Source: a virus (taxonomy: Duplodnaviria > Caudoviricetes). From it: DNA of 50,805 nt. A model generated the notes under the pieces. The model was not told where the DNA came from. It saw nothing but the letters and a program-made list of their open reading frames with translations, and made no database searches. Of the stretch, positions 1-50,805 are shown one piece after another. A program made the position numbers and the translations under genes. How positions within the stretch are numbered: position 1 is the stretch's first letter; the number at the start of each line of letters is the position of its first letter. Where the stretch lies: positions 1 to 50,805 of the IMG/VR virus record IMGVR_UViG_3300009528_000005. One strand, written 5' to 3'.

Positions 1-123
1 CCTGCGAGACTACGCTGTTCCCAGGTGGGGGATATGGGCTAAATTTCAAGTGTCCCGATTCTGTGCCTGACCAGCAGACGGCTGATATGGCTTTGAAGGT
101 TGAAGAGACTTTAGTGGGGGCAG
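1..123. repeat. Terminal direct repeat / circular assembly overlap (copy 1)
   Basis: Identical to 50683-50805; a reading frame runs across the junction. Confidence 0.95.
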
Positions 124-140
124 GGCATGAGGTGGTCTGA

Positions 141-290
141 ATGAAAGAAACCCTAACAAAAAGTGACGTGCTGAAGTGTCGTGGCATACGGGATGAGGGC
201 GTGTGGGTTGATGCAAATAGGAATGTACGGATAAACACCAAATTACCTCTTGAAAAAATTATTGAGATAGTTCAAGCCCTTCAACGATAA
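141..290 (+). CDS. Small hypothetical protein (49 aa, MKETLTKSD...IVQALQR), last late gene; its stop lies in the distal attC
   Basis: ATG directly after TGA at 138-140, GAGGTG upstream; translated by hand. Confidence 0.55.
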   Translation: MKETLTKSDVLKCRGIRDEGVWVDANRNVRINTKLPLEKIIEIVQALQR

Positions 291-401
291 AATCAGCGGC
301 GGGTTATTTAAGTGTCGCCTATAATTGTTTTAGGTTTCCATTTTGGCAAATCTTTTGTCTTCACAAATAATGCAACTCGTCCGCTGCATTGTGGGTTAGG
401 A
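279..401 (-). other. attC site of cassette D
   Basis: + strand: CAAC-gataa-AAT-CAGCGG-CGGGTT ... AACTCG-t-CCGCTG-c-ATT-gtgg-GTTAGGA. Confidence 0.8.
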
Positions 402-550
402 GGCGCATTTCCTATAGCCCAACGAACCCCCGCTAAAAAATGACTCAAACGATCTCTATACTGCTCCTGCGTAGATGTTTTTATTTGGAAGTTCTCCGTT
501 GACCATTCATGCAGACATGTTTGAAACCATTCGGCTGCCTTTTCAATCAT
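308..550 (-). CDS. Cassette D ORF, hypothetical 80 aa, reads into its attC
   Basis: SD AGGAGG inside core site GTTAGGAGGC just before ATG. Confidence 0.75.
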   Translation of the reverse strand: MIEKAAEWFQTCLHEWSTENFQIKTSTQEQYRDRLSHFLAGVRWAIGNAPPNPQCSGRVALFVKTKDLPKWKPKTIIGDT

Positions 551-557
551 AAAAGCC

Positions 558-620
558 TCCTAACAACAAGCTCACTGGTAGACTACCCTGTAGACTATCC
601 AGTGCAGTAATGGGTTAGGA
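558..620 (-). other. attC site of cassette C (63 nt)
   Basis: TCCTAAC-aacaa-GCT-CACTGG-TAG ... CTA-t-CCAGTG-c-AGT-aatgg-GTTAGGA. Confidence 0.9.
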
Positions 621-770
621 GGAATGAATTGCTATGACTGTACTGATCAAACCCCCAAAATAACCAATCAGCCAAAAAATCACTTTATTTTCTGTGTGGC
701 GGTATATGTCTAAATACACTCCTATACTCCCAGAAAGGATTATAATAAACAAAGCCATTAATATTCTCAT
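615..770 (-). CDS. Cassette C ORF, 51 aa two-TM membrane protein (MRILMALFIII...)
   Basis: Start moved to 770 after SD in GTTAGGAGGAATG; TAA stop lies inside the R'' box as in classical cassettes. Confidence 0.75.
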   Translation of the reverse strand: MRILMALFIIILSGSIGVYLDIYRHTENKVIFWLIGYFGGLISTVIAIHSS

Positions 771-778
771 TACATTCC

Positions 779-862
779 TCCTAACAACAAGCTGAGCGGC
801 GGGATTATTCTGCCTCAGATGGGCTATTCCTTTTTCCTGTCCGCTCCAGTGGTGGGTTAGTT
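779..862 (-). other. attC site of cassette B (84 nt)
   Basis: TCCTAAC-aacaa-GCT-GAGCGG-CGGGA ... TCCTG-t-CCGCTC-c-AGT-ggtgg-GTTAG. Confidence 0.88.
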
Positions 863-996
863 TTCGGTGGTGTGCATGGGCTACAAGTACAGCCCCATTT
901 GCCATTCTTAAAATACCACCATGACCAGCCAGTTTTTGACCAATGACAGCTATCCTTTTTCCAGCCATCCTTGCCATCAACACGTCTTTTTTTCAT
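805..996 (-). CDS. Cassette B ORF, 63 aa Trp/Cys/Lys-rich protein (MKKRRVDGK...)
   Basis: GAGG SD before ATG at 996; reads into attC. Confidence 0.65.
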   Translation of the reverse strand: MKKRRVDGKDGWKKDSCHWSKTGWSWWYFKNGKWGCTCSPCTPPKTNPPLERTGKRNSPSEAE

Positions 997-1011
997 AATA
1001 AACCTCAAGCA

Positions 1012-1139
1012 ATCTAACGACAAGCTCACCCGTGCGGTGGTCTATGGATAGGACATCTTGGGTCAATATTCAAGAATCGTTCGTCTTCTGGCTTAACCTC
1101 ACATGTGCAAACCGCATCGGGTGCAGCAGTGGGTGGGGA
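1012..1139 (-). other. attC site of cassette A (R'' degenerate, CAC for AAC)
   Basis: ATCTAAC-gacaa-GCT-CACCCG-TGCGGT ... ACCGCA-t-CGGGTG-c-AGC-agtgg-GTGGGGA. Confidence 0.8.
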
Positions 1140-1283
1140 GGCGCTTAAACGCAAAAACCTATTGATATCCTTTATTTCATGTAATAATTCAAAAAGTAGA
1201 TTAGCTTCAACAGTTTGAGATTTTATTCTACCACCATCAAATTCAACAAATACATTTAAATAACTATCTCTCGTAATTTTCAT
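1026..1283 (-). CDS. Cassette A ORF, hypothetical 85 aa with C-terminal CxC...CxxH
   Basis: SD GGAGG in core site GTTGGGAGGC. Confidence 0.75.
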   Translation of the reverse strand: MKITRDSYLNVFVEFDGGRIKSQTVEANLLFELLHEIKDINRFLRLSASPPTAAPDAVCTCEVKPEDERFLNIDPRCPIHRPPHG

Positions 1284-1290
1284 TTTAGCC

Positions 1291-1332
1291 TCCCAACCAG
1301 GGGATTACCTGCATATTTGCCGCATATCCCCT
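1291..1332 (-). other. attI-like site
   Basis: GTT core at 1295-1297 without an attC partner arm; direct repeats ATATGCGG/ATATGCAG and inverted AGGGGAT/ATCCCCT. Confidence 0.55.
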
Positions 1333-1468
1333 ATTCATATTTTTTCTGTTTCTTTATATAATCCTGATACTCCTCACACTTAGCCTGTTTCTTGCATCGT
1401 TGCTCACAGATTAAATGATGAATCCAGAGTTTACTGGATCTTTTCTGGCAAAAGACGTACTTTCTCAA
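1331..1468 (-). CDS. Small Cys-rich protein (45 aa, MRKYVFCQKR...)
   Basis: TTG start overlapping upstream TGA, GGAGG SD; translated by hand. Confidence 0.55.
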   Translation of the reverse strand: MRKYVFCQKRSSKLWIHHLICEQRCKKQAKCEEYQDYIKKQKKYE

Positions 1469-1752
1469 AACTTCCTCCCCATAATCTCTCGGTGCTTGAC
1501 ATACCGATTCATCCAGCGTCTCATACTACCAAGGGTCTTAAATTCTTGAACCTCATATAATTCTGATACTATAAGAAGTCTCCATGCTCCCCATGCCCTT
1601 TTGTTAGGCTGACATATCCAAGCTGTTCTTCCAATAGTAACCGGCTGCTGAATACTCTCCCCAAACCATGAAGCCATGTGGTCAATGACGGAAACCGAGG
1701 GATCGTCCTCAATCAGCTTGGCGATGTCAAGGGGGTTTAGTTTTATTTTCAT
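1465..1752 (-). CDS. Hypothetical early protein
   Basis: ORF in tightly packed leftward operon. Confidence 0.65.
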   Translation of the reverse strand: MKIKLNPLDIAKLIEDDPSVSVIDHMASWFGESIQQPVTIGRTAWICQPNKRAWGAWRLLIVSELYEVQEFKTLGSMRRWMNRYVKHREIMGRKF

Positions 1753-1757
1753 TGTGG

Positions 1758-2558
1758 CTAAAACGGAACTGGCGCACCATTTAGTAGTTGCTCTGAAGGC
1801 TCTGGGATCTCATCTTTCGGAGCGTTCGACATAGCCGTTCTGAAGCCCATACAGGTAGCAACGTCCCCACATTGGCTACTACAGTATATCGTGGCTACAG
1901 GATCACCTTTATTGGCGTCTAGGGGGCATTCTGCAACAGGTACTTTGGTTGCAAAATCGCCCTTGGGTACGTCTGTAAGGGGTGCTACCGTGTCTTTATC
2001 ATCCACAAATATCTCACTTTCTGGCTTGATCTCATGCTCCCCCACATCAAGCCCGTGTGCTTTCTCCCACATGGCTATGCCAGCATCCACGATCTCCAAG
2101 CAGAAGTCCTTGAAAGAGTGGGAAGAATGTAGTTTCATATTTGTTAGGGCAATCCCAGCATCTTTTGCGTATGAAATACAGACAAAAAGGCTCTTTTCAT
2201 CTCTTGAGCTGACAGTAGATGACTTGCTTGTTCCCTTGGGACTACTAGTATGTGGCTCATGGATTTCAGGTTGTTCGTCATCAGGTAGTTTCATGTCCTT
2301 GATGATATTATTAACAAAGGTTCTTCCTTCATTATCTCCTTTGCCAGCTACTCTCTCTACACTATATTCCATGTAGGAAATTCTCATGCCTTCCCAAGGT
2401 ATTAATTTATTTCCTGAATGCCAATAAGTGTACTTATCATCGTTCTTGTCAGTATAAAAGTTGTAGGGTGTAGACTCCCACGATCTATCTTCCTTGGTAA
2501 AAGATTGAGTTTTGCCCTTATATACCTTGGTAATTCTAAGATCGGTTAATTGTGGCAT
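1758..2558 (-). CDS. Putative single-stranded DNA-binding/recombination protein
   Basis: Beta-rich N-terminus, acidic tail ending PVPF, next to exonuclease. Confidence 0.5.
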   Translation of the reverse strand: MPQLTDLRITKVYKGKTQSFTKEDRSWESTPYNFYTDKNDDKYTYWHSGNKLIPWEGMRISYMEYSVERVAGKGDNEGRTFVNNIIKDMKLPDDEQPEIHEPHTSSPKGTSKSSTVSSRDEKSLFVCISYAKDAGIALTNMKLHSSHSFKDFCLEIVDAGIAMWEKAHGLDVGEHEIKPESEIFVDDKDTVAPLTDVPKGDFATKVPVAECPLDANKGDPVATIYCSSQCGDVATCMGFRTAMSNAPKDEIPEPSEQLLNGAPVPF

Positions 2559-2568
2559 GGTTGTTCTC

Positions 2569-3219
2569 CTATAATAATTGTTTCAAGACCTTCTCTGCCT
2601 TTGCCAAGTACAACGCCCTCTCAAAGCAACCCCACGCCTCATCGGGTAAATCTGCCCTATAATGATGTATGAAGCTCAGATATTTCCCGTCTCTAGGCAT
2701 TTGTAGAACATCGAATCTCTTTATCGGCTTATATCCGTTTTCCTCTGCCAAGACTTTGTAAGCTACCGGCTGAATCCAACTATCAGGATAACCGAACTTC
2801 CCCGATTTCCAGTCCAATATCGACAACTCACCCAAAACTAAGCCGATTACATCGGGTGTGCCCCCAAATTGCCATTCCTCACTTATGAGGTTGGGTTCAA
2901 CTGCTAATGGCTCAAACTCAAACTGTTCTGACCATTTTTCAAAGTTGGCAAAGGACTTTTTACCTCCCTCTATATCCTTGTCAGACCATTCGAGGTTGAA
3001 TTGTGGTTCTTTCTTTTTCAAAAAGCACTCGACAAGGTAATGCCCTATTGTACCGGGAACGGTTACAGTATCATAGGCTTCTTGCAGGGTTTTGCCTTCA
3101 AGTCCCTGCTTGTTGGCCCACCACATAAGAGGAGCGGTGCCCCATCCTATATTCTTTTTAATGGTGGTAACGCCTTGTAATCGCTTGCCGTCTTTGTTCT
3201 TATAAACAACTCTAGGCAT
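2569..3219 (-). CDS. PD-(D/E)XK exonuclease (Cas4/RecB-like)
   Basis: GVTTI, GTIGH, E, GTPD, ILDWKS, QxxAY motifs. Confidence 0.85.
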   Translation of the reverse strand: MPRVVYKNKDGKRLQGVTTIKKNIGWGTAPLMWWANKQGLEGKTLQEAYDTVTVPGTIGHYLVECFLKKKEPQFNLEWSDKDIEGGKKSFANFEKWSEQFEFEPLAVEPNLISEEWQFGGTPDVIGLVLGELSILDWKSGKFGYPDSWIQPVAYKVLAEENGYKPIKRFDVLQMPRDGKYLSFIHHYRADLPDEAWGCFERALYLAKAEKVLKQLL

Positions 3220-3346
3220 CGTCTGGATTTCCTTTCTCTGTTCTCCCGTACTCCCTCAACTCATCCGGGTCACAAGGCGGTTTGGATTCCAGCTTGTAAA
3301 GTTCTTGCAAAACAAGCTCGTCTAAGAATGCTTCGTGGTCTGTCAT
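3212..3346 (-). CDS. Small acidic protein (44 aa, MTDHEAFLDE...)
   Basis: AGGA SD; fills gap and overlaps the next start. Confidence 0.5.
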   Translation of the reverse strand: MTDHEAFLDELVLQELYKLESKPPCDPDELREYGRTEKGNPDDA

Positions 3347-3357
3347 GGACTGGTTCC

Positions 3358-3585
3358 TTATGGCTCCTCTGGTTCTTTTATATCTGCAACCTTTTCACCA
3401 AAGATGCCCTCAGCTTCATTTACTTTATTTAAATTCCTCCACCCAAATATTTGAAAACATAAACAAGATTCCTTTTCCCCATTCTTAGCATATTCTTGAA
3501 CCTTAACTATATCCCACACATCATCCCATTCAGTACCGGGGCGATACCAATAATAACCCGCTTCTGTTGGCTTCAAATATTTCAC
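3358..3585 (-). CDS. Hypothetical protein (PTEAGYYWYR motif)
   Basis: Common small phage ORF motif; GAGGAG SD. Confidence 0.7.
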   Translation of the reverse strand: MKYLKPTEAGYYWYRPGTEWDDVWDIVKVQEYAKNGEKESCLCFQIFGWRNLNKVNEAEGIFGEKVADIKEPEEP

Positions 3586-3740
3586 TTTATTATCTTACTC
3601 CTCAGAATTTTCACAACATGCATCCCCGACCCATCACAGACCACAATGCTATCCGGCTCGACCCAGCACTCACTCACCGAAACAGAGCTAGGCGACAGGG
3701 CTATCAGGGCTATTATTGCTATGGTTAGTGTCCTCTTCAT
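3582..3740 (-). CDS. Small secreted protein (52 aa, MKRTLTIAIIALIALS...)
   Basis: GAGG SD, signal-like N-terminus, GTGA overlap. Confidence 0.55.
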   Translation of the reverse strand: MKRTLTIAIIALIALSPSSVSVSECWVEPDSIVVCDGSGMHVVKILRSKIIK

Positions 3741-3758
3741 CCTCTATCTTCACTTTAA

Positions 3759-4133
3759 TTAAAACCTTATCCCTATGGTATAATTGTACGTGACACAGGC
3801 TCCAGACACCCCTATCCACACCCCTAACCAAACCCTTCTCCACTTAGAAGGAAGAAAGTGAGCGATTACAATTTCCCCTATGGCAGTGGCTAAAAAATAA
3901 GTGTCCACTTGACCTTGTGTTGGATGTCTGCCAAGACAAGGGTTCGTTTCATGGTAATTTGGATTTCTTGCTATTTCTTTGGTCTGCAAATAATCAATAG
4001 TCCGCAAACCAAGGCTGGCCCCCAGCAAAGCTTTGTCTGTCTTTGTCCATTCATCTGCGGCATAACAATTGGAGCAAAAGACAAACACAAACAAACATAT
4101 AGTAATAAGCGGAGTCGCTTTACTTCTTTCCAT
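3759..4133 (-). CDS. Membrane protein with signal peptide (ETNPxLGxxP motif)
   Basis: Start moved to 4133; several hydrophobic segments. Confidence 0.7.
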   Translation of the reverse strand: MERSKATPLITICLFVFVFCSNCYAADEWTKTDKALLGASLGLRTIDYLQTKEIARNPNYHETNPCLGRHPTQGQVDTYFLATAIGEIVIAHFLPSKWRRVWLGVWIGVSGACVTYNYTIGIRF

Positions 4134-4374
4134 CCAACCACGCCTCCATCTTTTCGGGGCTGCCCCAGCAGTTGCCAGGAGCCTCATGGTAGAAGAACGC
4201 AATAATATCAAGTAATCGTTCTTTGTCTTTTTTGTCTATTCTGCGGTAGCTCTCCACTAGGTTGTTGCAAATGACAGCCTGCAAGAAACCCCCGTCACAT
4301 TCTGGTCGTTGCCTTTCTTCGATGTATCGCCAAACACTGGCTTTAAGGTGCTTCGGTAACAGATTGTAATTCAT
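4120..4374 (-). CDS. Conserved hypothetical phage protein
   Basis: GGFLxAVxxNNL...PxxCWGS pattern; GAGGT SD. Confidence 0.75.
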   Translation of the reverse strand: MNYNLLPKHLKASVWRYIEERQRPECDGGFLQAVICNNLVESYRRIDKKDKERLLDIIAFFYHEAPGNCWGSPEKMEAWLDGKK

Positions 4375-4509
4375 ATTTACCTCTTTTATGTAGCCCGTGA
4401 GCCAGATAAGGAGGATTAGGCCGTTGTCCGGCCCACGGGGTCAAGGGATGCTTAATATTTTCTCCGAGGTTATTTGCGTTTGTAAGAAAAATCAGCACCC
4501 CTCAGTTAA

Positions 4510-4613
4510 GGGCGTGGGCAGGATTTTCACCTGCACCGGGGTTACTAACTATGCACCAAGCCATCCCGGAGGGGGTGCTTCCGTACCCTGCGTCTAATTC
4601 CGCGACCACGCCC
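4510..4613 (-). ncRNA. tRNA-like RNA with extended, non-canonical anticodon arm
   Basis: Acceptor GGGCGTGG/CCACGCCC, D arm GCG-GAATTAGA-CGC, T arm GCAGG-TGAAAAT-CCTGC; no CCA. Confidence 0.6.
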
Positions 4614-4657
4614 ATGCTTTTTCAAAGAGCTTATTCCCGCCCCGTAGCAGCCGACCC

Positions 4658-4866
4658 CTAAAACTGAGCCTTCTCCGTGCTCATGGCCCTGCCGTGAGAG
4701 CTTCGTTGTTCCTTTGTTGGCTTGATAGTTTGTTGATGAGACCAACGCATTAATTCAAAAATAGTTGTTTTGCTTGGCAAAAAAGTCGTATGACTTATAA
4801 AATCCGCTAAAAGCTCATCCAAAGCCTTGTGCAACTCGACATGGCGTTGCTTGTGTTCTTTTTCAT
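4658..4866 (-). CDS. Hypothetical protein (HKxRHxELH motif); ORF track 4658..4870
   Basis: ORF track; ATGA coupling with the upstream gene. Confidence 0.65.
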
Positions 4867-5151
4867 TCATGGTTTTCGTGTCCCCGGTCCTATCGGGGGT
4901 TCAATCTCTTCCTTCCACAAACTCACCGTCTCAACCCCTCCCTCGTCATGGGCTATGATATAGGGCGTACCTGTGGCCCTGAAGTGCTTGGTCCAGTTCT
5001 CCAAGATGCCCTTAGCGGTCTCTGGTGCGCCGCCAAAGGAGTATGTGCTGCCCATCTTGAGGCTTGGAACGAAGTCCATCAGGGGAACACCCTCAAGTAG
5101 GTGGGGCTTGTATGCGTCAATTCCGCGTTGCATGAGATCTGAGAGAGTCAT
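4867..5151 (-). CDS. Hypothetical protein
   Basis: ORF in leftward operon. Confidence 0.65.
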   Translation of the reverse strand: MTLSDLMQRGIDAYKPHLLEGVPLMDFVPSLKMGSTYSFGGAPETAKGILENWTKHFRATGTPYIIAHDEGGVETVSLWKEEIEPPIGPGTRKP

Positions 5152-5157
5152 GACTAG

Positions 5158-5421
5158 TTAAAAACACTCGCTCCATTCATAGCCGTCTGATTCAATAGCT
5201 GGACGAGTTCTTAGTTCTTCCCAATGAATTGCGTAACTTATAGCACCCCTTTTCGAGCCAAAAACATTAACGCTTTTTCTGTTTTCGTGTGGTAGCCACA
5301 AACAGTATTTCCCATCAGGAGAACAAAGCAATTTATACCCATCTGGCATCTGTTCTTGTGTATCGCCACATGTGATAAACATTACAGACATTAATAAAAG
5401 AACAATTGTAATTTTCCTCAT
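5158..5421 (-). CDS. Putative lipoprotein
   Basis: MRK + hydrophobic stretch + FITC. Confidence 0.6.
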   Translation of the reverse strand: MRKITIVLLLMSVMFITCGDTQEQMPDGYKLLCSPDGKYCLWLPHENRKSVNVFGSKRGAISYAIHWEELRTRPAIESDGYEWSECF

Positions 5422-5448
5422 AAAAACCCCAACTGTACGGGTATGGTC

Positions 5449-6276
5449 TTATTTGAGTAAGTGCCAAGCTTCCTCATACTTTCTTACTCGTTCCCAATAC
5501 ATATTTCTTCGGTATTTATTAAGCCATTCATATTTGTGGGTATATCCTGAATCTCTAACAACAAAAGATTTCCTGCCATTTGTATTTGGAAAAACATAAA
5601 AGGTGTTTTGGGGTTGGACGTAAAAAATAACAAAATCAGCCTCTTTTTGTTGTCTTGGGCTTAAAGTGGTACAATAAAAAGTTGCTCCCTTTGGCCTTGT
5701 GGGGCTTCCACTGTTTCTACTTTTTACTTCAACTAGTTTCCCGTTTATTTTAAAATCTACTACATGACCCTTGGGTGCATATTCACATTCATAGCCCAAC
5801 TCCTCACATTTTTCTAAAACTAGAACCTCTGCTTTTGCTCCTCTTTTTACTAGACTATCCCTCTTGTCTATTATTTTGAGTCGTGGATCACAAACACAAT
5901 CCCAAATTTTCATTTCGGCTTGTTTCAATGCGGTTTTTTCTTTTTGGATTTGACCATAAGGAATACCATAAAGTCCTTTAAAAAGTTGCCTAGCTCTTTC
6001 ACGGGTAAAGCCATATGCTTTTGCAAGTTCAGTAAGATTCCAAAATTGTTTCTTGAAAAGCAAATCGAAATCTTTAAGAATTTCCTTGCCATGATTTTCA
6101 ACAAGATTAGATCGTAGAATTTCTTTTGGGGTTCGTTTTCTAGTTCTTCGATGGGTTCTCTCCCACCAGCGTTGATAACAACGGGAACACAGGCCACGCT
6201 TTTTGATATGGATAGGTTGATCTTGGCAAGTACAACAAAGGGGTTCTAATTCGAGTTGAGTGGCAAGCTGTTTCAT
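5449..6276 (-). CDS. Zn-finger/HTH + PD-(D/E)XK endonuclease (homing-endonuclease-like)
   Basis: CxxC...CxxCY, LTELAKAYGFTRERARQL HTH, VDFKINGKLVEVKS. Confidence 0.7.
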   Translation of the reverse strand: MKQLATQLELEPLCCTCQDQPIHIKKRGLCSRCYQRWWERTHRRTRKRTPKEILRSNLVENHGKEILKDFDLLFKKQFWNLTELAKAYGFTRERARQLFKGLYGIPYGQIQKEKTALKQAEMKIWDCVCDPRLKIIDKRDSLVKRGAKAEVLVLEKCEELGYECEYAPKGHVVDFKINGKLVEVKSRNSGSPTRPKGATFYCTTLSPRQQKEADFVIFYVQPQNTFYVFPNTNGRKSFVVRDSGYTHKYEWLNKYRRNMYWERVRKYEEAWHLLK

Positions 6277-6288
6277 GGTTGCCTGACT

Positions 6289-6351
6289 ATTACATAACTG
6301 TAATCTTAATGCAACCCTGAATAAACGAAGTGTAATTTACAGAACTGTAAT
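6289..6351. promoter_or_regulatory. Operators ATTACA-N4-TGTAAT overlapping the leftward promoter
   Basis: Palindromes at 6289-6304 (perfect) and 6336-6351 (1 mismatch); TTGCAT -35 on the - strand. Confidence 0.65.
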
Positions 6352-6470
6352 CACATAGGATTAATTACACATTCGATCTAAAAATCAGCCATTTTCCCCT
6401 GTTTTCTCGCCTTTTCACCCACAAACAGCACTTGCATTGTAATTCTTGACTATGATAAAAGAAATATGTT

Positions 6471-6845
6471 ATGAAATCCGTCATGCTTCAAAGACTCCAA
6501 CCCCGATTTAAGCATCTGATTGAAATCTATCAGGGCAAAACCGGGAAAGACCAAAAAACCATCGCATCAGATGTGGGGCTACCGGCTTCACGTCTTTCGG
6601 GGCTTCTTACGGAAAGCACTAAGTTGAGTGCAACCTATCTTGAACCTTTTATCTGGGGTGGAGTAATTAAAGTGGCCGACATTTATGATGGCAAGCCAGA
6701 AACCGCCAAAGAAGTCGAGTTCTGGAAAAGAATGAGTTACGCTGAGAGGACAGACCTTACTGATTTGATGGTTCGTTTGGAAAACGCCGGGAAAGATCCG
6801 AAACGAGTTATGCTTGAGGCTTTAATTGAGGCCGAAAAAGCATAA
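6471..6845 (+). CDS. XRE-family HTH repressor-like protein
   Basis: QKTIASDVGLPASRLSGLL HTH; flanked by operators; no peptidase domain. Confidence 0.75.
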   Translation: MKSVMLQRLQPRFKHLIEIYQGKTGKDQKTIASDVGLPASRLSGLLTESTKLSATYLEPFIWGGVIKVADIYDGKPETAKEVEFWKRMSYAERTDLTDLMVRLENAGKDPKRVMLEALIEAEKA

Positions 6846-6860
6846 TTTTTTTGTTTGACG

Positions 6861-6918
6861 ATTACAAAAGTGTCAGGGGGCATATATTTTTTTGCCCTCT
6901 GGATTACACAAATGTAAT
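6861..6918. promoter_or_regulatory. Rightward operators
   Basis: ATTACAcaaaTGTAAT at 6903-6918; ATTACAaaagTGTCAG at 6861-6876. Confidence 0.6.
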
Positions 6919-7049
6919 TTACAAACATTTACCCATCTTACTATCACAGAATGCAAAAGAAAAACACTGAGAAACTATGGAGAAAGGGAAGGGTGGTAAG
7001 CAAGCGAGGGAATGGATGGATTGAATGGGGCTACTTTATCTAACTCATC

Positions 7050-7205
7050 TTAATAATTTATTAATATTTCTGCTATTAGCAGGAAAAGAACAAACAAGAC
7101 AACGAAAATAAAGGAAACCCATTCATACTCATTATTGGGTTTTAGTTCTTTTTCCCAAAATCCCTTCTTGGAAAAAATATAGGTTATGGTGTGCTTAAAA
7201 CTCAT
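7050..7205 (-). CDS. Possible small membrane protein (MSFKHTIT...)
   Basis: C-terminal TM segment; antisense to the operon. Confidence 0.35.
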   Translation of the reverse strand: MSFKHTITYIFSKKGFWEKELKPNNEYEWVSFIFVVLFVLFLLIAEILINY

Positions 7206-7296
7206 CGCCAATAGCCTGTAGCATAAAACACGATAAAAGTCAAACCACGGATAAAAATTGCGTAGTCCATGACCCCCTTGATTAACACAGCCCAAA

Positions 7297-7800
7297 ATGA
7301 ATTTTGAGTATTTATATCAACCCCCGAAAAAATGGACATTTGAACAGCTGGAACTGAAGCGTTTTGTTGAATCATATTGTATTGAACCCGTGCTTAATCT
7401 TTTTGCCGGAAAAACAAAATTATCCATTAAGGAGGTACGAGTTGATTCAAATCCTGAAATGCCAGCTAATTTTCATATGGATGCAATGATGTTTCTCAAC
7501 AGCTGGAATGGTGACAAGTTCGGGAGCGTTATTCTTGATCCGCCCTATAGTGTTAGAAAGGGGCGGGAAAAATATCTAAACCACCAAATCGGGAAACTCA
7601 CAAAAATCAAGAACAGGCTAATGGGTTCCCTTGTTCCTGGAGGCCGTGTAATTTCACTTGGCTATGATAGTGTTGGAATGTCACAAAAACGAGGGTTTAT
7701 TAAAATAGCGATATGTCTTGTCTGTCATAGCGGGGATCACAACGACACGATTTGTTTGGTTGAAGAAATGAACCAATTAAATTTATTGCCAATTCAATAA
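7297..7800 (+). CDS. Small amino-DNA methyltransferase
   Basis: Motif I VLNLFAG and motif IV ILDPPY. Confidence 0.75.
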   Translation: MNFEYLYQPPKKWTFEQLELKRFVESYCIEPVLNLFAGKTKLSIKEVRVDSNPEMPANFHMDAMMFLNSWNGDKFGSVILDPPYSVRKGREKYLNHQIGKLTKIKNRLMGSLVPGGRVISLGYDSVGMSQKRGFIKIAICLVCHSGDHNDTICLVEEMNQLNLLPIQ

Positions 7801-7810
7801 AAGGATCACC

Positions 7811-8944
7811 TTGAACTTATCCCCCAATTCTGATACAGCGCCTCCAAATAACCAGGGGGAGGTGGCATTGGTGACACGATGCAAGTATTACAGGCGCAAG
7901 GATGTGAGGTCTGAGCGTTACGTTGTCTATCTTGATTACAAGGGCAAGCGGTGGACACGGACGTACTTTGACGATCGTTTGTCCATCTGTGCAAAACCTA
8001 TGGCGCGGGAGCTTTGCTCTGAAATCAGCGCCGATTACAGGCGCAACCCGAAGACGTTTGACCCGCTTAAATGGTTCAGGGTCAGGCTGTCAGAGATGCG
8101 ATTCAGAAACTATGCTGATAGATGGCTTGATCGCAGGGACATCGAGGAGAGTTCCTATCAGGTATATAGGCATATTCTCAACGAAGCATTGGAAGTTCTT
8201 GGCGATTTGGACATCCGGGATATCCGAAAGTCCCACCTGAGGGATTACGTTGAGGGGTTGTCGAAAGACCTGTCCCCGAATACCGTCCGATACAAACTGT
8301 CCGTCCTGAACATCCTGTTTCGGGATGCCTACAATGACGAAGAAATAAACAGAACGCCTGGATTCCCCAAAATCAAGGCCGTGCCGGTTGTGACCCGCTG
8401 GTTAAACTACGAGGAACAGCAACAGGTACTTGAACACATCCCTGAACCAGATAAACCGATATTCAAATTTATGACGTATTATGGTTGCCGGGTAGGAGAA
8501 GCCGTGGCTTTGATGTGGGACTGTGTGGATTGGAGGCAGGGGGTTGTTACGATAAAGCGCACACTTTCGGCCAACAAGATCAGAGAAAGCCGCAAGACCG
8601 GGAATGTTCTGTGCCTACCGCTCACCGATGAAATGGAAGCCTTGTTGCGGCCACTTCGTAGTCTTCGCAAATTTGTGTTCACGAACAGGTATGGCCGGAG
8701 ATATTACAGACAAAACCTTCTGCGTACTTGCAATATAGCTTGTGAGAAAGCTGGGTTTGAACGCCTGTCCTTGCACGAACTATGCCGACATTCCAAGGGG
8801 GGCCAGTTAATTAACCAAGACGTGCCGCTCGAACAAATATCGGCATTATTGGGACACAAACATACTAATTCAACAAAGCGATATATCAAAATAAAAACGG
8901 AAACCCTGAAGCCGTTGGTAGAACATCCGGTTACGGACCGATAA
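7811..8944 (+). CDS. int: Tyrosine recombinase / integrase (start uncertain)
   Basis: Catalytic R (GCRVGE), K, HxxxRH, LGH, Y; SAM-like core-binding domain. Confidence 0.92.
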   Translation: MNLSPNSDTAPPNNQGEVALVTRCKYYRRKDVRSERYVVYLDYKGKRWTRTYFDDRLSICAKPMARELCSEISADYRRNPKTFDPLKWFRVRLSEMRFRNYADRWLDRRDIEESSYQVYRHILNEALEVLGDLDIRDIRKSHLRDYVEGLSKDLSPNTVRYKLSVLNILFRDAYNDEEINRTPGFPKIKAVPVVTRWLNYEEQQQVLEHIPEPDKPIFKFMTYYGCRVGEAVALMWDCVDWRQGVVTIKRTLSANKIRESRKTGNVLCLPLTDEMEALLRPLRSLRKFVFTNRYGRRYYRQNLLRTCNIACEKAGFERLSLHELCRHSKGGQLINQDVPLEQISALLGHKHTNSTKRYIKIKTETLKPLVEHPVTDR

Positions 8945-9080
8945 CAGACCTTTGTAAGTATTTGGAATTTATAATTGGTTCATTTGGAATCTTTTAGCCT
9001 TATTTTATACAAATTGTCAATGCTTAAAATGGGATACCGAAACAGGATAGCCCAAAAAACCGTCAACAGGTAGGTAACAG

Positions 9081-9311
9081 GTGATGAAACCATGTTGTCA
9101 ATGTGGGCGTTGTTGTAGAGAAGAAATATGCAGAATGGGTATAGATTTATTTGAAACCACAGAACCACCCTGCCCTGCCTTAATTTATGAAGATGATAAA
9201 TTTTGGTGTGGTGTTGTTAAACATGGCGATACATTAGTACCAAAATCCTCAACTTTTTTGAAACTAATCTTAGGAATTGGAGTTGGGTGTGATTCTATAT
9301 ATGGTCTATAA
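9081..9311 (+). CDS. CxxCxxCC Cys-rich (YkgJ-like Fe-S/Zn) protein
   Basis: CCQCGRCC...CPAL...FWCG. Confidence 0.65.
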   Translation: MMKPCCQCGRCCREEICRMGIDLFETTEPPCPALIYEDDKFWCGVVKHGDTLVPKSSTFLKLILGIGVGCDSIYGL

Positions 9312-9764
9312 CCAACCACGGCAGGGAGATAACAGGAGCGATACCCGCCTCTTTCTTACGACTAATCTCGATTCATAGTGAGGAAGGAGCTTGTTAAGGG
9401 GGTTGTGGTGGCCTTATGCTTAGTAAGATCGTATGCTTACTAGCGCCACGAGAACGACAATTATGGTGGTAAGCCACCACAGCCTTCTCACCGAACACAA
9501 TGAATATAATCTCTGATGAAAAATTTGAGTTGGCTTGGGATTTGGCAGTTAAAGAATTTAGTGTTCGTGATATCGCCAAAATAGCCAAGATAGCAAAACA
9601 GACAGCACATAATATATGCTTCGGTGTTCAGCAGATGAGGGCTGATGAAGGCAAACTCATTCCTGAAAAGAAAAAAGAAGGTTATTGGAGTCAAAAAAAA
9701 CGGCTGTGGGGATGTAGGCATAATAAGTTTGGCAAGGCAATGGGTATAACCAACCACGGCAGGG
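9307..9764 (+). repeat. 20-bp direct repeat TATAACCAACCACGGCAGGG (9307-9326, 9745-9764)
   Basis: Exact match. Confidence 0.85.
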
Positions 9765-9838
9765 GGCGTGATGAAAAACTTTCAAAGCTTTTGTACGGCC
9801 TTAATGGAAAGGCAGGAACTTCTATTGGGAAAACTTGA
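9500..9838 (+). CDS. HTH protein
   Basis: FSVRDIAKIAKIAKQTA. Confidence 0.55.
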   Translation: MNIISDEKFELAWDLAVKEFSVRDIAKIAKIAKQTAHNICFGVQQMRADEGKLIPEKKKEGYWSQKKRLWGCRHNKFGKAMGITNHGRGRDEKLSKLLYGLNGKAGTSIGKT

Positions 9839-9974
9839 GGGTGTTTATATCCCAACCGACCCAGATATTTTCAAGATTGAAGATTATACTGAATTGATAG
9901 AAGGAATTAAAGCTGGGGAACAGGATGGATGGATGATTTCTACACATCAAAAAGTAATAGCTGAACAAGGATAG
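9768..9974 (+). CDS. Hypothetical protein
   Basis: ORF following the second repeat copy. Confidence 0.55.
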   Translation: MMKNFQSFCTALMERQELLLGKLEGVYIPTDPDIFKIEDYTELIEGIKAGEQDGWMISTHQKVIAEQG

Positions 9975-10013
9975 CCCCCGCTTCGCCTCGCTATAACGTG
10001 AAAGGAAGTATGG

Positions 10014-10811
10014 TTGAGAGCAAGAAATATTAAGCCCGGAGTGTTTAAAAATGAGCATCTTGGGAGGATGCCAGTTGAAGCCCGGGAGCTATTTAAGGGT
10101 CTCTGGTGTTTAGCGGACAGAGAGGGTCGCCTTGAAGATAGACCGTTTCGCATAAAAGCTGAGATATTTCCATACGATAAGGTCGAAGACGAAGAAAAAT
10201 GGACAAACGAATTACTTAATATGTTAAACAAATCACCCGGGATGTTTATTTTACGATACCAAGATCCAAGTAACGGAATTAGTTATATACAGATTTTAAA
10301 CTTCCTTTTACACCAAAAACCCCACCCCCACGAAAAAAAATCAATTATTCCACCACCTTCCAAAGATGTAATTAAATGTCATTACAAGTCATTACATTTA
10401 ACTAAATGTAGCGCTGATATTATAATCCCCTCTTCTCTGAATCATAAAGAACTGGCTACGCCAGGTCATTTCAAGGAAGCGATTAAAGATGAAAACCTAT
10501 TGACTCAGATTATCGATCTTGGTAGGTGGCTCGAAGAAAAACATCCTGGCTTTCCGTGGCGATTCATACAGTCGAATCGCAAATTTCATCCACAGGCCAT
10601 TCTTGAGGTTTTGGAGATTATCAAAAAGTACATTGAGGATGGTGAGCTTAGAAAACCACCTTGGGCTGTAGGGAACAAGTTGTTACCAATTAAAAACAAG
10701 GATTGGAACGCAAGGGACGTGCAGAGGGCGCACAAACAGATCGAACAAGAGATGAAAGACATTGATCCTGATATTCAGGAATTGGCGGGCAAGTTGTTTA
10801 AAGGGGTGTGA
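10014..10811 (+). CDS. Replication initiator / replisome organiser
   Basis: RARNIKPGxFKNE...LFxGLWCLADREGRL N-terminal family motif. Confidence 0.85.
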   Translation: MRARNIKPGVFKNEHLGRMPVEARELFKGLWCLADREGRLEDRPFRIKAEIFPYDKVEDEEKWTNELLNMLNKSPGMFILRYQDPSNGISYIQILNFLLHQKPHPHEKKSIIPPPSKDVIKCHYKSLHLTKCSADIIIPSSLNHKELATPGHFKEAIKDENLLTQIIDLGRWLEEKHPGFPWRFIQSNRKFHPQAILEVLEIIKKYIEDGELRKPPWAVGNKLLPIKNKDWNARDVQRAHKQIEQEMKDIDPDIQELAGKLFKGV

Positions 10812-10999
10812 TTATGGCTATAAGGATTAATTTACCAGAAGGCGAGTATCTATATGTTGCGTTTGGCGAATCGGTAGAACGTCAAATTTGTATTGTATGG
10901 GATAAAGGGGAAAGTCCTTATATTCAAGGGCCAATGAATCAAAACAGCTCCATTTATTATATTGAAAATAGTGGGATAAGAAAAAAGGAGGAGCTATGA
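10808..10999 (+). CDS. Hypothetical protein
   Basis: GTGA coupling. Confidence 0.55.
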   Translation: MIMAIRINLPEGEYLYVAFGESVERQICIVWDKGESPYIQGPMNQNSSIYYIENSGIRKKEEL

Positions 11000-11376
11000 G
11001 CAAGCAAAAGCGGATAATATTTCAAGAAGTAGCAAAAGATGTAACAGTTAATCTTCATGTTACCAATGAATATGGTGCATCAAATGAAATACCTCATATC
11101 ATTGAAGGCACCCCCATAGAAGTCCTGAATGGGATATTAAATAAACTCAAGGAGATGGGGTTTACTGTAGAAGAAAAAACACTTAGGATTTTTCCTCCCA
11201 AAGAGTCCGTTCCAGACAAAGACGAATTCCAGAACAATTTCGAGCGAGACTCGTTTGAGCAATTTTTTAAGGATTGTCCGTTAGACCAACGGGATTGGGG
11301 AGATGGTGTAAGGCGTAAGTTGGCGTTGTGGATTCATCTGCATATTCAGGCATTGGTGAAATCATCGAAAGAATAA
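10996..11376 (+). CDS. Hypothetical protein
   Basis: AGGAGG SD, ATGA coupling. Confidence 0.7.
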   Translation: MSKQKRIIFQEVAKDVTVNLHVTNEYGASNEIPHIIEGTPIEVLNGILNKLKEMGFTVEEKTLRIFPPKESVPDKDEFQNNFERDSFEQFFKDCPLDQRDWGDGVRRKLALWIHLHIQALVKSSKE

Positions 11377-11735
11377 ACGACCCACTATACCGCAAGTGGT
11401 GCTGGATCAATACCAACCTCGGCTACCACAAGCGCGGCAGAATTTTGGTGAGAATGAACAGGACGTTGTTCTGGCAAAGGTTGCCGAATGACGATGATGA
11501 CCCAAGAACTAAATTGCAGGAACTTCTTGGGATTTTGAACACAAAGGAGGCTCAAGATGTAAAAAACCAAGATGTGGGTGTTGGTGAACAAGAACAGTGG
11601 CAAGGTGATTAGGGTTTGGGTGCCTGGAGTGCCAAGTGAGATTTACGTCTGTGGATTTGCTACGAAAAAGGGTTTGCTGGCTATGATTAACGGCCTGGAA
11701 GAAAACGAGGAAATCAAACGGGTTGAGGTTAAGAT

Positions 11736-11927
11736 ATGACATGTGGCAAATGTAGCAAGTCAAGGATTTGTGGGGTTAAGGCCGACTTTGACGAGGTGGT
11801 AAGGACGCGCCTCCTACAGTTTACCACCTGGGACTTGGGGACTATGCAGAGCCGCTTTCACGCTTTTATCGGTTCCTGCTGCCAGGAGTTCGAGGATGAA
11901 ACAAAAGAAGCTACCAGCCCAGACTGA
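11736..11927 (+). CDS. Small Cys-rich protein
   Basis: CxxC...C...CC. Confidence 0.6.
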   Translation: MTCGKCSKSRICGVKADFDEVVRTRLLQFTTWDLGTMQSRFHAFIGSCCQEFEDETKEATSPD

Positions 11928-12237
11928 AACCCAGATTAAGAAAGCGATTAAGCAGTTTCTTGATCTGCGTGGTGTTTGGCATTTCCCAGTTCTTCAAGGA
12001 CTTGGTTGTTATAAGGGTATGCCAGATATGTTTGCGGTAAGATCGGGCGTGGAAACGGGGTTGCTTTTCCCTGTCGTATATGCAATCGAGGTTAAGACTG
12101 AGAAGGGTAACTTGTCAGAACATCAAGAGCGATTTATGGAAATGTGGGAGTTGCGAGGTTTACCTTATCTTGTAGCCCGGAGTATAGAGGACGTAGCCGA
12201 GGCGATGGGGTTAGAGAAGATAGGAGGTAGGTTATGA
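11896..12237 (+). CDS. VRR-NUC / Holliday junction resolvase-like nuclease
   Basis: E..I, GMPD, IEVK, LSEHQ motifs. Confidence 0.85.
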   Translation: MKQKKLPAQTETQIKKAIKQFLDLRGVWHFPVLQGLGCYKGMPDMFAVRSGVETGLLFPVVYAIEVKTEKGNLSEHQERFMEMWELRGLPYLVARSIEDVAEAMGLEKIGGRL

Positions 12238-12491
12238 AGCGTATTCTGTATTTTTTAGGGTTGAAAACAGGAGAGATTTTACTGCTTGTTTTTGTTCCCT
12301 ATTTTATTGGAAGGCTTGTGTGCTGTTTTGTGGATTGGAAGTCAGGGGTATTTGATGTGTGGATGGCTGGCTTGGTAGGCTTGGTTTTTACTGGAGTCTT
12401 TTTAATAGTCCTATTTATGGCTTGGTCTATAATTGGTGCCAACTGGCGCAAAGCTGGGAAGTTGGCAAAGATAAAAGGCAAGTCCACATAA
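12234..12491 (+). CDS. Two-TM membrane protein
   Basis: AGGAGG SD; hydrophobic segments. Confidence 0.7.
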   Translation: MKRILYFLGLKTGEILLLVFVPYFIGRLVCCFVDWKSGVFDVWMAGLVGLVFTGVFLIVLFMAWSIIGANWRKAGKLAKIKGKST

Positions 12492-12570
12492 TCAGGAAGA
12501 AGACCATTGTGGCAACGGAGAGGGTTGTGAGTAGCTTAGCGTATAACATTAGGGATATGCTGCAAAATAG

Positions 12571-13515
12571 ATGGTTAATGGTTATCAACACATACTGGAA
12601 TATCTATATGATAAATACTACGAATATTTTTCTGAACATTCGGATGTCACTTCAAGCCATTGGCGTACAATAGGGCGGCAAAGGGTATTGAAGAAAAATA
12701 ATGAGTATCTAATCGATGGCTATGGCTTTGGTTCATATAAACCCAGAAATTTAATCAATCAGTTTATGTCCCTCCCTAAGAGAGCTCTCTTATCTCGCTT
12801 ATTAAGGAAATACCATTGCCCTAAATATCTTGTAAATGCGGGAAAGATAATAGTTGCTAGGAGTGGCTATGTTTTCAGTTTTGATAGCGTTAAACAAATC
12901 CTCTCGCTAAACACCATCCTTGAAACATTAGATAACGGAGATAATTTGATGGGGCAAGGGATTAATTCTGTCTGTGTTATAGGAGACGGTTACGCCTTCT
13001 TTTCAAGCTTAATAAAACTTGTCGATCCGGGCATAAGAGTTATATCTGTAAATCTTGGCCGAACACTCTTTTTTGATGTTCTGTTTTCAGGGCGATGCCT
13101 CCCTGAGATGCTTCCGATATTGCTAAAAACAGAAGAAGGTAAGAACGTTCGGCTTTCAACCTCCCAGCTAGTATTTATTGAGGCAGAAAAGTTCAATCTT
13201 TTGGAGAATTTAGAAGTTGACCTTTTTATAAATATTGCCTCAATGCAGGAAATGAACCCCGAAGTCATTGATGAATATTTCAAATATATGAGATCAAGCC
13301 AAAAATCTCCATGCTACTTCTATTGCTGTAACCGGCTAAGAAAAGAACTACCCGATGGGACATTAACTGAGTTCATGAAATATCCTTGGGAAAATAGTGA
13401 TCTTGTTCTTATGGATGAATTATGCCCTTGGTATCAAAAATATCCATCATCAAGACCGCCGTTTTGGCGCCTATTTGATGGTCCGATACAACACAGATTT
13501 ATCAGGATTAAGTAG
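12571..13515 (+). CDS. Putative sugar O-methyltransferase (SAM-dependent), moron-like
   Basis: VCVIGDGYA SAM motif and DLFINIASMQEM. Confidence 0.7.
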   Translation: MVNGYQHILEYLYDKYYEYFSEHSDVTSSHWRTIGRQRVLKKNNEYLIDGYGFGSYKPRNLINQFMSLPKRALLSRLLRKYHCPKYLVNAGKIIVARSGYVFSFDSVKQILSLNTILETLDNGDNLMGQGINSVCVIGDGYAFFSSLIKLVDPGIRVISVNLGRTLFFDVLFSGRCLPEMLPILLKTEEGKNVRLSTSQLVFIEAEKFNLLENLEVDLFINIASMQEMNPEVIDEYFKYMRSSQKSPCYFYCCNRLRKELPDGTLTEFMKYPWENSDLVLMDELCPWYQKYPSSRPPFWRLFDGPIQHRFIRIK

Positions 13516-13549
13516 CCCCTGAGGGCCACCCTGCGAAATTAGCCCTCCT

Positions 13550-13750
13550 TTAGCCCCGCAATATCGTTGCAGCTTCGACTTTATTAAGTATATTCACCAC
13601 TCTTGATAGATGCCGAAAAAAAGTCTTCTTTTTATATTTCTTAAACAACCCCAAATATACCTTCTCACGGCCATATCGACATGGCCTAATAGTACCCTGT
13701 TTATGCCAAGCCAAACACTCTTGATGAAACTGATTTAATGCTTTCATCAT
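13550..13750 (-). CDS. Hypothetical basic protein
   Basis: ATGA coupling in second leftward cluster. Confidence 0.55.
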   Translation of the reverse strand: MMKALNQFHQECLAWHKQGTIRPCRYGREKVYLGLFKKYKKKTFFRHLSRVVNILNKVEAATILRG

Positions 13751-13941
13751 GCTCCCCCCTGTTGTGTGAGTTCTAAAATATCATCAAAGTCAGGATGTAA
13801 TAATGTGCCGGTTTCCCTACCCTTAAAAGCAATAAGCTCTTTAAATGGGATGCCATAAAGATATGCAGCTCTAAAAACAGGCTCAAACCATTCATCTGCC
13901 AATTTAATTTCTCCGCTCTCAAATTGTTCAACCGTGATCAT
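13747..13941 (-). CDS. Hypothetical protein
   Basis: GGAGG SD. Confidence 0.65.
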   Translation of the reverse strand: MITVEQFESGEIKLADEWFEPVFRAAYLYGIPFKELIAFKGRETGTLLHPDFDDILELTQQGGA

Positions 13942-13942
13942 C

Positions 13943-14302
13943 TTACCCCTCCTTTTCCTCGGCCTCGGCTATGGCTTGCTTTGCTGTGTCGATTTGTGTT
14001 TTTGGTACATCATAGGACTTTACTCTATCCACACCCCTACTTGTCACTTTGCCTAATTTCATGGTTGAAATAATGGCCTTTAATGCTTCAAGTAATTTAG
14101 GTGCGGCTTGACATTGTTCTGCTGGTGGGAATTCAGACTCAAGTAGATTAAACACCGTGCCCATACCATTATGAAAAGCTCGGTTTGTTTCAGGCTCATG
14201 GTATCCACCAAAAAAATTGCTATGACACCCACACCTAAAATCATCCCAAGTTTTAGGTTGTGGCTTACCAATGATAGTAACCTGTGATAATTCTTTTCCC
14301 AT
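13943..14302 (-). CDS. Hypothetical protein with AAPxLLEAL...AIAxAE C-terminal module
   Basis: C-terminus paralogous to 14835-15125. Confidence 0.7.
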   Translation of the reverse strand: MGKELSQVTIIGKPQPKTWDDFRCGCHSNFFGGYHEPETNRAFHNGMGTVFNLLESEFPPAEQCQAAPKLLEALKAIISTMKLGKVTSRGVDRVKSYDVPKTQIDTAKQAIAEAEEKEG

Positions 14303-14306
14303 AACT

Positions 14307-14447
14307 TTATCCCCCTTTCTTATCTTCCAGCACCCGCCTGATAATGGCGGTTGCCAGGGTTGCGACCTTGACCTTCTCCTTGTCCGCCTGGGCCTCTAGT
14401 AGCTCGTAAGCCTCGTCAGGCAGCGTGATTTGGATTGTTTTCGCCAT
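14307..14447 (-). CDS. Ribbon-helix-helix (CopG-like) protein, 46 aa
   Basis: MAKTIQITLPDEAYELLEAQADKE; translated by hand. Confidence 0.7.
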   Translation of the reverse strand: MAKTIQITLPDEAYELLEAQADKEKVKVATLATAIIRRVLEDKKGG

Positions 14448-14458
14448 TGGCTTACCCC

Positions 14459-14632
14459 CTATTCATTTATCACAAAGTGCCCCACAGTATTTCCGTTAAT
14501 ATTAACAATCTTGCCCTCTACCTTGCCATCAGAAATGTCTGCTGCGACCTTTGATAGTAAAGAAGTCAGCTCACGCTCTGGCATAACATCAAACGCCGCA
14601 CTGTCCATATTAATCTTTAGTGTAAAATCCAT
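14459..14632 (-). CDS. Conserved small phage protein, 57 aa (MDFTLKINMDSAAF...NGNTVG)
   Basis: GGAGGTGA SD; translated by hand. Confidence 0.7.
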   Translation of the reverse strand: MDFTLKINMDSAAFDVMPERELTSLLSKVAADISDGKVEGKIVNINGNTVGHFVINE

Positions 14633-14636
14633 AGTA

Positions 14637-14807
14637 TCACCTCCCTTTGGGTTTCCGTTTGTTTTGATAATAATAATCTAAGTCCAAATCGTACTTTTTA
14701 AGCAATTTCCATAAATATCTATCAAAATATTCCCCTTCACGAAACTTGTGGTTGTCCCATTCCCTCTGCATAAGCTCTAACCGTTCAGGTTTTGGTAATG
14801 TAGCCAT
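14637..14807 (-). CDS. Hypothetical protein, 56 aa
   Basis: AGGGGG SD; translated by hand. Confidence 0.55.
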   Translation of the reverse strand: MATLPKPERLELMQREWDNHKFREGEYFDRYLWKLLKKYDLDLDYYYQNKRKPKGR

Positions 14808-14834
14808 AATGCACCCCCTTGCTTGAGTTTATGC

Positions 14835-15125
14835 CTATTCTCCCTCGGTCTTGGCTATGGCTTGTTGTAACTCTTTGTGGGTTTTAATAAAAAACTTAGC
14901 CCCCACTATTTGTGGATCATCCACATACTTACATGCTTGTTTACATACCTTAAGCAACTCAGGTACAGTCGCTAATGCTTGGGCATCTGCCATAACTTGT
15001 GCGTTGTTTTGTTCGGCATCTGGCAAAAGCTGTCCAACTTCGCAAATCAACCCGCTCTTACTTTTGACACCTATCCAATCCTCATCCAATTCTACAACTT
15101 CCCACAGTCCTGGTGTATGTTTCAT
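14835..15125 (-). CDS. Hypothetical protein (KHTPGxW family)
   Basis: AAGGAG SD; first gene after the sigma54 promoter. Confidence 0.75.
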   Translation of the reverse strand: MKHTPGLWEVVELDEDWIGVKSKSGLICEVGQLLPDAEQNNAQVMADAQALATVPELLKVCKQACKYVDDPQIVGAKFFIKTHKELQQAIAKTEGE

Positions 15126-15187
15126 GTCAGTAGTCTCCTTTTGTTTGGGTTTGTGTTGTTTTGTGTGTCTCTATATAACAAAGGCCC

Positions 15188-15274
15188 GCACTATTCGTGC
15201 CAACAGACATAACTTTTTCGCAACTACTTGATATGCTCACCCTATTTATTTTGCACTGTTCAATAACTGCACAG
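15188..15274 (-). promoter_or_regulatory. Sigma54 promoter with IHF site and candidate enhancer
   Basis: TTGGCACGAATAGTGC (GG-N10-GC) at 15203-15188; TATCAAgtagTTG at 15233-15221; CTGTTCA-N5-TGCACAG at 15256-15274. Confidence 0.65.
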
Positions 15275-15391
15275 CGTTAACCCTGGCACAAAGCGACCTT
15301 CGACACCCGAATCAGCCCCGCTTCCCACTATGGAACTCCAGGCCCTGCTCACGCGCAACCCCCCCTCATCTCCCCCTAACCCCACAACATC

Positions 15392-15407
15392 ACACAAGAT
15401 ATAGTAT
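15392..15407. promoter_or_regulatory. NrdR-box-like palindrome upstream of a candidate late promoter
   Basis: ACACAAGATATAGTAT; TTGACA at 15449 and 15462, TATGAT at 15474. Confidence 0.45.
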
Positions 15408-15967
15408 GGTCCACCCCTCTACCACACCACCCCTGTCGAAAAATATCCTTGACAGCCAAGGTTGACACCTGATTATGATGTTCACTCGTAAGTGGCGGGC
15501 CTATACCAGGCTTCAAAGATGATCCGGCAGCCCATGACGCAAGATAACACAACCAGCCGGGCGTTGAGAATATACCGATTCTGGCCGTGGATTCACGTAG
15601 CTACGGCTTGCGGGTAAACAACCACACTAAAGAAATTCGTGGGATTTTGAGCGTAAACGCAACCCGGTACTAGGAAACTCCTTCAGCGTGTTCAAAACTG
15701 AACAAGGTGCAGAAGAAGATCACAAAAGAGCCAGGACACTGCTCGGGGAAGAACTGTACGGAGACCATAAATGGCCCATTTGAAACATGGCTGATTAGTA
15801 AAGGGCTATGCCCAACCGAACTGTCTTGGGCCAGCAGGAAGATCCTGCTAAGACTAGCTTGGAAATTGGAAAGGACTCAGTACCCGTGAACATGGCTAAG
15901 TACATCATCCTGACCATTATCATAGCCCTGGCAGTTAATGCCCTGCTAAACATGAGATGGTGAATGT

Positions 15968-16153
15968 ATGGCAGAACTCCTCAAGTGCCAAAAACAGATG
16001 AATCATTACCCCAAAGTCGAAGCTGAAGACGAAAAACGCTGCCTTGCCTGTAAGGATGCTAAAACCTGCGTGTTTTGGAATATGCATCAAACCATAGATG
16101 TTCACCTAAGAGAAATAGCTAGCGAGGGCATACTACTAGGTCTATCATTATGA
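15968..16153 (+). CDS. Small Cys-containing protein
   Basis: ATGA coupling to terS. Confidence 0.6.
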   Translation: MAELLKCQKQMNHYPKVEAEDEKRCLACKDAKTCVFWNMHQTIDVHLREIASEGILLGLSL

Positions 16154-16647
16154 CAGACACTGAAACCAACCCAATAGGAAGACCACCCAAATACGAAACA
16201 CCGGAAGAAATACAACCCATCATAGACCAGTTCTTTAAAACCTGTGAAACAGGTAAGGTAGTTAATGTTATTAGCAAGAAAGCTGTAGTTACCATAACAA
16301 GGTCCATCCCACCTACCGTAGAAGGACTTGCCCTAGCTTTAGGCTTCAGTGGTAGACAATCCCTAGAGAGATATAAGAAAAAGCCTGAATTTGTAGACAC
16401 CTTTGCGTGTGCCTTTACCCGGATTGTGCAGACCGTTCTTGTTGGGGGTGCTATTGGAGAGTATGATTTCAGGCTTGTTCAAGCCATGGCGGCTAGTATC
16501 GAACCAGCATACCGACAGAAGCAGGAGATTGAGGTATCAGGCACTATGACCCATATTCCCAGTCTCGTCATGCTGGGCATGATAAACAACGAGGTCAAGC
16601 AGATAGGGCATGATGCTGACGTAGTGGATGGCGAGGTTGAGGAATAG
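16150..16647 (+). CDS. terS: Terminase small subunit (P22 gp3-like)
   Basis: GRPPKYETPEE...PPTVEGLALALGF...Y..K.EF. Confidence 0.85.
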   Translation: MTDTETNPIGRPPKYETPEEIQPIIDQFFKTCETGKVVNVISKKAVVTITRSIPPTVEGLALALGFSGRQSLERYKKKPEFVDTFACAFTRIVQTVLVGGAIGEYDFRLVQAMAASIEPAYRQKQEIEVSGTMTHIPSLVMLGMINNEVKQIGHDADVVDGEVEE

Positions 16648-16701
16648 TGGGACTGAGCAATGGGGCGTTAGACCCCCCTGTAACCTATTGATATTAGGCA
16701 A

Positions 16702-16729
16702 GGTTGACATATTAGTATTTATCAGACGC
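16702..16729 (-). other. dif-like XerC/XerD site
   Basis: GCGTCTGATAA-ATACTA-ATATGTCAACC (11-6-11), flanked by IHF-like boxes. Confidence 0.65.
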
Positions 16730-16758
16730 TTTGTAAGTAGCTGAAATCAGGTGAAGCA

Positions 16759-16971
16759 ATGGATCTCCATGAGTGGGTGACATGCTATCAGGACATCATG
16801 CTGAACGAGTTAATAGCCCCATCCCATCCCTGTGACACCTGTGTCTGCTATCTATGCTGTATTGACAAGCCGGACAGGATAGCAGCCTGTGACCTGATTA
16901 AGGAGTCCCACGGCCAGGGCGAGAAGGGGGGCCGGGGGAGGGGGTTTGGCGAAGGAGACGATATTAATTAG
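16759..16971 (+). CDS. Cys-rich hypothetical protein
   Basis: ORF track. Confidence 0.45.
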   Translation: MDLHEWVTCYQDIMLNELIAPSHPCDTCVCYLCCIDKPDRIAACDLIKESHGQGEKGGRGRGFGEGDDIN

Positions 16972-16991
16972 GGAGTCAGGGAGTGTCTGAC

Positions 16992-17273
16992 ATGAAAAAA
17001 GCAACCAAGCTTGCCATATTTTTAATTTTATTTTTTCTATGTTCCATTCCCACTATAGCCAGAGATTCTGTAATCGAGTATTATTGTCCTAAATGCAACA
17101 GCACGAACATTGAGCAGAAGTGTTTATACGAGCCTAGGGTAGAGAGGCGTTCGATAGACGAGTTAGCCAAGTCGACCGGGATTGTTATGGAAGATTTGGT
17201 ATGTCGTTGGCACAATTACGAGGCCAGGTGTTTGGATTGCGGTTATGTGGTTAAGTTTACGAGGCCGTATTAG
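16992..17273 (+). CDS. Signal-peptide + Zn-ribbon protein
   Basis: Hydrophobic N-terminus, CPKC...CLDC. Confidence 0.65.
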   Translation: MKKATKLAIFLILFFLCSIPTIARDSVIEYYCPKCNSTNIEQKCLYEPRVERRSIDELAKSTGIVMEDLVCRWHNYEARCLDCGYVVKFTRPY

Positions 17274-17282
17274 GTTTGGGGA

Positions 17283-17477
17283 ATGCCTGATATTTCTAAG
17301 AAGACAGTTATAGAAAACAAGCAATTCATCGAACTTGTACTGCAGTTGCTACCGAAGGAGCCTTGGGTCAGATTTGGTTTAGGGTCGGGGATAGAGGAAA
17401 CGGCGGAGGTCAGGCATTATCTTGATGAGCTTGCGGTTAAGATATGCAACGAAATAGATTTACCGTGGAGTGCCTGA
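17283..17477 (+). CDS. Hypothetical protein
   Basis: ORF track. Confidence 0.6.
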   Translation: MPDISKKTVIENKQFIELVLQLLPKEPWVRFGLGSGIEETAEVRHYLDELAVKICNEIDLPWSA

Positions 17478-17512
17478 CATTTTTACAATTTTTTCTATAA
17501 AGGAGCGGGGGG

Positions 17513-18010
17513 ATGCTTGTTAATGTAGCCCTGAATGTGCCTGTAGTGCATATAGGGCGCGATCTGATTATAGCCAAGGATGGGGCTATCTTGGAGTCCG
17601 GTGATCTGTGGTCCAGGGATGCGTATAATATGGTCTACAGCGTGGACAAGGGCCACTATCCGAGCAATCTGACGGACGGCAGGGAGGATACCAGGGCTTA
17701 TCCCGCTCATTGGTATTTCGATTATATCGTGGACTTAGGTAGGGTATACGAGATTCAGGAGATCAAGTTGGTCTGGGGGGAGTATGCTGACCCCAAATAT
17801 GTCACAAATTGGAATTTGTATAAGCAGGAGGCATTGGGTAATAATTGGAACAGGGCTTGGTCTGGTGGTGAACCCTGTTCTGAACATACCTTAGAGATGG
17901 ATATTACAGCTATGCGACTCCGGGTAAGCGCTGAGAGTGTGAGGGACGGCAAGGTGCTGAACTGGATCGGCATATACGGGCTTGAGGCTTGGGCCGAGGA
18001 GTTGGCATGA
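17513..18010 (+). CDS. Discoidin (F5/8 type C)-like domain protein
   Basis: NVALN, NLTDG, YIVDLGRVYEIQEIKLVW, LRV, LEAW. Confidence 0.7.
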   Translation: MLVNVALNVPVVHIGRDLIIAKDGAILESGDLWSRDAYNMVYSVDKGHYPSNLTDGREDTRAYPAHWYFDYIVDLGRVYEIQEIKLVWGEYADPKYVTNWNLYKQEALGNNWNRAWSGGEPCSEHTLEMDITAMRLRVSAESVRDGKVLNWIGIYGLEAWAEELA

Positions 18011-18231
18011 AAACGGTTTATGCGGGTTCATTAACCCATGATGAATTAATGGCTTTGCCGGAGACCGAGACCGTCAAGCGTGTGGGTGGGAAGGCGATTC
18101 GGTGTCAAAGGGGTGGTATAGGCGAGTTTTTGGGGCTGACATGGGACCGGGACGGTTGTACTTGGCAGATTTCTCGCAGTGACGGGCGGCTTTATAGGAC
18201 GAGATCATGGTTGCTCGATAATGTTTTTTAG
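18007..18231 (+). CDS. Hypothetical protein (MKTVYAGS...)
   Basis: GAGGAG SD, ATGA coupling. Confidence 0.6.
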   Translation: MKTVYAGSLTHDELMALPETETVKRVGGKAIRCQRGGIGEFLGLTWDRDGCTWQISRSDGRLYRTRSWLLDNVF

Positions 18232-18243
18232 TTTTTGAGGAAG

Positions 18244-18396
18244 ATGAAACTCAAGACCTCTGATCGCTTAAAGCGGTTGATAATATTCATCAAGGATTGT
18301 GTGAGGAACAAGTACACGGGTCAGCTTTGAATTGATTTCACTCAGGGTTGTCCGGCGGACATCTTCAGGCCACAGAGGGACGCGGTGAAGTTTTAA
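18244..18396 (+). pseudogene. Small beta-hairpin protein (YTGQL*IDFTQG) with in-frame TGA at 18328; nonsense mutation or Sec readthrough
   Basis: GAGGA SD; protein-like pattern continues through the TGA. Confidence 0.55.
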
Positions 18397-18558
18397 CTGA
18401 AGATATTAAACTAGAGAAATCTAAGTAGGATTATAAATTCTAACATAGGGTACTTATAAATCTGAGGGACTTGAGATTGCGGAGATTGATTATGGTTTGG
18501 ATGACCAAGCGGGAGGTTCAGGAGAAGGTGAGCTTGTAGAGGTTGTGGGCCAAAGGAG

Positions 18559-18693
18559 ATGAGGGCTTTGTTTGTAAAAGCAAAATCAGTGTTAAGTGAA
18601 AGAAAAGAAATTAGTTTTGCAAGGTTTCTAGCAGGTGCCTTAGTTGGATGGATTTTTGGGTTTTTTTTAGGTATGATATGGTTTATTGGCTAA
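18559..18693 (+). CDS. Small membrane protein, 44 aa
   Basis: AAGGAG SD; C-terminal TM; translated by hand. Confidence 0.5.
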   Translation: MRALFVKAKSVLSERKEISFARFLAGALVGWIFGFFLGMIWFIG

Positions 18694-18948
18694 CCCATAG
18701 GAGATAAGGCGGGGTTTTCATAATGATTTGTTTCGATTAATAAAGGAGAAAGGAAGTGGACGCAAAGATTGTATATAAATTTGAGGATGTTTTATGCCAG
18801 GTTTTGCTATCTGAAATTAGAAAGCAAATTGGATGGGAACATGGGATACCTGATAATGTTCTGCATTTTAGTTATCCAGAAGCAAGAATTGTGAGTATTG
18901 AAATAATACCATAAACAAACGCGGTGAAGTTTTAAAGGAGTAAAGGAG

Positions 18949-19362
18949 ATGGAATTAAGTAGGCGTTCTTTTTTAAAGAGTGCTGGTGTATTGGCAGTAG
19001 CTCCACTTGCGGTTAAGGTGGGATTGGTTGAGAAACTATCTGCTGATATTAAAGTTATAGAACCTATTAATTGCTGGAATGGGATAAAGGCAAGGTATCT
19101 GGGTAGAGTGCCAGTCGCACATCCGACCAAGTGGGACAAAAATGGTGAACCTATAAAATGGGATGTGTATGAAGCTGACAGATACCATCTTAGTAAGAAG
19201 ACAAGTACTAAGTCCTATCCGTTTACCATTTGTGAGGCATATGCCGAGATAGATGCTAATCTGGTTGATGCTGTACCAAAAGGTATGCGAGCAGATTGGA
19301 TAGTGGCAGAGCTTAGTGCTTATGCTGAGGGCATACAGGATCATATTAAGTACAATTTATAA
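18949..19362 (+). CDS. Twin-arginine signal protein fused to a major-capsid-like fragment
   Basis: SRRSFLK; CEAYAEIDANLVDAVP...AELSAYAEGI resembles MCP LETYSEIDVELINNAP...AEARSFLEGL. Confidence 0.75.
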   Translation: MELSRRSFLKSAGVLAVAPLAVKVGLVEKLSADIKVIEPINCWNGIKARYLGRVPVAHPTKWDKNGEPIKWDVYEADRYHLSKKTSTKSYPFTICEAYAEIDANLVDAVPKGMRADWIVAELSAYAEGIQDHIKYNL

Positions 19363-19366
19363 TACA

Positions 19367-19475
19367 TAGGGTACTTGATAACGTAGCCTACGCTACGGAT
19401 TATTAGGCCCGATTGAGAGCATGGGGGCTGTTCTACACCAGTTCCCACCATGGATATGCTCTTGGTCGGGCTTTT
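19367..19475 (+). ncRNA. Conserved TAGGGT leader/terminator RNA, copy 1
   Basis: Two hairpins plus U-tract; stems shared with 46615-46697. Confidence 0.75.
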
Positions 19476-19491
19476 GTCGTTATGGGGGAAG

Positions 19492-19611
19492 ATGCGAAAG
19501 GGGCGCACGATATATCATTGTCACGGGAAGAAGAAGGGTAAAAAACTTCGTACTTATAAAAGCGTGGCAGCGGCAAAGAGGGCGCATAAAGGAATGAGGC
19601 GAAAGAGGTAG
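19492..19611 (+). CDS. Highly basic 39 aa peptide (MRKGRTIYHCHG...)
   Basis: Fills the gap before terL; translated by hand. Confidence 0.55.
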   Translation: MRKGRTIYHCHGKKKGKKLRTYKSVAAAKRAHKGMRRKR

Positions 19612-19617
19612 GGCTGA

Positions 19618-21249
19618 ATGTACTTAGTGGAGCACGCTAACCGACAGGTAGCAGAAGAGCATTATAGGGAAGTCCTAATTAAGGCCAAGACCATCAGCGA
19701 TGCTGAGGCCAAGGCTGTGATGGCTGAATTGGGAAGAAGGGACTTGTACTACCTGATGACCCGCATTCTCTGCTACGAGGATTCTGGCGATCCCAAGAAA
19801 CCACGCCCTAATTTCTATATGCGCTTGCCTCCAAAATTCAAAGATTGGTTGTTTGAGCGGTGCAAGATGGTGCGGAATGCTCCAAATGGGTACTTGGATC
19901 TATGGGCTAGGGAGCATTTCAAAAGTTCCATAATCACATTCGCCCTGACCATTCAAGACATTATCAACGATCCCGAAATGACCTTCGGGATTTTCTCGTT
20001 TACCAGACCGACTGCCAAGGTGTTTCTGAAGCGGATTAAGTGGGAGCTGGAAGAGAATATTGTTTTAAAAGAGCTGTACCCCGATATTTTCTATGCCAAT
20101 CCGCAGAAGGATTCCCCAAAGTGGTCAGAGGACGAGGGATTGATCGTTAAGCGTAAAGGGAACCCAATGGAATGTACGGTTGAGGCGTGGGGTTTTTTCG
20201 AGGGGGTTCCCGCTGGCCGGCACTTTACCGTTAGGGTGTATGACGATCTCATTACAGAAAAATTTGTTACCAATCCCGATATGATTAGACGAGCGATAGA
20301 GCAATGGGATTTAAGCCTATTCTTGGGTCAAGCCATTCCCAATAAAATGTATGGCGAGGCTGATATAGAGCGGTACTCCGGCACCCGTTACCACGACAAC
20401 GATCCCTACCGTGAGATTATATCCCGTGACGTTACGAAACCGAGATTTTTTCCGGGCACCCACAACGGCAAGGCTGATGGCAAGCCCGTGATGTGGGACG
20501 AAGAGACCCTAGAGAGGAAGCGCAAGAAATATGGCCGATTCTCGTTCGCCTGTCAGATTTTGCAAGATCCACGGATTGAGGGAGTCATGGCTTTTGATCC
20601 AGGCGATTTAATGCACTACTCAAGTCAGGATTGGCGGGAGATGAATATTTACTTACTCTGCGATCCCGCAAACTCCCTAAAGAAGGAAAGCGATTATACT
20701 GTAATGCTAGTAATTGGATTAGGAGTTGACCGGAATTATTATCTGATTGATGGCATTAGGGAGAGAATCGGTTTAACCGATAGAGCACATAGGTTTATTG
20801 ATTTTTACATGAAGTATTTTCCAATAAGTGTTGGATATGAGAAATATGGCAAAGATAGTGATATTGACCACATAGAGTATATTCAAAATGAGCGGAATAG
20901 GCGATTTGTAATTACTCCTCTTGGTGGACGGTTGGGCCAAGACGATAGAATTGCTAAATTAATACCATTATTTGAATCCCACAGATTTTATATTCCTCTA
21001 CAGATTATGTTTATAGACAATGAAGACCGGCAACATAATCTTGTAACTGAGTTCATAGAGGAGGAATACAAACGATGGCCTGTTTGCATACATAGAGATA
21101 TTTTAGATTGTATGTCGAGAATAATAGACGATCCCTCATCTAAGCCTGAAAGACGGCTGGGGGCGGTGTTTCCTATACCGATAGAGAACATACTTGGGAG
21201 TAAAAGCCTTGAAATCGCAGAAACGGAATATGACTACTTCAACACGTAA
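19618..21249 (+). CDS. terL: Terminase large subunit
   Basis: AREHFKS Walker A variant, GRH/VYDD Walker B, GTRY, nuclease CDPA...SDYT...D..D. Confidence 0.93.
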   Translation: MYLVEHANRQVAEEHYREVLIKAKTISDAEAKAVMAELGRRDLYYLMTRILCYEDSGDPKKPRPNFYMRLPPKFKDWLFERCKMVRNAPNGYLDLWAREHFKSSIITFALTIQDIINDPEMTFGIFSFTRPTAKVFLKRIKWELEENIVLKELYPDIFYANPQKDSPKWSEDEGLIVKRKGNPMECTVEAWGFFEGVPAGRHFTVRVYDDLITEKFVTNPDMIRRAIEQWDLSLFLGQAIPNKMYGEADIERYSGTRYHDNDPYREIISRDVTKPRFFPGTHNGKADGKPVMWDEETLERKRKKYGRFSFACQILQDPRIEGVMAFDPGDLMHYSSQDWREMNIYLLCDPANSLKKESDYTVMLVIGLGVDRNYYLIDGIRERIGLTDRAHRFIDFYMKYFPISVGYEKYGKDSDIDHIEYIQNERNRRFVITPLGGRLGQDDRIAKLIPLFESHRFYIPLQIMFIDNEDRQHNLVTEFIEEEYKRWPVCIHRDILDCMSRIIDDPSSKPERRLGAVFPIPIENILGSKSLEIAETEYDYFNT

Positions 21250-21403
21250 GAAGAAAAAAAAGGAGCGAAGAAATAACCCTGGTCGCTACAAGCCGGAGTT
21301 CTCGTACTGGGTGAAGAAACCCCAGAGGAAGATTCTTGAGCAGTTTGAGGAAGACGAGCGCAATTCAGTCGCAGCGACAGGATACGATATGTTTAACACT
21401 TAA
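21230..21403 (+). CDS. Small protein ending in a copy of the TerL C-terminal motif
   Basis: VAATGYDMFNT vs TerL IAETEYDYFNT. Confidence 0.55.
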   Translation: MTTSTRKKKKKERRNNPGRYKPEFSYWVKKPQRKILEQFEEDERNSVAATGYDMFNT

Positions 21404-21437
21404 TCAAAGGACAATGAAAATACAGGAGGCCAGAGGA

Positions 21438-22244
21438 ATGAGAAACAAAGTTTTAATTTTTATGGTAACGGCTATCGCCCTGTTTTGCTTAACTGGTCAA
21501 GCGATGGCCGAGTTTGAACTGAGTCCGTGGAAGAACAAAAGCGGAACGCTTGGCAGTGAGGGCAGGGTGTGGCGATATGCCACGGCTGAGACTGCTCAAC
21601 TTGATTATGCTACCGTTGAGAAGGCGTTTAAGTCAACCACGGCTGCCGAGTTTACGGGGGCATTTACAGCAACGGATTTAATTAGCGCGGAAGACATTGA
21701 TGATCCTGTGCGGAGTTTTACTATCCCGCTGAGCGAATTTACTATTGTAGGTGCTAGTGGACCGTTGGCTGCTGCCGACAGGGGTACTTCTACTCCTGGG
21801 TTTACTGAACAAAATGGACTCCCTGCAATTTGTTATGGGTCGCCACAAATTGGTAGTACAAGTTCGCATCTAATCGCGGGGTTTGCTATTCCAGATGCAT
21901 ATTATTCCAGTTTGGGGTTCCGCGTTTGGGCTTCTCAGGACAATTGGCAAGAGGCTTCTCCCAATACCATTGATTGGTCTATCTGGGTAAATACCGATGC
22001 TGAAGTTTTTGATGCGGCTTCTACTCCGCAAACGGGAGTAGCATTGGCTTCGGGTTCTCAGGGTTCTCCGACATCGACCCCGGATATTATTGCTCTGGTG
22101 GTGGATGGTACGGGGTTGGGTCAACTAGGTGCGGCCAAGCAATGTTATTTAGAAATATGGGCTGAATATCCGGCTGGTCAAGCAGGAAACACGCGGCTTT
22201 ATATATATGGAGGAATAGAGATCTATTACACGGCAACGCAGTAA
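21438..22244 (+). CDS. Signal-peptide protein with tail-fibre-like N-terminal motif
   Basis: MRNK + hydrophobic + AMA cleavage; ELSPWKNKSGTLG paralogous to 45853. Confidence 0.75.
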   Translation: MRNKVLIFMVTAIALFCLTGQAMAEFELSPWKNKSGTLGSEGRVWRYATAETAQLDYATVEKAFKSTTAAEFTGAFTATDLISAEDIDDPVRSFTIPLSEFTIVGASGPLAAADRGTSTPGFTEQNGLPAICYGSPQIGSTSSHLIAGFAIPDAYYSSLGFRVWASQDNWQEASPNTIDWSIWVNTDAEVFDAASTPQTGVALASGSQGSPTSTPDIIALVVDGTGLGQLGAAKQCYLEIWAEYPAGQAGNTRLYIYGGIEIYYTATQ

Positions 22245-22290
22245 AAATGGCTTAGTTGCTCTAATTGCCGTATCGCTGGTAATTGCGTGT

Positions 22291-23403
22291 GTGTGGCGCA
22301 TACCCGTGCCGTTCGGCCAGGTAAGACTCAGCCTTCAAATACTTTTTGAGGCTGTAACAATTCTGTGTCTTGCGGGTTTCGTGTACCAGCGGGTGAATAA
22401 GTGGTGGGGACTGTTTCTTGGATTAACCCTAGTATCACTATTCATACCATTTTACACAAAAGAGTCGTTCTTATCATATTATGCGATTGTTATAGCGACT
22501 CTCTGGTATGCGCTAATTGTTTTAACTGTAGATAAAGATGGTTGTCAGCATCTTATGGATGCCATCTGTGTAATTGCTCTTTTTCATGTGTTTTTTCAGA
22601 TAATGCAGATTGTTGGCTGTGACCCGATGTTTGTAGACAAGGACGGCTTGCGAAACAAAGCCCCTCTTGGTCTTATGAGCAACTTGAACGAAACTGCGGC
22701 CTTGCTTGCGTTCTGCGCCCCGGCGTTTTTAAGACGGGGCTATCGCAAGGGCTTGATTGTAATTGTGGCGGGACTAGTCATGGCTAAGGTTACAATGGGG
22801 CTACTTGCCGCGCTTGCGGGAGCTATGTTTTATCTGTGCGTTGTCAGCCGTAAGGTTTGGTTGTTGGCGTATATTCCTGCTGGTGCCGTGGTTGCCGTTG
22901 CTTACTTTGTCTGGGTTGATATGCCGGGGGTTGAGCGCTGGAAGGTTTGGCAGACGGCATACGGGATGTTCAAGGAGCATTGGCTATTCGGGAGCGGGAT
23001 TGGCCACTGGAAGATGGTCGTGAATTTCCCGATACACGGCGTTCGTTGGAAAACGGCGCATTGCGAATATATCCAGGGCTTGTTTGAGATGGGCATATTC
23101 TTTCCCGTGATTATGTTCGGTTATTTTGCGGATGTAATAAGACGGGCATGGGGGCATACAAGAAACCTGATAATCCCTTTAACGGCTCTTGTGGTTATTG
23201 CAGCCAATTGCACAGCTAATTTTTGTATGCACATAGCTCCCACGGCTATGATAGCGGTCACATGGCTGGCAATTTTGCAGGTTGAATTGAATTTAAAGGA
23301 TAGGCAAGATGACGAAACAATTTTATATCGAGCAAGACCAAAGCGTAAAAGTAGCCGTCTTCGACAGAATCGTAAATCATCTAGTAATCGCTCAAGGCGA
23401 TAG
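22291..23403 (+). CDS. O-antigen ligase / O-oligosaccharyltransferase-like membrane protein (frame open from 22219)
   Basis: Many TMs; GLMSNLN, R...W...GSGIG, AHCEYIQGLFEMG. Confidence 0.82.
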   Translation: MWRIPVPFGQVRLSLQILFEAVTILCLAGFVYQRVNKWWGLFLGLTLVSLFIPFYTKESFLSYYAIVIATLWYALIVLTVDKDGCQHLMDAICVIALFHVFFQIMQIVGCDPMFVDKDGLRNKAPLGLMSNLNETAALLAFCAPAFLRRGYRKGLIVIVAGLVMAKVTMGLLAALAGAMFYLCVVSRKVWLLAYIPAGAVVAVAYFVWVDMPGVERWKVWQTAYGMFKEHWLFGSGIGHWKMVVNFPIHGVRWKTAHCEYIQGLFEMGIFFPVIMFGYFADVIRRAWGHTRNLIIPLTALVVIAANCTANFCMHIAPTAMIAVTWLAILQVELNLKDRQDDETILYRARPKRKSSRLRQNRKSSSNRSRR

Positions 23404-23485
23404 ACGGTTGCGGGAACAACTAAGAACGAAGATTGCCCTAAAGCGCATCAAGCAATGGTGCTTAGAGGCAAGCTTGCGAGAATAG
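23309..23485 (+). CDS. Hypothetical protein, 58 aa (MTKQFYIEQD...)
   Basis: AAGGA SD; translated by hand; overlaps the ligase-like 3' end. Confidence 0.5.
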   Translation: MTKQFYIEQDQSVKVAVFDRIVNHLVIAQGDRRLREQLRTKIALKRIKQWCLEASLRE

Positions 23486-23495
23486 GAGGATAATC

Positions 23496-23708
23496 ATGGG
23501 TTTTCTTGGAGGAGGAACAGCGCTACCGCCACCGCCGCCAACACCGCCACCGCCGCCAACGATGGAAGACCCAGCGGTTAAAAAAGCGCGGGAGGACGGG
23601 CGTAGGCGATTGCGACTACGCAAGGGCAGAGCGGCTACGATACTGACCGGACCACAGGGAGTTCCAGGGCAAGCTCCGGTGCAGAGAAAAACCCTGTTAG
23701 GACAATAA
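23496..23708 (+). CDS. Pro-rich small virion-associated protein preceding portal
   Basis: poly-P...GRAATILTG...KTLLG; conserved position in BPP-1-like phages. Confidence 0.8.
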   Translation: MGFLGGGTALPPPPPTPPPPPTMEDPAVKKAREDGRRRLRLRKGRAATILTGPQGVPGQAPVQRKTLLGQ

Positions 23709-23709
23709 A

Positions 23710-25383
23710 ATGGCTGAAGCCGATAAAAAAAGTAAGGGTCAAAAAATAATCGAGAGAAACAAGCATCTTGAAGATGACAGGCAAAGCTGGCTAACCCATT
23801 GGCAGAACATTAAAAGTTATGTTTTACCGAGGCACGGCAGGTTTATTTCAGTTGGCGCGCAAGCGAATCAGGGAATAGATAGGCATACAAAGATTTTTGA
23901 CTCAACCGCAATTAAGGCGATTAAGGTGCTTGCTGCTGGTATGCAGGGGGGTTTGACTTCTCCTGCAAGACCGTGGTTCAGGCTTGGCTTTGAAGATGTG
24001 GAGTTGATGACGTTTGGCCCGGTCAAGGATTGGGTAGATATGGTTGAGCGGGTTATATATGGGGTTTATGCTCGTAGCAATCTCTATTCTGCCATACACA
24101 GTGTTTACAGGGAGTTGGCGGGATTTGATACGGCCTGTCTGTTCATAGATGAAGACCCTATTAATTTTATCAGACTCAGGGTTTTCACTGCTGGAGAATA
24201 TTGTCTTGCTCTAGACAAGAGGGGCGAACTCGATACCGCTTATTTCCGATTTTGGATGCAGGTGCGGCAGGTTGTTCAAAAGTTTGGTTTAGATAGAGTG
24301 AGTGATGTTGTGAAGCGAGTTTATGAAAATAAACCCTATGAGTTTATTCAGATTGTTCATGCCATACAACCACGTAAAGACAGAGAACCGGGCAAGTTGG
24401 ATAATCTTGGTATGCCTTGGGAGTCTGTCTATGTTGAGTATGCTAATCCGAAAGAAACGCTTGAGATAAGTGGGTATAATGAACTTCCCGTTGCGGGACC
24501 GCGCTGGGATATCGTTGGTTCGGATGTTTACGGCACGGGGGTTGGCAGGGATGCCCTGGCACCCACGATGATGCTTCAGGAATTGCAGAAGTCCAGTATC
24601 AAGGCCATACATAAAGAGATTGAGCCGCCAATGCGGGTGCCAAGTAATTATAATCGAAAACTGAAGATGTTTCCGGCAGCGGTTAATAAAATTGACGTGA
24701 ACCAGAACGATGCCGTATCGAAGTTGTTTGACTTTGATTTCGATATAGCTTCGACAGAAGCGAAAATTATAAATGTTCAAAATGAAATAAAAGAGATTTT
24801 TTATAATGACCTGTTTCGGTTGATAGCCGATGCGGGAGCGGGTTCCGAGAAGATGACAGCTACAGAGGTTCTTGAAAAGAAGGAAGAGAAATTAATACTT
24901 CTCGGTCCCGTGATTGAGCGACAAATCCACGAATTGCTTGATCCCTTAATTGACCGAACATTTGCTATCGGTATGCGTAATCGCTGGTTTCCACCTCCGC
25001 CGCTTGAGATACAAGGCATGGACTTAAAGATTGAATATATCAGTCTGCTTGCTCAGGCGCAAAAACTTGCAGTTATAAACACGATTGATTCGATGGTGGG
25101 TTTTGTAGGTAATGTGACTGAATTATATCCAGATGCTCCTGATAAAATTGATATAGACAAGGCTATTGACGAAAGGGCGGAAGCGATTGGATCGCCCTCC
25201 AGGATAATTCGTCCTGACAATGTTGTTGAGGAGATGAGACGGGCGAGATCTAAGGTGCTTGAAGCGCAAGAAGCTATGGAGGGTGTTGCTGAAGCGGCTC
25301 AGGTAGCAAAGACATTATCAGAAGCCGATCTGGGGAAAGACAGCGCGCTTAAAAAAGTAACGGAAGTGGTAACGGGGGATTAG
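23710..25383 (+). CDS. Portal (head-tail connector, T7 gp8/BPP-1-like)
   Basis: GLTSPARPWFRL, RW...YGxG, MTATEV, LGPV.ER, EYIS.LAQAQK. Confidence 0.93.
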   Translation: MAEADKKSKGQKIIERNKHLEDDRQSWLTHWQNIKSYVLPRHGRFISVGAQANQGIDRHTKIFDSTAIKAIKVLAAGMQGGLTSPARPWFRLGFEDVELMTFGPVKDWVDMVERVIYGVYARSNLYSAIHSVYRELAGFDTACLFIDEDPINFIRLRVFTAGEYCLALDKRGELDTAYFRFWMQVRQVVQKFGLDRVSDVVKRVYENKPYEFIQIVHAIQPRKDREPGKLDNLGMPWESVYVEYANPKETLEISGYNELPVAGPRWDIVGSDVYGTGVGRDALAPTMMLQELQKSSIKAIHKEIEPPMRVPSNYNRKLKMFPAAVNKIDVNQNDAVSKLFDFDFDIASTEAKIINVQNEIKEIFYNDLFRLIADAGAGSEKMTATEVLEKKEEKLILLGPVIERQIHELLDPLIDRTFAIGMRNRWFPPPPLEIQGMDLKIEYISLLAQAQKLAVINTIDSMVGFVGNVTELYPDAPDKIDIDKAIDERAEAIGSPSRIIRPDNVVEEMRRARSKVLEAQEAMEGVAEAAQVAKTLSEADLGKDSALKKVTEVVTGD

Positions 25384-25637
25384 TGTCCATTGTAATAAAC
25401 AGATTGCGTGATTGCCCGACATGTGGCGGGCTAATGGAAATAACGAAGTTTACAGAGAAAAACATACATTCGGGGAAACCTATTGTGGTGTTCGTGGGTT
25501 ATTGCAAGAAGGGTTTGTCTGGGTGTGAATTTCTGGAGATGGACTTGGATGTGCAAGATTGGGATACGGCGGTTGAGGTTTTGAATCGGGAAGTCGAGAG
25601 GCGGTATTTTCAAATCTATGGTATTTATAGGAATTAG
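25383..25637 (+). CDS. Zn-ribbon hypothetical protein
   Basis: CPTCG...C...C. Confidence 0.6.
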   Translation: MSIVINRLRDCPTCGGLMEITKFTEKNIHSGKPIVVFVGYCKKGLSGCEFLEMDLDVQDWDTAVEVLNREVERRYFQIYGIYRN

Positions 25638-25639
25638 TC

Positions 25640-25954
25640 ATGTTTGAGGAAGATGAGCGTGAAGCCAAGATAGTAGAGAAGGAAGAAGCTCGTCAGGAAC
25701 GGCAATTGGCTCTTGATTATGAGGCCACTTTTAATACGCCTCATGGTGAAAGGGTGTTTAATGATATAATTGCTCAGTGTATGGTTTTTGCTGAGATTAT
25801 GACGGGTAACTCTTGGACGTATCATAATACTGGTAAGCGAGCCATTGGGCTTTGGATAATGGAAAAGCGATATATGGCGAACTTTGAGATGACTAAAGAG
25901 AAAAATAGACTAGAACGAGAAAAAGAAGAAAGAGAAAAGAAAAAGAAGAAATAG
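25640..25954 (+). CDS. Bbp19-like protein
   Basis: Y..TF.TP.G.RV..D...G.R..GL; lies after portal. Confidence 0.75.
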   Translation: MFEEDEREAKIVEKEEARQERQLALDYEATFNTPHGERVFNDIIAQCMVFAEIMTGNSWTYHNTGKRAIGLWIMEKRYMANFEMTKEKNRLEREKEEREKKKKK

Positions 25955-26590
25955 ATGGAGTTGATTTTATACATAGCGATACTGCTTGTGCCGATATTTA
26001 TGATACCGAATATGTATATGGCAGCTACGCTTGCAAAGCGGGTGTTGCTGTATATTCTGGCTACCACAGTCTGTATATATTGGATATGGCACGGCTTTGA
26101 TACCCGCCTAACAGGACTTGACCATTTGATACTCGTCTTGTTGGGCTATAGTGCCGTGTCAATAACATGGGCGATAAACAAAACCGTGGCGATAAGAGAT
26201 GTAATTCAACTCGGAGCTTTTATTGTGGTGTATTTACTTGCGAGAACTGTTGACTTGAACCTTGTAATTACTCTTTTGGCAAGTGTCGGAGTTTTGGGGT
26301 TGCTGATAAGTGTTTATATTAAATACGGGACCGAACTTGGGTCTAAATGTAAGCGTGGTGCTTGGCATGGACCACTAAGAAGGAGTCAAACATTGTGGCC
26401 TATGGGGAACGTATCCGGGGCAAGCTGTATTTTTATGGTTGGAGCCTTGGCAAGTATTTATTTGCTTTATTCTGGCAAGTTCTGGGCTATCCCGTTGTTG
26501 GTCTGCAACCTGTTTGGTCTGTATGCTTGTGATAGCAAAGCGGCTTATCTTGGAACCCTTGCTGGTTGTGGTGCTTATGTCTTCAGTTAA
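25955..26590 (+). CDS. Second O-antigen ligase-like protein, N-terminal part
   Basis: Multi-TM; PMGNVS, SKAAYLG. Confidence 0.7.
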   Translation: MELILYIAILLVPIFMIPNMYMAATLAKRVLLYILATTVCIYWIWHGFDTRLTGLDHLILVLLGYSAVSITWAINKTVAIRDVIQLGAFIVVYLLARTVDLNLVITLLASVGVLGLLISVYIKYGTELGSKCKRGAWHGPLRRSQTLWPMGNVSGASCIFMVGALASIYLLYSGKFWAIPLLVCNLFGLYACDSKAAYLGTLAGCGAYVFS

Positions 26591-26927
26591 GATTAGAGTC
26601 GAGCAACTGAGAACGGCCTGGGCATTGATAAAGCAACGTCCCCTATTTGGATGGGGTTTAAATAGTTTCGTTATTAAAAGACAGGATATTAGTAACGAGA
26701 AGGGTGAGCACGTTCATTGTGAACCAGTGGAAGTAATGGTTGAGCTTGGCGTGGTGGGGCTTGCCCTGTGGCTGTTGATTATTGCAGGGATTGTCTTGCA
26801 TGGTCTGTCTAACCCGATGATGCCGATGTTGATAGCCATGCTGGTTATATGTTTGTTTTACTTCCCGCTTAGGCGACCACATACAGGGTTGATGTTTTGG
26901 ATTATTTTGGGCTTGCTTGCAAGATAG
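26577..26927 (+). CDS. Second O-antigen ligase-like protein, catalytic part
   Basis: R...PLFGWGLNSF...HVHCEPVEVMVELGVVG. Confidence 0.75.
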   Translation: MSSVKIRVEQLRTAWALIKQRPLFGWGLNSFVIKRQDISNEKGEHVHCEPVEVMVELGVVGLALWLLIIAGIVLHGLSNPMMPMLIAMLVICLFYFPLRRPHTGLMFWIILGLLAR

Positions 26928-27352
26928 TTTTAACGGTAATAGCCCTGAGAATATTGTGGGTTGGTTCAAGGCCCCTACTTGGATACATATATATGGCAAA
27001 ATATATAAGGAATCCGAGGATGATAGTTAATTTAGAAGAGGCGATTAAAACCGAAGGGAACTCTGCGTGGTTGGTGGAACTAATAAGCAAGTGCAATGAA
27101 ATTGGACAACATGATCTTGCACTGGAATTATTCTATAAGGCATTAAACACATTCGATGGCGGGACTAGTAAAGGAATATTGTTCTTGCAAGGATCAGTAG
27201 CGCATATAGGCACTGGGGCTATTGATAAAGGGATATATTTTGCGAACAAGGTCAAGGAGTATTATCCTGATCCAACACATGAGACACATAAAAGGGCTAA
27301 CCAATTACTAGAGGTGATGGTTTTAAAGAAGACTTCAGAACTTAACAAATAG
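26897..27352 (+). CDS. TM-anchored TPR-like protein (third part of the split ligase-TPR)
   Basis: N-terminal TM; helical repeats GQHDLALELFYKAL, GAIDKGIYF. Confidence 0.6.
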   Translation: MDYFGLACKIVLTVIALRILWVGSRPLLGYIYMAKYIRNPRMIVNLEEAIKTEGNSAWLVELISKCNEIGQHDLALELFYKALNTFDGGTSKGILFLQGSVAHIGTGAIDKGIYFANKVKEYYPDPTHETHKRANQLLEVMVLKKTSELNK

Positions 27353-27431
27353 GGTTCAGCCTCGGCCAAGGCTGATACAAAGATAATCAAGGGGCAAGTG
27401 AGTGCTCACTCATTCACTTTGCCCCTTTTTT
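27350..27431 (+). terminator. TAGGGT leader/terminator element, divergent copy
   Basis: TCAGCCT/AGGCTGA hairpin, then AAGGGGCAA...TTGCCCCTTTTT terminator. Confidence 0.7.
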
Positions 27432-27466
27432 ATCATCCTTAAAAATCCGTAAAGGAGGAAGGTAAA

Positions 27467-28198
27467 ATGAGTGAGACACAAACATTGTATACCAAAGATG
27501 ATGGTGGTGAATATGTGGAGCATGTGACTCCCACATTGTACGCCAAAGATGACACTGGTGCGTACTCGGAACACGTAGCTCCTACGTTTCGGGATTCTTT
27601 GTCTGAGGAATTAAGAGGGAATGAGATTTTATCAGGCATAGAAGATACCGAAGCATTGGCAAAAACCTTTGTAGACCTCAAATCATCGCAACCAGAGGTT
27701 CCTGCAACACCTGATGCGTACAAGTTTGACGTGCCTGAAAATTTCCCGATAGACGATACGGAAATGGGAGGCTTTAAGGCATTAACTCATAAACTGGGTA
27801 TGTCACAGGATAAGGCTTCGGAGCTTTTCAACTATTACGTTGAGTACCAGAATCGAGGCGTGAAGGCATTGCAGGACAAGAAAGACGCTGATCTTGAAAA
27901 GGCAGAAACAACCCTGAAGACCGATTGGGGAAGTGATTATGAAGCCAATGTTGGCCTTGTTGATAAAACGGTTGAAACATTTGGTGGCGAGGAGCTTATT
28001 AAAGAGTTTGAATCGTTAAAACTTACAAGAAATCCAATCATGATGAGAACTTTTCATAAGATCGGCAAAGCGATGAGTGAGGCTACACTCGCACCGGGCG
28101 GGCCTGGGCCACCGGCTGAACGTACTGAAGTTGATAGAACCGGGACTGGTGAGCCTGTATTGGATTTTAGTAAATCCATGCCCGACCAATACCGATAG
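27467..28198 (+). CDS. Capsid scaffolding protein
   Basis: Acidic; P..Y.F, G.SQ..A, L..DWG, IGKAMSE; directly before MCP. Confidence 0.85.
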   Translation: MSETQTLYTKDDGGEYVEHVTPTLYAKDDTGAYSEHVAPTFRDSLSEELRGNEILSGIEDTEALAKTFVDLKSSQPEVPATPDAYKFDVPENFPIDDTEMGGFKALTHKLGMSQDKASELFNYYVEYQNRGVKALQDKKDADLEKAETTLKTDWGSDYEANVGLVDKTVETFGGEELIKEFESLKLTRNPIMMRTFHKIGKAMSEATLAPGGPGPPAERTEVDRTGTGEPVLDFSKSMPDQYR

Positions 28199-28210
28199 GA
28201 GGGATGAAAT

Positions 28211-29218
28211 ATGGCAACATTAACTTCGTCAACATCAGCATATAATTTGGCTGAAATGGCGAAACGAATGGATCCGAGTGGGGATACTGTCGTTATCGCT
28301 GAGGTGCTAACAGAGGTAAACGAGATGCTGTTAGACGCGCCTTGGTTTCCAAGTAACGACACTTTCGCACACAAGGTTGTAAGACGACTTTCGAGACCTA
28401 CTGGAACGTGGCGTAAGATCAATGAGGGCGTTGCCACGGAAGCCAGTCGAACAGTCGAGGCATGGGAAACCATTGGTATGCTGGAAACCTATTCCGAGAT
28501 TGATGTCGAGCTTATCAACAATGCGCCGAATCCGAAGGAAGCGCGGATGGCCGAGGCACGGTCTTTCCTCGAAGGCTTATCAGAGCATCTCGCCGATACG
28601 TTGCTGTACGGCAGTACCGAAGACTCGCCAGAGGAGTTCACGGGTTTTTCTCCGCGTATGGGCGTACTTGTCACATCGGACAACGTTTTAGACGGTGGTG
28701 GCAGCAGTTCTGATACGACATCCGTGTTCGTGGTTCAATGGGGCCAGGGACAGGTTTTTATGATTTACCCAAAGAACTCTGCGCCTAATGTTGGAATTAA
28801 ACATCAAGACCTGGGTGAACAAACTGTGTCACCTGCTGTTAGTTCTAATAAACACACTACTTCACAGTTTCAGGCATATCGAGATCACTTCCAGGTTAAA
28901 GCGGGTTTGGTTGTAAAAGATCCCCGCTGTATTGGCCGGATTGCGAACATTGAGGTATCTGGAGCGACCAACCTCTTTGATGAGGACGATCTGATCACGC
29001 TGCTTATTCGTATGAAGGGTGGTGGAAAGGGTGCCAGCATTTATGTGAACAAGGTTGTTATGACTCAAATGCAAATCGCCCTGAAGGACAAGAATAACGT
29101 CCACTACACAGCAGCGGGTGGTGAGGGTTTAGCCGGAGAACCCGTGGTTCGTTTCATGGGCCATCCGGTGCGACAAATGGACGCAATTCTTACATCCGAA
29201 ACTGCAATTTCTGCTTAG
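28211..29218 (+). CDS. Major capsid protein (Bbp17-like, HK97 fold)
   Basis: PTGTWRKINEGV, GMLETYSEID, LLYG...PEEFTG, RIANI, DAIL..ET. Confidence 0.92.
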   Translation: MATLTSSTSAYNLAEMAKRMDPSGDTVVIAEVLTEVNEMLLDAPWFPSNDTFAHKVVRRLSRPTGTWRKINEGVATEASRTVEAWETIGMLETYSEIDVELINNAPNPKEARMAEARSFLEGLSEHLADTLLYGSTEDSPEEFTGFSPRMGVLVTSDNVLDGGGSSSDTTSVFVVQWGQGQVFMIYPKNSAPNVGIKHQDLGEQTVSPAVSSNKHTTSQFQAYRDHFQVKAGLVVKDPRCIGRIANIEVSGATNLFDEDDLITLLIRMKGGGKGASIYVNKVVMTQMQIALKDKNNVHYTAAGGEGLAGEPVVRFMGHPVRQMDAILTSETAISA

Positions 29219-29231
29219 GAGGTGATTTTAG

Positions 29232-29699
29232 ATGATTATGGATGCTAACCTGGAATTTAGTGATTATCAGACATTAACTGGTATCACATCCACTACGTTT
29301 GTAACCAGTACTAACATCGTTGATCTTGGTGCTGCTGGTACAGACGCTTGGGGTAACACCCTGCGAAATCTGCTTGATGGCGGGAACATGAAGTTCAATG
29401 TTCTGGTCGGTGCTACTCTTACCACAGCAGACATTGCTTGTATGCTTTATACTTATAGTTCTGCAACCGGAATAATAAACAACGGTGAGGAGATTGTCAG
29501 GATTATATTAAGCTATACAAGTAGTGATGTGAATTATGCAATAGCTGGATTTAGAACCAGTGTTTCGGTCCCGCAGGGGATTAACATGCAGAGATATTTG
29601 GCTGTTAAATACATTGGTCTTAGTGGCAACCCCAGCGATACTATTGTTGATGCGTGGCTTGGTTTGGATATGGAGTCTAATCCCACTTTAGCCGCTTAA
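29232..29699 (+). CDS. Capsid cement/decoration protein (Bbp16-like)
   Basis: MIMD..LEFS..Q, STN.VDLG, RYL...Y. Confidence 0.85.
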   Translation: MIMDANLEFSDYQTLTGITSTTFVTSTNIVDLGAAGTDAWGNTLRNLLDGGNMKFNVLVGATLTTADIACMLYTYSSATGIINNGEEIVRIILSYTSSDVNYAIAGFRTSVSVPQGINMQRYLAVKYIGLSGNPSDTIVDAWLGLDMESNPTLAA

Positions 29700-29784
29700 T
29701 CCTAAATCGGTGTGGGAGTGGGCGTGTTTTTATACCCCGTAACGGGGGACTCCTTTGGCTCACTCTCACATCGTAAAAAAGGAG

Positions 29785-30552
29785 ATGGCAATGGAAAAGA
29801 TAGAGTTTAAAGAAGGTAATTTACTGGCGGAATTAAGCAGGTTTGAGGTAATTGACAAATTCAAGCACCTGTTTGATGAAGGATATTATATTAGTGCTGA
29901 AACAAAAAAACTGACACCACCACCTCAACCACACGGCTTATTGGTTAATCATTCGTGGGTTCATGTTAGAGACGAAATGGGGCCTCTTGCTTGTCTCCAT
30001 TACAAAGCGATATTTACGGCTTGTGATTTCGTGCCTACACATTGCTTGAATTGTTGGAAAGTTGTTGCTATTCCAAAAACAGTTAAAGAGTTGATTGAAA
30101 GCTATAAGCTTATAGTCCGGTTAGGGTATAGTAGTAAATGCGGGATTGAGGAAAGGCCGTATGTTGACAGAAATTTTGGTTGTTATTTTTACACTCGTTC
30201 CAAAGAGGAGGGACTTGCCAGGAAAGAAGAGGTTAAAAAGGAGTTTGCCAAGATTTCAAGCGGAATCAAGGTAAATTTAAAACGGTTCTGTACCGAGTTC
30301 GAGATGAAATTATGCCCCGGCAAGTCGAGCAGTTATGTGCAGCCACCCGATGCAAAGGAGTGGGAGCGCAGATTTTATGAGTATGTGGATGTTGATAAGA
30401 TGATACCAAAAGATACAGAACAACCCCCTATTTTAATAAAGTACATAATCCGCCGTTGGCTAATTTGGGCTAATGATCGCAGTGACCCAACGGCAAAGCC
30501 ATATAATAACGGGGAATCTTTTTTTGCCCGCTCACAAACCTATAACCAATAG
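29785..30552 (+). CDS. Cys-containing hypothetical protein
   Basis: CLNCWKVV, SKCGIE.R, KRFCTEFE; AAGGAG SD. Confidence 0.7.
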   Translation: MAMEKIEFKEGNLLAELSRFEVIDKFKHLFDEGYYISAETKKLTPPPQPHGLLVNHSWVHVRDEMGPLACLHYKAIFTACDFVPTHCLNCWKVVAIPKTVKELIESYKLIVRLGYSSKCGIEERPYVDRNFGCYFYTRSKEEGLARKEEVKKEFAKISSGIKVNLKRFCTEFEMKLCPGKSSSYVQPPDAKEWERRFYEYVDVDKMIPKDTEQPPILIKYIIRRWLIWANDRSDPTAKPYNNGESFFARSQTYNQ

Positions 30553-30560
30553 GAGAAGCT

Positions 30561-30719
30561 ATGCCAAAGGAAGAAGAACGCTGCGAGACTTGTAGATTTT
30601 GGTTCCGTGGCAAGATAAAACCAATCCTTCAGATAAAAGTGGGAGATTGCTGTCGTTTCCCGGCAATAGAAAAAAAGAACCTTAATGAGTATTGTGGAGA
30701 GTACAAACCAAAGAGATAA
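30561..30719 (+). CDS. Small 4-Cys protein, 52 aa
   Basis: CETCRFW...GDCCRFP...YCGEY; AGGAG SD. Confidence 0.65.
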   Translation: MPKEEERCETCRFWFRGKIKPILQIKVGDCCRFPAIEKKNLNEYCGEYKPKR

Positions 30720-30736
30720 AAAAGGAGGAAAAGGAG

Positions 30737-31231
30737 ATGATTTTTATTTGTCATAAAAAATGTCATTGGAGAAACAAACTCTGGCAAGTCGGAGAAACTT
30801 ATGAGGGCACCAAAGCGGATGAGGTGCCTAAGCACTTTCACGTATCAACAAAAGAAGTTGATATTGATGATGAAAGAGAGTTGCTCTTATTGCAGAGCCA
30901 ATGCGATAGCGTCAGTATTCCCTATGACAAAAGCTGGAATTGTGACCAACTTGAGAAGGCGCTTGGTGTTGGTGTAGATCCGTTTGGTGTTGAGCGAAAA
31001 AGCAAAAGCGCCGATCTTAGACGACAACTTGAAGAAAAAGGCATTGAGTTTGATTTAAGGTATGGGCCTGAGAAGTTGCAACAGCTTCTTGACGGTAAGG
31101 AAGCAAAATCTAAGCCGAGGAGAAAAAAACATGGGAAATCGGGGGAAAAGAGAAAAGTCTCTAACAGAAAAAGCAAGGGAACACTTGGGAGTGGGAACGG
31201 TGTATCGGCAGAAGGGCAAGAAGCGCCCTAA
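30737..31231 (+). CDS. Hypothetical protein with HeH/LEM-like repeats
   Basis: AAGGAG SD; L...GI.FD....EKL. Confidence 0.7.
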   Translation: MIFICHKKCHWRNKLWQVGETYEGTKADEVPKHFHVSTKEVDIDDERELLLLQSQCDSVSIPYDKSWNCDQLEKALGVGVDPFGVERKSKSADLRRQLEEKGIEFDLRYGPEKLQQLLDGKEAKSKPRRKKHGKSGEKRKVSNRKSKGTLGSGNGVSAEGQEAP

Positions 31232-31301
31232 GCAAAGGGGATACAGGCAAACAGGCGGAGGCTTGGTTACAAGGGACTCTCTGCTGCTTAAAAAGTTTTA
31301 G
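31131..31301 (+). CDS. Small basic protein
   Basis: GAGGAG SD. Confidence 0.5.
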   Translation: MGNRGKREKSLTEKAREHLGVGTVYRQKGKKRPKQRGYRQTGGGLVTRDSLLLKKF

Positions 31302-31310
31302 GAGCATATT

Positions 31311-32156
31311 ATGGCCGTAACAACTTCAGTTGATATTTGCAATTCTGCGCTTATCAAAATTGGTGAAGCTATGATATCGGCTTTAGGTGATGGTACTAAA
31401 GCAAGCGATCTCTGCAATGAAATCTATGCCAAGCGCAGGGATGAAGTCTTGCAGGTGTTCCCGTGGAACTTCGCCGTGAAGGAACTCAGGCTGATAGCCG
31501 AAACGCACTATAACAGGGCTGCTATTACGGGCATCACGGCGGCGGAACCCCCGGTTGTATCATCAACGGCTCATGGCTTTTTGGATGGCGATAAAATCAA
31601 GATAACTGGTGTCGCTGGCATGACCGAGGTAAACGGCACCGTATTTTGGCTTGAAGATAAAGCGGACGATAGCTATGAGCTTGTGGACGAGGAAGGTGAT
31701 GACATAGATGGGTCGAGTTTTACGGCTTATACATCTGGTGGGTACGCAAGAAAGATGCCAGCTATTAGGTATGAGTACGAATATAACTTGCCAAGCGATT
31801 GCTTGCGGATGCTTTACCTGACTGACGAGAATGGCACAGTACCAGACGGATCAATCTCATACGAGTTCAAAGTAGAAAAGGGCAAGCTTCTTTGCAATCT
31901 TGAAGAACGAAATGCCTTCATTAAATACACTCAGCAGATAACGGATGTTACAGAATATGATGATTTATTCGTGGAGGTTCTTGCTCTCCGCATGGCTTAT
32001 GAGTTTGCCAAACCGCTTGCTGGTTCCGATACCTTGGGAGCCGAAATATTCAAGCTGTACCAGACAAAACTATCAGAAGCAAAACAAGTTCATGCCAGTG
32101 AGAACACGGATGAGGCACCAGAATATAAAGACACTTGGATAGCGGCGAGGCGCTAA
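31311..32156 (+). CDS. Tail tubular protein A / adaptor with inserted FCCH-like beta domain
   Basis: ICNSAL..IG, PWNFA, Y.LPSDCLR; insert ITGITAA..HG..GD..ITGV.GMTE.NG..YTSGG. Confidence 0.85.
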   Translation: MAVTTSVDICNSALIKIGEAMISALGDGTKASDLCNEIYAKRRDEVLQVFPWNFAVKELRLIAETHYNRAAITGITAAEPPVVSSTAHGFLDGDKIKITGVAGMTEVNGTVFWLEDKADDSYELVDEEGDDIDGSSFTAYTSGGYARKMPAIRYEYEYNLPSDCLRMLYLTDENGTVPDGSISYEFKVEKGKLLCNLEERNAFIKYTQQITDVTEYDDLFVEVLALRMAYEFAKPLAGSDTLGAEIFKLYQTKLSEAKQVHASENTDEAPEYKDTWIAARR

Positions 32157-34607
32157 ATGATAATCCAGCGTAAAAAGCTTACGATACTGCTTCTCATTCT
32201 ACTCTTGCCTCTTTATTGTCTTGTGGGCGGGAGCATTGCTGGCAGGGTAAATGTAATGTTTACCAATTTTACTGCCGGTGAGTTTTCGTCCCGCTTAGAT
32301 GGACGGGTTGATTTAGCAAAGTATTATAACGCCTGCCAGACGCTTGAGAACATGGTTATCTGGCCGCATGGTGGAGTGTCCCGCAGGCCGGGAATGCACT
32401 ATGTGGCTGATGCCTCTTATTCTAATGCTAAGTGCCGTCTAATCCCCTTCCAGTTTTCTACCACGCAAGCCTACGTTCTTGAGTTCGGCGATCAATATAT
32501 GCGCGGGTATATGAATCAGGGCCAATTACAGATACCTGATGCATATACAAAATTATTGATTCATTGTGACGGCAATGACGGTAGCACAACTTTTACCGAT
32601 GAAGCAAGTCCTCATACAATAACAGCTAATGGTAATGCACAGGTTGATACAGCTTACAAGAAGTTTGGTACTGGAGCTTTATTGTCTGATGGCACTGGAG
32701 ATTATTTAAGTGTTCCTGACCATGCCGATTGGTTCATGGATACAGGAACATTTACAATTGATATGTGGATGCGATTTAATGTAGCCCCCAGTGCACCAAC
32801 TTCAGCTGATTTTGCCTATCAAGAGGTCGATGATAATAATTATGTAAAATTTTATTATCTTGATAATTATTTAAGACTTCTAATAAAAAGTGGTGGTGAT
32901 ACTAAAGTGGCCATGTATGCTACTTGGTATCCTGCTGCTGATACGTGGTATCATATCGCTCTTATAAGAGGTTGGGGCGGGAATGCTAATGATTGGGCTA
33001 TAACAATAGGTGGTAGTGTTCGTGATGTGGAGACTGATGCTGATTCTTGGCCTGATTTGGCTGCTTCTTTAATAATTGGTCACTTTGATGGTTGGACAGA
33101 TGAGCCTCGTGTTTCTAAGGGCATTGCTCGTTGGACAGCCAACTTTGCACCACCTTTAAGCGAATATCCAGGTGGAGATAATAGTGGAACTCCTTATCAA
33201 ATTGCAACTCCTTATGTTGAAGAACATTTACCGCAGCTTCAATTCGTGCAATCTGCCGATACCATGTGGATTGTGCATCCAGAGTATGAAGTTAGAAAGC
33301 TGACACGCACGGCGCATACAACTTGGACGCTGACGGCTTATGCTCCTACTTCAAACCCTTTCTCAAGCGATGCCGGAACCATGTGTCCGGGATCAGTGGC
33401 CTTTTTTGAGGAACGCCTCTGGTTTGCCAATACTGATGCATCGCCTCAGACAATCCTCTCAACCGTAAGCGGTGATTTTGAGGATATGTCGGCTGGAACC
33501 AGTGATGCTTCTGCCGTTATAATAACCATAGCTGCCGATCAAGTGAATGTTATCAGGTGGCTTGTGCCTACGGATTCCCTTGTTGTTGGCACGGTGGGCG
33601 GTGAGTGGATTGTTTCAAGTGCTGGACCGGATGATCCTATAACGCCAACTAATATTAAGGTTATCCGGCAAACAACGCACGGTTCGGCTAATATTCAGGC
33701 AATACAGGTAAGTCATTCGGTTCTGTTTGTCCAGAGAGCAAAGCGCAAGGTACGTGAGTTGGCGTATAATTTTGAAATTGATGGCTACACGGCTCCTGAC
33801 ATGACCTTGTTGGCAGAACACATCACTAAGGGTGGTATTGAGGCAATGGCCTATCAGCAGGAACCGGATGGCATTATCTGGTTTGTGCGCAGTGATGGCG
33901 TGTTGCTTGGCATGACATATATGAGAGCGCAGGACGTGATTGGCTGGCATCGGCACATCACAGAAGGATGCGTTGAGAGTGTTGCCGTTATCCCGGCGGA
34001 GGATGCTGACGAATTATGGCTTTCGGTCAAGCGAGAAGTTGATGGTGGAAGTGGGACTGATGTACCAAAGAGATACATTGAGTATATTGACAGCACAGGA
34101 TTTACTGATCTTGAGGACGCTTTTTTTGTAGATTCTGGGCTAACCTACGATGGCGCATCGGCAACCACCATTACAGGGCTTACCCACCTGGCAACTAAGA
34201 CCGTGGCTATCCTTGCGGATGGTGTTATTCAGGCCACACAGACAGTGAGCGCGGCTGGCAGGATAACCATATCAAGTGGTGCAAGTGTTGTGCAGGCCGG
34301 GTTGCCTTACACGTCCGTTTTAGAGACTATGCGTATTGCGGCAGGCGATATAATACAGGGCAAGATAAAACGAATCTCACGGGTTATTGTCAGGCTGTTT
34401 GAGAGTCTTAACCTTGAGATTGGACCAGATAGTTCAAACTTGGACGAGATTTCTGATTCCATGGCCGCAGTTTATACAGGCGATTTAGAGTTGGCGTTCC
34501 CGTCAGGGTATGAACGAGCGGCTAGGGTTTATGTCAGGCAGGAAGACCCGTTGCCGCTTAACGTATTGGCTATTATGGCACAGGTAGGAACGGCGGATGA
34601 GCGTTGA
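32157..34607 (+). CDS. Tail tubular protein B / nozzle with LamG insert and N-terminal signal-like extension
   Basis: NFTAGE.S.RL.GR.D, RLIPF.FS, QSAD, FFEERL, WHRH; LamG at roughly 32535-33180. Confidence 0.9.
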   Translation: MIIQRKKLTILLLILLLPLYCLVGGSIAGRVNVMFTNFTAGEFSSRLDGRVDLAKYYNACQTLENMVIWPHGGVSRRPGMHYVADASYSNAKCRLIPFQFSTTQAYVLEFGDQYMRGYMNQGQLQIPDAYTKLLIHCDGNDGSTTFTDEASPHTITANGNAQVDTAYKKFGTGALLSDGTGDYLSVPDHADWFMDTGTFTIDMWMRFNVAPSAPTSADFAYQEVDDNNYVKFYYLDNYLRLLIKSGGDTKVAMYATWYPAADTWYHIALIRGWGGNANDWAITIGGSVRDVETDADSWPDLAASLIIGHFDGWTDEPRVSKGIARWTANFAPPLSEYPGGDNSGTPYQIATPYVEEHLPQLQFVQSADTMWIVHPEYEVRKLTRTAHTTWTLTAYAPTSNPFSSDAGTMCPGSVAFFEERLWFANTDASPQTILSTVSGDFEDMSAGTSDASAVIITIAADQVNVIRWLVPTDSLVVGTVGGEWIVSSAGPDDPITPTNIKVIRQTTHGSANIQAIQVSHSVLFVQRAKRKVRELAYNFEIDGYTAPDMTLLAEHITKGGIEAMAYQQEPDGIIWFVRSDGVLLGMTYMRAQDVIGWHRHITEGCVESVAVIPAEDADELWLSVKREVDGGSGTDVPKRYIEYIDSTGFTDLEDAFFVDSGLTYDGASATTITGLTHLATKTVAILADGVIQATQTVSAAGRITISSGASVVQAGLPYTSVLETMRIAAGDIIQGKIKRISRVIVRLFESLNLEIGPDSSNLDEISDSMAAVYTGDLELAFPSGYERAARVYVRQEDPLPLNVLAIMAQVGTADER

Positions 34608-35037
34608 CAAGAAAATTATACCGTTTAAGCCAGAGCATTTAATGGAGTTTGATTCGGCGATCTTTGAATTTTTCCCGGACTTAGAAAAACGGGGTAGACT
34701 TTATTCTGAAAACGGCCCTGCTTATTCGGCTGTTATCAATGGAAAAATATGGGGTTGTGCTGGGGTTATTTTATTGTGGCCAGGCGTAGGTGAGGCGTGG
34801 GCGATTTCTATATTAAACGCCCCGCAAACCTTTCCAATATTTTTTCACAAGGCAGTTATCCAAATGCTAAACAGAATAATTAAATTACATGAGCTACACA
34901 GAGTTCAAGCAGCCGTAAGATGTGATTGGGAACAGGCTCAAAAATGGATTGAGAGAATCGGCTTTGAGCGAGAGGGGTTAATGCGTCAATATCTACCAGA
35001 TCATGCAGATTGTTGGCGATATGCAAAGGTGGTGTAA
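34597..35037 (+). CDS. GNAT-fold acetyltransferase-like virion assembly protein
   Basis: GVGEAW, HRVQA.V, GFEREGLMR.Y. Confidence 0.8.
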   Translation: MSVDKKIIPFKPEHLMEFDSAIFEFFPDLEKRGRLYSENGPAYSAVINGKIWGCAGVILLWPGVGEAWAISILNAPQTFPIFFHKAVIQMLNRIIKLHELHRVQAAVRCDWEQAQKWIERIGFEREGLMRQYLPDHADCWRYAKVV

Positions 35038-35039
35038 AA

Positions 35040-35495
35040 ATGTCACTGGCAGCAGCAGCAGTAGCGGCAATGGCAGTTGGAACGGGTATGGAAGTTTACG
35101 GCCAAATCCAGGCTGGCAGGGCAGCAGAAAAAACGGCAGAGTACAACGCTGCACTTGCGAGGCGTGATGCTGATATTGAGAAACAAAGAGCGGAGTTTGA
35201 AGAAGCACAGCATAGAAGGCGTGTGGGACGATTTAAGGGTCGGCAACAGGCCCTTTTTGCCAAAGCCGGTGTTCAACTTGAAGGCTCACCCCTTCTTGTA
35301 ATGGAGGAAACCGCAGCCGAGGCGGAGCTTGAGGCACTTGCTATCCGGCGGGGTGGAGAGATTAAGGCATCACGCTTTATGGCCGAGGCGGGGCTTAGGC
35401 AATATACAGGTAAACAAAAAAAGCGGACTGCCTATATTAGGGCCGGAGCGAGCCTTTTGACAGGTGCGGGCGAAACATATCTTATGTATCGTTGA
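35040..35495 (+). CDS. Internal virion (ejection) protein, small
   Basis: Ala-rich; G.Q.A..A..GV...GSP. Confidence 0.8.
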   Translation: MSLAAAAVAAMAVGTGMEVYGQIQAGRAAEKTAEYNAALARRDADIEKQRAEFEEAQHRRRVGRFKGRQQALFAKAGVQLEGSPLLVMEETAAEAELEALAIRRGGEIKASRFMAEAGLRQYTGKQKKRTAYIRAGASLLTGAGETYLMYR

Positions 35496-35506
35496 GATCA
35501 AGATAA

Positions 35507-37063
35507 ATGCCAAAAATACCAAGATATGAAGCAAGGAAAGCTTTACCCAGCGGTGGTGGTGTGCGCTTGGGAGTCGGGGCCGCAACCGCCGTACCACGGG
35601 CTATCGCAGGAGCGGGTAGGAGTATAAGTCAGCTTGGCGATGTTGCCTTTAGAATTGGAGAGGCATTTCGGAAGGCTAAGCAAACAAGGCAGGTGTCTGA
35701 GCAAAGCACGGTTCTTGCAAACGAGATAAATAACCTGCAATTAAATTACGAGCAACGGGCGGAGATAGATATAAACCAATTTGCTACCGATGTTCAAAGA
35801 ATAACAGAGGCAAGATTAAAAGCGATAGGAGACAAAGAAGTCGCAGATATTGTTAGGATTCGTGGATTGGGTTATGCGGGAAGTGCGACTAGGGCTATTA
35901 CAAGAGCATCACGGGTTAAAGATCAAAAAGTGGCTAATGCGGTTCTTTTTGAGAAACAGAGAACTAATGCAAAACTGGCCGCAACTGCACACGATGATGA
36001 AGCAAGGCAAGATTATATAGATGAATATTTTGTGGATGTAGATAAATTCGCTGCCCGTGGACTCATTGGTGCTGATGATGTGGTTAGAAAAAAACAGTCT
36101 TTTATGGCAGAGCTTGAGATTAATGAAATTCATGAGCTTATATTGTCTAATCCCAGAGAAGCAATCAGGGCTATTAAAGATCCTGCCCAAACAGGTAATA
36201 TCTCTCAAGATATTTTGCGTAGGCTTAAAGATAGGGCGAAGGCGGCGATAAAGGCTCAAGAAATTGAGGTTGAAAGAAAAGAAGCCAAGGCCAAGAAGCT
36301 TGAAGATGAAGCAGAGATTAAGGCAATAGCACAATGGGAAGGGGATGCTCTGGCTAGGTTTCCTAAGATGGAACTTTCGGCACCAGAAGTTATGGCGCTT
36401 CCGAATACTCCACGATGGATTGTGGTTAAGACAAGATGGTTAAACAATCTTACGAAACAGACAGATGCTATCAACAAAGGAAAGAAAGACCCATTTGAAG
36501 TGGATGTGCCAAAAACTGTGGCGGAGATGTGGACTGAAATACATATCGCATCAGAGAATTTTGAAACGAAAGAAGATATTTTGGACAAGTATCACGGCAA
36601 AGGTGTTAGTACGAATACTGTGAATAAAGGCATTAAAGAGTGGACAACTAAACCAAAAGACCCAACCAAAACAGCAAGGGCTAAGCGTGGCTTTACTGTC
36701 CTCAAAAATTTAGAAACTGATGGTGTATATGATACAGATGAAAAGAAAAACATACTTATTTGGAATCAGAAGACTAACCAATTGGAGCAATGGATAGAAG
36801 ACAATCCCGATGCTTCCGATGCAGCCTTTGAAAGTTATATAGAACAACTTGTGGAGGTAGAAAAAAGAAATTGGGTGTTGAGATTGTTTGATACTTTTTC
36901 TGAGGTTGCAACGGGTGAAATGGCTGTAAGAGCTGCAAGGATTGTAAAGACTGTAAAGACTACAAAAAAAAGAGAACGGGCTATTAGAGAACTTAAAATG
37001 GCTGGTATGCCTATAACTGAAGCGAATATCGAGAATGCTATGCAACAAATAGAGGCAGAGTAA
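35507..37063 (+). CDS. Internal virion (ejection) protein
   Basis: MPKIP.Y start, helical, syntenic. Confidence 0.7.
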   Translation: MPKIPRYEARKALPSGGGVRLGVGAATAVPRAIAGAGRSISQLGDVAFRIGEAFRKAKQTRQVSEQSTVLANEINNLQLNYEQRAEIDINQFATDVQRITEARLKAIGDKEVADIVRIRGLGYAGSATRAITRASRVKDQKVANAVLFEKQRTNAKLAATAHDDEARQDYIDEYFVDVDKFAARGLIGADDVVRKKQSFMAELEINEIHELILSNPREAIRAIKDPAQTGNISQDILRRLKDRAKAAIKAQEIEVERKEAKAKKLEDEAEIKAIAQWEGDALARFPKMELSAPEVMALPNTPRWIVVKTRWLNNLTKQTDAINKGKKDPFEVDVPKTVAEMWTEIHIASENFETKEDILDKYHGKGVSTNTVNKGIKEWTTKPKDPTKTARAKRGFTVLKNLETDGVYDTDEKKNILIWNQKTNQLEQWIEDNPDASDAAFESYIEQLVEVEKRNWVLRLFDTFSEVATGEMAVRAARIVKTVKTTKKRERAIRELKMAGMPITEANIENAMQQIEAE

Positions 37064-40000
37064 TGCCAATAGACGTATCATTATTACCAGATCAACCAGA
37101 ACCAGATATTGCTACTGGTATAATAGATGTATCTTTGCTACCCGATAAGGGTGAGGAGATTGTTTCTTTTCGTGCTGGCAAGCCACTATCAATCAAGGAG
37201 CGATTCAAGGATTTATTCAGAATTGATTTTGAAGATCAACGAGCTAAGGCCGCTAATGCTATGGCATATTCGGAGGCATTTGGTATATCCCCTAGTGAGG
37301 CTTATAGAAATCACGATGCAATCTCTAAGCAACTTGGTGGTCAGGATATGCCCACTACACCTGAATTAGTTGGTGGTCTGTTCATATTGCCCATCACAGC
37401 AGGGTTAATAATGCATCCTGTATCAACCATATTGGGTTTGGCTACATTTGAGGCACTAGGCGAGGCCGAGAGTCTTGCTATATCTCTTGGCAAGAACGAG
37501 AAATACAAAGTCTTTCAGAAGCGTGGCTTAGCAGATTTATTGCCAGAAGATATAAACGACCTGACAGAAACCATTGTAGAAACTTTTGATTTCATGTGGA
37601 AACTTAAAGCTGGCAAGAGTGTATTTGACCGTGCGCCTCAGTTGCGTGAGAGATTTACCAAGCAAATTATAGAAGAACACAAATTGCCAGAAAAACTATT
37701 CATAGATCCTAGGGACTTGAAAACAGAACTTCAACGCGGGGGTGTATTACCTGCCGAGGAACTAGCAATTTATAAAGAGCTTGGATTGTCGGGTAAGGAA
37801 GCACGGGCAGCTATAAAATATGGAGTTCATATTGATATACCAGCCGAGAAGATAATCACGGTCAAGGATAGACCTTGGTTTGCTACTGTTAAAAAAATAT
37901 TGAAGATAGACCCTGCGCAGGAAACACGAGTGTTAAGAGAGGGCAAACCTGAGTTTAGGCTTGGAGAGAAGATCGAGCCTGAAGTAAAGCCCAAGGAAAA
38001 GATTGAGATTGTACCACCAGAACAACTTATTGCCGAGAAAATTAAACGTTTAACCCCGGAACAACGACAGGTTGAAATTGATAGGATAATGGCTGAAGCT
38101 CCTGCTGAGAAACGACAGGCAGAAATAGAACGTATAATGGGTGATGAAGTTGTAATTACTAGGCGTATTCGCGAGAAGAAACCACCTACCTCACCCAAGG
38201 AAATACGAGAGCAACTTGCACTTGAAAAAAAAGTTGTAAAGACACGGGTGCGAATCATTACGGGTCAAACCAAGATAGGCAAGCTAATAGCTGAAGAAGA
38301 TGCACTCAAAGCAGCTTTTAAGAAGTCTGAGCAGGCCGCAAGGATAGCAGAGCGAGAAGGTCGTAAGGAGGGTGTGGCGCAAGAGAAAACAAGACAAGCC
38401 GTATTAAAAGAACGGGCTAAGGCAAGAAAGGAACAACTCGTCAAAGTTCGCACGATGATAAATCAGCTAAAAGACATTAAGAAGAAAACCGAGAAGATAA
38501 CTCCTACACAAGCCGAAGCTATAGATAATCTTCTTGAGAATCTTGATCTTACTCGAATTACGCCCAAGACCACATTAAAACTATCACGAACCAGAGAATT
38601 TCTTGAGGATAATCCTGAAGCCGAGATGCCGGATTATGTGTTTGAGCGACTAAGGCGACTAGACCAACGAAATGTCAAGGATGTCACTATAGATGAACTT
38701 GAATCTATCCATGCCGCTGTTATGCATCATATTCATCTTGAAAATACTAAGCAAACCATCTTTGTACGCAGGAAGAGAAGACGTGTCAAGCAGGTACTTC
38801 ATGATGCCGTGGGCGAAATGAAACCGCCAAAGATGGTTGAGGAAAAAATAATACTATCACAAAAGGGTAGATTCAAACGACTCAAGAAAACCGGCACTCT
38901 CATCAAAAATACAATGGGTATTAGACATGACCACTTTGATTTAATTATTGAGAGTCTTGCGGGGCCGAATAGCACGATGGACAAAATTTTGTTTCAAGCT
39001 ATGAAAGAAGGTGTAACAAAACAACTCAGTTACAGGCAGAATGCTTACAAGAAATTCCAAAATGATATTAAAGATGTTGATGTTAAAGATATAGCCAAGT
39101 GGGCCAATGAAGAAGTTACAATTGGCAAGTTTACGCTTACCCGTGGGCACCGCATGGCATTATATCGCCACTCATTAAACGCTGATAACAGGCAAGCTAT
39201 CTTGAAGGGCGGATTTGGCGACAGAATAAGTGATACACCAAATCAGGTGTTTAAGATAACAGAAGATGAGTTGCTTGAAATCCTTGATAGCTTAACATTG
39301 CAAGAGCTATCTATTGCTGGTGATTCCGTAACGGATTTATTTGAAAGACAATATGATTCTCTTAACAAAGTATTCTATGAAAAGAATCATTATGATTTAC
39401 CTAGAGTTGATAACTATTATCCCAAGGAGGTTATGCCTTTATCAAGGGGCAAGGACATAGAATTTGAAGAGGCATTAGAACGATTCAAGGGCAAGTTTGT
39501 TAGGGTAGGTGTGCCAAAAGGTATGCTTGAGGCACGGCTTGGTTCTATAAAACCTCTTTATCTTAATTCGTTATTCTATGATCTCAACAAGAGCATAATG
39601 AAATCAGCGGCCTATATAGGGCTTGAGTTGCCATTAACCAATGCCTCTAAGTTGTTGTACGATAAAACTTTTAGGCGTGAATTATCAGATAGATATGGTG
39701 AAATAACTTGGAAAGAAATCGAGAAGGGCTTGCGTGATATAGCTGGTGATTATCTGAGCTATACAACCACCGAGGAAATCTTGTTGCGGTGGAAAAACAA
39801 TCTTTCAACGGCCATTCTTGGTATCAACCCATTTGTTATGTCAAAGCAGGTTCTTTCATTGCCATTATATTTACCGTATGTAAAAGGAGAATATTTGTGG
39901 CGTGGGATCATAGACACAATTAATGATCCAAAAGGGATTTCAGCAAGGCACAAGGTTTATTCACCAGAATACCTTGAACGAGTTGAAGGAGGTTTTAGCC

Positions 40001-40860
40001 GTGATGTAGCCGATGTATTTAAAGCTGGTGTTGAAAAGAGATTGTTTGCTGGTAAAAAAACTGTACGTGAATCTGTTATGTCAGGTATTAAGTTATTTGA
40101 CAAGGGAGCGGTTATTCCTGGTATGCAGGGTGCGGTGCTCCAAGTGCTTGCTGAACTTGAAGTTGGTAAATTATCCCGTGAAGTAAAGCAAGCTCTGGAT
40201 ATAACAAATGAAGACATTGCCAAATTAACACCAGAAGATAAGATGGGGTTGGCCTATAAGTTTGCTGATTATGCGACAGAACGAACACAACCGATGTTTT
40301 CACCAGAACATAGATCATCTCTTTCAAGAGGCAGTCCAATAGAAAGATTGGCTACAATGTTTGCGGCTTTTACAAATCAAGCCTTGAATCTAATGAGAAG
40401 AACTTGGCGAGAAGCTCAAAGAACCAAAGATCCAGAAGTTTATAATAAATGGATTAAGTCTATGTTCATACTTCTTGTGATTAACCCGTTGGGCGTAGCG
40501 GCTATTGATGAAATAAGAGACAGGGTATACAAACGCAAAAAGAAGCCAGCACTTGTTAGCAGGATTCTTAACAGTTATGCTAATTACTTTTTCTTTATAA
40601 GAGATTTAGCTTCTTCAGTTATTAGCGGGATAGAGCGTGGTAAGTTTCTAGGATATGACGTAGAACTCCCGATTTCAAGATATGCAGAACTTGTAAGAGA
40701 TGTTCTCGTAGATGGTGTGACCTTGCTAATAGAAACAAATCCACGAAAAAGAAAGAAAGCAGCAGATAGTTTTGTGAATAATTCAATTACTCTAATGTTA
40801 CTACAAATGGGTATTCCTTATGAAACACCCAAGAAAATAGTAAAGGCAGTTATAGAATAA
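37063..40860 (+). CDS. Large internal virion / DNA ejection protein
   Basis: 1265 aa helical protein; syntenic position. Confidence 0.7.
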   Translation: MPIDVSLLPDQPEPDIATGIIDVSLLPDKGEEIVSFRAGKPLSIKERFKDLFRIDFEDQRAKAANAMAYSEAFGISPSEAYRNHDAISKQLGGQDMPTTPELVGGLFILPITAGLIMHPVSTILGLATFEALGEAESLAISLGKNEKYKVFQKRGLADLLPEDINDLTETIVETFDFMWKLKAGKSVFDRAPQLRERFTKQIIEEHKLPEKLFIDPRDLKTELQRGGVLPAEELAIYKELGLSGKEARAAIKYGVHIDIPAEKIITVKDRPWFATVKKILKIDPAQETRVLREGKPEFRLGEKIEPEVKPKEKIEIVPPEQLIAEKIKRLTPEQRQVEIDRIMAEAPAEKRQAEIERIMGDEVVITRRIREKKPPTSPKEIREQLALEKKVVKTRVRIITGQTKIGKLIAEEDALKAAFKKSEQAARIAEREGRKEGVAQEKTRQAVLKERAKARKEQLVKVRTMINQLKDIKKKTEKITPTQAEAIDNLLENLDLTRITPKTTLKLSRTREFLEDNPEAEMPDYVFERLRRLDQRNVKDVTIDELESIHAAVMHHIHLENTKQTIFVRRKRRRVKQVLHDAVGEMKPPKMVEEKIILSQKGRFKRLKKTGTLIKNTMGIRHDHFDLIIESLAGPNSTMDKILFQAMKEGVTKQLSYRQNAYKKFQNDIKDVDVKDIAKWANEEVTIGKFTLTRGHRMALYRHSLNADNRQAILKGGFGDRISDTPNQVFKITEDELLEILDSLTLQELSIAGDSVTDLFERQYDSLNKVFYEKNHYDLPRVDNYYPKEVMPLSRGKDIEFEEALERFKGKFVRVGVPKGMLEARLGSIKPLYLNSLFYDLNKSIMKSAAYIGLELPLTNASKLLYDKTFRRELSDRYGEITWKEIEKGLRDIAGDYLSYTTTEEILLRWKNNLSTAILGINPFVMSKQVLSLPLYLPYVKGEYLWRGIIDTINDPKGISARHKVYSPEYLERVEGGFSRDVADVFKAGVEKRLFAGKKTVRESVMSGIKLFDKGAVIPGMQGAVLQVLAELEVGKLSREVKQALDITNEDIAKLTPEDKMGLAYKFADYATERTQPMFSPEHRSSLSRGSPIERLATMFAAFTNQALNLMRRTWREAQRTKDPEVYNKWIKSMFILLVINPLGVAAIDEIRDRVYKRKKKPALVSRILNSYANYFFFIRDLASSVISGIERGKFLGYDVELPISRYAELVRDVLVDGVTLLIETNPRKRKKAADSFVNNSITLMLLQMGIPYETPKKIVKAVIE

Positions 40861-40884
40861 ACATTACCATAGGAGGAAACGAGG

Positions 40885-41232
40885 ATGAAAGGTCGCATGA
40901 AAGATGGCAGGTATCTAATGAAGACAGATGAGGAATCATTGGTTTTCGGAGCTAGTGATGTTGTAAAAAGCTTTACTATAACAGAGGTGGGTCTGACGTA
41001 TGCGATTCTGGTCGTGTTGCCGAATTGGACCAATGACGTAACGGGTGTGTTGTCCATTGAGAACTCGGACAGTAATGAAATTTATGCGTCTGACGATTTG
41101 GACAGGAATGAAACGCACATGATCCCGACAGAAAAGCCGCTTGTGGGTACAAACACAGTAAAGCTCACGCTATTCGGTGTTCCCGGTGGTAGTGGTGGCA
41201 CGGCAACCGTAACTATATATATACGAAATTAA
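40885..41232 (+). CDS. Small beta-sandwich virion protein
   Basis: AGGAGG SD. Confidence 0.65.
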   Translation: MKGRMKDGRYLMKTDEESLVFGASDVVKSFTITEVGLTYAILVVLPNWTNDVTGVLSIENSDSNEIYASDDLDRNETHMIPTEKPLVGTNTVKLTLFGVPGGSGGTATVTIYIRN

Positions 41233-41250
41233 GACAGGAGGTAACAAGAA

Positions 41251-41832
41251 ATGGCAAAACACCATGACAAGAAACCGAAGGAAGATGTTGTAAAGATCAA
41301 GCCCCTCACGATTACCGATATTGTGATTAAAACTGTGGAAAAGATCGTGGAATTACCACGGGCCAAGTTTATTGAAGTGGAGGTTGAGGTTGAAAGACCT
41401 AAATACGTGGACAAGGATTTTGAGCGTCCGATAATCAAAGATGTGGAATACGAGCGCCCTGTGATTCAGGACAAGGAATACGAGCGTCCAATACCCGTGG
41501 ACAAAGAATACGAGCGTCCGGTAGTGAAGACGGTAGAGGTTAAGGTTGAGGTGCCGAAGCCAGTTGAGGTGCCGTATGACGTGCCGAAGGTAGCTATGGA
41601 AGAAGTTAAGACCATAGTCTCCGAGGTTACAGAGATGCTCAACGGGATTAGAAGTGCTCAGAAAGAGGCTTATGAGCTTTTAGAAGTTTTTAAGAAGGCT
41701 GTACGGGATGTGAAAGCTCAAATCCCCAAAGAGATCAAGGTGCCGAAAATCATTGAGGAAGAAGTAATTGTCGAGAAGCCGAAGTTCGTGACGAAAGTTA
41801 TTGAGATTCCACGGGTAAAGATTCGAGGTTGA
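41251..41832 (+). CDS. V/E/K/P repeat protein (articulin/alveolin-like)
   Basis: 10-aa repeats DKEYERPxxx. Confidence 0.75.
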   Translation: MAKHHDKKPKEDVVKIKPLTITDIVIKTVEKIVELPRAKFIEVEVEVERPKYVDKDFERPIIKDVEYERPVIQDKEYERPIPVDKEYERPVVKTVEVKVEVPKPVEVPYDVPKVAMEEVKTIVSEVTEMLNGIRSAQKEAYELLEVFKKAVRDVKAQIPKEIKVPKIIEEEVIVEKPKFVTKVIEIPRVKIRG

Positions 41833-41835
41833 TAA

Positions 41836-42303
41836 ATGGCTGAATATCACGATGAAAAGCATCCTCGGAAAATCTCTGAGATAGCGCCTGGAGAAGTCGA
41901 AATCTGGGGAAGCTCTGATGGCGGCACGACTTTTTATCCGGTTAAGGTTTCCATAGCCGGTGAAATACATATATTGACTGCGGGAACCGCAAAGACGATT
42001 CTAACTGCCGCCATAGACATCTCTTCTTCTGGTGACAATGAGATTGTTGCTGCGGATGCTAACAACAAAATCAAGGTTGTTTCTTTGACTTTTACAATGA
42101 GTGCAGAGAACGACATTACGTTGGTACACGGAACAACTGACTTTTCTGGTGCAATGCCTTTTGCGGGGACGAATGAGCCTAAAGGTATGACCATGAACTT
42201 CTGGCCTTTTCCTTTAGAAACTGCTTTGAACGAAGCTTTTATCATCAACTTGGGCACGGCGGCGCAGGTTAGCGGTTTGACTCAATATTTCAAAGAGGCA
42301 TAA
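41836..42303 (+). CDS. Putative tail/decoration protein
   Basis: Beta-rich; late operon. Confidence 0.65.
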   Translation: MAEYHDEKHPRKISEIAPGEVEIWGSSDGGTTFYPVKVSIAGEIHILTAGTAKTILTAAIDISSSGDNEIVAADANNKIKVVSLTFTMSAENDITLVHGTTDFSGAMPFAGTNEPKGMTMNFWPFPLETALNEAFIINLGTAAQVSGLTQYFKEA

Positions 42304-42316
42304 CGATGGAGGGACT

Positions 42317-42682
42317 ATGAAACAAATGGTTGGAATGATTGTTATGAATATTGTCTTTGGTTTGTTCTGTCTCCTGGCGGCTGTTCCTGCATACGCTGGC
42401 TCCACAGTGTCATTCGCCTGGGACGCGAACCAGGAAGTTGACTTAGCGGGGTATCGTCTATATCAGACCACGACTCCTGGGGCCTATTCCTCGCCTCATG
42501 TAGCCGAGATTCCGGTGGGAACGGAAACGGTTACACTTTCTGACGTACCAGATGGTACTTGGTTTTGGGTGCTGACAGCGTTTGACAGCTTTAACAATGA
42601 GAGCGGGCCGAGTAATGAAGTAACGAAAAGTATAGACACGGAAGCACCCACGGCGCCGTGCTTGCTTAGGTTCGTAAACTAG
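42317..42682 (+). CDS. Signal peptide + fibronectin type III domain
   Basis: AYA cleavage; WDAN.E.DLAGY.LY...TAFD...NES..SNEV. Confidence 0.85.
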   Translation: MKQMVGMIVMNIVFGLFCLLAAVPAYAGSTVSFAWDANQEVDLAGYRLYQTTTPGAYSSPHVAEIPVGTETVTLSDVPDGTWFWVLTAFDSFNNESGPSNEVTKSIDTEAPTAPCLLRFVN

Positions 42683-42694
42683 TAGGAGGCTAGA

Positions 42695-43186
42695 ATGGCC
42701 CAGCTTGTTGTAATACACGAAAACTGCGCCAAGAGAAAGGTTGAGCGAGGTATAAGAAAAACTGAGGCTGAAGATCATGCCATTCAACCGGTTGGCGATA
42801 TTGCCGGCGTTTTTGAGGATGGTTACAGATTTTCGCCTACCGAGCAGGATATTTTTGAGATCATTCAGATTTCAGATTGCGTGAAGAAGCAGCTTATAAA
42901 CGCCTTGCCGACTCCAGAATGTAGTGAGATTTATAAATCGAAAACTACAGAATGGACACTTGAACGGGCAGAAGAAAAGGAGGCTTGGAAAAATACAGAT
43001 GGTAGGTGGTGCTTTCTCGAAAAGAGTCCAAAATTCTTGCTCTCTATTGCAAATCTAACAGAGAAGGAAAAACAAGATTTGGTTGAGAAGCCCTTTATTG
43101 AGAAGGAATCCATAATTGCAAAATTTAAGAACCGGATAAAGGACTATCCAGAAAATTTTGTTGAGGTGACGGACTTAAATAAATAA
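42695..43186 (+). CDS. Hypothetical protein
   Basis: AGGAGG SD, TAATG coupling. Confidence 0.7.
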   Translation: MAQLVVIHENCAKRKVERGIRKTEAEDHAIQPVGDIAGVFEDGYRFSPTEQDIFEIIQISDCVKKQLINALPTPECSEIYKSKTTEWTLERAEEKEAWKNTDGRWCFLEKSPKFLLSIANLTEKEKQDLVEKPFIEKESIIAKFKNRIKDYPENFVEVTDLNK

Positions 43187-44271
43187 TGGCAGCTCGAACA
43201 GCAGCAATATATCCAGCTAATTCAGATAATGCACCTAGCGGCTACGATGCCACTTATACCACCATGTCTTTGATGGAAACTGGTGAGGATGGAGATCTCA
43301 CGGGAGCCAACGAGCTTGAGGTAAGTATAACCGAAAACGCTGGCGAGAATGGTGATTGGGAAGCGCAGGGGATTGATGATGACGAGACTAGTTTTACGGG
43401 TTGGACGACAGATGCCGCACATGATATCACAATTACTACTCTCAATGATGGTGCTCGGAACATGTATACGGATGGTAAGTGGAGTACATCTGCATATCGA
43501 AAGGAGAATGGAGGAGATACTCAAACTCCTATAAGAATCAACAACACTAATCGTATAGATGTCACTTTTGACGGGCTGCAAATAAAATATACTGGTGGTG
43601 AGAATGTTCAACCCCTTTTTACCCGTATCGGGGCAGCCTCCTCTACTGTTATAATAAAAAATTCCTATTTATGGGACGATGGTGCTGGGTCAAGTAGAGC
43701 TTTTTATTCCCTTGATGCAAACATTACTACCTGGCTTATAAACTGTATTCTTCTTGCTAGCGGAGATGTGTTATATATTGCAGGTGGAGTTGTAAAGTTA
43801 TATAATTGTACGATTACTTTAGGGGGAGGTGCTGGGATAGAGACTGATAATAATGACGTTATTGCAATAAACTGTGCGGTTTTTAATACAGCCAATGATT
43901 TTAAGGATACTTTTACTACGATTGATTATTGCGCCTCAGATGATGTAGATGGGACCAATCCGGTAGACATTTCCCCGGCAAACGGAACTGAAGCCGATAA
44001 ATGGGCCTTGGCCTTTACGGATTACGCTAATGGTGATTTCAGAATAAAAGACGTAGACAGCGTATTATATCAGGCTGGCTTGGATCACTCAACGGATGCT
44101 AATGTGCCTACGATTGACATTGCTGGCAATGCAAGAGTGGATGGCAGCGAGAGTATCGGAGCGTTTGAGTATCCGGTGGTAGCAGGCCGTATTATGTCAA
44201 GTCTTGTTAGTGCTGGTGGTTTAGCTGGCATGGGAGGCATTGCCGGACAAGGAGGAGGGTTGGCAGGATAA
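43186..44271 (+). CDS. Parallel beta-helix tail protein
   Basis: LINC/LYNCT/AINC repeats; DF.I, DIAG..R...IGAFEY. Confidence 0.75.
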   Translation: MAARTAAIYPANSDNAPSGYDATYTTMSLMETGEDGDLTGANELEVSITENAGENGDWEAQGIDDDETSFTGWTTDAAHDITITTLNDGARNMYTDGKWSTSAYRKENGGDTQTPIRINNTNRIDVTFDGLQIKYTGGENVQPLFTRIGAASSTVIIKNSYLWDDGAGSSRAFYSLDANITTWLINCILLASGDVLYIAGGVVKLYNCTITLGGGAGIETDNNDVIAINCAVFNTANDFKDTFTTIDYCASDDVDGTNPVDISPANGTEADKWALAFTDYANGDFRIKDVDSVLYQAGLDHSTDANVPTIDIAGNARVDGSESIGAFEYPVVAGRIMSSLVSAGGLAGMGGIAGQGGGLAG

Positions 44272-45293
44272 TGTACTTAGGTGATTTCAAAGAAGATGGA
44301 GATATTTATTTTAAGTTTACCACTCGTGCCTTTGCAACGGGTATACCTGGGACTTTGGCTAACACTCCGGTTTTGTCTGTCTATATAGATGAGGCAGACG
44401 GTACAGAAAAGACCACAGCAGAAAACTACTTCGATCTTGATGTGGATTTTGATAGTATAACTGGATTGAATAACGTCAGAATAGACTTGAGCGGAAATGC
44501 GTTTTTTGCTACTGGTGCTGATTATACCGTAGTAATTACCACGGGTGAAGTAGACAGTGTGTCGGTGATTGGTGAGGTGGTGGCGACATTTTCTATTGAG
44601 AATCGCTCGATGGGACAACCTGCGGGAGCGACCCTTGCGGCTGATATTGCGGCGATTAAAGCACAGACGGTTACTATTGAAGCCGACACAGATGATCTAC
44701 AGGGCAACCAGGGAGCCTGGGCCACTGCCGGAGCCGGGGATGTTGCTGGCGCAGAGGTTGATGTAACTAAAATACATGGATCGGCATTGACCGAGGGTGC
44801 TGCGGGAAGGCTGGCCGCTGCCTTTGTAAAGCTGTTTGATGTAGTGACCCCGTTGCTTGTAGCTTCGGATGTCATGCGAGGCAGTGATGTGGTCCCACGT
44901 ACCGCCCAACAAATAAGAGATGCGATGAAGTTGGCTCCAACAGGCAACTCACCAGCAGTAGGCTCGGTTGATAAACATTTAGATGATATTGAAACCGACA
45001 CAGGAGAAATTGGAACCGCTGGTGCAGGTTTGACAGACCTTGGAGCAATGTCTGACGGAATGAAGACTGAGGTTGGTGATGCTGTGGCTGATGAGGAATA
45101 TGACAATGACGGAACTGCCATCACTTTACGAGGGACCATTAAATTGCTTCTTGCTGTTTTATCGGGCAAGTCAAGCGGTGGTGGTACTGCAACCATCGTC
45201 TTCAGAGACATTGCAGATTCAAAGAATAGAATTAGTGCCACAGTAGATGCTAACGGGAACAGGACTGCTGTTGGCACAAGGGATGCCTCATAA
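44271..45293 (+). CDS. Putative tail fibre/structural protein
   Basis: A/G/T/D-rich; C-terminal FRD....RI.ATVD..GNRT. Confidence 0.7.
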   Translation: MYLGDFKEDGDIYFKFTTRAFATGIPGTLANTPVLSVYIDEADGTEKTTAENYFDLDVDFDSITGLNNVRIDLSGNAFFATGADYTVVITTGEVDSVSVIGEVVATFSIENRSMGQPAGATLAADIAAIKAQTVTIEADTDDLQGNQGAWATAGAGDVAGAEVDVTKIHGSALTEGAAGRLAAAFVKLFDVVTPLLVASDVMRGSDVVPRTAQQIRDAMKLAPTGNSPAVGSVDKHLDDIETDTGEIGTAGAGLTDLGAMSDGMKTEVGDAVADEEYDNDGTAITLRGTIKLLLAVLSGKSSGGGTATIVFRDIADSKNRISATVDANGNRTAVGTRDAS

Positions 45294-45418
45294 TGTTGAC
45301 TCCGGGGTTTTGGCCCTCGACTTACTTCTGCAAGAATTACTGGGCAGACGACTATTGGCCGAATTACGGGGTGGCGGTAGCAGTACCAGATCATTTAATG
45401 ATGCTCGGAATAGGATAA
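45293..45418 (+). CDS. Aromatic-rich 41 aa peptide (MLTPGFWPSTYF...LMMLGIG)
   Basis: TAATG coupling; translated by hand. Confidence 0.6.
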   Translation: MLTPGFWPSTYFCKNYWADDYWPNYGVAVAVPDHLMMLGIG

Positions 45419-45448
45419 ATTATAAAATGTTTTAGGAGGTGACAGGGA

Positions 45449-45847
45449 ATGAAACGGTTTTTAGCAATACCTCTTTGTTTGCTGATGTTGTTTTACGGCA
45501 CGGCACTCATGGGGTTTCAACCGCCAGAATGGGTTGTGCCAAGCTCTATGCTGACCGCCTCTGGCTCAGTTGCAAGTCCGGCAGGCTATCTTTATAAGGT
45601 TATGATAGTTACCGATGGCACTAACGATGTAACATTGAATTTGTATGACAGCTATCTTAAATACAGAACTCAGGCCGTAGTTGGAACAACGCTAATCGCT
45701 TCTCCAATTACTATTAATGCTGCGGCTACTTTTCAGCAAGTACAGACTATATCCTGGTATCCACCATTAGCATATTCGTCTGGTGTGTTCGCATCGCCAT
45801 CAAGCGCCGGAACTTTTAAGTTAATGTTCTATTATCGAGAGAGATAA
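45449..45847 (+). CDS. Signal-peptide beta-sandwich protein
   Basis: MKRF + hydrophobic; AGGAGG SD. Confidence 0.7.
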   Translation: MKRFLAIPLCLLMLFYGTALMGFQPPEWVVPSSMLTASGSVASPAGYLYKVMIVTDGTNDVTLNLYDSYLKYRTQAVVGTTLIASPITINAAATFQQVQTISWYPPLAYSSGVFASPSSAGTFKLMFYYRER

Positions 45848-45852
45848 AAACC

Positions 45853-46581
45853 GTGGCGGGCGAAAAAAAATGGATTGAATTTAGCCCGTGGAAAAACTTA
45901 ACAGGTCATTTAGGCACCGTTAAAAGAACATGGCTGTGGGTTTACGTTTGTCGTCTTTGTCATAGGTGGATAACAAAAACCGCTGCTTATACGGCTATCA
46001 GGGGCGAAGCGATATTAGCCGACACGGATACCGTAGGGGCTTTTACCATCACGCTACCCATCTCCCCTGAAGCTGGCGATACCGTTAAGATAAAAGACGC
46101 TAAAGGCTCATGGGCTACTAACAATGTAACTGTCGGGAGGAATGGCGAAAAGATACGGGGTTCGGCGGCTGATTTTACGCTTGCTGTCAACTGGGCCGAA
46201 GCCGAGTTTGTTTATGTAGATTCGGCAACGGGATGGATAGTTAAATTAATTTCTGACGGGTTTGGTGCCCCGACTGAGCTTACAATCGACAATGGAGAGG
46301 TAACTGTTTCCGGTGATTCAAAATGGAGGTTTCATAGCATTCGTACAGAAGAAGATGCAGCATCGGACGATCTCGTCACGGTTAACGGTGGAAATGTTGG
46401 CGACATACTCTTGTTGCAGGCCGAGAACGATGCGAGAACTGTGGTTAATAAAGATGGAGCAAGCTTGATGTTACGAGCTGGGGCTGATTTCACTTTTAAT
46501 AACGTAAGGGACAAGTTAATGGCGATTTGTATCTCATCCGGTGTATGGCATGAACTTATACGATCAAGTGGTGGGAATTAG
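45853..46581 (+). CDS. Tail fibre-like protein with T4 gp9/10-like motif
   Basis: AFTITLP.SP.AGDTV.I.D...WATNNVTV.RNG.KI. Confidence 0.75.
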   Translation: MAGEKKWIEFSPWKNLTGHLGTVKRTWLWVYVCRLCHRWITKTAAYTAIRGEAILADTDTVGAFTITLPISPEAGDTVKIKDAKGSWATNNVTVGRNGEKIRGSAADFTLAVNWAEAEFVYVDSATGWIVKLISDGFGAPTELTIDNGEVTVSGDSKWRFHSIRTEEDAASDDLVTVNGGNVGDILLLQAENDARTVVNKDGASLMLRAGADFTFNNVRDKLMAICISSGVWHELIRSSGGN

Positions 46582-46614
46582 AACGACCCGGACAGGGATG
46601 TAGTGAAGTTTTAG

Positions 46615-46697
46615 TAGGGTACTTATTGACGTAGTATAAAACTACGGATCACTAAGCCCGATTGAGAGCAGAGAAGTAATGCTCTTGGTCGGGCTTT
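46615..46697 (+). ncRNA. Conserved TAGGGT leader/terminator RNA, copy 2
   Basis: Same stems as 19367-19475 with different loops. Confidence 0.75.
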
Positions 46698-46716
46698 CTT
46701 ATTGGGGAGAGGTAAA

Positions 46717-48639
46717 ATGTTTAAGCGTATTACAGTTTGTATTGTATTGGTTGTTTTTGCGATTCTGGTAGTTTCTTGTAAGGCCACTTCGACTGCTGCG
46801 GACGGCGACCTTCCCGTTATTTCTGGGACTCCAGAAGCGAATGACTTTGCTCGATTTACAGATGCGAGTAGAATCGAGGGAAGGTCATACTCGGAGACGA
46901 GAGGCGATTTAAGTTTAGGCACTGCTGCAACAAGAGCTGCCGAGGACTCGATGACCGATGGTAGCAACCTACCAGACGGAGCGGCCATTAAAGCCTACGG
47001 GGATGCCAATTGGGGTGGTGCGGCCGGGGACAATATTTATGAGGGAGACACCAAGATAGAAACAATTGATGCAGGAGACGGATACATAACAGTCGAAGAG
47101 GATGGTTCGGAAATTGCTCGTTGGACTGATGGCAATTTAGGCATCAAAACAACGACACCAGAAACAGAATTAGACAATGCTGGCAAATTTCGTTCTATAG
47201 CTACGGGTACTGCTCCTTCGACTGGAACAGGAATAGAAATGTTTTATAATGTAGGTGATGACTACGGGTCACTACAAGCTTATGATCGGGATGGTAGTGC
47301 TTGGAAGCCAATTCGCATAAAAGGAAGTGAGGTTTCGTTATTTTTCGGAGCAGCAGAAATACTAAAGGCAAGCAGCGGTAGTCTCTCTATTGAGCCTGCC
47401 CTCAGCCTTAAAGAGATTTCTGCTCCTGGGAACACTGCTGACTATGGCAAGCTCTATGTTAAGTCTTCTGATAGTCTCTTATATTTCCTAGAGGATGATA
47501 ATACAGAACACAGCCTGACAGCCGCAGGAGTTATTGATTGGGTTAGTGTTGAAGATTACGGAGCAGTTGGAGATAATAGTACCAACGATACCACTGCAAT
47601 TAATTCAGCAAACACAGCTTTAGGGCTAAGCGCAACAACCGAACCAACGAAGACATTATATTTTCCACCAGGGACTTACTTAGTAACCCCAGGTGGATTA
47701 GATGAATGGAAGTGTAACGTCAAAGCTGATGAGGCAGTTTTTAGGGCTTCAGCAGACGATACAGGACACGTTGTTCATCTTGAACCTACAAGTAGATATG
47801 CCGTCATCAGCATTAGAGGTATTCTTGGTTATAATTCGACTACTATTCAGGCTGGGGTTGGCGTTACTATAGACAGTAATACAACAGGATTACTCGTTAC
47901 ACATGCACACAGAAGTACCATCAACATCGAACATATACAAGGATTACAAGAGGCGATAAGATTAGACTCTTATCATGGTGGAGCAAACACGCCAACGTCT
48001 GAATGTACTTATAATATTGGAACACTTATGAAGAACGGATTTGGAATTGTTCAGATTGGTGGTGCAGATTCTACGAGTAAGAGTGAAGCCAATAGGTTCT
48101 ACATTCGATACATGGTTGGAAATGGAACCGGCATATATTTAGATTCAAATACTCGCAATACTGGTCTGATTGTTTCTAATTTATATGACATATTAGCCTT
48201 TGAAATGCACTACACAGATGATGAGGATGGCATACACTTAAACGGAGCCCTGGTTTATACCAATAAGTTCTATGTACACGGTTCTTTAGTTCCTCCTGAT
48301 TACTTAGATGCGGGATCAACTGGAAAAATAGTCAAGATAAGTAATGGAGCTAAGTCTAATTACTTTCAACTTTCTTATGTAGACTGGGAGGAAATGGATC
48401 TTGGTGAATCAAGTTATAACATTTTTGATACAGCAACATCATATTTTGGACATCCCGCTGCTTCGGCAGGGGATGGGAGGTCAATAATTAGTGGTGGGGC
48501 TGCTCCGACCAATGGACGCTGGGAGCAGGGAAGTATTTGTTGGAGAGCAAATGCTGTTGCTGGCCAAATGATGGGCTGGATGTGCGTTACGTCTGGTTCA
48601 CCTGGGACATGGAAGGCAATGGCAAATTTGGCACCATGA
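46717..48639 (+). CDS. Tailspike-like beta-helix protein with N-terminal signal/lipoprotein peptide
   Basis: VSVEDYGAVGD..TNDT.AI...LYFPPGTY; MFKR + hydrophobic + VVSC. Confidence 0.8.
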   Translation: MFKRITVCIVLVVFAILVVSCKATSTAADGDLPVISGTPEANDFARFTDASRIEGRSYSETRGDLSLGTAATRAAEDSMTDGSNLPDGAAIKAYGDANWGGAAGDNIYEGDTKIETIDAGDGYITVEEDGSEIARWTDGNLGIKTTTPETELDNAGKFRSIATGTAPSTGTGIEMFYNVGDDYGSLQAYDRDGSAWKPIRIKGSEVSLFFGAAEILKASSGSLSIEPALSLKEISAPGNTADYGKLYVKSSDSLLYFLEDDNTEHSLTAAGVIDWVSVEDYGAVGDNSTNDTTAINSANTALGLSATTEPTKTLYFPPGTYLVTPGGLDEWKCNVKADEAVFRASADDTGHVVHLEPTSRYAVISIRGILGYNSTTIQAGVGVTIDSNTTGLLVTHAHRSTINIEHIQGLQEAIRLDSYHGGANTPTSECTYNIGTLMKNGFGIVQIGGADSTSKSEANRFYIRYMVGNGTGIYLDSNTRNTGLIVSNLYDILAFEMHYTDDEDGIHLNGALVYTNKFYVHGSLVPPDYLDAGSTGKIVKISNGAKSNYFQLSYVDWEEMDLGESSYNIFDTATSYFGHPAASAGDGRSIISGGAAPTNGRWEQGSICWRANAVAGQMMGWMCVTSGSPGTWKAMANLAP

Positions 48640-48681
48640 GCGTTTGAAGGCTCTCGAAGAAACACATTTGGTGGAGATACA

Positions 48682-48960
48682 ATGAACTTTCCAGACATAG
48701 TGAGGCTTATTATGGTGGGAATACTAGGTATTTTATGGTGGGACTTGCGCGGTTTTCGCACAGAGGCTTTTGGGTTGCGGCAAGAAATTCAGGATTTCCG
48801 GCTTGAGATTCAGGAAGACCGTGAGAAGCTTCGCCAACAGATTGATAAAAAATATGTTGATAAAGAAAGCCACGGTCAATTATGCGAAATAGCCCAACTG
48901 AAAGTTACACAGGCCATCAAGGTCGCAGTCAACGAAGCGTTTGAAGAAAATGGCAGATAA
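48682..48960 (+). CDS. Single-TM coiled-coil protein (holin/antiholin-like)
   Basis: N-terminal TM; precedes endolysin. Confidence 0.6.
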   Translation: MNFPDIVRLIMVGILGILWWDLRGFRTEAFGLRQEIQDFRLEIQEDREKLRQQIDKKYVDKESHGQLCEIAQLKVTQAIKVAVNEAFEENGR

Positions 48961-48963
48961 AGC

Positions 48964-49149
48964 GTGGCCGAACTCATAGACATTACGGGTTCTATTGTTG
49001 CCATACAAGCTTGGATTCAATTGGCTGAGCGTAGGATGCGAAAGCTGCCCAAAGCTGACCAAAGAGAAGTCAAACGCACGGTTGCTAAGGTTATACTTCG
49101 GCTAGACATGCTAAAACAACAGGTGAACAAACTACAATGTTCCATCTAA
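48964..49149 (+). CDS. Hypothetical protein
   Basis: ORF track. Confidence 0.55.
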   Translation: MAELIDITGSIVAIQAWIQLAERRMRKLPKADQREVKRTVAKVILRLDMLKQQVNKLQCSI

Positions 49150-49475
49150 AAAATCTCGAAATCCTGAATCTTGACCCTATGCTCATTCGGATAGCATGGG
49201 CTGTTTATGACCGCTTCGGGCTTGATGTGATAACGAGTGGGAACAGACCTGGAGATAAGGGCGTACACGGCTATTTCAGGGGCTTAGACCTGAGATGCAG
49301 GGATGGTGTTGTGGGTGGTAGGATAGCTTCCTGGATTAATCAGTATTTTCGGTATGATCCTGAACGACCCAAGAAGGTTTGTGCTAAATGGAAACACAAA
49401 AAGGGCAAGGGGCCTCATCTTCATTTTAAGGTTCATCTAAATACTGTAATGATAAAACAACCGGAAAGGTGGTGA
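49137..49475 (+). CDS. Endolysin, peptidase M15-like
   Basis: VITSGNR...H....LDLR...HLH Zn ligands. Confidence 0.8.
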   Translation: MFHLKNLEILNLDPMLIRIAWAVYDRFGLDVITSGNRPGDKGVHGYFRGLDLRCRDGVVGGRIASWINQYFRYDPERPKKVCAKWKHKKGKGPHLHFKVHLNTVMIKQPERW

Positions 49476-49481
49476 ATAAAT

Positions 49482-49682
49482 ATGAAAGCTCAACTAATTA
49501 GTGCATTAGTTCAGGTACTATTAAAGTTGCTGAGTCCAACTCTGCTAAGGAAATTTGCAGACACGGTCTTGGATTTTGCGGAAAAGTATGTACTTGGAAC
49601 CAAGAGCGAAACAGATGATAGGTTTGTGCTTCCGGTCTGCAATATGATTCGGGAGACTTTTGACATCCCCGATAACGATTAG
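49482..49682 (+). CDS. Small amphipathic protein (lysis module)
   Basis: T...DD motif; follows endolysin. Confidence 0.65.
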   Translation: MKAQLISALVQVLLKLLSPTLLRKFADTVLDFAEKYVLGTKSETDDRFVLPVCNMIRETFDIPDND

Positions 49683-49767
49683 GGGTTTGGCTAAAACAAT
49701 CAAAAACGTCTAACGCCTTCAATCAGCTTGAAAGGTGATTGTCGTAGTTTAACTAAAGGTGGCTCTC

Positions 49768-49923
49768 ATGGTGTGGTGCGTCTTAGCTCTTGTTGTTTTT
49801 ATAATCTATTTTGGGATTGGTGTGTTCTTCGCAACTTCCCTATCCTGGTCGAGTGGCGAAAAGATAGCCTTGAAGGATGTTATTAAGATTGGCTTAACAT
49901 GGCCTAGATGGTTTTTAAAATGA
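49768..49923 (+). CDS. Small membrane protein, 51 aa
   Basis: AGGTGG SD, ATGA coupling; translated by hand. Confidence 0.55.
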   Translation: MVWCVLALVVFIIYFGIGVFFATSLSWSSGEKIALKDVIKIGLTWPRWFLK

Positions 49924-50240
49924 GCGAGAAGGTTATTCTTGATGTTCTCAACCAAATCGAAGGGCGACTCTTGTGGCTTATCCTGAAGTTGATTCTAGCA
50001 GGCATCATTCTACTCGTTATCAAGTCGTTTATCGAGAGTATGGTTGCCTATATACTGCTCACCAGCAATAAACATTTGGGCATCGGTGTGCCCATCAAAG
50101 TGCGTGGTGTAGAAGGCAAAATTGTCCGATATGGCTGGCGAATGATTTTTGTTGAGACAGTAGAAGGCGAAGAGATCATACTTACCAAAAAATGGCAAAA
50201 TGAGAAATGGACGCTATTAAACGATGGGGATAAGGAGTGA
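49920..50240 (+). CDS. Membrane protein with MscS-like beta domain fragment
   Basis: TM then G..I.V.G.EG.I...G. Confidence 0.6.
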   Translation: MSEKVILDVLNQIEGRLLWLILKLILAGIILLVIKSFIESMVAYILLTSNKHLGIGVPIKVRGVEGKIVRYGWRMIFVETVEGEEIILTKKWQNEKWTLLNDGDKE

Positions 50241-50320
50241 TCGCCCGATAAGTGAGGTATCTCCACCTCATTTCCCCAGCTCGATCAATGTTGGGTTTAC
50301 TTTAAAATGGGCAATAGCAG

Positions 50321-50593
50321 ATGAAGAGAATCAGAACAGGACAAGTAATCTTACTGATAGTCGTGGGTCTCCTGCTATCGGCCTGTCTCACGACTTCTAC
50401 CGTGACCTTACCCAGTGGCGAGGTTTACACCGTCAAGTGTAAATCAGATGCTATGGTTCAGTACGAAGAAACGGATGGCAAGATGGGCATTAAAATTATA
50501 GTTGATAACCGGGGCCGGCCAGGCATGATTGAGCAAGCCCTTGGGATTATGTTCATGTCCCTCCCAGACGTGGAGATAAAGGCTAGTGACTGA
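50321..50593 (+). CDS. Lipoprotein (possible spanin component)
   Basis: Lipobox LSAC. Confidence 0.7.
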   Translation: MKRIRTGQVILLIVVGLLLSACLTTSTVTLPSGEVYTVKCKSDAMVQYEETDGKMGIKIIVDNRGRPGMIEQALGIMFMSLPDVEIKASD

Positions 50594-50805
50594 GTTTACC
50601 AGATCAGTCCCCGCAAGCCCGTCAAAGTTAGAAGCTGCGACCTTGTTTGTTGTCACGGCCATTGCAGAGTCCTACGGGTGAGCCTGCGAGACTACGCTGT
50701 TCCCAGGTGGGGGATATGGGCTAAATTTCAAGTGTCCCGATTCTGTGCCTGACCAGCAGACGGCTGATATGGCTTTGAAGGTTGAAGAGACTTTAGTGGG
50801 GGCAG
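50586..50805 (+). CDS. Junction-spanning ORF (continues to 140; 78 aa if TGA at 50679 is read through)
   Basis: MTEFTRSV...ESYG*ACETTLFPGGGYG...GHEVV; coupled to both neighbours. Confidence 0.5.
50683..50805. repeat. Terminal direct repeat / circular overlap (copy 2)
   Basis: Identical to 1-123. Confidence 0.95.

Follow-up and report, generated by a model that had tools for sequence, protein, structure and literature searches.

Does a phage without an integron integrase carry a genuine array of integron cassettes, and can the short core at which such cassettes recombine also start the translation of the genes between the recombination sites? Genes are exchanged to a large extent by way of integron cassettes. 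Their carriage by phages has been recognised only recently and is apparently rare. The locus that raises this question belongs to an uncultured phage from a subsurface metagenome. We consider it probable that it is an integrase-less array of four cassettes with a deltaproteobacterial attC family, in which the R' core of three cassettes acts as the Shine-Dalgarno (SD) sequence and translation would be coupled from one cassette to the next.

The cassette array and its attC sites

The locus lies in an IMG/VR record of a complete virus of 50,805 bp with a 123-bp direct terminal repeat (this whole stretch of DNA, analysed at its full length, is called the window below). The only public sequencing run listed for it is a DNA run labelled a subsurface metagenome, probably its source, which showed one identical contig and no joints; no RNA run was listed. 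As the genome is complete, bears a terminal repeat and has structural, replication and tyrosine integrase genes (large terminase, head-tail adaptor/connector, major head, tail, replication initiator, exonuclease and tyrosine integrase were seen), it is, judging from gene content, that of a temperate tailed phage. The array (minus strand, 277-1297) closes the leftward operon of the phage at its 3' end and stands between two convergent operons; in it four attC sites bound four cassettes (Table 1). The preliminary description had placed the features of interest at 550-1297; they are indeed present there, but the fourth cassette and its attC site lie outside that range.

Table 1. Features of the cassette array and its surroundings. 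Positions are those of the window; cassette sizes are counted between G|TT crossover points; bits are scores of the covariance model R1 (see text).
Feature	Position	Strand	Details
Convergent ORF, 49 aa	141..290	+	last codons overlap R' of attC_A; stop in the unpaired spacer
attC_A, 127 nt, last site	277..403	-	R'' CCTCCTAAC; R' GTTGAAGGG; 111.5 bits
Cassette c4, 279 bp	285..563	-	ORF 550-308, 80 aa
attC_B, 67 nt	556..622	-	perfect 9-bp R box CCTCCTAAC / GTTAGGAGG; 59.4 bits
Cassette c3, 221 bp	564..784	-	ORF 770-615, 51 aa, hydrophobic
attC_C, 88 nt	777..864	-	R'' AAAACTAAC; R' GTTAGGAGG, which is the SD of c3; 77.1 bits
Cassette c2, 233 bp	785..1017	-	ORF 996-805, 63 aa, rich in W, K and G
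attC_D, 132 nt	1010..1141	-	R'' CCTCCCCAC; R' GTTAGATTG; 104.7 bits
Cassette c1, 279 bp	1018..1296	-	ORF 1283-1026, 85 aa
Left junction GTTGGGAGG	1289..1297	-	G(1297)|TT crossover; GGAGG is the SD of c1
Hairpin GGGGAT...ATCCCC	1299..1330	.	phage flank just upstream of the array; DNA folds of -6.5 (plus) and -8.0 kcal/mol (minus)
Tyrosine integrase	7811..8944	+	PF00589, phrog_1; ordinary phage type

Neither attI, Pc nor an integron integrase was recognised in the phage. The integron-integrase model TIGR02249 gave its best phage match, 13.1 bits against a cut-off of 265 bits, in the ordinary phage integrase, which sits 6.5 kb from the cassette array. Because this ordinary tyrosine integrase is the only one in the phage, and no intI, attI or Pc lies beside the array, we file the locus as a CALIN (cluster of attC sites lacking an integrase) and not as a complete integron. 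Qi et al. 2023 (PMC9892861) counted 17 CALINs among 10,705 NCBI phage genomes. As far as the available text of that report describes them, the present locus is like them in having at least two co-oriented attC sites, cassettes and no integron integrase in the phage, and also in being GTT-bounded and close to a hairpin- or terminator-like flank. On the other hand, those CALINs belong to other hosts, whereas the phage studied here is temperate, uncultured and known from a subsurface metagenome, and its attC family is deltaproteobacterial; cassettes of 221-279 bp, an SD within R' and ORFs in attC are not described for them in the available sections.

No protein family was found for the 49-aa convergent ORF, and viral contigs held no close relatives of a neighbouring 266-aa protein. 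A tRNA scan returned none, and over positions 1-7000 promoter-like and terminator-like sites were not above those in shuffles.

The identity of the hairpins was judged from their geometry. Nivina et al. 2016 (PMC5027507), in the part of that paper available, describe attC sites as 57-141 bp long, with extrahelical bases at positions 16 and 23/24, the first of which is usually G, a conserved distal T and a 6-bp spacing. The phage sites are 67, 88, 127 and 132 nt long. Their bottom strand is the plus strand, and it has AAC in R' of all four sites and the complementary GTT in R'' of three; attC_D has GTG there (CAC instead of AAC). Alignments and folds alike show an unpaired spacer of 6 nt per arm between the R and L boxes in 4/4 sites. 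Each L box holds an invariant unpaired C (position 16, alignment column 118) and an invariant unpaired T (position 23, column 111), which are separated by six stem pairs and both stand on the arm opposite AAC. Position 16 is thus C in the phage in place of the usual G, and bacterial relatives of the family carry G or C. When the four sites are aligned, 96.6% of cells pair, as compared with 25-47% when the partner columns are slid, and both sides change in six of the ten L-box pairs. The bottom strand also folds more stably as DNA than the top strand in every site (bottom/top -17.5/-15.1, -11.8/-8.5, -17.9/-16.0 and -14.6/-13.0 kcal/mol).

The 7-bp core of attC sites, read on the top strand, follows GTTRRRY in R', and in R'' the consensus is RYYYAAC. 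At four of the five boundaries in the phage, position 7 of R' is a purine (GTTAGGA twice, GTTGGGA and GTTGAAG), while the remaining one, GTTAGAT, fits GTTRRRY; this deviation from the core consensus is the GGAGG extension that we describe below.

The cassettes themselves seem to keep a trace of their former state. The R'' of each cassette is complementary to the 5' nonamer of the same cassette at 8/9, 7/9, 9/9 and 9/9 positions (c1 to c4), and to that of its neighbour in the array at 4/9, 5/9, 9/9 and 5/9; among five candidates, the cassette's own 5' end was the best or joint-best partner in all four cases. Such a relation would be expected only if these units were once circular and closed at G|TT. 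The left junction complements the R'' of attC_D at 8/9. All four ORFs are co-oriented with their own 3' attC. Three departures from the usual pattern count against the identification: the C at position 16, the purine at position 7 of R', and attC_D, whose R'' is degenerate and whose R box, as it stands in the array, pairs at only 4/9 positions. By structure and sequence, the four sites are nevertheless genuine attC sites and the cassettes are attC-bounded.

Start signals and stop codons inside the attC sites

The nonamer GTTRGGAGG occurs five times in the window, always within positions 395-1297, where shuffling gives an expectation of 0.70 and none of 100 shuffles reaches five. The three minus-strand copies (1297-1289, 785-777 and 564-556) precede the ATGs at 1283, 770 and 550 of c1, c3 and c4 by 5, 6 and 5 nt, and the two plus-strand copies are complementary R'' boxes. 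The crossover box therefore supplies the SD in three of the four cassettes, just as the preliminary description had proposed. The exception is c2, which starts with GTTAGATTG and has a separate GAGG, outside R', 6 nt before its ATG at 996. All four ORFs thus have an SD 5-6 nt ahead of their ATG, and, counted from the G of R', the start codon follows at 14, 22, 15 and 14 nt in c1 to c4. It needs to be mentioned that c3 and c4 have identical 9-nt ends, which makes the GGAGG cassettes less than three fully independent cases. A search of the literature did not find an SD built into an R box, which is not a proof of absence.

At their other ends the genes run deep into the recombination sites. The c1 ORF extends 116 nt into the 132-nt attC_D, the c2 ORF 60 nt into the 88-nt attC_C and the c4 ORF 96 nt into the 127-nt attC_A, and the residues from about 48 onward in c1, and from about 50 onward in c4, are encoded by attC. 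The c3 ORF stops at the TAA inside the R'' of attC_B. In the R'' of attC_D (CCTCCCCAC) the usual TAA is replaced; this change removes the in-frame stop, and c1 can be read on. Neither of the two long attC loops (about 110 nt) contains a stop in the frame of its ORF. At the far end of the array, the R' of attC_A (GTTGAAGGG) continues into the phage flank and the end of the convergent plus-strand ORF. These observations bear out two further claims made earlier, namely that three ORFs translate through R''/L'' and stop inside the attC, and that the cassettes are only 221-279 bp long. Synthetic attC sites placed within genes (Nivina et al. 2020, PMC7439510) are alike in that, according to the available text, attC structure and reading frame share the same DNA; however, those sites were engineered, whereas the overlap in the phage is natural and concerns three of the four cassettes.

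Bacterial relatives, compactness and the origin of the array

We built the covariance model R1 from the four phage sites and trimmed it to CTAAC...GTTAG, and the model is thus blind to the GGAGG extension. In the window it matches only the four attC sites, with the next best hit at 10 bits, and it finds no attC upstream of the left junction. In a deltaproteobacterial MAG, G001, which was reached via an exact 17-mer from the attC end, R1 has 27 matches, and it has matches in 16 of the 151 genomes sampled from the order of G001 (deltaproteobacterial MAGs). On the strand that leads into an SD and an ATG, the bacterial matches read RTAAC...GTTAK. TIGR02249 scored above its cut-off in four of the five R1-matched genomes checked. 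In one genome (G146), a split intI of divergent orientation has four co-oriented R1 matches at a distance of 2.1-5.7 kb. Against the link, there were 0 matches within 1.5 kb of full-length intI genes at the six loci fetched.

In viral contigs neither the exact 17-mer nor a degenerate L'-R' pattern gave a match, and these searches thus brought up no other phage that has the attC family. In genome contigs the 17-mer gave 15 single matches, and the flanks make only one of them (L009) attC-like. Stretches of GCTTGTYGTTRGGAGG in metagenomes, of which there were at least 120, were rejected as attC: R1 recognised 0 attC among the 80 loci listed, and we thus regard them as chance matches.

Hosts of the phage are likely integron-bearing deltaproteobacterial (Desulfobacterales-like), sulfate-reducer-like bacteria. 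The phage terminase has a 43% identical counterpart in one genome of the same order, while the best terminase matches in a collection of isolate phages are 22-28% identical; such likeness may be taken as weak support for the host assignment.

The bacterial sites allowed us to ask how unusual the phage cassettes are. GTTRGGAGG is found at three of five boundaries in the phage versus one of 67 attCs of the bacterial family (Fisher p = 6.6e-4; the 67 distinct sites include one truncated duplicate), and the bacterial set also has one GTTAGGAGA and one GTTATGGAG. The equal frequency of GGAGG in R' of bacterial arrays, which the preliminary description had named as a refutation, is therefore not seen in this sample. 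Counted from the G of R', SD-preceded starts lie at a median of 38 nt in the bacteria (21 scorable rows, one of them at 16 nt or less). As to stop codons, among 32 bacterial attCs with an upstream open frame of at least 240 nt, 24 frames end before the attC, six at the TAA of R'' and two deeper, and a stop deep in the attC is thus seen in 3/4 phage cassettes versus 2/32 bacterial ones; two rows of the mini-cassette array of G001 were dropped from this count, ORF calls in the bacterial comparison were heuristic, and many rows come from one genome.

The architecture of the phage array is more compact than any in the bacterial sample of the same attC family. Both an SD in R' and deep read-in are rare in the bacterial arrays of this family, but the earlier suggestion of a phage-adapted cassette class comes from one phage with four cassettes and is not established; compactness may be an adaptation to the phage genome.

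How did the cassettes get there? Each end of the array coincides with a G|TT crossover point, and neither a partial attC nor a cassette remnant is present. From this we infer that the cassettes entered through a host integron integrase, which would have used a secondary GTT site lying between the convergent operons. The empty target would, under this model, read ...CCCCTGG|TTGAAGGG..., and the hairpin at 1299-1330 may be a part of the original target site between the convergent operons. This hairpin is not an attC, and R1 has no match there. Cassettes have been reported to insert experimentally at genomic attG sites with a GWT consensus (bioRxiv 10.1101/2022.09.11.507474); as described in the available text, the cassettes are then located outside an integron, at GWT, under a resident promoter, and the left junction in the phage, TGG|TT, is alike. 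For the phage, such an insertion is proposed from the junctions.

A different origin is also conceivable, in which the phage passively captured a piece of a chromosomal integron of its host by illegitimate or homologous recombination, the compactness being an accident of a small sample that reflects no adaptation to phage life, and GGAGG an ordinary SD. Fragments of chromosomal integrons are documented in phages, including some Vibrio phages, in the available part of PMC9892861. Moreover, the arrangement of GTTAGGAGG followed by ATG occurs in a bacterial genome as well (L032, in G001), bacterial arrays of this attC family also hold tiny cassettes of 79-105 bp (L025), and, as noted, the ends of c3 and c4 are identical and the phage is a single one. 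Still, integrase insertion fits the G|TT found at both ends, with no remnant, better than a random capture does, and three separate measures of compactness all deviate from the bacterial sample. We thus see passive capture as a rather unlikely origin.

Translation along the array

In the phage, the cassettes would be read from the leftward operon. If so, what happens at each attC in the mRNA depends on how it folds and on where ribosomes stop. The fold of attC_B RNA has -32.1 kcal/mol (z -3.39); in its 9-bp stem the GGAGG of c4 is wholly paired with CCUCC of R'', and the stop codon of c3 lies in the same stem. The CCTCC of R'' lengthens the R box to 9 bp, matching GTTRGGAGG. The resulting helix is the integrase-binding R box in the folded bottom-strand DNA, and it can sequester the next SD in the mRNA. 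A ribosome finishing c3 would open the attC_B stem, which would be a case of classical translational coupling. At the other junctions the folds differ. In attC_C RNA only GUUAG and two more bases pair, in a fold no better than those of shuffles (z = 0.04), and at attC_D the next SD, that of c2, lies outside the site. Strong SD sequestration is thus predicted for attC_B (the c3-to-c4 junction) only. As the c3 stop lies in R'', and c1, c2 and c4 are read through R''/L'', translating ribosomes would melt the hairpin and so couple translation down the array. The idea put forward in the preliminary description, that translation unfolds attC, is therefore plausible and matches published work, but its clear support from folding is limited to the c3-to-c4 junction.

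In that published work, attC stem-loops hinder downstream translation and an ORF in attC relieves the effect (Jacquier et al. 2009, as related in the available text of PMC8876359), while polar effects of cassette translation, and an overlap of attC with the stop codon in most resistance cassettes, are described in the accessible part of Carvalho et al. 2024 (PMC11511950). What these systems would share with the phage is an mRNA hairpin that hinders the next cassette and moving ribosomes that relieve it. In the former, as far as these sources describe, the SD comes after R', and the element involved is either a distinct short ORF or a gene end. In the phage, by contrast, the R-box helix contains the SD, and it is the ORF of the cassette that enters attC, by 60-116 nt. 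Another parallel is ORF-11 at attI1 of class 1 integrons (Hanau-Bercot 2002, via PMC8876359), where, in the text available, a recombination site likewise doubles as a translation signal; the stop of an upstream ORF inside the GTTRRRY core is shared with the phage case. The signal in attI, however, serves the first cassette only, whereas each SD-type cassette of the phage carries both an SD and an R'' anti-SD.

One may ask whether the small ORFs are genes at all. The four cassette proteins belong to no Pfam, PHROG, PADLOC or NCBIfam family. In a search of 5.8 billion clusters, the c1 protein had itself as the sole match; for c4 only weak, uninformative matches appeared (a repetitive 285-aa ORF, PAS repeats), with no close relatives in viral contigs, and the search with c3 gave no informative relatives. 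Conservation thus lends no support to translation of the attC-encoded tails. Single-sequence structure models of c1 and c4 have mean pLDDT values of 50.7 and 57.9, which is low confidence. In the c4 model, a helical hairpin of residues 3-48 extends up to the start of attC, and pLDDT stays below 50 in the tail; a tail predicted to be disordered would suit incidental read-through, though the model is too weak to rely on.

It could thus be argued that the ORFs, or at least their attC-encoded tails, are non-functional, that the cassettes are non-coding or decaying and that read-through is incidental. The absence of relatives of c1, the spurious or repetitive matches of c4, its disordered tail in a low-confidence model and the degenerate R'' of attC_D would all agree with this. 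What speaks against it is the SD that precedes ATG by 5-6 nt in all four ORFs, and the fact that both loops of about 110 nt are open in frame, with attC_D carrying just the change that removes the TAA. We therefore hold non-functional cassettes to be quite improbable. Finally, that the hairpins are regulatory or repetitive palindromes of the phage (SD-sequestering stems or REP-like elements) unrelated to integrons could be entertained for a phage without an integron integrase, with 0 Rfam matches in the window and with an SD/anti-SD pair in stems that is typical of translational control, but it is extremely unlikely, as the geometry of extrahelical bases, spacers and R boxes is exactly that of attC, R1 retrieves co-oriented sites followed by SD and ATG in integron-bearing bacterial genomes, and nothing but a circular intermediate explains why R'' complements the 5' end of the same cassette.

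Both CALINs in phages and the interplay of translation with attC hairpins have already been published, and the locus is a new and unusually clean example of the former. It adds a complete temperate phage with a clean four-cassette array and illustrates how small a cassette may become when its ribosome-binding site is part of the site of recombination and as many as 116 nt of attC are coding.

A more far-reaching idea is that these units represent a modular, self-coupling type of cassette, in which a TTRGGAGG 5' end and a CCTCCYAAC R'' rebuild the dual-role 9-bp helix whenever such cassettes stand in tandem. We put this forward as a speculation that is unlikely to hold. The helix would be an SD/anti-SD clamp in the mRNA, and a cassette would be expressed only as far as the preceding one is translated; with coding attC loops, integron cargo would cost phages about 250 bp per gene; and this cargo might be swapped with host integrons via the host integrase, with the phage operon replacing Pc. 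The relation of cassette order to expression is actively studied in resistance integrons, and if the R-box helix does act as a translational clamp, the phage array would offer a simple natural model of how the order of cassettes controls their expression.

attC sites of the phage and sequence flanking its array

The R'' box (window 1133-1141) of attC_D, the first site of the phage array, reads CCTCCCCAC in place of CCTCCTAAC. An in-frame TAA is thereby lost and the ORF of the first cassette, c1, becomes longer by about 38 codons, the price being the loss of AAC/GTT pairing from the R box. On the bottom strand, the first extrahelical base is C in all four phage attC sites (column 118 of the attC alignment A2). 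The same C is found in part of the bacterial family (loci L019, L023, L047 and L061), other members, such as the array on contig G001:C46, having the usual G.

Read on the plus strand, the hairpin bordering the first cassette is followed by a T-rich stretch, and therefore it may be a former terminator of a convergent late operon, predating insertion of the array. At the other end of the array, the stop codon of a short ORF falls in the spacer of attC_A, the last site; insertion may have reshaped the C-terminus of this ORF, or the ORF may be spurious.

Features of the phage window and of bacterial loci
Feature	Location	Strand	Remarks
Hairpin GGGGAT...ATCCCC	window 1299-1330		immediately upstream of first cassette
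49-aa ORF	window 141-290	+	3' codons overlap attC_A R'
Tandem attC array	L025 (G001:C46:12844-15458), locus positions about 1370-2560		13 model hits
Integron-integrase gene in two adjacent pieces	L078 (G146:C1:5908710-5909652)		model positions 1-184, 193-315

Mini-cassettes and a split integrase in bacterial genomes

The tandem array in G001, a deltaproteobacterial MAG, is an ORF-less mini-cassette array. Because its attC sites, 49-55 bp each, recur every 79-105 bp (13 hits of R1, the model built from the phage sites), each "cassette" is just a spacer of 28-52 bp. Two spacer types alternate, one of them being itself a small hairpin. The array extends up to the contig end, and upstream of it lie a thiolase-like gene and then an AT-rich region. 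In G146, the split integron-integrase gene adjoins an attC array and is probably a broken intI.

A terminase relative and a possible host group

At L069 (G323:C391:952-2220), a genome belonging to the order of G001 encodes a terminase with 43% identity to that of the phage. This terminase may point to a related prophage, and hence to the host group.

What the first reader, a model, noticed from the sequence alone, without database searches (positions are those of the whole stretch)
1291..1332. Candidate attI-like landing pad
Seen: the first GTT core has no attC partner arm. It is preceded on the - strand by direct repeats ATATGCGG/ATATGCAG and bracketed by AGGGGAT/ATCCCCT, starting at the stop codon of the last core early gene. 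Inference: an attI retained without intI, so new cassettes enter promoter-proximally.
Basis: inference. Interest (0 to 1): 0.7.

Follow-up and report, generated by a model that had tools for sequence, protein, structure and literature searches.

The report
Phage-side edge of an integron cassette array
The 42 bases are the phage-side border of a real array of four tiny integron-type gene cassettes carried by an uncultured phage, but nothing found shows that this border is a dedicated integron landing site (attI).

Summary
The motifs are all present at the stated coordinates. The GTT core at 1297-1291 (minus strand) is a genuine cassette boundary. It opens an array of four micro-cassettes (1296->285). 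Each cassette ends in an attC site that a covariance model built only from bacterial integron attC sites ranks as the top four hits in the 50.8-kb genome. Each attC's outer box pairs best with the core at the start of its own cassette (4 of 4 at 12 nt; 10 of 10 in a bacterial control). This places the crossover at G1297|T1296. It also identifies TTGAAGG at 284-278 as the other half of the original target.

The attI reading is not supported:
- There is no intI or intI remnant.
- There is no inverse core upstream.
- The direct repeats are not core-like and occur at chance level (16% of windows).
- The 42-mer shows no similarity to 30 intI-adjacent regions.

The most likely origin is that a host integron integrase inserted the cassettes at an ordinary GTT in the gap between two converging phage operons, an attG-type secondary-site event. 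The hairpin is then phage sequence. No relatives of this phage exist to test repeated use. Cassette arrays lacking an integrase are already known in phages.

The parts
1331..1468 (-). 45-aa ORF whose TAG stop (1333-1331) overlaps the first arm of the hairpin. It is the last gene before the cassettes.
   Evidence: No family match.
1299..1332 (-). Hairpin with arms AGGGGAT (1332-1326) and ATCCCCT (1305-1299). It encloses the direct repeats ATATGCGG (1327-1320) and ATATGCAG (1316-1309). This is the phage-side left flank of the junction.
   Evidence: sequence. (folds). (chance levels). (no similarity to intI-adjacent DNA).
1291..1297 (-). GTTGGGA core. The crossover is inferred between G1297 and T1296. 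TTGGGAGG belongs to cassette 1 and also serves as its ribosome-binding site. The ATG is at 1283-1281.
   Evidence: the core pairs 9 of 12 with the R'' box of cassette 1's own attC, including one compensatory C-G for T-A change; control.
1018..1296 (-). Cassette 1 (279 nt): ORF 1283->1026 (85 aa) and attC A (1139-1011).
   Evidence: 22.2 bits, E 0.0016.. The protein matches only itself.
785..1017 (-). Cassette 2 (233 nt): ORF 996->805 (63 aa) and attC B (862-778).
   Evidence: 30.4 bits, E 9e-6..
564..784 (-). Cassette 3 (221 nt): ORF 770->615 (51 aa, hydrophobic) and attC C (620-557).
   Evidence: 33.7 bits, E 1e-6. (DNA fold z -5.4). (12 of 12 with its own start).
285..563 (-). Cassette 4 (279 nt): ORF 550->308 (80 aa) and attC D (401-278 as matched by the model).
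   Evidence: 15.4 bits, E 0.12; weakest hit.. The protein matches only itself.
278..284 (-). TTGAAGG, inferred to be the right half of the original target site. It now completes the last attC.
   Evidence: it is the poorest partner of every R'' box (4-6 of 12), so it does not belong to any cassette.
141..290 (+). Last ORF of the converging rightward operon (49 aa). Its final two codons, CGA TAA (285-290), lie on the cassette side of the distal junction.
   Evidence: The inference comes from the crossover position.
7811..8944 (+). The phage's only tyrosine recombinase. It is of the Xer/phage-integrase type, not an integron integrase.

Best explanation
Window 1291-1332 is the upstream junction of a four-cassette integron array that lacks an integrase (a CALIN), carried in a complete 50.8-kb phage genome. 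The 35 nt from 1332 to 1298 are phage DNA: the short spacer after the last gene of the leftward operon, which contains a hairpin. The G at 1297 is the last base of the target. TTGGGAGG onward belongs to cassette 1.

The cassettes were most likely put there by a host integron integrase acting in trans. It recombined a folded attC with an ordinary double-stranded GTT in the phage, an attG-type or 'secondary site' insertion. The cassettes entered either as one multi-cassette circle or in steps. The other half of the target now lies 1 kb away at 284-278, where the array meets the end of the converging operon.

The cassettes are probably read through from the leftward operon. Each brings its own ribosome-binding site inside its TTRGGAGG start. 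The hairpin and the two 8-mers have no shown role in recombination. The hairpin may be a leftover terminator or RNA-stability element.

Shown: the attC identity of the four elements, the crossover position, and the absence of intI. Inferred: who catalysed the event, the single-site history, and the role of the hairpin.
For: 1. The record is a complete virus genome with terminal repeats.

2. Model R1 was built only from 16 attC sites of two bacterial genomes. One of these carries an intI scoring 345.8 bits. Scanning the whole window with filters off, R1 ranks the four phage elements first to fourth, all on the minus strand (33.7, 30.4, 22.2 and 15.4 bits; the next hit scores 10.6).

3. All four elements have the attC layout: R'' CTAAC (CCCAC in attC A), a CCA spacer, 3 bp, one unpaired base, 6 bp, an unpaired A, and then the AGC-TTGTY spacer and GTTAG (attC D departs from it, with GAT-TTTATC and GTTGA). 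The unpaired bases sit at the same positions as in the bacterial sites.

4. At 12 nt, each attC's R'' box is most complementary to the core at the start of its own cassette (9, 8, 12 and 10 of 12) and less so to the adjacent downstream core (5, 5, 10 and 6), which is 4 of 4. In a bacterial array the own start beats the downstream core in 10 of 10.

5. Cassette 1's variant start GTTGGGAGG pairs with its variant R'' CCTCCCCAC through a compensatory change.

6. Upstream of the GTT, the junction does not resemble the AGCTTGTY that precedes three of the other four cores.

7. There is no intI or remnant in six frames at E<=10.

8. Integron integrases insert cassettes at non-att genomic sites that need little more than GWT, and small CALINs may arise that way (bioRxiv 10.1101/2022.09.11.507474; sections 30, 31 and 33 and passages read).

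9. CALINs are known in phages (PMC9892861; section 3.4 read).
Against: - No empty site and no related phage was found, so the pre-insertion state is only inferred.
- Joining the two halves would extend the converging plus-strand ORF by 29 codons, antisense to the 45-aa ORF. That is awkward for a simple insertion.
- Four cassettes is more than the one or two that the attG paper stresses.
- The right-hand motif reported for E. coli attG hotspots (CRGM at +6 to +9) is not present in the inferred right half (GGGC).
- The inverted and direct repeats together are uncommon (0.46% of windows), which leaves room for a protein-binding role.
- The own-start signal is weaker at other lengths. At 9 nt, two cassettes tie. 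At 15 nt, attC A pairs slightly better with another core (11 against 10).
- 4 of the 16 training sites for R1 were found with a pattern taken from the phage elements, so its scores partly reflect that selection.
- The fourth hit is weak (E 0.12).
Confidence: 0.55

Rival explanations
1. It is a true attI-like landing pad. The phage keeps a dedicated entry site without an integrase. A host integron integrase binds the hairpin and repeat region and loads new cassettes at G1297|T1296, so the array was built by repeated captures.
For: - The array starts exactly here at a G|TT crossover.
- The inverted plus direct repeat combination is rare (33 of 7252 windows; 3 of 216 GTTRRR-ending 42-mers).
- The two 8-mers start 11 nt apart, about one helical turn.
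- There are four cassettes with heterogeneous attC sites (64-129 nt).
- attI sites differ greatly between classes, and most lack direct repeats (PMC3146285 passages), so lack of similarity is weak evidence.
- A figure legend in PMC9892861 describes a prophage CALIN with its own attI.
Against: - There is no intI or remnant, and the phage recombinase is not IntI.
- There is no inverse core and therefore no simple site upstream.
- The repeats lack a GTT core (one search compared).
- There is no similarity to 30 intI-adjacent loci or to the attI of the integron with the matching attC type.
- The direct repeat alone occurs in 16% of windows.
- The distal half of the target lies inside the 3' end of a phage gene.
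- One multi-cassette insertion explains the array equally well.
Confidence: 0.13
2. The array came in as a block together with its left flank from a bacterial integron or CALIN, by illegitimate or homologous recombination. In that case the 42-mer, and perhaps the small ORFs upstream, are bacterial DNA and not phage sequence.
For: - The 45-aa, 95-aa and 266-aa ORFs upstream have no phage family match, and the 266-aa protein matches only itself. Their phage origin is therefore unproven.
- PMC9892861 (section 3.4) proposes off-target homologous or illegitimate recombination for phage CALINs.
Against: - The upstream ORFs are tightly packed in the same operon as a phage exonuclease (phrog_298, E 1.9e-17), with overlapping stop and start codons.
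- GC content is even across the region (0.435 for 1-2000 against 0.40-0.48 elsewhere).
- There is no intI remnant next to the site.
- The distal end stops cleanly at a complete attC whose last half-core is foreign to every cassette, as expected from a site-specific event.
Confidence: 0.12
3. The repeats are the phage's own intergenic stem-loops carrying ribosome-binding sites. They would be a phage-internal shuffling or regulatory system unrelated to integrons, and the 42-mer would be just another spacer.
For: - Three of the five cores read GTTRGGAGG, which is also a ribosome-binding site at a normal distance from the ATG.
- The first unpaired base is G in all 4 phage elements but C in the bacterial sites.
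- The cassettes are unusually small (221-279 nt), and their ORFs run deep into the attC sites.
- The exact GGAGG-type pattern was not found in metagenome contigs (0 hits).
- The looser pattern gave only one chance hit in viral contigs.
Against: - A model built from bacterial integron attC sites finds exactly these four elements and nothing else.
- The positions of both unpaired bases match those of the bacterial sites.
- The own-start complementarity is the signature of G|TT cassette mobility, as in the bacterial control.
Confidence: 0.08

Closest known systems
Clusters of attC sites lacking an integrase (CALINs) in phage genomes (Qi et al. 2023, PMC9892861; abstract, section 3.4 and passages read)
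   Same: - Co-oriented small cassettes with attC sites in a phage that has no integron integrase.
- That paper also notes GTTRRRY motifs and a terminator-like hairpin at the boundary of one phage CALIN.
   Different: - This is an uncultured subsurface phage with no relatives in the collections searched.
- Its cassettes are very small.
- The junction can be placed to the base by own-start pairing.
- That paper's boundary table is a supplement, which I could not open.
attG / secondary-site cassette insertion by integron integrases (Loot et al., bioRxiv 10.1101/2022.09.11.507474; sections 30, 31, 33 and passages read)
   Same: - A G|TT (GWT) crossover in ordinary double-stranded DNA.
- The flank has no att-like structure.
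- No integrase is nearby.
- The product is a small integrase-less array.
   Different: - attG was shown experimentally in E. coli with IntI1-3, not in a phage.
- The hotspot right-hand motif is not seen here.
- This array has four cassettes, not one.
- The event here is inferred, not observed.
attI1 of class 1 integrons (as described in PMC3146285 passages and the PMC9892861 figure legend)
   Same: - A GTTRRR core at the start of the first cassette.
- Two direct repeats upstream.
   Different: - There is no adjacent intI.
- There is no inverse core, so no simple site.
- The repeats are not core-like.
- There is no sequence similarity to intI-adjacent DNA.
- There is no promoter-like site.
Promoter-stem-loop cassettes that shuffle small ORFs in T4-type phages (recalled from memory; not checked in any call)
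   Same: Small ORFs in a variable phage region, separated by repeated stem-loops that carry expression signals.
   Different: - Those repeats carry promoters and shuffle by homologous recombination.
- The repeats here have integron attC architecture and G|TT junction signatures.

Membership tests
attI (primary integron recombination site) | Lies next to a divergent intI gene or its remnant. | tested here: not met
   - The only PF00589 match is at 8399-8896.
- TIGR02249 gives only 13 and 11 bits, on that same gene, at E<=10.
- That protein scores 24 bits against a 265-bit cut-off.
- It lacks the insertion present in 3 of 3 correctly extracted IntI proteins. A fourth extraction, L019, was a wrong-frame ORF and was dropped.
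attI (primary integron recombination site) | A GTTRRRY core at the crossover, at the start of the first cassette. | tested here: met
   The core is GTTGGGA at 1297-1291. Six of seven positions fit; the last is A, not Y. Own-start pairing places the crossover at G|TT.
attI (primary integron recombination site) | A simple site: an inversely oriented core-like 7-mer just upstream of the core (definition from PMC3146285). | tested here: not met
   There is no AAC anywhere in 1332-1298 on the minus strand. No inverse-core copy within one mismatch lies upstream on that strand before 10059.
attI (primary integron recombination site) | Core-like direct repeats that bind the integrase. This feature is optional and absent from most attI families. 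| tested here: not met
   ATATGCGG and ATATGCAG contain no GTT. Repeats of this quality occur in 16% of 42-nt windows.
attI (primary integron recombination site) | Sequence similarity to the attI of a related integron class. | tested here: not met
   - Compared with the attI region of the Competibacteraceae integron, the score is 19, and 91 of 500 shuffles reach it.
- Compared with 30 intI loci (101,393 bases), the best score is 22 and 39 of 40 shuffles reach it.
- This is a small sample drawn from one class plus one genome.
attI (primary integron recombination site) | Integrase binding and elevated attI x attC recombination. | not testable with these tools
   This needs a conjugation or binding assay.
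attC (cassette recombination site), asked of the 42-mer itself | An imperfect palindrome with R''/R' and L''/L' boxes and unpaired bases. | tested here: not met
   Model R1 gives no hit at 1291-1500 at E<=10 with filters off.
attC (cassette recombination site), asked of the four downstream elements | R''-L''...L'-R' architecture with two unpaired bases, recognised by a model of bona fide sites. | tested here: met
   - They are the top four hits in the window.
- The folds agree.
- The unpaired positions match the bacterial consensus.
- The first unpaired base is G, not C, in 4 of 4.
- IntegronFinder's own model was not available.
CALIN (cluster of attC sites lacking an integrase) | Two or more co-oriented attC sites with no integron integrase nearby. 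| tested here: met
   There are four attC sites on one strand within 1.1 kb and no intI in the whole genome.
attG (non-att genomic insertion site) | GWT at the cleavage point in otherwise unremarkable double-stranded DNA. | tested here: met
   G1297|T1296 lies at the proximal junction and G285|T284 at the distal junction.
attG (non-att genomic insertion site) | Hotspot motif CRGM at +6 to +9. | tested here: not met
   The inferred right half reads GGGC at those positions. The motif was defined for IntI1 hotspots in E. coli only.
Intrinsic terminator | A GC-rich hairpin followed directly by a U run. | tested here: inconclusive
   - The consensus scan did not call it on either strand.
- On the plus strand the hairpin stands out (z -2.6 to -3.0).
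- A U-rich tract follows, but it begins about 8 nt after the stem.

The most novel reading that the evidence does not exclude
The phage runs an integrase-less integron platform. A fixed entry site at the end of its leftward operon is recognised by the host's integron integrase. The phage can therefore load, swap and export micro-cassettes, each bringing its own ribosome-binding site, during infection or lysogeny.
Probability: 0.12. Interest if true: 0.75.

Novelty: new member of a known kind. Interest (0 to 1): 0.4.

Why it matters
Integron cassettes are a major route of gene exchange among bacteria. Phages carrying cassette arrays have only recently been described, and how the arrays enter phage DNA was left open.

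In this phage the two ends of the array can be read to the base. They look like the product of integron-integrase recombination at an ordinary GTT in phage DNA. That would extend the recently described 'attG' route to phage genomes. It would also mean that a host integrase can write cassettes directly into an infecting or resident phage.

If the border were instead a dedicated landing pad, phages would be active partners in cassette traffic, not accidental carriers.

Tried and rejected
Searches for relatives of the phage:
- Megablast and sensitive blastn of 1-8000 and 1-6300 against 50,697 phage records gave no match.
- The 266-aa protein, the terminase and the nearest exonuclease homologue (P0004) found no related locus in viral contigs.
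- Terminase tblastn against phages gave 63 records, all below 60% identity and mostly 22-27%.
- The 266-aa, 80-aa and 85-aa proteins matched only themselves in the 5.8-billion-protein collection.
- An HMMER search with the exonuclease gave a best hit of 51% identity.
- The 13 metagenome loci recovered with it share only the exonuclease with this phage (tblastn of 25 window proteins). They hold no attC hit at E<=1, so they say nothing about the junction.

Searches for the site or its attC type elsewhere:
- A degenerate form of the 42-mer found 0 matches in viral contigs.
- The GGAGG-type attC pattern found 0 matches in metagenome contigs.
- The looser attC pattern found one viral contig. That match lies inside a 481-aa ORF and is a chance hit.
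- In genome contigs the looser pattern hit 6 loci. Three of them, from two genomes, are real attC sites. I judged the other three (L003, L007, L008) to be chance by eye.

Sequencing runs:
- Only one run holds the region, and it may be the source.
- Its contigs show no alternative junction.
- This says nothing about variants.

Other leads:
- Rfam gave nothing at the site.
- An apparent 'TAATC-N-GTT' resemblance to the Competibacteraceae attI junction was rejected. The motif occurs 4 times in 203 kb of intI loci and 4 times in 102 kb of the phage.
- A 17-nt inverted similarity between 28-44 and 1315-1331 was judged chance, being one of 102 such pairs in 8 kb.
- Supplementary Table S2 of PMC9892861 (boundaries of phage CALINs) could not be opened and may hold comparable junctions.

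Full report
**What the window is.** The window is a whole virus record of 50,805 bases with direct terminal repeats, estimated complete. Genes run leftward on the minus strand from about 6276 to 308. They run rightward from 6471 round the record's end to 290. The leftward operon contains a phage-type exonuclease (phrog_298, E 1.9e-17). The finding lies near the far end of that operon.

**The observation.** Read on the minus strand, the sequence runs as follows:
- TAG stop of a 45-aa ORF (1333-1331)
- AGGGGAT (1332-1326)
- ATATGCGG (1327-1320)
- CAA
- ATATGCAG (1316-1309)
- GTA
- ATCCCCT (1305-1299)
- GGTTGGGA (1298-1291)
- GG
- five bases
- ATG (1283-1281)

Chance levels were measured:
- A perfect 7-bp inverted repeat occurs in 152 of 7252 42-nt windows of this genome.
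- An 8-mer direct repeat with at most one mismatch occurs in 1182 of 7252.
- Both occur together in 33 of 7252.
- Among 216 42-mers ending in GTTRRR, 3 have both.

The direct repeat is therefore ordinary. The hairpin is mildly unusual. The combination is uncommon but was picked after looking. The hairpin folds no better than many shuffles on the minus strand (z -1.6). It folds rather better on the plus strand (z -2.6 to -3.0).

**What lies downstream.** Four small ORFs follow on the minus strand: 1283->1026, 996->805, 770->615 and 550->308. Each is followed or overlapped by an imperfect palindrome with this layout:
- CTAAC (CCCAC in the first, attC A)
- a CCA spacer
- a short stem carrying two single unpaired bases six pairs apart
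- a variable loop
- the return stem
- AGC-TTGTY
- GTTAG

The last of the four, attC D, departs from this at its 3' end, where GAT-TTTATC and GTTGA stand in place of AGC-TTGTY and GTTAG. That is the architecture of integron attC sites.

A gapped pattern taken from these elements was scanned over one genome per prokaryote species and hit six loci. Three of them, from a Competibacteraceae genome and a Desulfococcaceae genome, are attC sites. The Competibacteraceae contig L004 is an obvious cassette array. That genome also has an integron integrase scoring 345.8 bits (cut-off 265).

I aligned 16 attC sites from those genomes (A1). Only 4 of the 16 match the phage-derived pattern. I took the consensus structure and built model R1. 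I then searched the whole window with filters off. The four phage elements are the top four hits, all on the minus strand:

| Coordinates | Bits | E-value |
|---|---|---|
| 620-557 | 33.7 | 1e-6 |
| 862-778 | 30.4 | 9e-6 |
| 1139-1011 | 22.2 | 0.0016 |
| 401-278 | 15.4 | 0.12 |

The next hit scores 10.6 bits. E-values from this model are rough, and the training set was reached through a phage-derived pattern. The positions of the two unpaired bases were not part of that pattern, and they match. There is no hit at or upstream of 1291-1332. No inverse-core copy lies upstream on that strand. The first GTT therefore has no attC arm.

**Where the crossover is.** In an integron, a cassette owns the TTRRRY at its 5' start and its attC up to the G. 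The outer R'' box of an attC should therefore pair best with the core at the start of its own cassette, and less well with the core physically next to it.

The results at three lengths:
- At 12 nt this holds for 4 of 4 phage cassettes. Own-start scores are 9, 8, 12 and 10 of 12. Scores for the adjacent downstream core are 5, 5, 10 and 6. The own start is the best of all five cores each time.
- At 9 nt, two cassettes tie.
- At 15 nt, the own start beats the downstream core in 4 of 4, but attC A pairs one base better with another core.

As a control I ran the same test on the bacterial array L004. There the own start beats the downstream core in 10 of 10 at both 9 and 12 nt.

Cassette 1's unusual start, GTTGGGAGG, pairs with its unusual R'' box, CCTCCCCAC. 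The pairing includes a C-G where the other cassettes have T-A. The crossover is therefore G1297|T1296, and TTGGGAGG came in with cassette 1. The last half-core, TTGAAGG at 284-278, is the worst partner of every R'' box and belongs to no cassette. It is the other half of the original target.

The array, 1296->285, thus sits exactly between the ends of two converging operons. Its distal end supplies the last two codons of the plus-strand ORF 141-290.

**Is the left flank an attI?** The defining features were taken from PMC3146285 (passages) and PMC9892861 (figure legend). They were checked as follows:
- **No integron integrase.** The only tyrosine recombinase (7811-8944) scores 24 bits against a 265-bit cut-off for the integron-integrase family. 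It lacks the IntI-specific insertion seen in three bacterial IntI proteins. A fourth extraction was faulty and was dropped. A six-frame search at E<=10 finds nothing else.
- **No simple site.** The 35 nt upstream of the core contain no AAC at all.
- **Repeats not core-like.** The two direct repeats contain no GTT, whereas DR1 and DR2 of attI1 are core-like.
- **No similarity to intI-adjacent DNA.** I compared the attI region of the Competibacteraceae integron, whose attC type matches; 91 of 500 shuffles score as high. I also compared 30 intI-adjacent loci totalling 101,393 bases; the best score is 22 and the shuffle mean is 24.
- **No promoter-like site.** None lies on the minus strand nearby.

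attI sites are very diverse, so the lack of similarity is weak evidence. No positive attI feature beyond the core itself was found.

**Most likely mechanism.** Integron integrases insert cassettes into ordinary double-stranded DNA at sites that need little more than GWT. These sites are named attG. The inserted cassettes can be expressed from nearby promoters and excised again, and small integrase-less arrays may arise this way (bioRxiv 10.1101/2022.09.11.507474; sections 30, 31 and 33 and passages). Integrase-less arrays are already known in phages. One of them lies behind a terminator-like hairpin containing inverted cores (PMC9892861, section 3.4).

The clean G|TT at both ends, a left flank with no att features, and a right half lying inside the end of a phage gene all fit an attG-type insertion by a host integrase. 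The cassettes could have entered as one four-cassette circle or in steps. This genome alone cannot distinguish those two histories.

The hairpin is then phage sequence. On the plus strand it is followed after about 8 nt by a U-rich tract, so it may be a leftover terminator of the converging operon, but the scan did not call it.

One awkward point remains. Joining the two halves would lengthen the plus-strand ORF by 29 codons, antisense to the 45-aa ORF. The simple reconstruction may therefore be incomplete.

**What could not be done.** No relative of this phage was found by any route. The decisive comparison was therefore impossible. That comparison would ask whether related phages have an empty site, the same cassettes or different cassettes behind the same 42-mer. 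The only sequencing run holding the region may be its source, and it shows no alternative junction.

**Verdict.**
- The claim that this is the first cassette boundary, without its own attC arm and without an intI in the phage, is supported.
- The claim that it is a retained attI acting as a promoter-proximal landing pad is not supported, though it is not excluded. I put it at about 0.13.
- The underlying object is a phage-borne four-cassette array whose ends carry the signature of integrase-mediated insertion into phage DNA. It is real and moderately interesting, and it belongs to a kind already described.

Noticed in passing
window 278-1296, minus strand: All four cassettes are very small (221-279 nt). 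Three of the five cores read GTTRGGAGG, so the cassette's mobile 5' end also serves as its ribosome-binding site. Two ORFs (85 and 80 aa) run 30-40 codons into their long attC sites.
   Followed up: partly
window 557-620, 778-862, 1011-1139, 278-401: The first unpaired base of the attC stem is G on the ORF strand (C on the folding strand) in 4 of 4 phage sites. It is C (G on the folding strand) in essentially all 16 bacterial sites aligned. The second unpaired base, A, and the 6-bp spacing are the same. This may point to a different integrase specificity or attC lineage.
   Followed up: partly
window 28-44 (+) and 1315-1331 (-): A 17-nt inverted similarity (14 of 17) brackets the whole array. 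One copy lies inside the 42-mer and the other inside the plus-strand ORF at the window's start. I judged it chance, because 102 comparable pairs occur in 8 kb.
   Followed up: partly
window 7811-8944 (+): This is a 377-aa Xer/phage-type tyrosine recombinase with an N-terminal extension of about 100 aa. It suggests a temperate lifestyle. No attachment site was sought.
   Followed up: no
window 1758-3219 (-): The phage exonuclease (216 aa) is followed by a 266-aa protein that matches only itself in 5.8 billion proteins. By position this protein could be an orphan single-strand annealing partner.
   Followed up: no
L004 1-6587 and L010 1-1608 (Competibacteraceae genome): This is a large chromosomal cassette array with at least two attC subfamilies. 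Its integron integrase is split over two contigs, and several cassettes look like toxin-antitoxin pairs. The first cassette starts at a GTTAGAG core about 200 nt from the intI start.
   Followed up: partly
window 1334-1362 (+): A promoter-like site (TTCATA, 17 nt, TATAAT; 10 of 12) points rightward on the plus strand, antisense to the 45-aa ORF, immediately beside the hairpin.
   Followed up: no

Follow-up and report, generated by a model that had tools for sequence, protein, structure and literature searches.

A small accessory protein of temperate podophages with a predicted twin-arginine signal and a segment resembling the major capsid protein

Gene and Genomic Setting

The stretch of DNA analysed here (the window) comprises an entire virus record of 50,805 bp, bounded by direct terminal repeats, in which a 123-bp repeat was located. 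It represents a temperate podophage. The genes and features discussed below are collected in Table 1.

The gene under study is a 137-aa open reading frame (ORF) that begins with ATG and carries a stop codon at its end. The stop-to-stop frame opens at position 18928, which makes this ATG the earliest start in frame. Two tandem AAAGGAG boxes resembling Shine-Dalgarno sequences precede it; the first lies 8 nt 5' of the ATG, and the Shine-Dalgarno was rated strong. The gene sits among several small ORFs that separate the small and large terminase genes (terS and terL), within the late packaging/head region, on the same strand as terL and 255 bp upstream of it. The GC-content of the gene (0.411 versus 0.439 for the window) corresponds to the 29th percentile of 414-bp windows and is unremarkable. 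A consensus scan of the flanks found no convincing promoter or terminator, promoter-like sites numbering 18 versus 13.0 +/- 2.7 in shuffled sequences. The Wzy_C-like membrane protein encoded nearby is an accessory gene of the envelope type.

Table 1. Features of the gene under study and of its surroundings in the window.
Feature	Position	Strand	Basis
Tandem Shine-Dalgarno-like AAAGGAG boxes (two)	18934-18940 and 18942-18948	+	Read from sequence
Whole gene: pre-protein with predicted Tat signal, linker and putative capsid-derived domain	18949-19362	+	ORF list; six full-length homologues of 120-141 aa
Predicted twin-arginine signal peptide, residues 1-23	18949-19017	+	Pfam TAT_signal; RR and F invariant in family
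Linker and possible c-region, residues 24-44	19018-19080	+	Low model confidence
Long β-hairpin, residues 45-85 (strands 46-62 and 68-85)	19081-19203	+	AF2 model
C-terminal strand with one short and one long helix, residues 89-137, homologous to MCP strand and kinked spine helix	19213-19359	+	
Part of the window's MCP gene that the small protein matches, MCP residues 89-131	28475-28603	+	
β-element hairpin of the MCP (residues 187-229), from which the small protein's hairpin may derive	28769-28897	+	Suggestive only
Integrase	7811-8944		phrog_1, E 1.4e-50
Small terminase (terS)	16150-16647		
Large terminase (terL)	19618-21249		
Wzy_C-like membrane protein	22291-23403		E 7.8e-5, under Pfam cut-off
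Portal	23710-25383		
Scaffold-like protein	27467-28198		
Major capsid protein (MCP)	28211-29218		Pfam GP7, E 6.9e-88
Tail tubular proteins	31311-32156 and 32157-34607		

Twin-Arginine Signal

Tat signals carry near the N-terminus a consensus motif of the S/T-R-R-x-F-L-K type. In the window protein, SRRSFLK occupies residues 4-10, with the arginine pair at residues 5-6. It is followed by a hydrophobic region of 12 uncharged residues (residues 11-22, mean Kyte-Doolittle value 2.05) and then by Lys23. The Pfam profile PF10518 (TAT_signal) matched residues 2-20 with E 2.7e-5 and 24.3 bits against a curated cut-off of 22.7, which bears out an earlier note on this DNA that had read a consensus twin-arginine motif, SRRSFLK, with a hydrophobic stretch behind it. 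TIGR01409 gave 15.8 bits for the window protein, narrowly under its cut-off of 16.7, and matched three of the seven members of the family described below.

The motif is not peculiar to the window protein, a point on which that reading depended. In the family alignment, the arginine pair and the phenylalanine (RR-x-F) are invariant in all seven members, and each of them has 12-18 consecutive uncharged residues (mean Kyte-Doolittle value 1.57-2.05) with Lys or Arg directly after them. PF10518 matched six of the seven at E <= 10; among those shown, the window protein was the only one above the cut-off. No signal-peptidase site of the A-x-A type was found at a conserved alignment position, the candidate small-x-small sites varying from member to member. 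In the AF2 model, pLDDT fell below 50 for residues 23-34.

A crude Tat-pattern scan of the window and the retrieved loci returned three matches among 1446 starts: the window gene, which was the sole match in the window, its homologue in locus L004, and an unrelated ORF in locus L001.

The predicted signal resembles those of bacterial periplasmic proteins described by PF10518 and TIGR01409, both in its RR-x-F-L-K type motif and in its short, moderately hydrophobic h-region with a basic residue after it. It differs from bacterial Tat proteins in its passenger, which appears to be a phage capsid fragment and not a cofactor enzyme. Language-model look-alikes of the whole protein in the ESM Atlas were small Tat-signal proteins, all with scores <0.9 and to be taken as leads only; residues 36-137 gave no usable feature match there. 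The retention of the full set of Tat features at an overall identity of 33-38% points to selection for export. On these sequence features, and assuming a Tat system in the host, the protein is probably exported.

Homology of the C-Terminal Block to the Capsid Protein

The MCP of the window belongs to the BPP-1/epsilon15 class, with matches in 102 phage records, all at <60% identity and including phages of Caulobacter vibrioides CB15, and with solved relatives 3j4u, 3j40 and 8cjz. BLASTP aligned residues 94-137 of the small protein with MCP residues 90-131 (14/44 identities, 29.3 bits, E 2e-5 as a single comparison). When every stop-to-stop ORF of at least 50 aa in the six frames of the window was searched (402 in all), the MCP was the best non-self match (E 0.003), followed by one at E 0.25. 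An own-genome search placed the match at 28475-28594.

Profile comparison strengthened the match. The seven family members were aligned by hhalign with 44 MCPs, picked from the 120 MCPs listed, with a probability of 93.1% and E 3.1e-7 over 38 columns, pairing family positions 90-127 with MCP positions 89-126. The score was 51.0, against 13.6 for a reversed-family control. In BLAST searches against 119 MCPs, four of the seven members reached E <1e-3, the C-terminus always falling onto MCP residues ~88-135, and the best E values of the other three (P0003, P0006 and P0009) were 0.33, 0.28 and 0.098. The closest pair, homologue P0002 and the MCP P0070, was identical at 20 of 34 positions (59%; pairwise E 1e-9).

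Family-level models gave sparser matches. The NCBIfam model MCP_gp7_epsi_15 (NF045672) was matched by one member of seven (E 0.0097), as was Pfam GP7 (E 0.19). The window protein itself had no match to Pfam GP7 (PF20911) at E <= 10 and thus does not align with that family at full length. Among PDB sequences, the family profile reached the solved MCP 8cjz_Y over 87-126 with E 0.4, ranked below two matches to PRP9. The PRP9 matches, at the top with E 0.038 and 0.055, were judged spurious.

The predicted secondary structures follow the same pattern. The AF2 model of the window protein has a strand and two helices in this block (E93-102, H103-108, H111-136), and that of the MCP has E80-98, H99-103 and H108-133; the MCP element boundaries were taken from the AF2 model together with text passages of PMC3863775. 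In those passages, the E-loop and the spine helix with its kink are placed within the 'N-element', residues 1-168 of the BPP-1 MCP. The confident homology therefore takes in the end of the E-loop strand and the spine helix.

The similarity, as judged from the sequences, is more than would be expected by chance and is confident over ~40 residues. The earlier note had proposed a Tat signal fused to a truncated N-terminal third of the MCP. Its central idea, a Tat signal joined to MCP-like sequence, is upheld by PF10518, BLASTP and hhalign, and profile similarity to an HK97-fold capsid protein, without which the proposal would have fallen, was found (93.1% probability; 51.0 versus 13.6 in the control). 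The proposed extent has to be cut back: the match is confident for MCP residues 89-131 only, the strand and spine helix of the P-domain, about 40 residues and not the N-terminal third, and the family middle part (residues 21-92) scored 8.9 against MCP residues 1-88, compared with 7.3 when reversed, so that no counterpart was detected there by hhalign. That the gene encodes a real Tat-signal protein derived from an MCP is very probable.

Likeness to the capsid protein of the same phage was nothing special: where it could be ranked, the small protein's own MCP stood at ranks 10, 3 and 81 of 120.

Origin of the Middle Part

The modelled hairpin between the linker and the C-terminal block bears the family motifs GIK..YLGR and AD.YHL.K. 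When the middle part was compared with the whole MCP, its best match was MCP residues 186-226 (hhalign score 19.1, E 0.025; reversed 12.7), and 3 of 150 column shuffles reached the same score. In this alignment, GIK..YLG and YR.H...K face similar motifs on the MCP β-hairpin strands E197-206 and E220-235. For four of the seven members, the best middle-part BLAST HSP also fell in the MCP hairpin region, with E values of 0.016-1.4.

Placing the MCP blocks in swapped order gave one collinear hhalign alignment of 83 columns, with a probability of 96.5% and a score of 54.8, compared with 49.9 over 37 columns for the natural block order. When the middle block was shuffled, 14 of 150 trials did equally well. 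These comparisons are suggestive, and the odds that the hairpin derives from the MCP β-element appear about even. If this homology is true, the domain would be a rearranged mini P-domain, three strands lying on the spine helix, with its pieces in swapped order.

Predicted Fold

The AF2 model, which was built from only seven sequences, comprises strands E46-62 and E68-85 in addition to the C-terminal elements given above, with pLDDT of 83-95 over residues 41-137. In the model, the mature part, ~100 residues long, consists of three strands and a helix; the model of the 335-residue MCP has ~20 secondary-structure elements. The complete Johnson fold, with A-domain, E-loop, P-domain and N-arm, is not seen in the model of the small protein.

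Structure searches returned generic matches. Foldseek gave none at E <= 0.001 in PDB or BFVD. A wide VIA-align search had a best Z of 5.9 and found LptE-like proteins, T3SS chaperones and others, with no HK97-fold chain among the matches listed; this absence is compatible with an HK97-type origin, especially if the pieces are swapped. The best matches of the model were two-layer α/β lipoproteins of the LptE type (3bf2, 8h1r_B and 2jxp), with Z of 5.9-5.1 and rmsd of 3.9-4.6 over 76-81 residues. Homology to these was rejected, given Z <8, identity of 2-7%, a common arrangement and no sequence relation. Prediction of a complex of the MCP with residues 35-137 was uninformative (score 0.00); neither this nor the generic fold matches weigh for or against any of the readings discussed below.

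Compared with the MCPs of the BPP-1 Bbp17/epsilon15 gp7 type (PF20911, NF045672; 3j4u, 3j40, 8cjz), the small protein is homologous in its C-terminal ~40 residues and differs in other respects. Those proteins have ~335 aa, whereas the small protein has 137 aa and no counterpart of the A-domain, E-loop or N-arm. It carries a predicted export signal and is not a capsid protein, and the order of its two pieces would be opposite if the hairpin homology is real. With neither a full-length match nor a complete fold, it falls outside the GP7 family, from which it is descended in part.

Family and Distribution

An exhaustive phmmer search of 1.84 billion representatives at E <= 0.001 returned 12 proteins: the query itself, six small homologues and five repeat proteins. 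The six small homologues, of 120-141 aa, matched over their full length (E 9e-13 to 2e-7) at 33-38% identity to the window protein; all their ORFs are intact, and each forms a singleton cluster. The five long repeat proteins (P0004, P0005, P0010, P0011 and P0012) were rejected as members, their scores being sums of weak repeats of <=14 bits per stretch. For P0004, P0005 and P0010, Pfam gave a single match, below threshold.

Further searches did not enlarge the family. Queried with the window protein alone, a word-index search for homologues returned only the query (1 protein from 6 candidates), and the family profile found four proteins, none of them new, in the word-indexed database. No match at E <= 1 was obtained by tblastn against 50,697 phage records, and no PHROGs family at E <= 1 for the window protein. 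Locus scans of viral contigs with P0008 and P0003, and of metagenome contigs with P0003, found nothing. A candidate in locus L006 was rejected as a homologue; it aligned through the signal only. The proteins constitute a new, tiny family whose members come from metagenomes. The seven intact ORFs keep length, signal and motifs at 33-38% identity, which speaks for purifying selection on the family.

Genomic context was read in two phages, the window and G001, a phage whose genome of 41,908 bp is complete and carries terminal repeats. The latter contains locus L004, in which the homologue P0007 is encoded at 6202-6585. In that phage it belongs to the early/replication region: an SSB-like gene (PF00436, E 8.5e-6) precedes it, an integrase (PF00589, E 8.2e-24) lies 2.7 kb further on, and the MCP of this phage is also of the GP7 type (E 5.2e-85). 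The two phages thus have in common an integrase and a GP7 MCP, and the genes flanking the small gene are wholly different. For the homologue P0003 and the MCP P0015, a shared contig was inferred, the longest contig of both being 45,215 bases.

In five MAG assemblies with contigs of GP7-type phages, no homologue was found (0/5). The only matches there had E 0.167 and E 0.317, and the former, which lies within a 325-aa frame and covers profile positions 87-124, is probably the MCP itself. Related contigs were binned to scattered, very different MAG lineages. A DNA sequencing run that may be the source of the window carries the label subsurface metagenome, and no RNA run was listed. Presence of the gene is sporadic and its position variable, as befits an accessory gene. 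Its rarity, variable position and presence in temperate phages argue that it is an accessory gene of the 'moron' type and not a core assembly factor, carried wherever this could be checked by temperate podophages with a BPP-1/epsilon15-type (GP7) MCP.

The unrelated ORF recovered by the Tat-pattern scan in L001, an IMG/VR fragment, offers a parallel. This ORF (445-801, 118 aa) has its first 9 residues identical to those of the window protein and likewise joins an RR signal to a piece of a virion protein. Its passenger is a Phage Tail Collar (tail-fibre) domain (PF07484 Collar, E 1.6e-7, above the cut-off), not a capsid piece, and only the signal region of the two proteins aligns. The two phages are unrelated, with 0/12 window proteins matching by tblastn at 1e-3. 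The Tat/Collar ORF hints that the export of pieces of virion proteins may not be confined to a single case.

Discussion

The data describe an unusual variant of a small, probably exported phage accessory protein, built from part of a capsid protein. In the sequence of events that we propose, the capsid-derived domain of ~100 residues, a three-stranded sheet on a long helix, would fold in the cytoplasm. Its RR signal would be recognised by the host Tat machinery, and the protein would be carried to the periplasmic or outer side of that membrane system's inner, cytoplasmic membrane, where it might be released or loosely held. It would act on the envelope and not in capsid assembly, its capsid-derived surface binding a virion or envelope component. 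Taken as a whole and leaving aside any exclusion role, the picture of an exported, capsid-derived accessory protein that acts at the envelope is, in our estimate, evenly poised between right and wrong.

The main alternative would keep the protein in the cytoplasm as a mimic of a capsid interface. A P-domain fragment would then bind the MCP or proteins and surfaces that the MCP itself meets (E-loops, a cement protein or a host capsid sensor) and would serve as a modulator or poison of assembly or as an immunity decoy, with the RR N-terminus acting as a membrane tether or disposal route. Several observations suit such a role. The homologous piece lies within the region of inter-capsomer and cement-protein contacts of BPP-1-type capsids, as described in passages of PMC3863775; the family occurs so far only together with a GP7-type MCP, in both readable genomes (2/2) and in a third, inferred case (P0003/P0015); and the window gene stands in the packaging/head region. 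The homologue in G001, however, lies in the early region, and none was present in the other assemblies with GP7 phages (missing in 5/5). The small proteins do not co-vary with their own MCPs, as the ranks of 10, 3 and 81 of 120 indicate, and the Tat features, kept in 7/7 members, are hard to explain without export. Of the roles suggested in the earlier note (tethering of procapsids, a decoy for immunity, poisoning of assembly, jamming of the Tat translocon), those in the cytoplasm therefore fit poorly with the conserved export signal, the sporadic and module-variable occurrence of the gene and the lack of any special likeness to the phage's own MCP, and we regard them as unlikely.

A second alternative accepts export but sees a late protein at the envelope, either an antiholin-like factor in lysis timing or a carrier for a partner that has no signal of its own ('hitch-hiker' export). 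The Tat pathway exports folded complexes, which makes a carrier conceivable, and the window gene is placed accordingly, in the late region on the terL strand and 255 bp before terL. This placement is not shared by G001, whose copy is in the early/replication region. Moreover, the flanks of the two genes, being wholly different, provide no conserved neighbour, and no lysis genes were identified adjoining, so a late envelope function appears improbable.

That the gene is a non-functional relic, left by the decay of a duplicated capsid gene, or that a short helix motif resembles the MCP by chance, is very improbable: the confident similarity is short (38-44 residues), Foldseek had no match at E <= 0.001 and the family counts seven sequences, but all seven ORFs are intact and keep length, signal and motifs at 33-38% identity, the profile match scored 51.0 against 13.6 when reversed, one pair reached 59% identity over 34 residues, and the AF2 model is confident over residues 41-137 (pLDDT 83-95).

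For the exported, capsid-derived accessory protein, superinfection exclusion or a benefit to the lysogen would be the most likely role, and a role of this kind in exclusion or at the envelope is put forward tentatively. Phage envelope proteins with exclusion or lysogenic-conversion functions include T5 Llp, P22 SieA and TP-J34 Ltp. These carry a Sec signal or a lipoprotein signal, or else are membrane proteins. The window protein resembles them as a small, sporadic accessory of temperate phages that is predicted to lie outside the cytoplasm. The analogy is one of role only, and the signal type differs.

A more specific scenario, and a doubtful one, can be sketched. Phages may have cut the P-domain out of their own MCP, swapped its pieces and added a Tat signal, so that a periplasmic mimic would trap ejection or virion proteins of superinfecting relatives. 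A variant would have the mimic trap another partner that evolved to bind the same capsid surface. If the scenario is true, then together with the Tat/tail-collar ORF it would suggest a wider, unrecognised strategy, in which exported fragments of virion proteins serve as envelope-level immunity factors.

HK97-fold capsid proteins are re-used as whole shells in the encapsulins. In the literature searched, from which subscription journals were largely absent, there was no report of a capsid fragment with a Tat signal, nor of an HK97-fold fragment as a free-standing exported small protein. Passages on phage terms in a 2026 review of Tat (PMC13673990) likewise mention no such phage protein.

The family has very few members, all of them from metagenomes, which limits how soon it can be put to the test. 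If export is confirmed, the protein would illustrate how a capsid protein can be exapted at the level of a domain, and it would be a rare phage-encoded Tat substrate. It would also be a natural demonstration that the strand, spine-helix and hairpin unit of the Johnson fold can fold alone. Should it prove to be an exclusion factor, it would represent a new class of mechanism.

Genome Ends and the Gene Following the Major Capsid Protein

An exact direct repeat was identified at the ends of the window, consistent with the record label 'direct terminal repeats'. The ORF immediately 3' of the major capsid protein (MCP) gene matched phrog_427 (E = 1.5 × 10−7), which has no assigned function. The cement protein gene of BPP-1-type phages is located directly after the MCP gene (PMC3863775). 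The 155-aa ORF occupies this position and is a candidate cement protein gene.

Features of the window and of phage fragment L001
Feature	Location	Strand	Description
Direct terminal repeat, 123 bp	1-123 and 50683-50805		exact
Zinc-ribbon-like ORF	16983-17273		small, between terS and terL
F5/8 type C (discoidin-like) domain ORF	17513-18010		E = 1.2 × 10−5, under cut-off
Hydrophobic ORF, 44 aa	18559-18693		between terS and terL
Very basic ORF, 53 aa	19450-19611		in gap preceding terL
ORF, 302 aa	21336-22244	+	between terL and portal gene
ORF, 370 aa	22291-23403	+	weak O-antigen ligase/polymerase-type match (Wzy_C)
ORF, 155 aa	29232-29699	+	after MCP gene
L001 ORF, 118 aa	445-801 (L001)	+	RR signal, then Phage Tail Collar domain

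Packaging Module

The genes of the small (terS) and large (terL) terminase subunits are separated by ~3 kb of small ORFs (16648-19617). The last 255 bp of this interval (19363-19617) lie between the gene of the window protein, which combines a predicted Tat signal with a capsid-derived domain, and terL. The basic ORF in this gap, whose stop end is 6 nt upstream of the terL start, matched neither a Pfam nor a PHROGs family; Rfam and tRNA searches across the window returned zero matches. Downstream of terL and ahead of the portal gene, the Wzy_C match of the 370-aa ORF was under the cut-off (E = 7.8 × 10−5; 22.9 bits vs. 31.7), and the 302-aa ORF gave no family matches. Both resemble accessory genes for envelope modification that have entered the packaging module.

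Repeat Proteins and a Second Signal-Bearing ORF

Three long proteins of the representative library, P0004, P0005 and P0010 (2562-3039 aa), contain 7-8 repeats each. The repeat core is closely similar to PTKWDKNG, the hairpin-turn motif at residues 58-65 of the window protein. The score per repeat was at most 14 bits, and no Pfam family exceeded the threshold in these proteins. The common motif is probably a convergent β-turn.

L001, an IMG/VR phage fragment, is unrelated to the window phage. The product of its small ORF is identical to the window protein at residues 1-9, and its Phage Tail Collar match (PF07484, E = 1.6 × 10−7) exceeds the cut-off; head-module-like genes lie directly downstream. 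This ORF is a second example of a predicted Tat signal joined to a piece of a virion protein.
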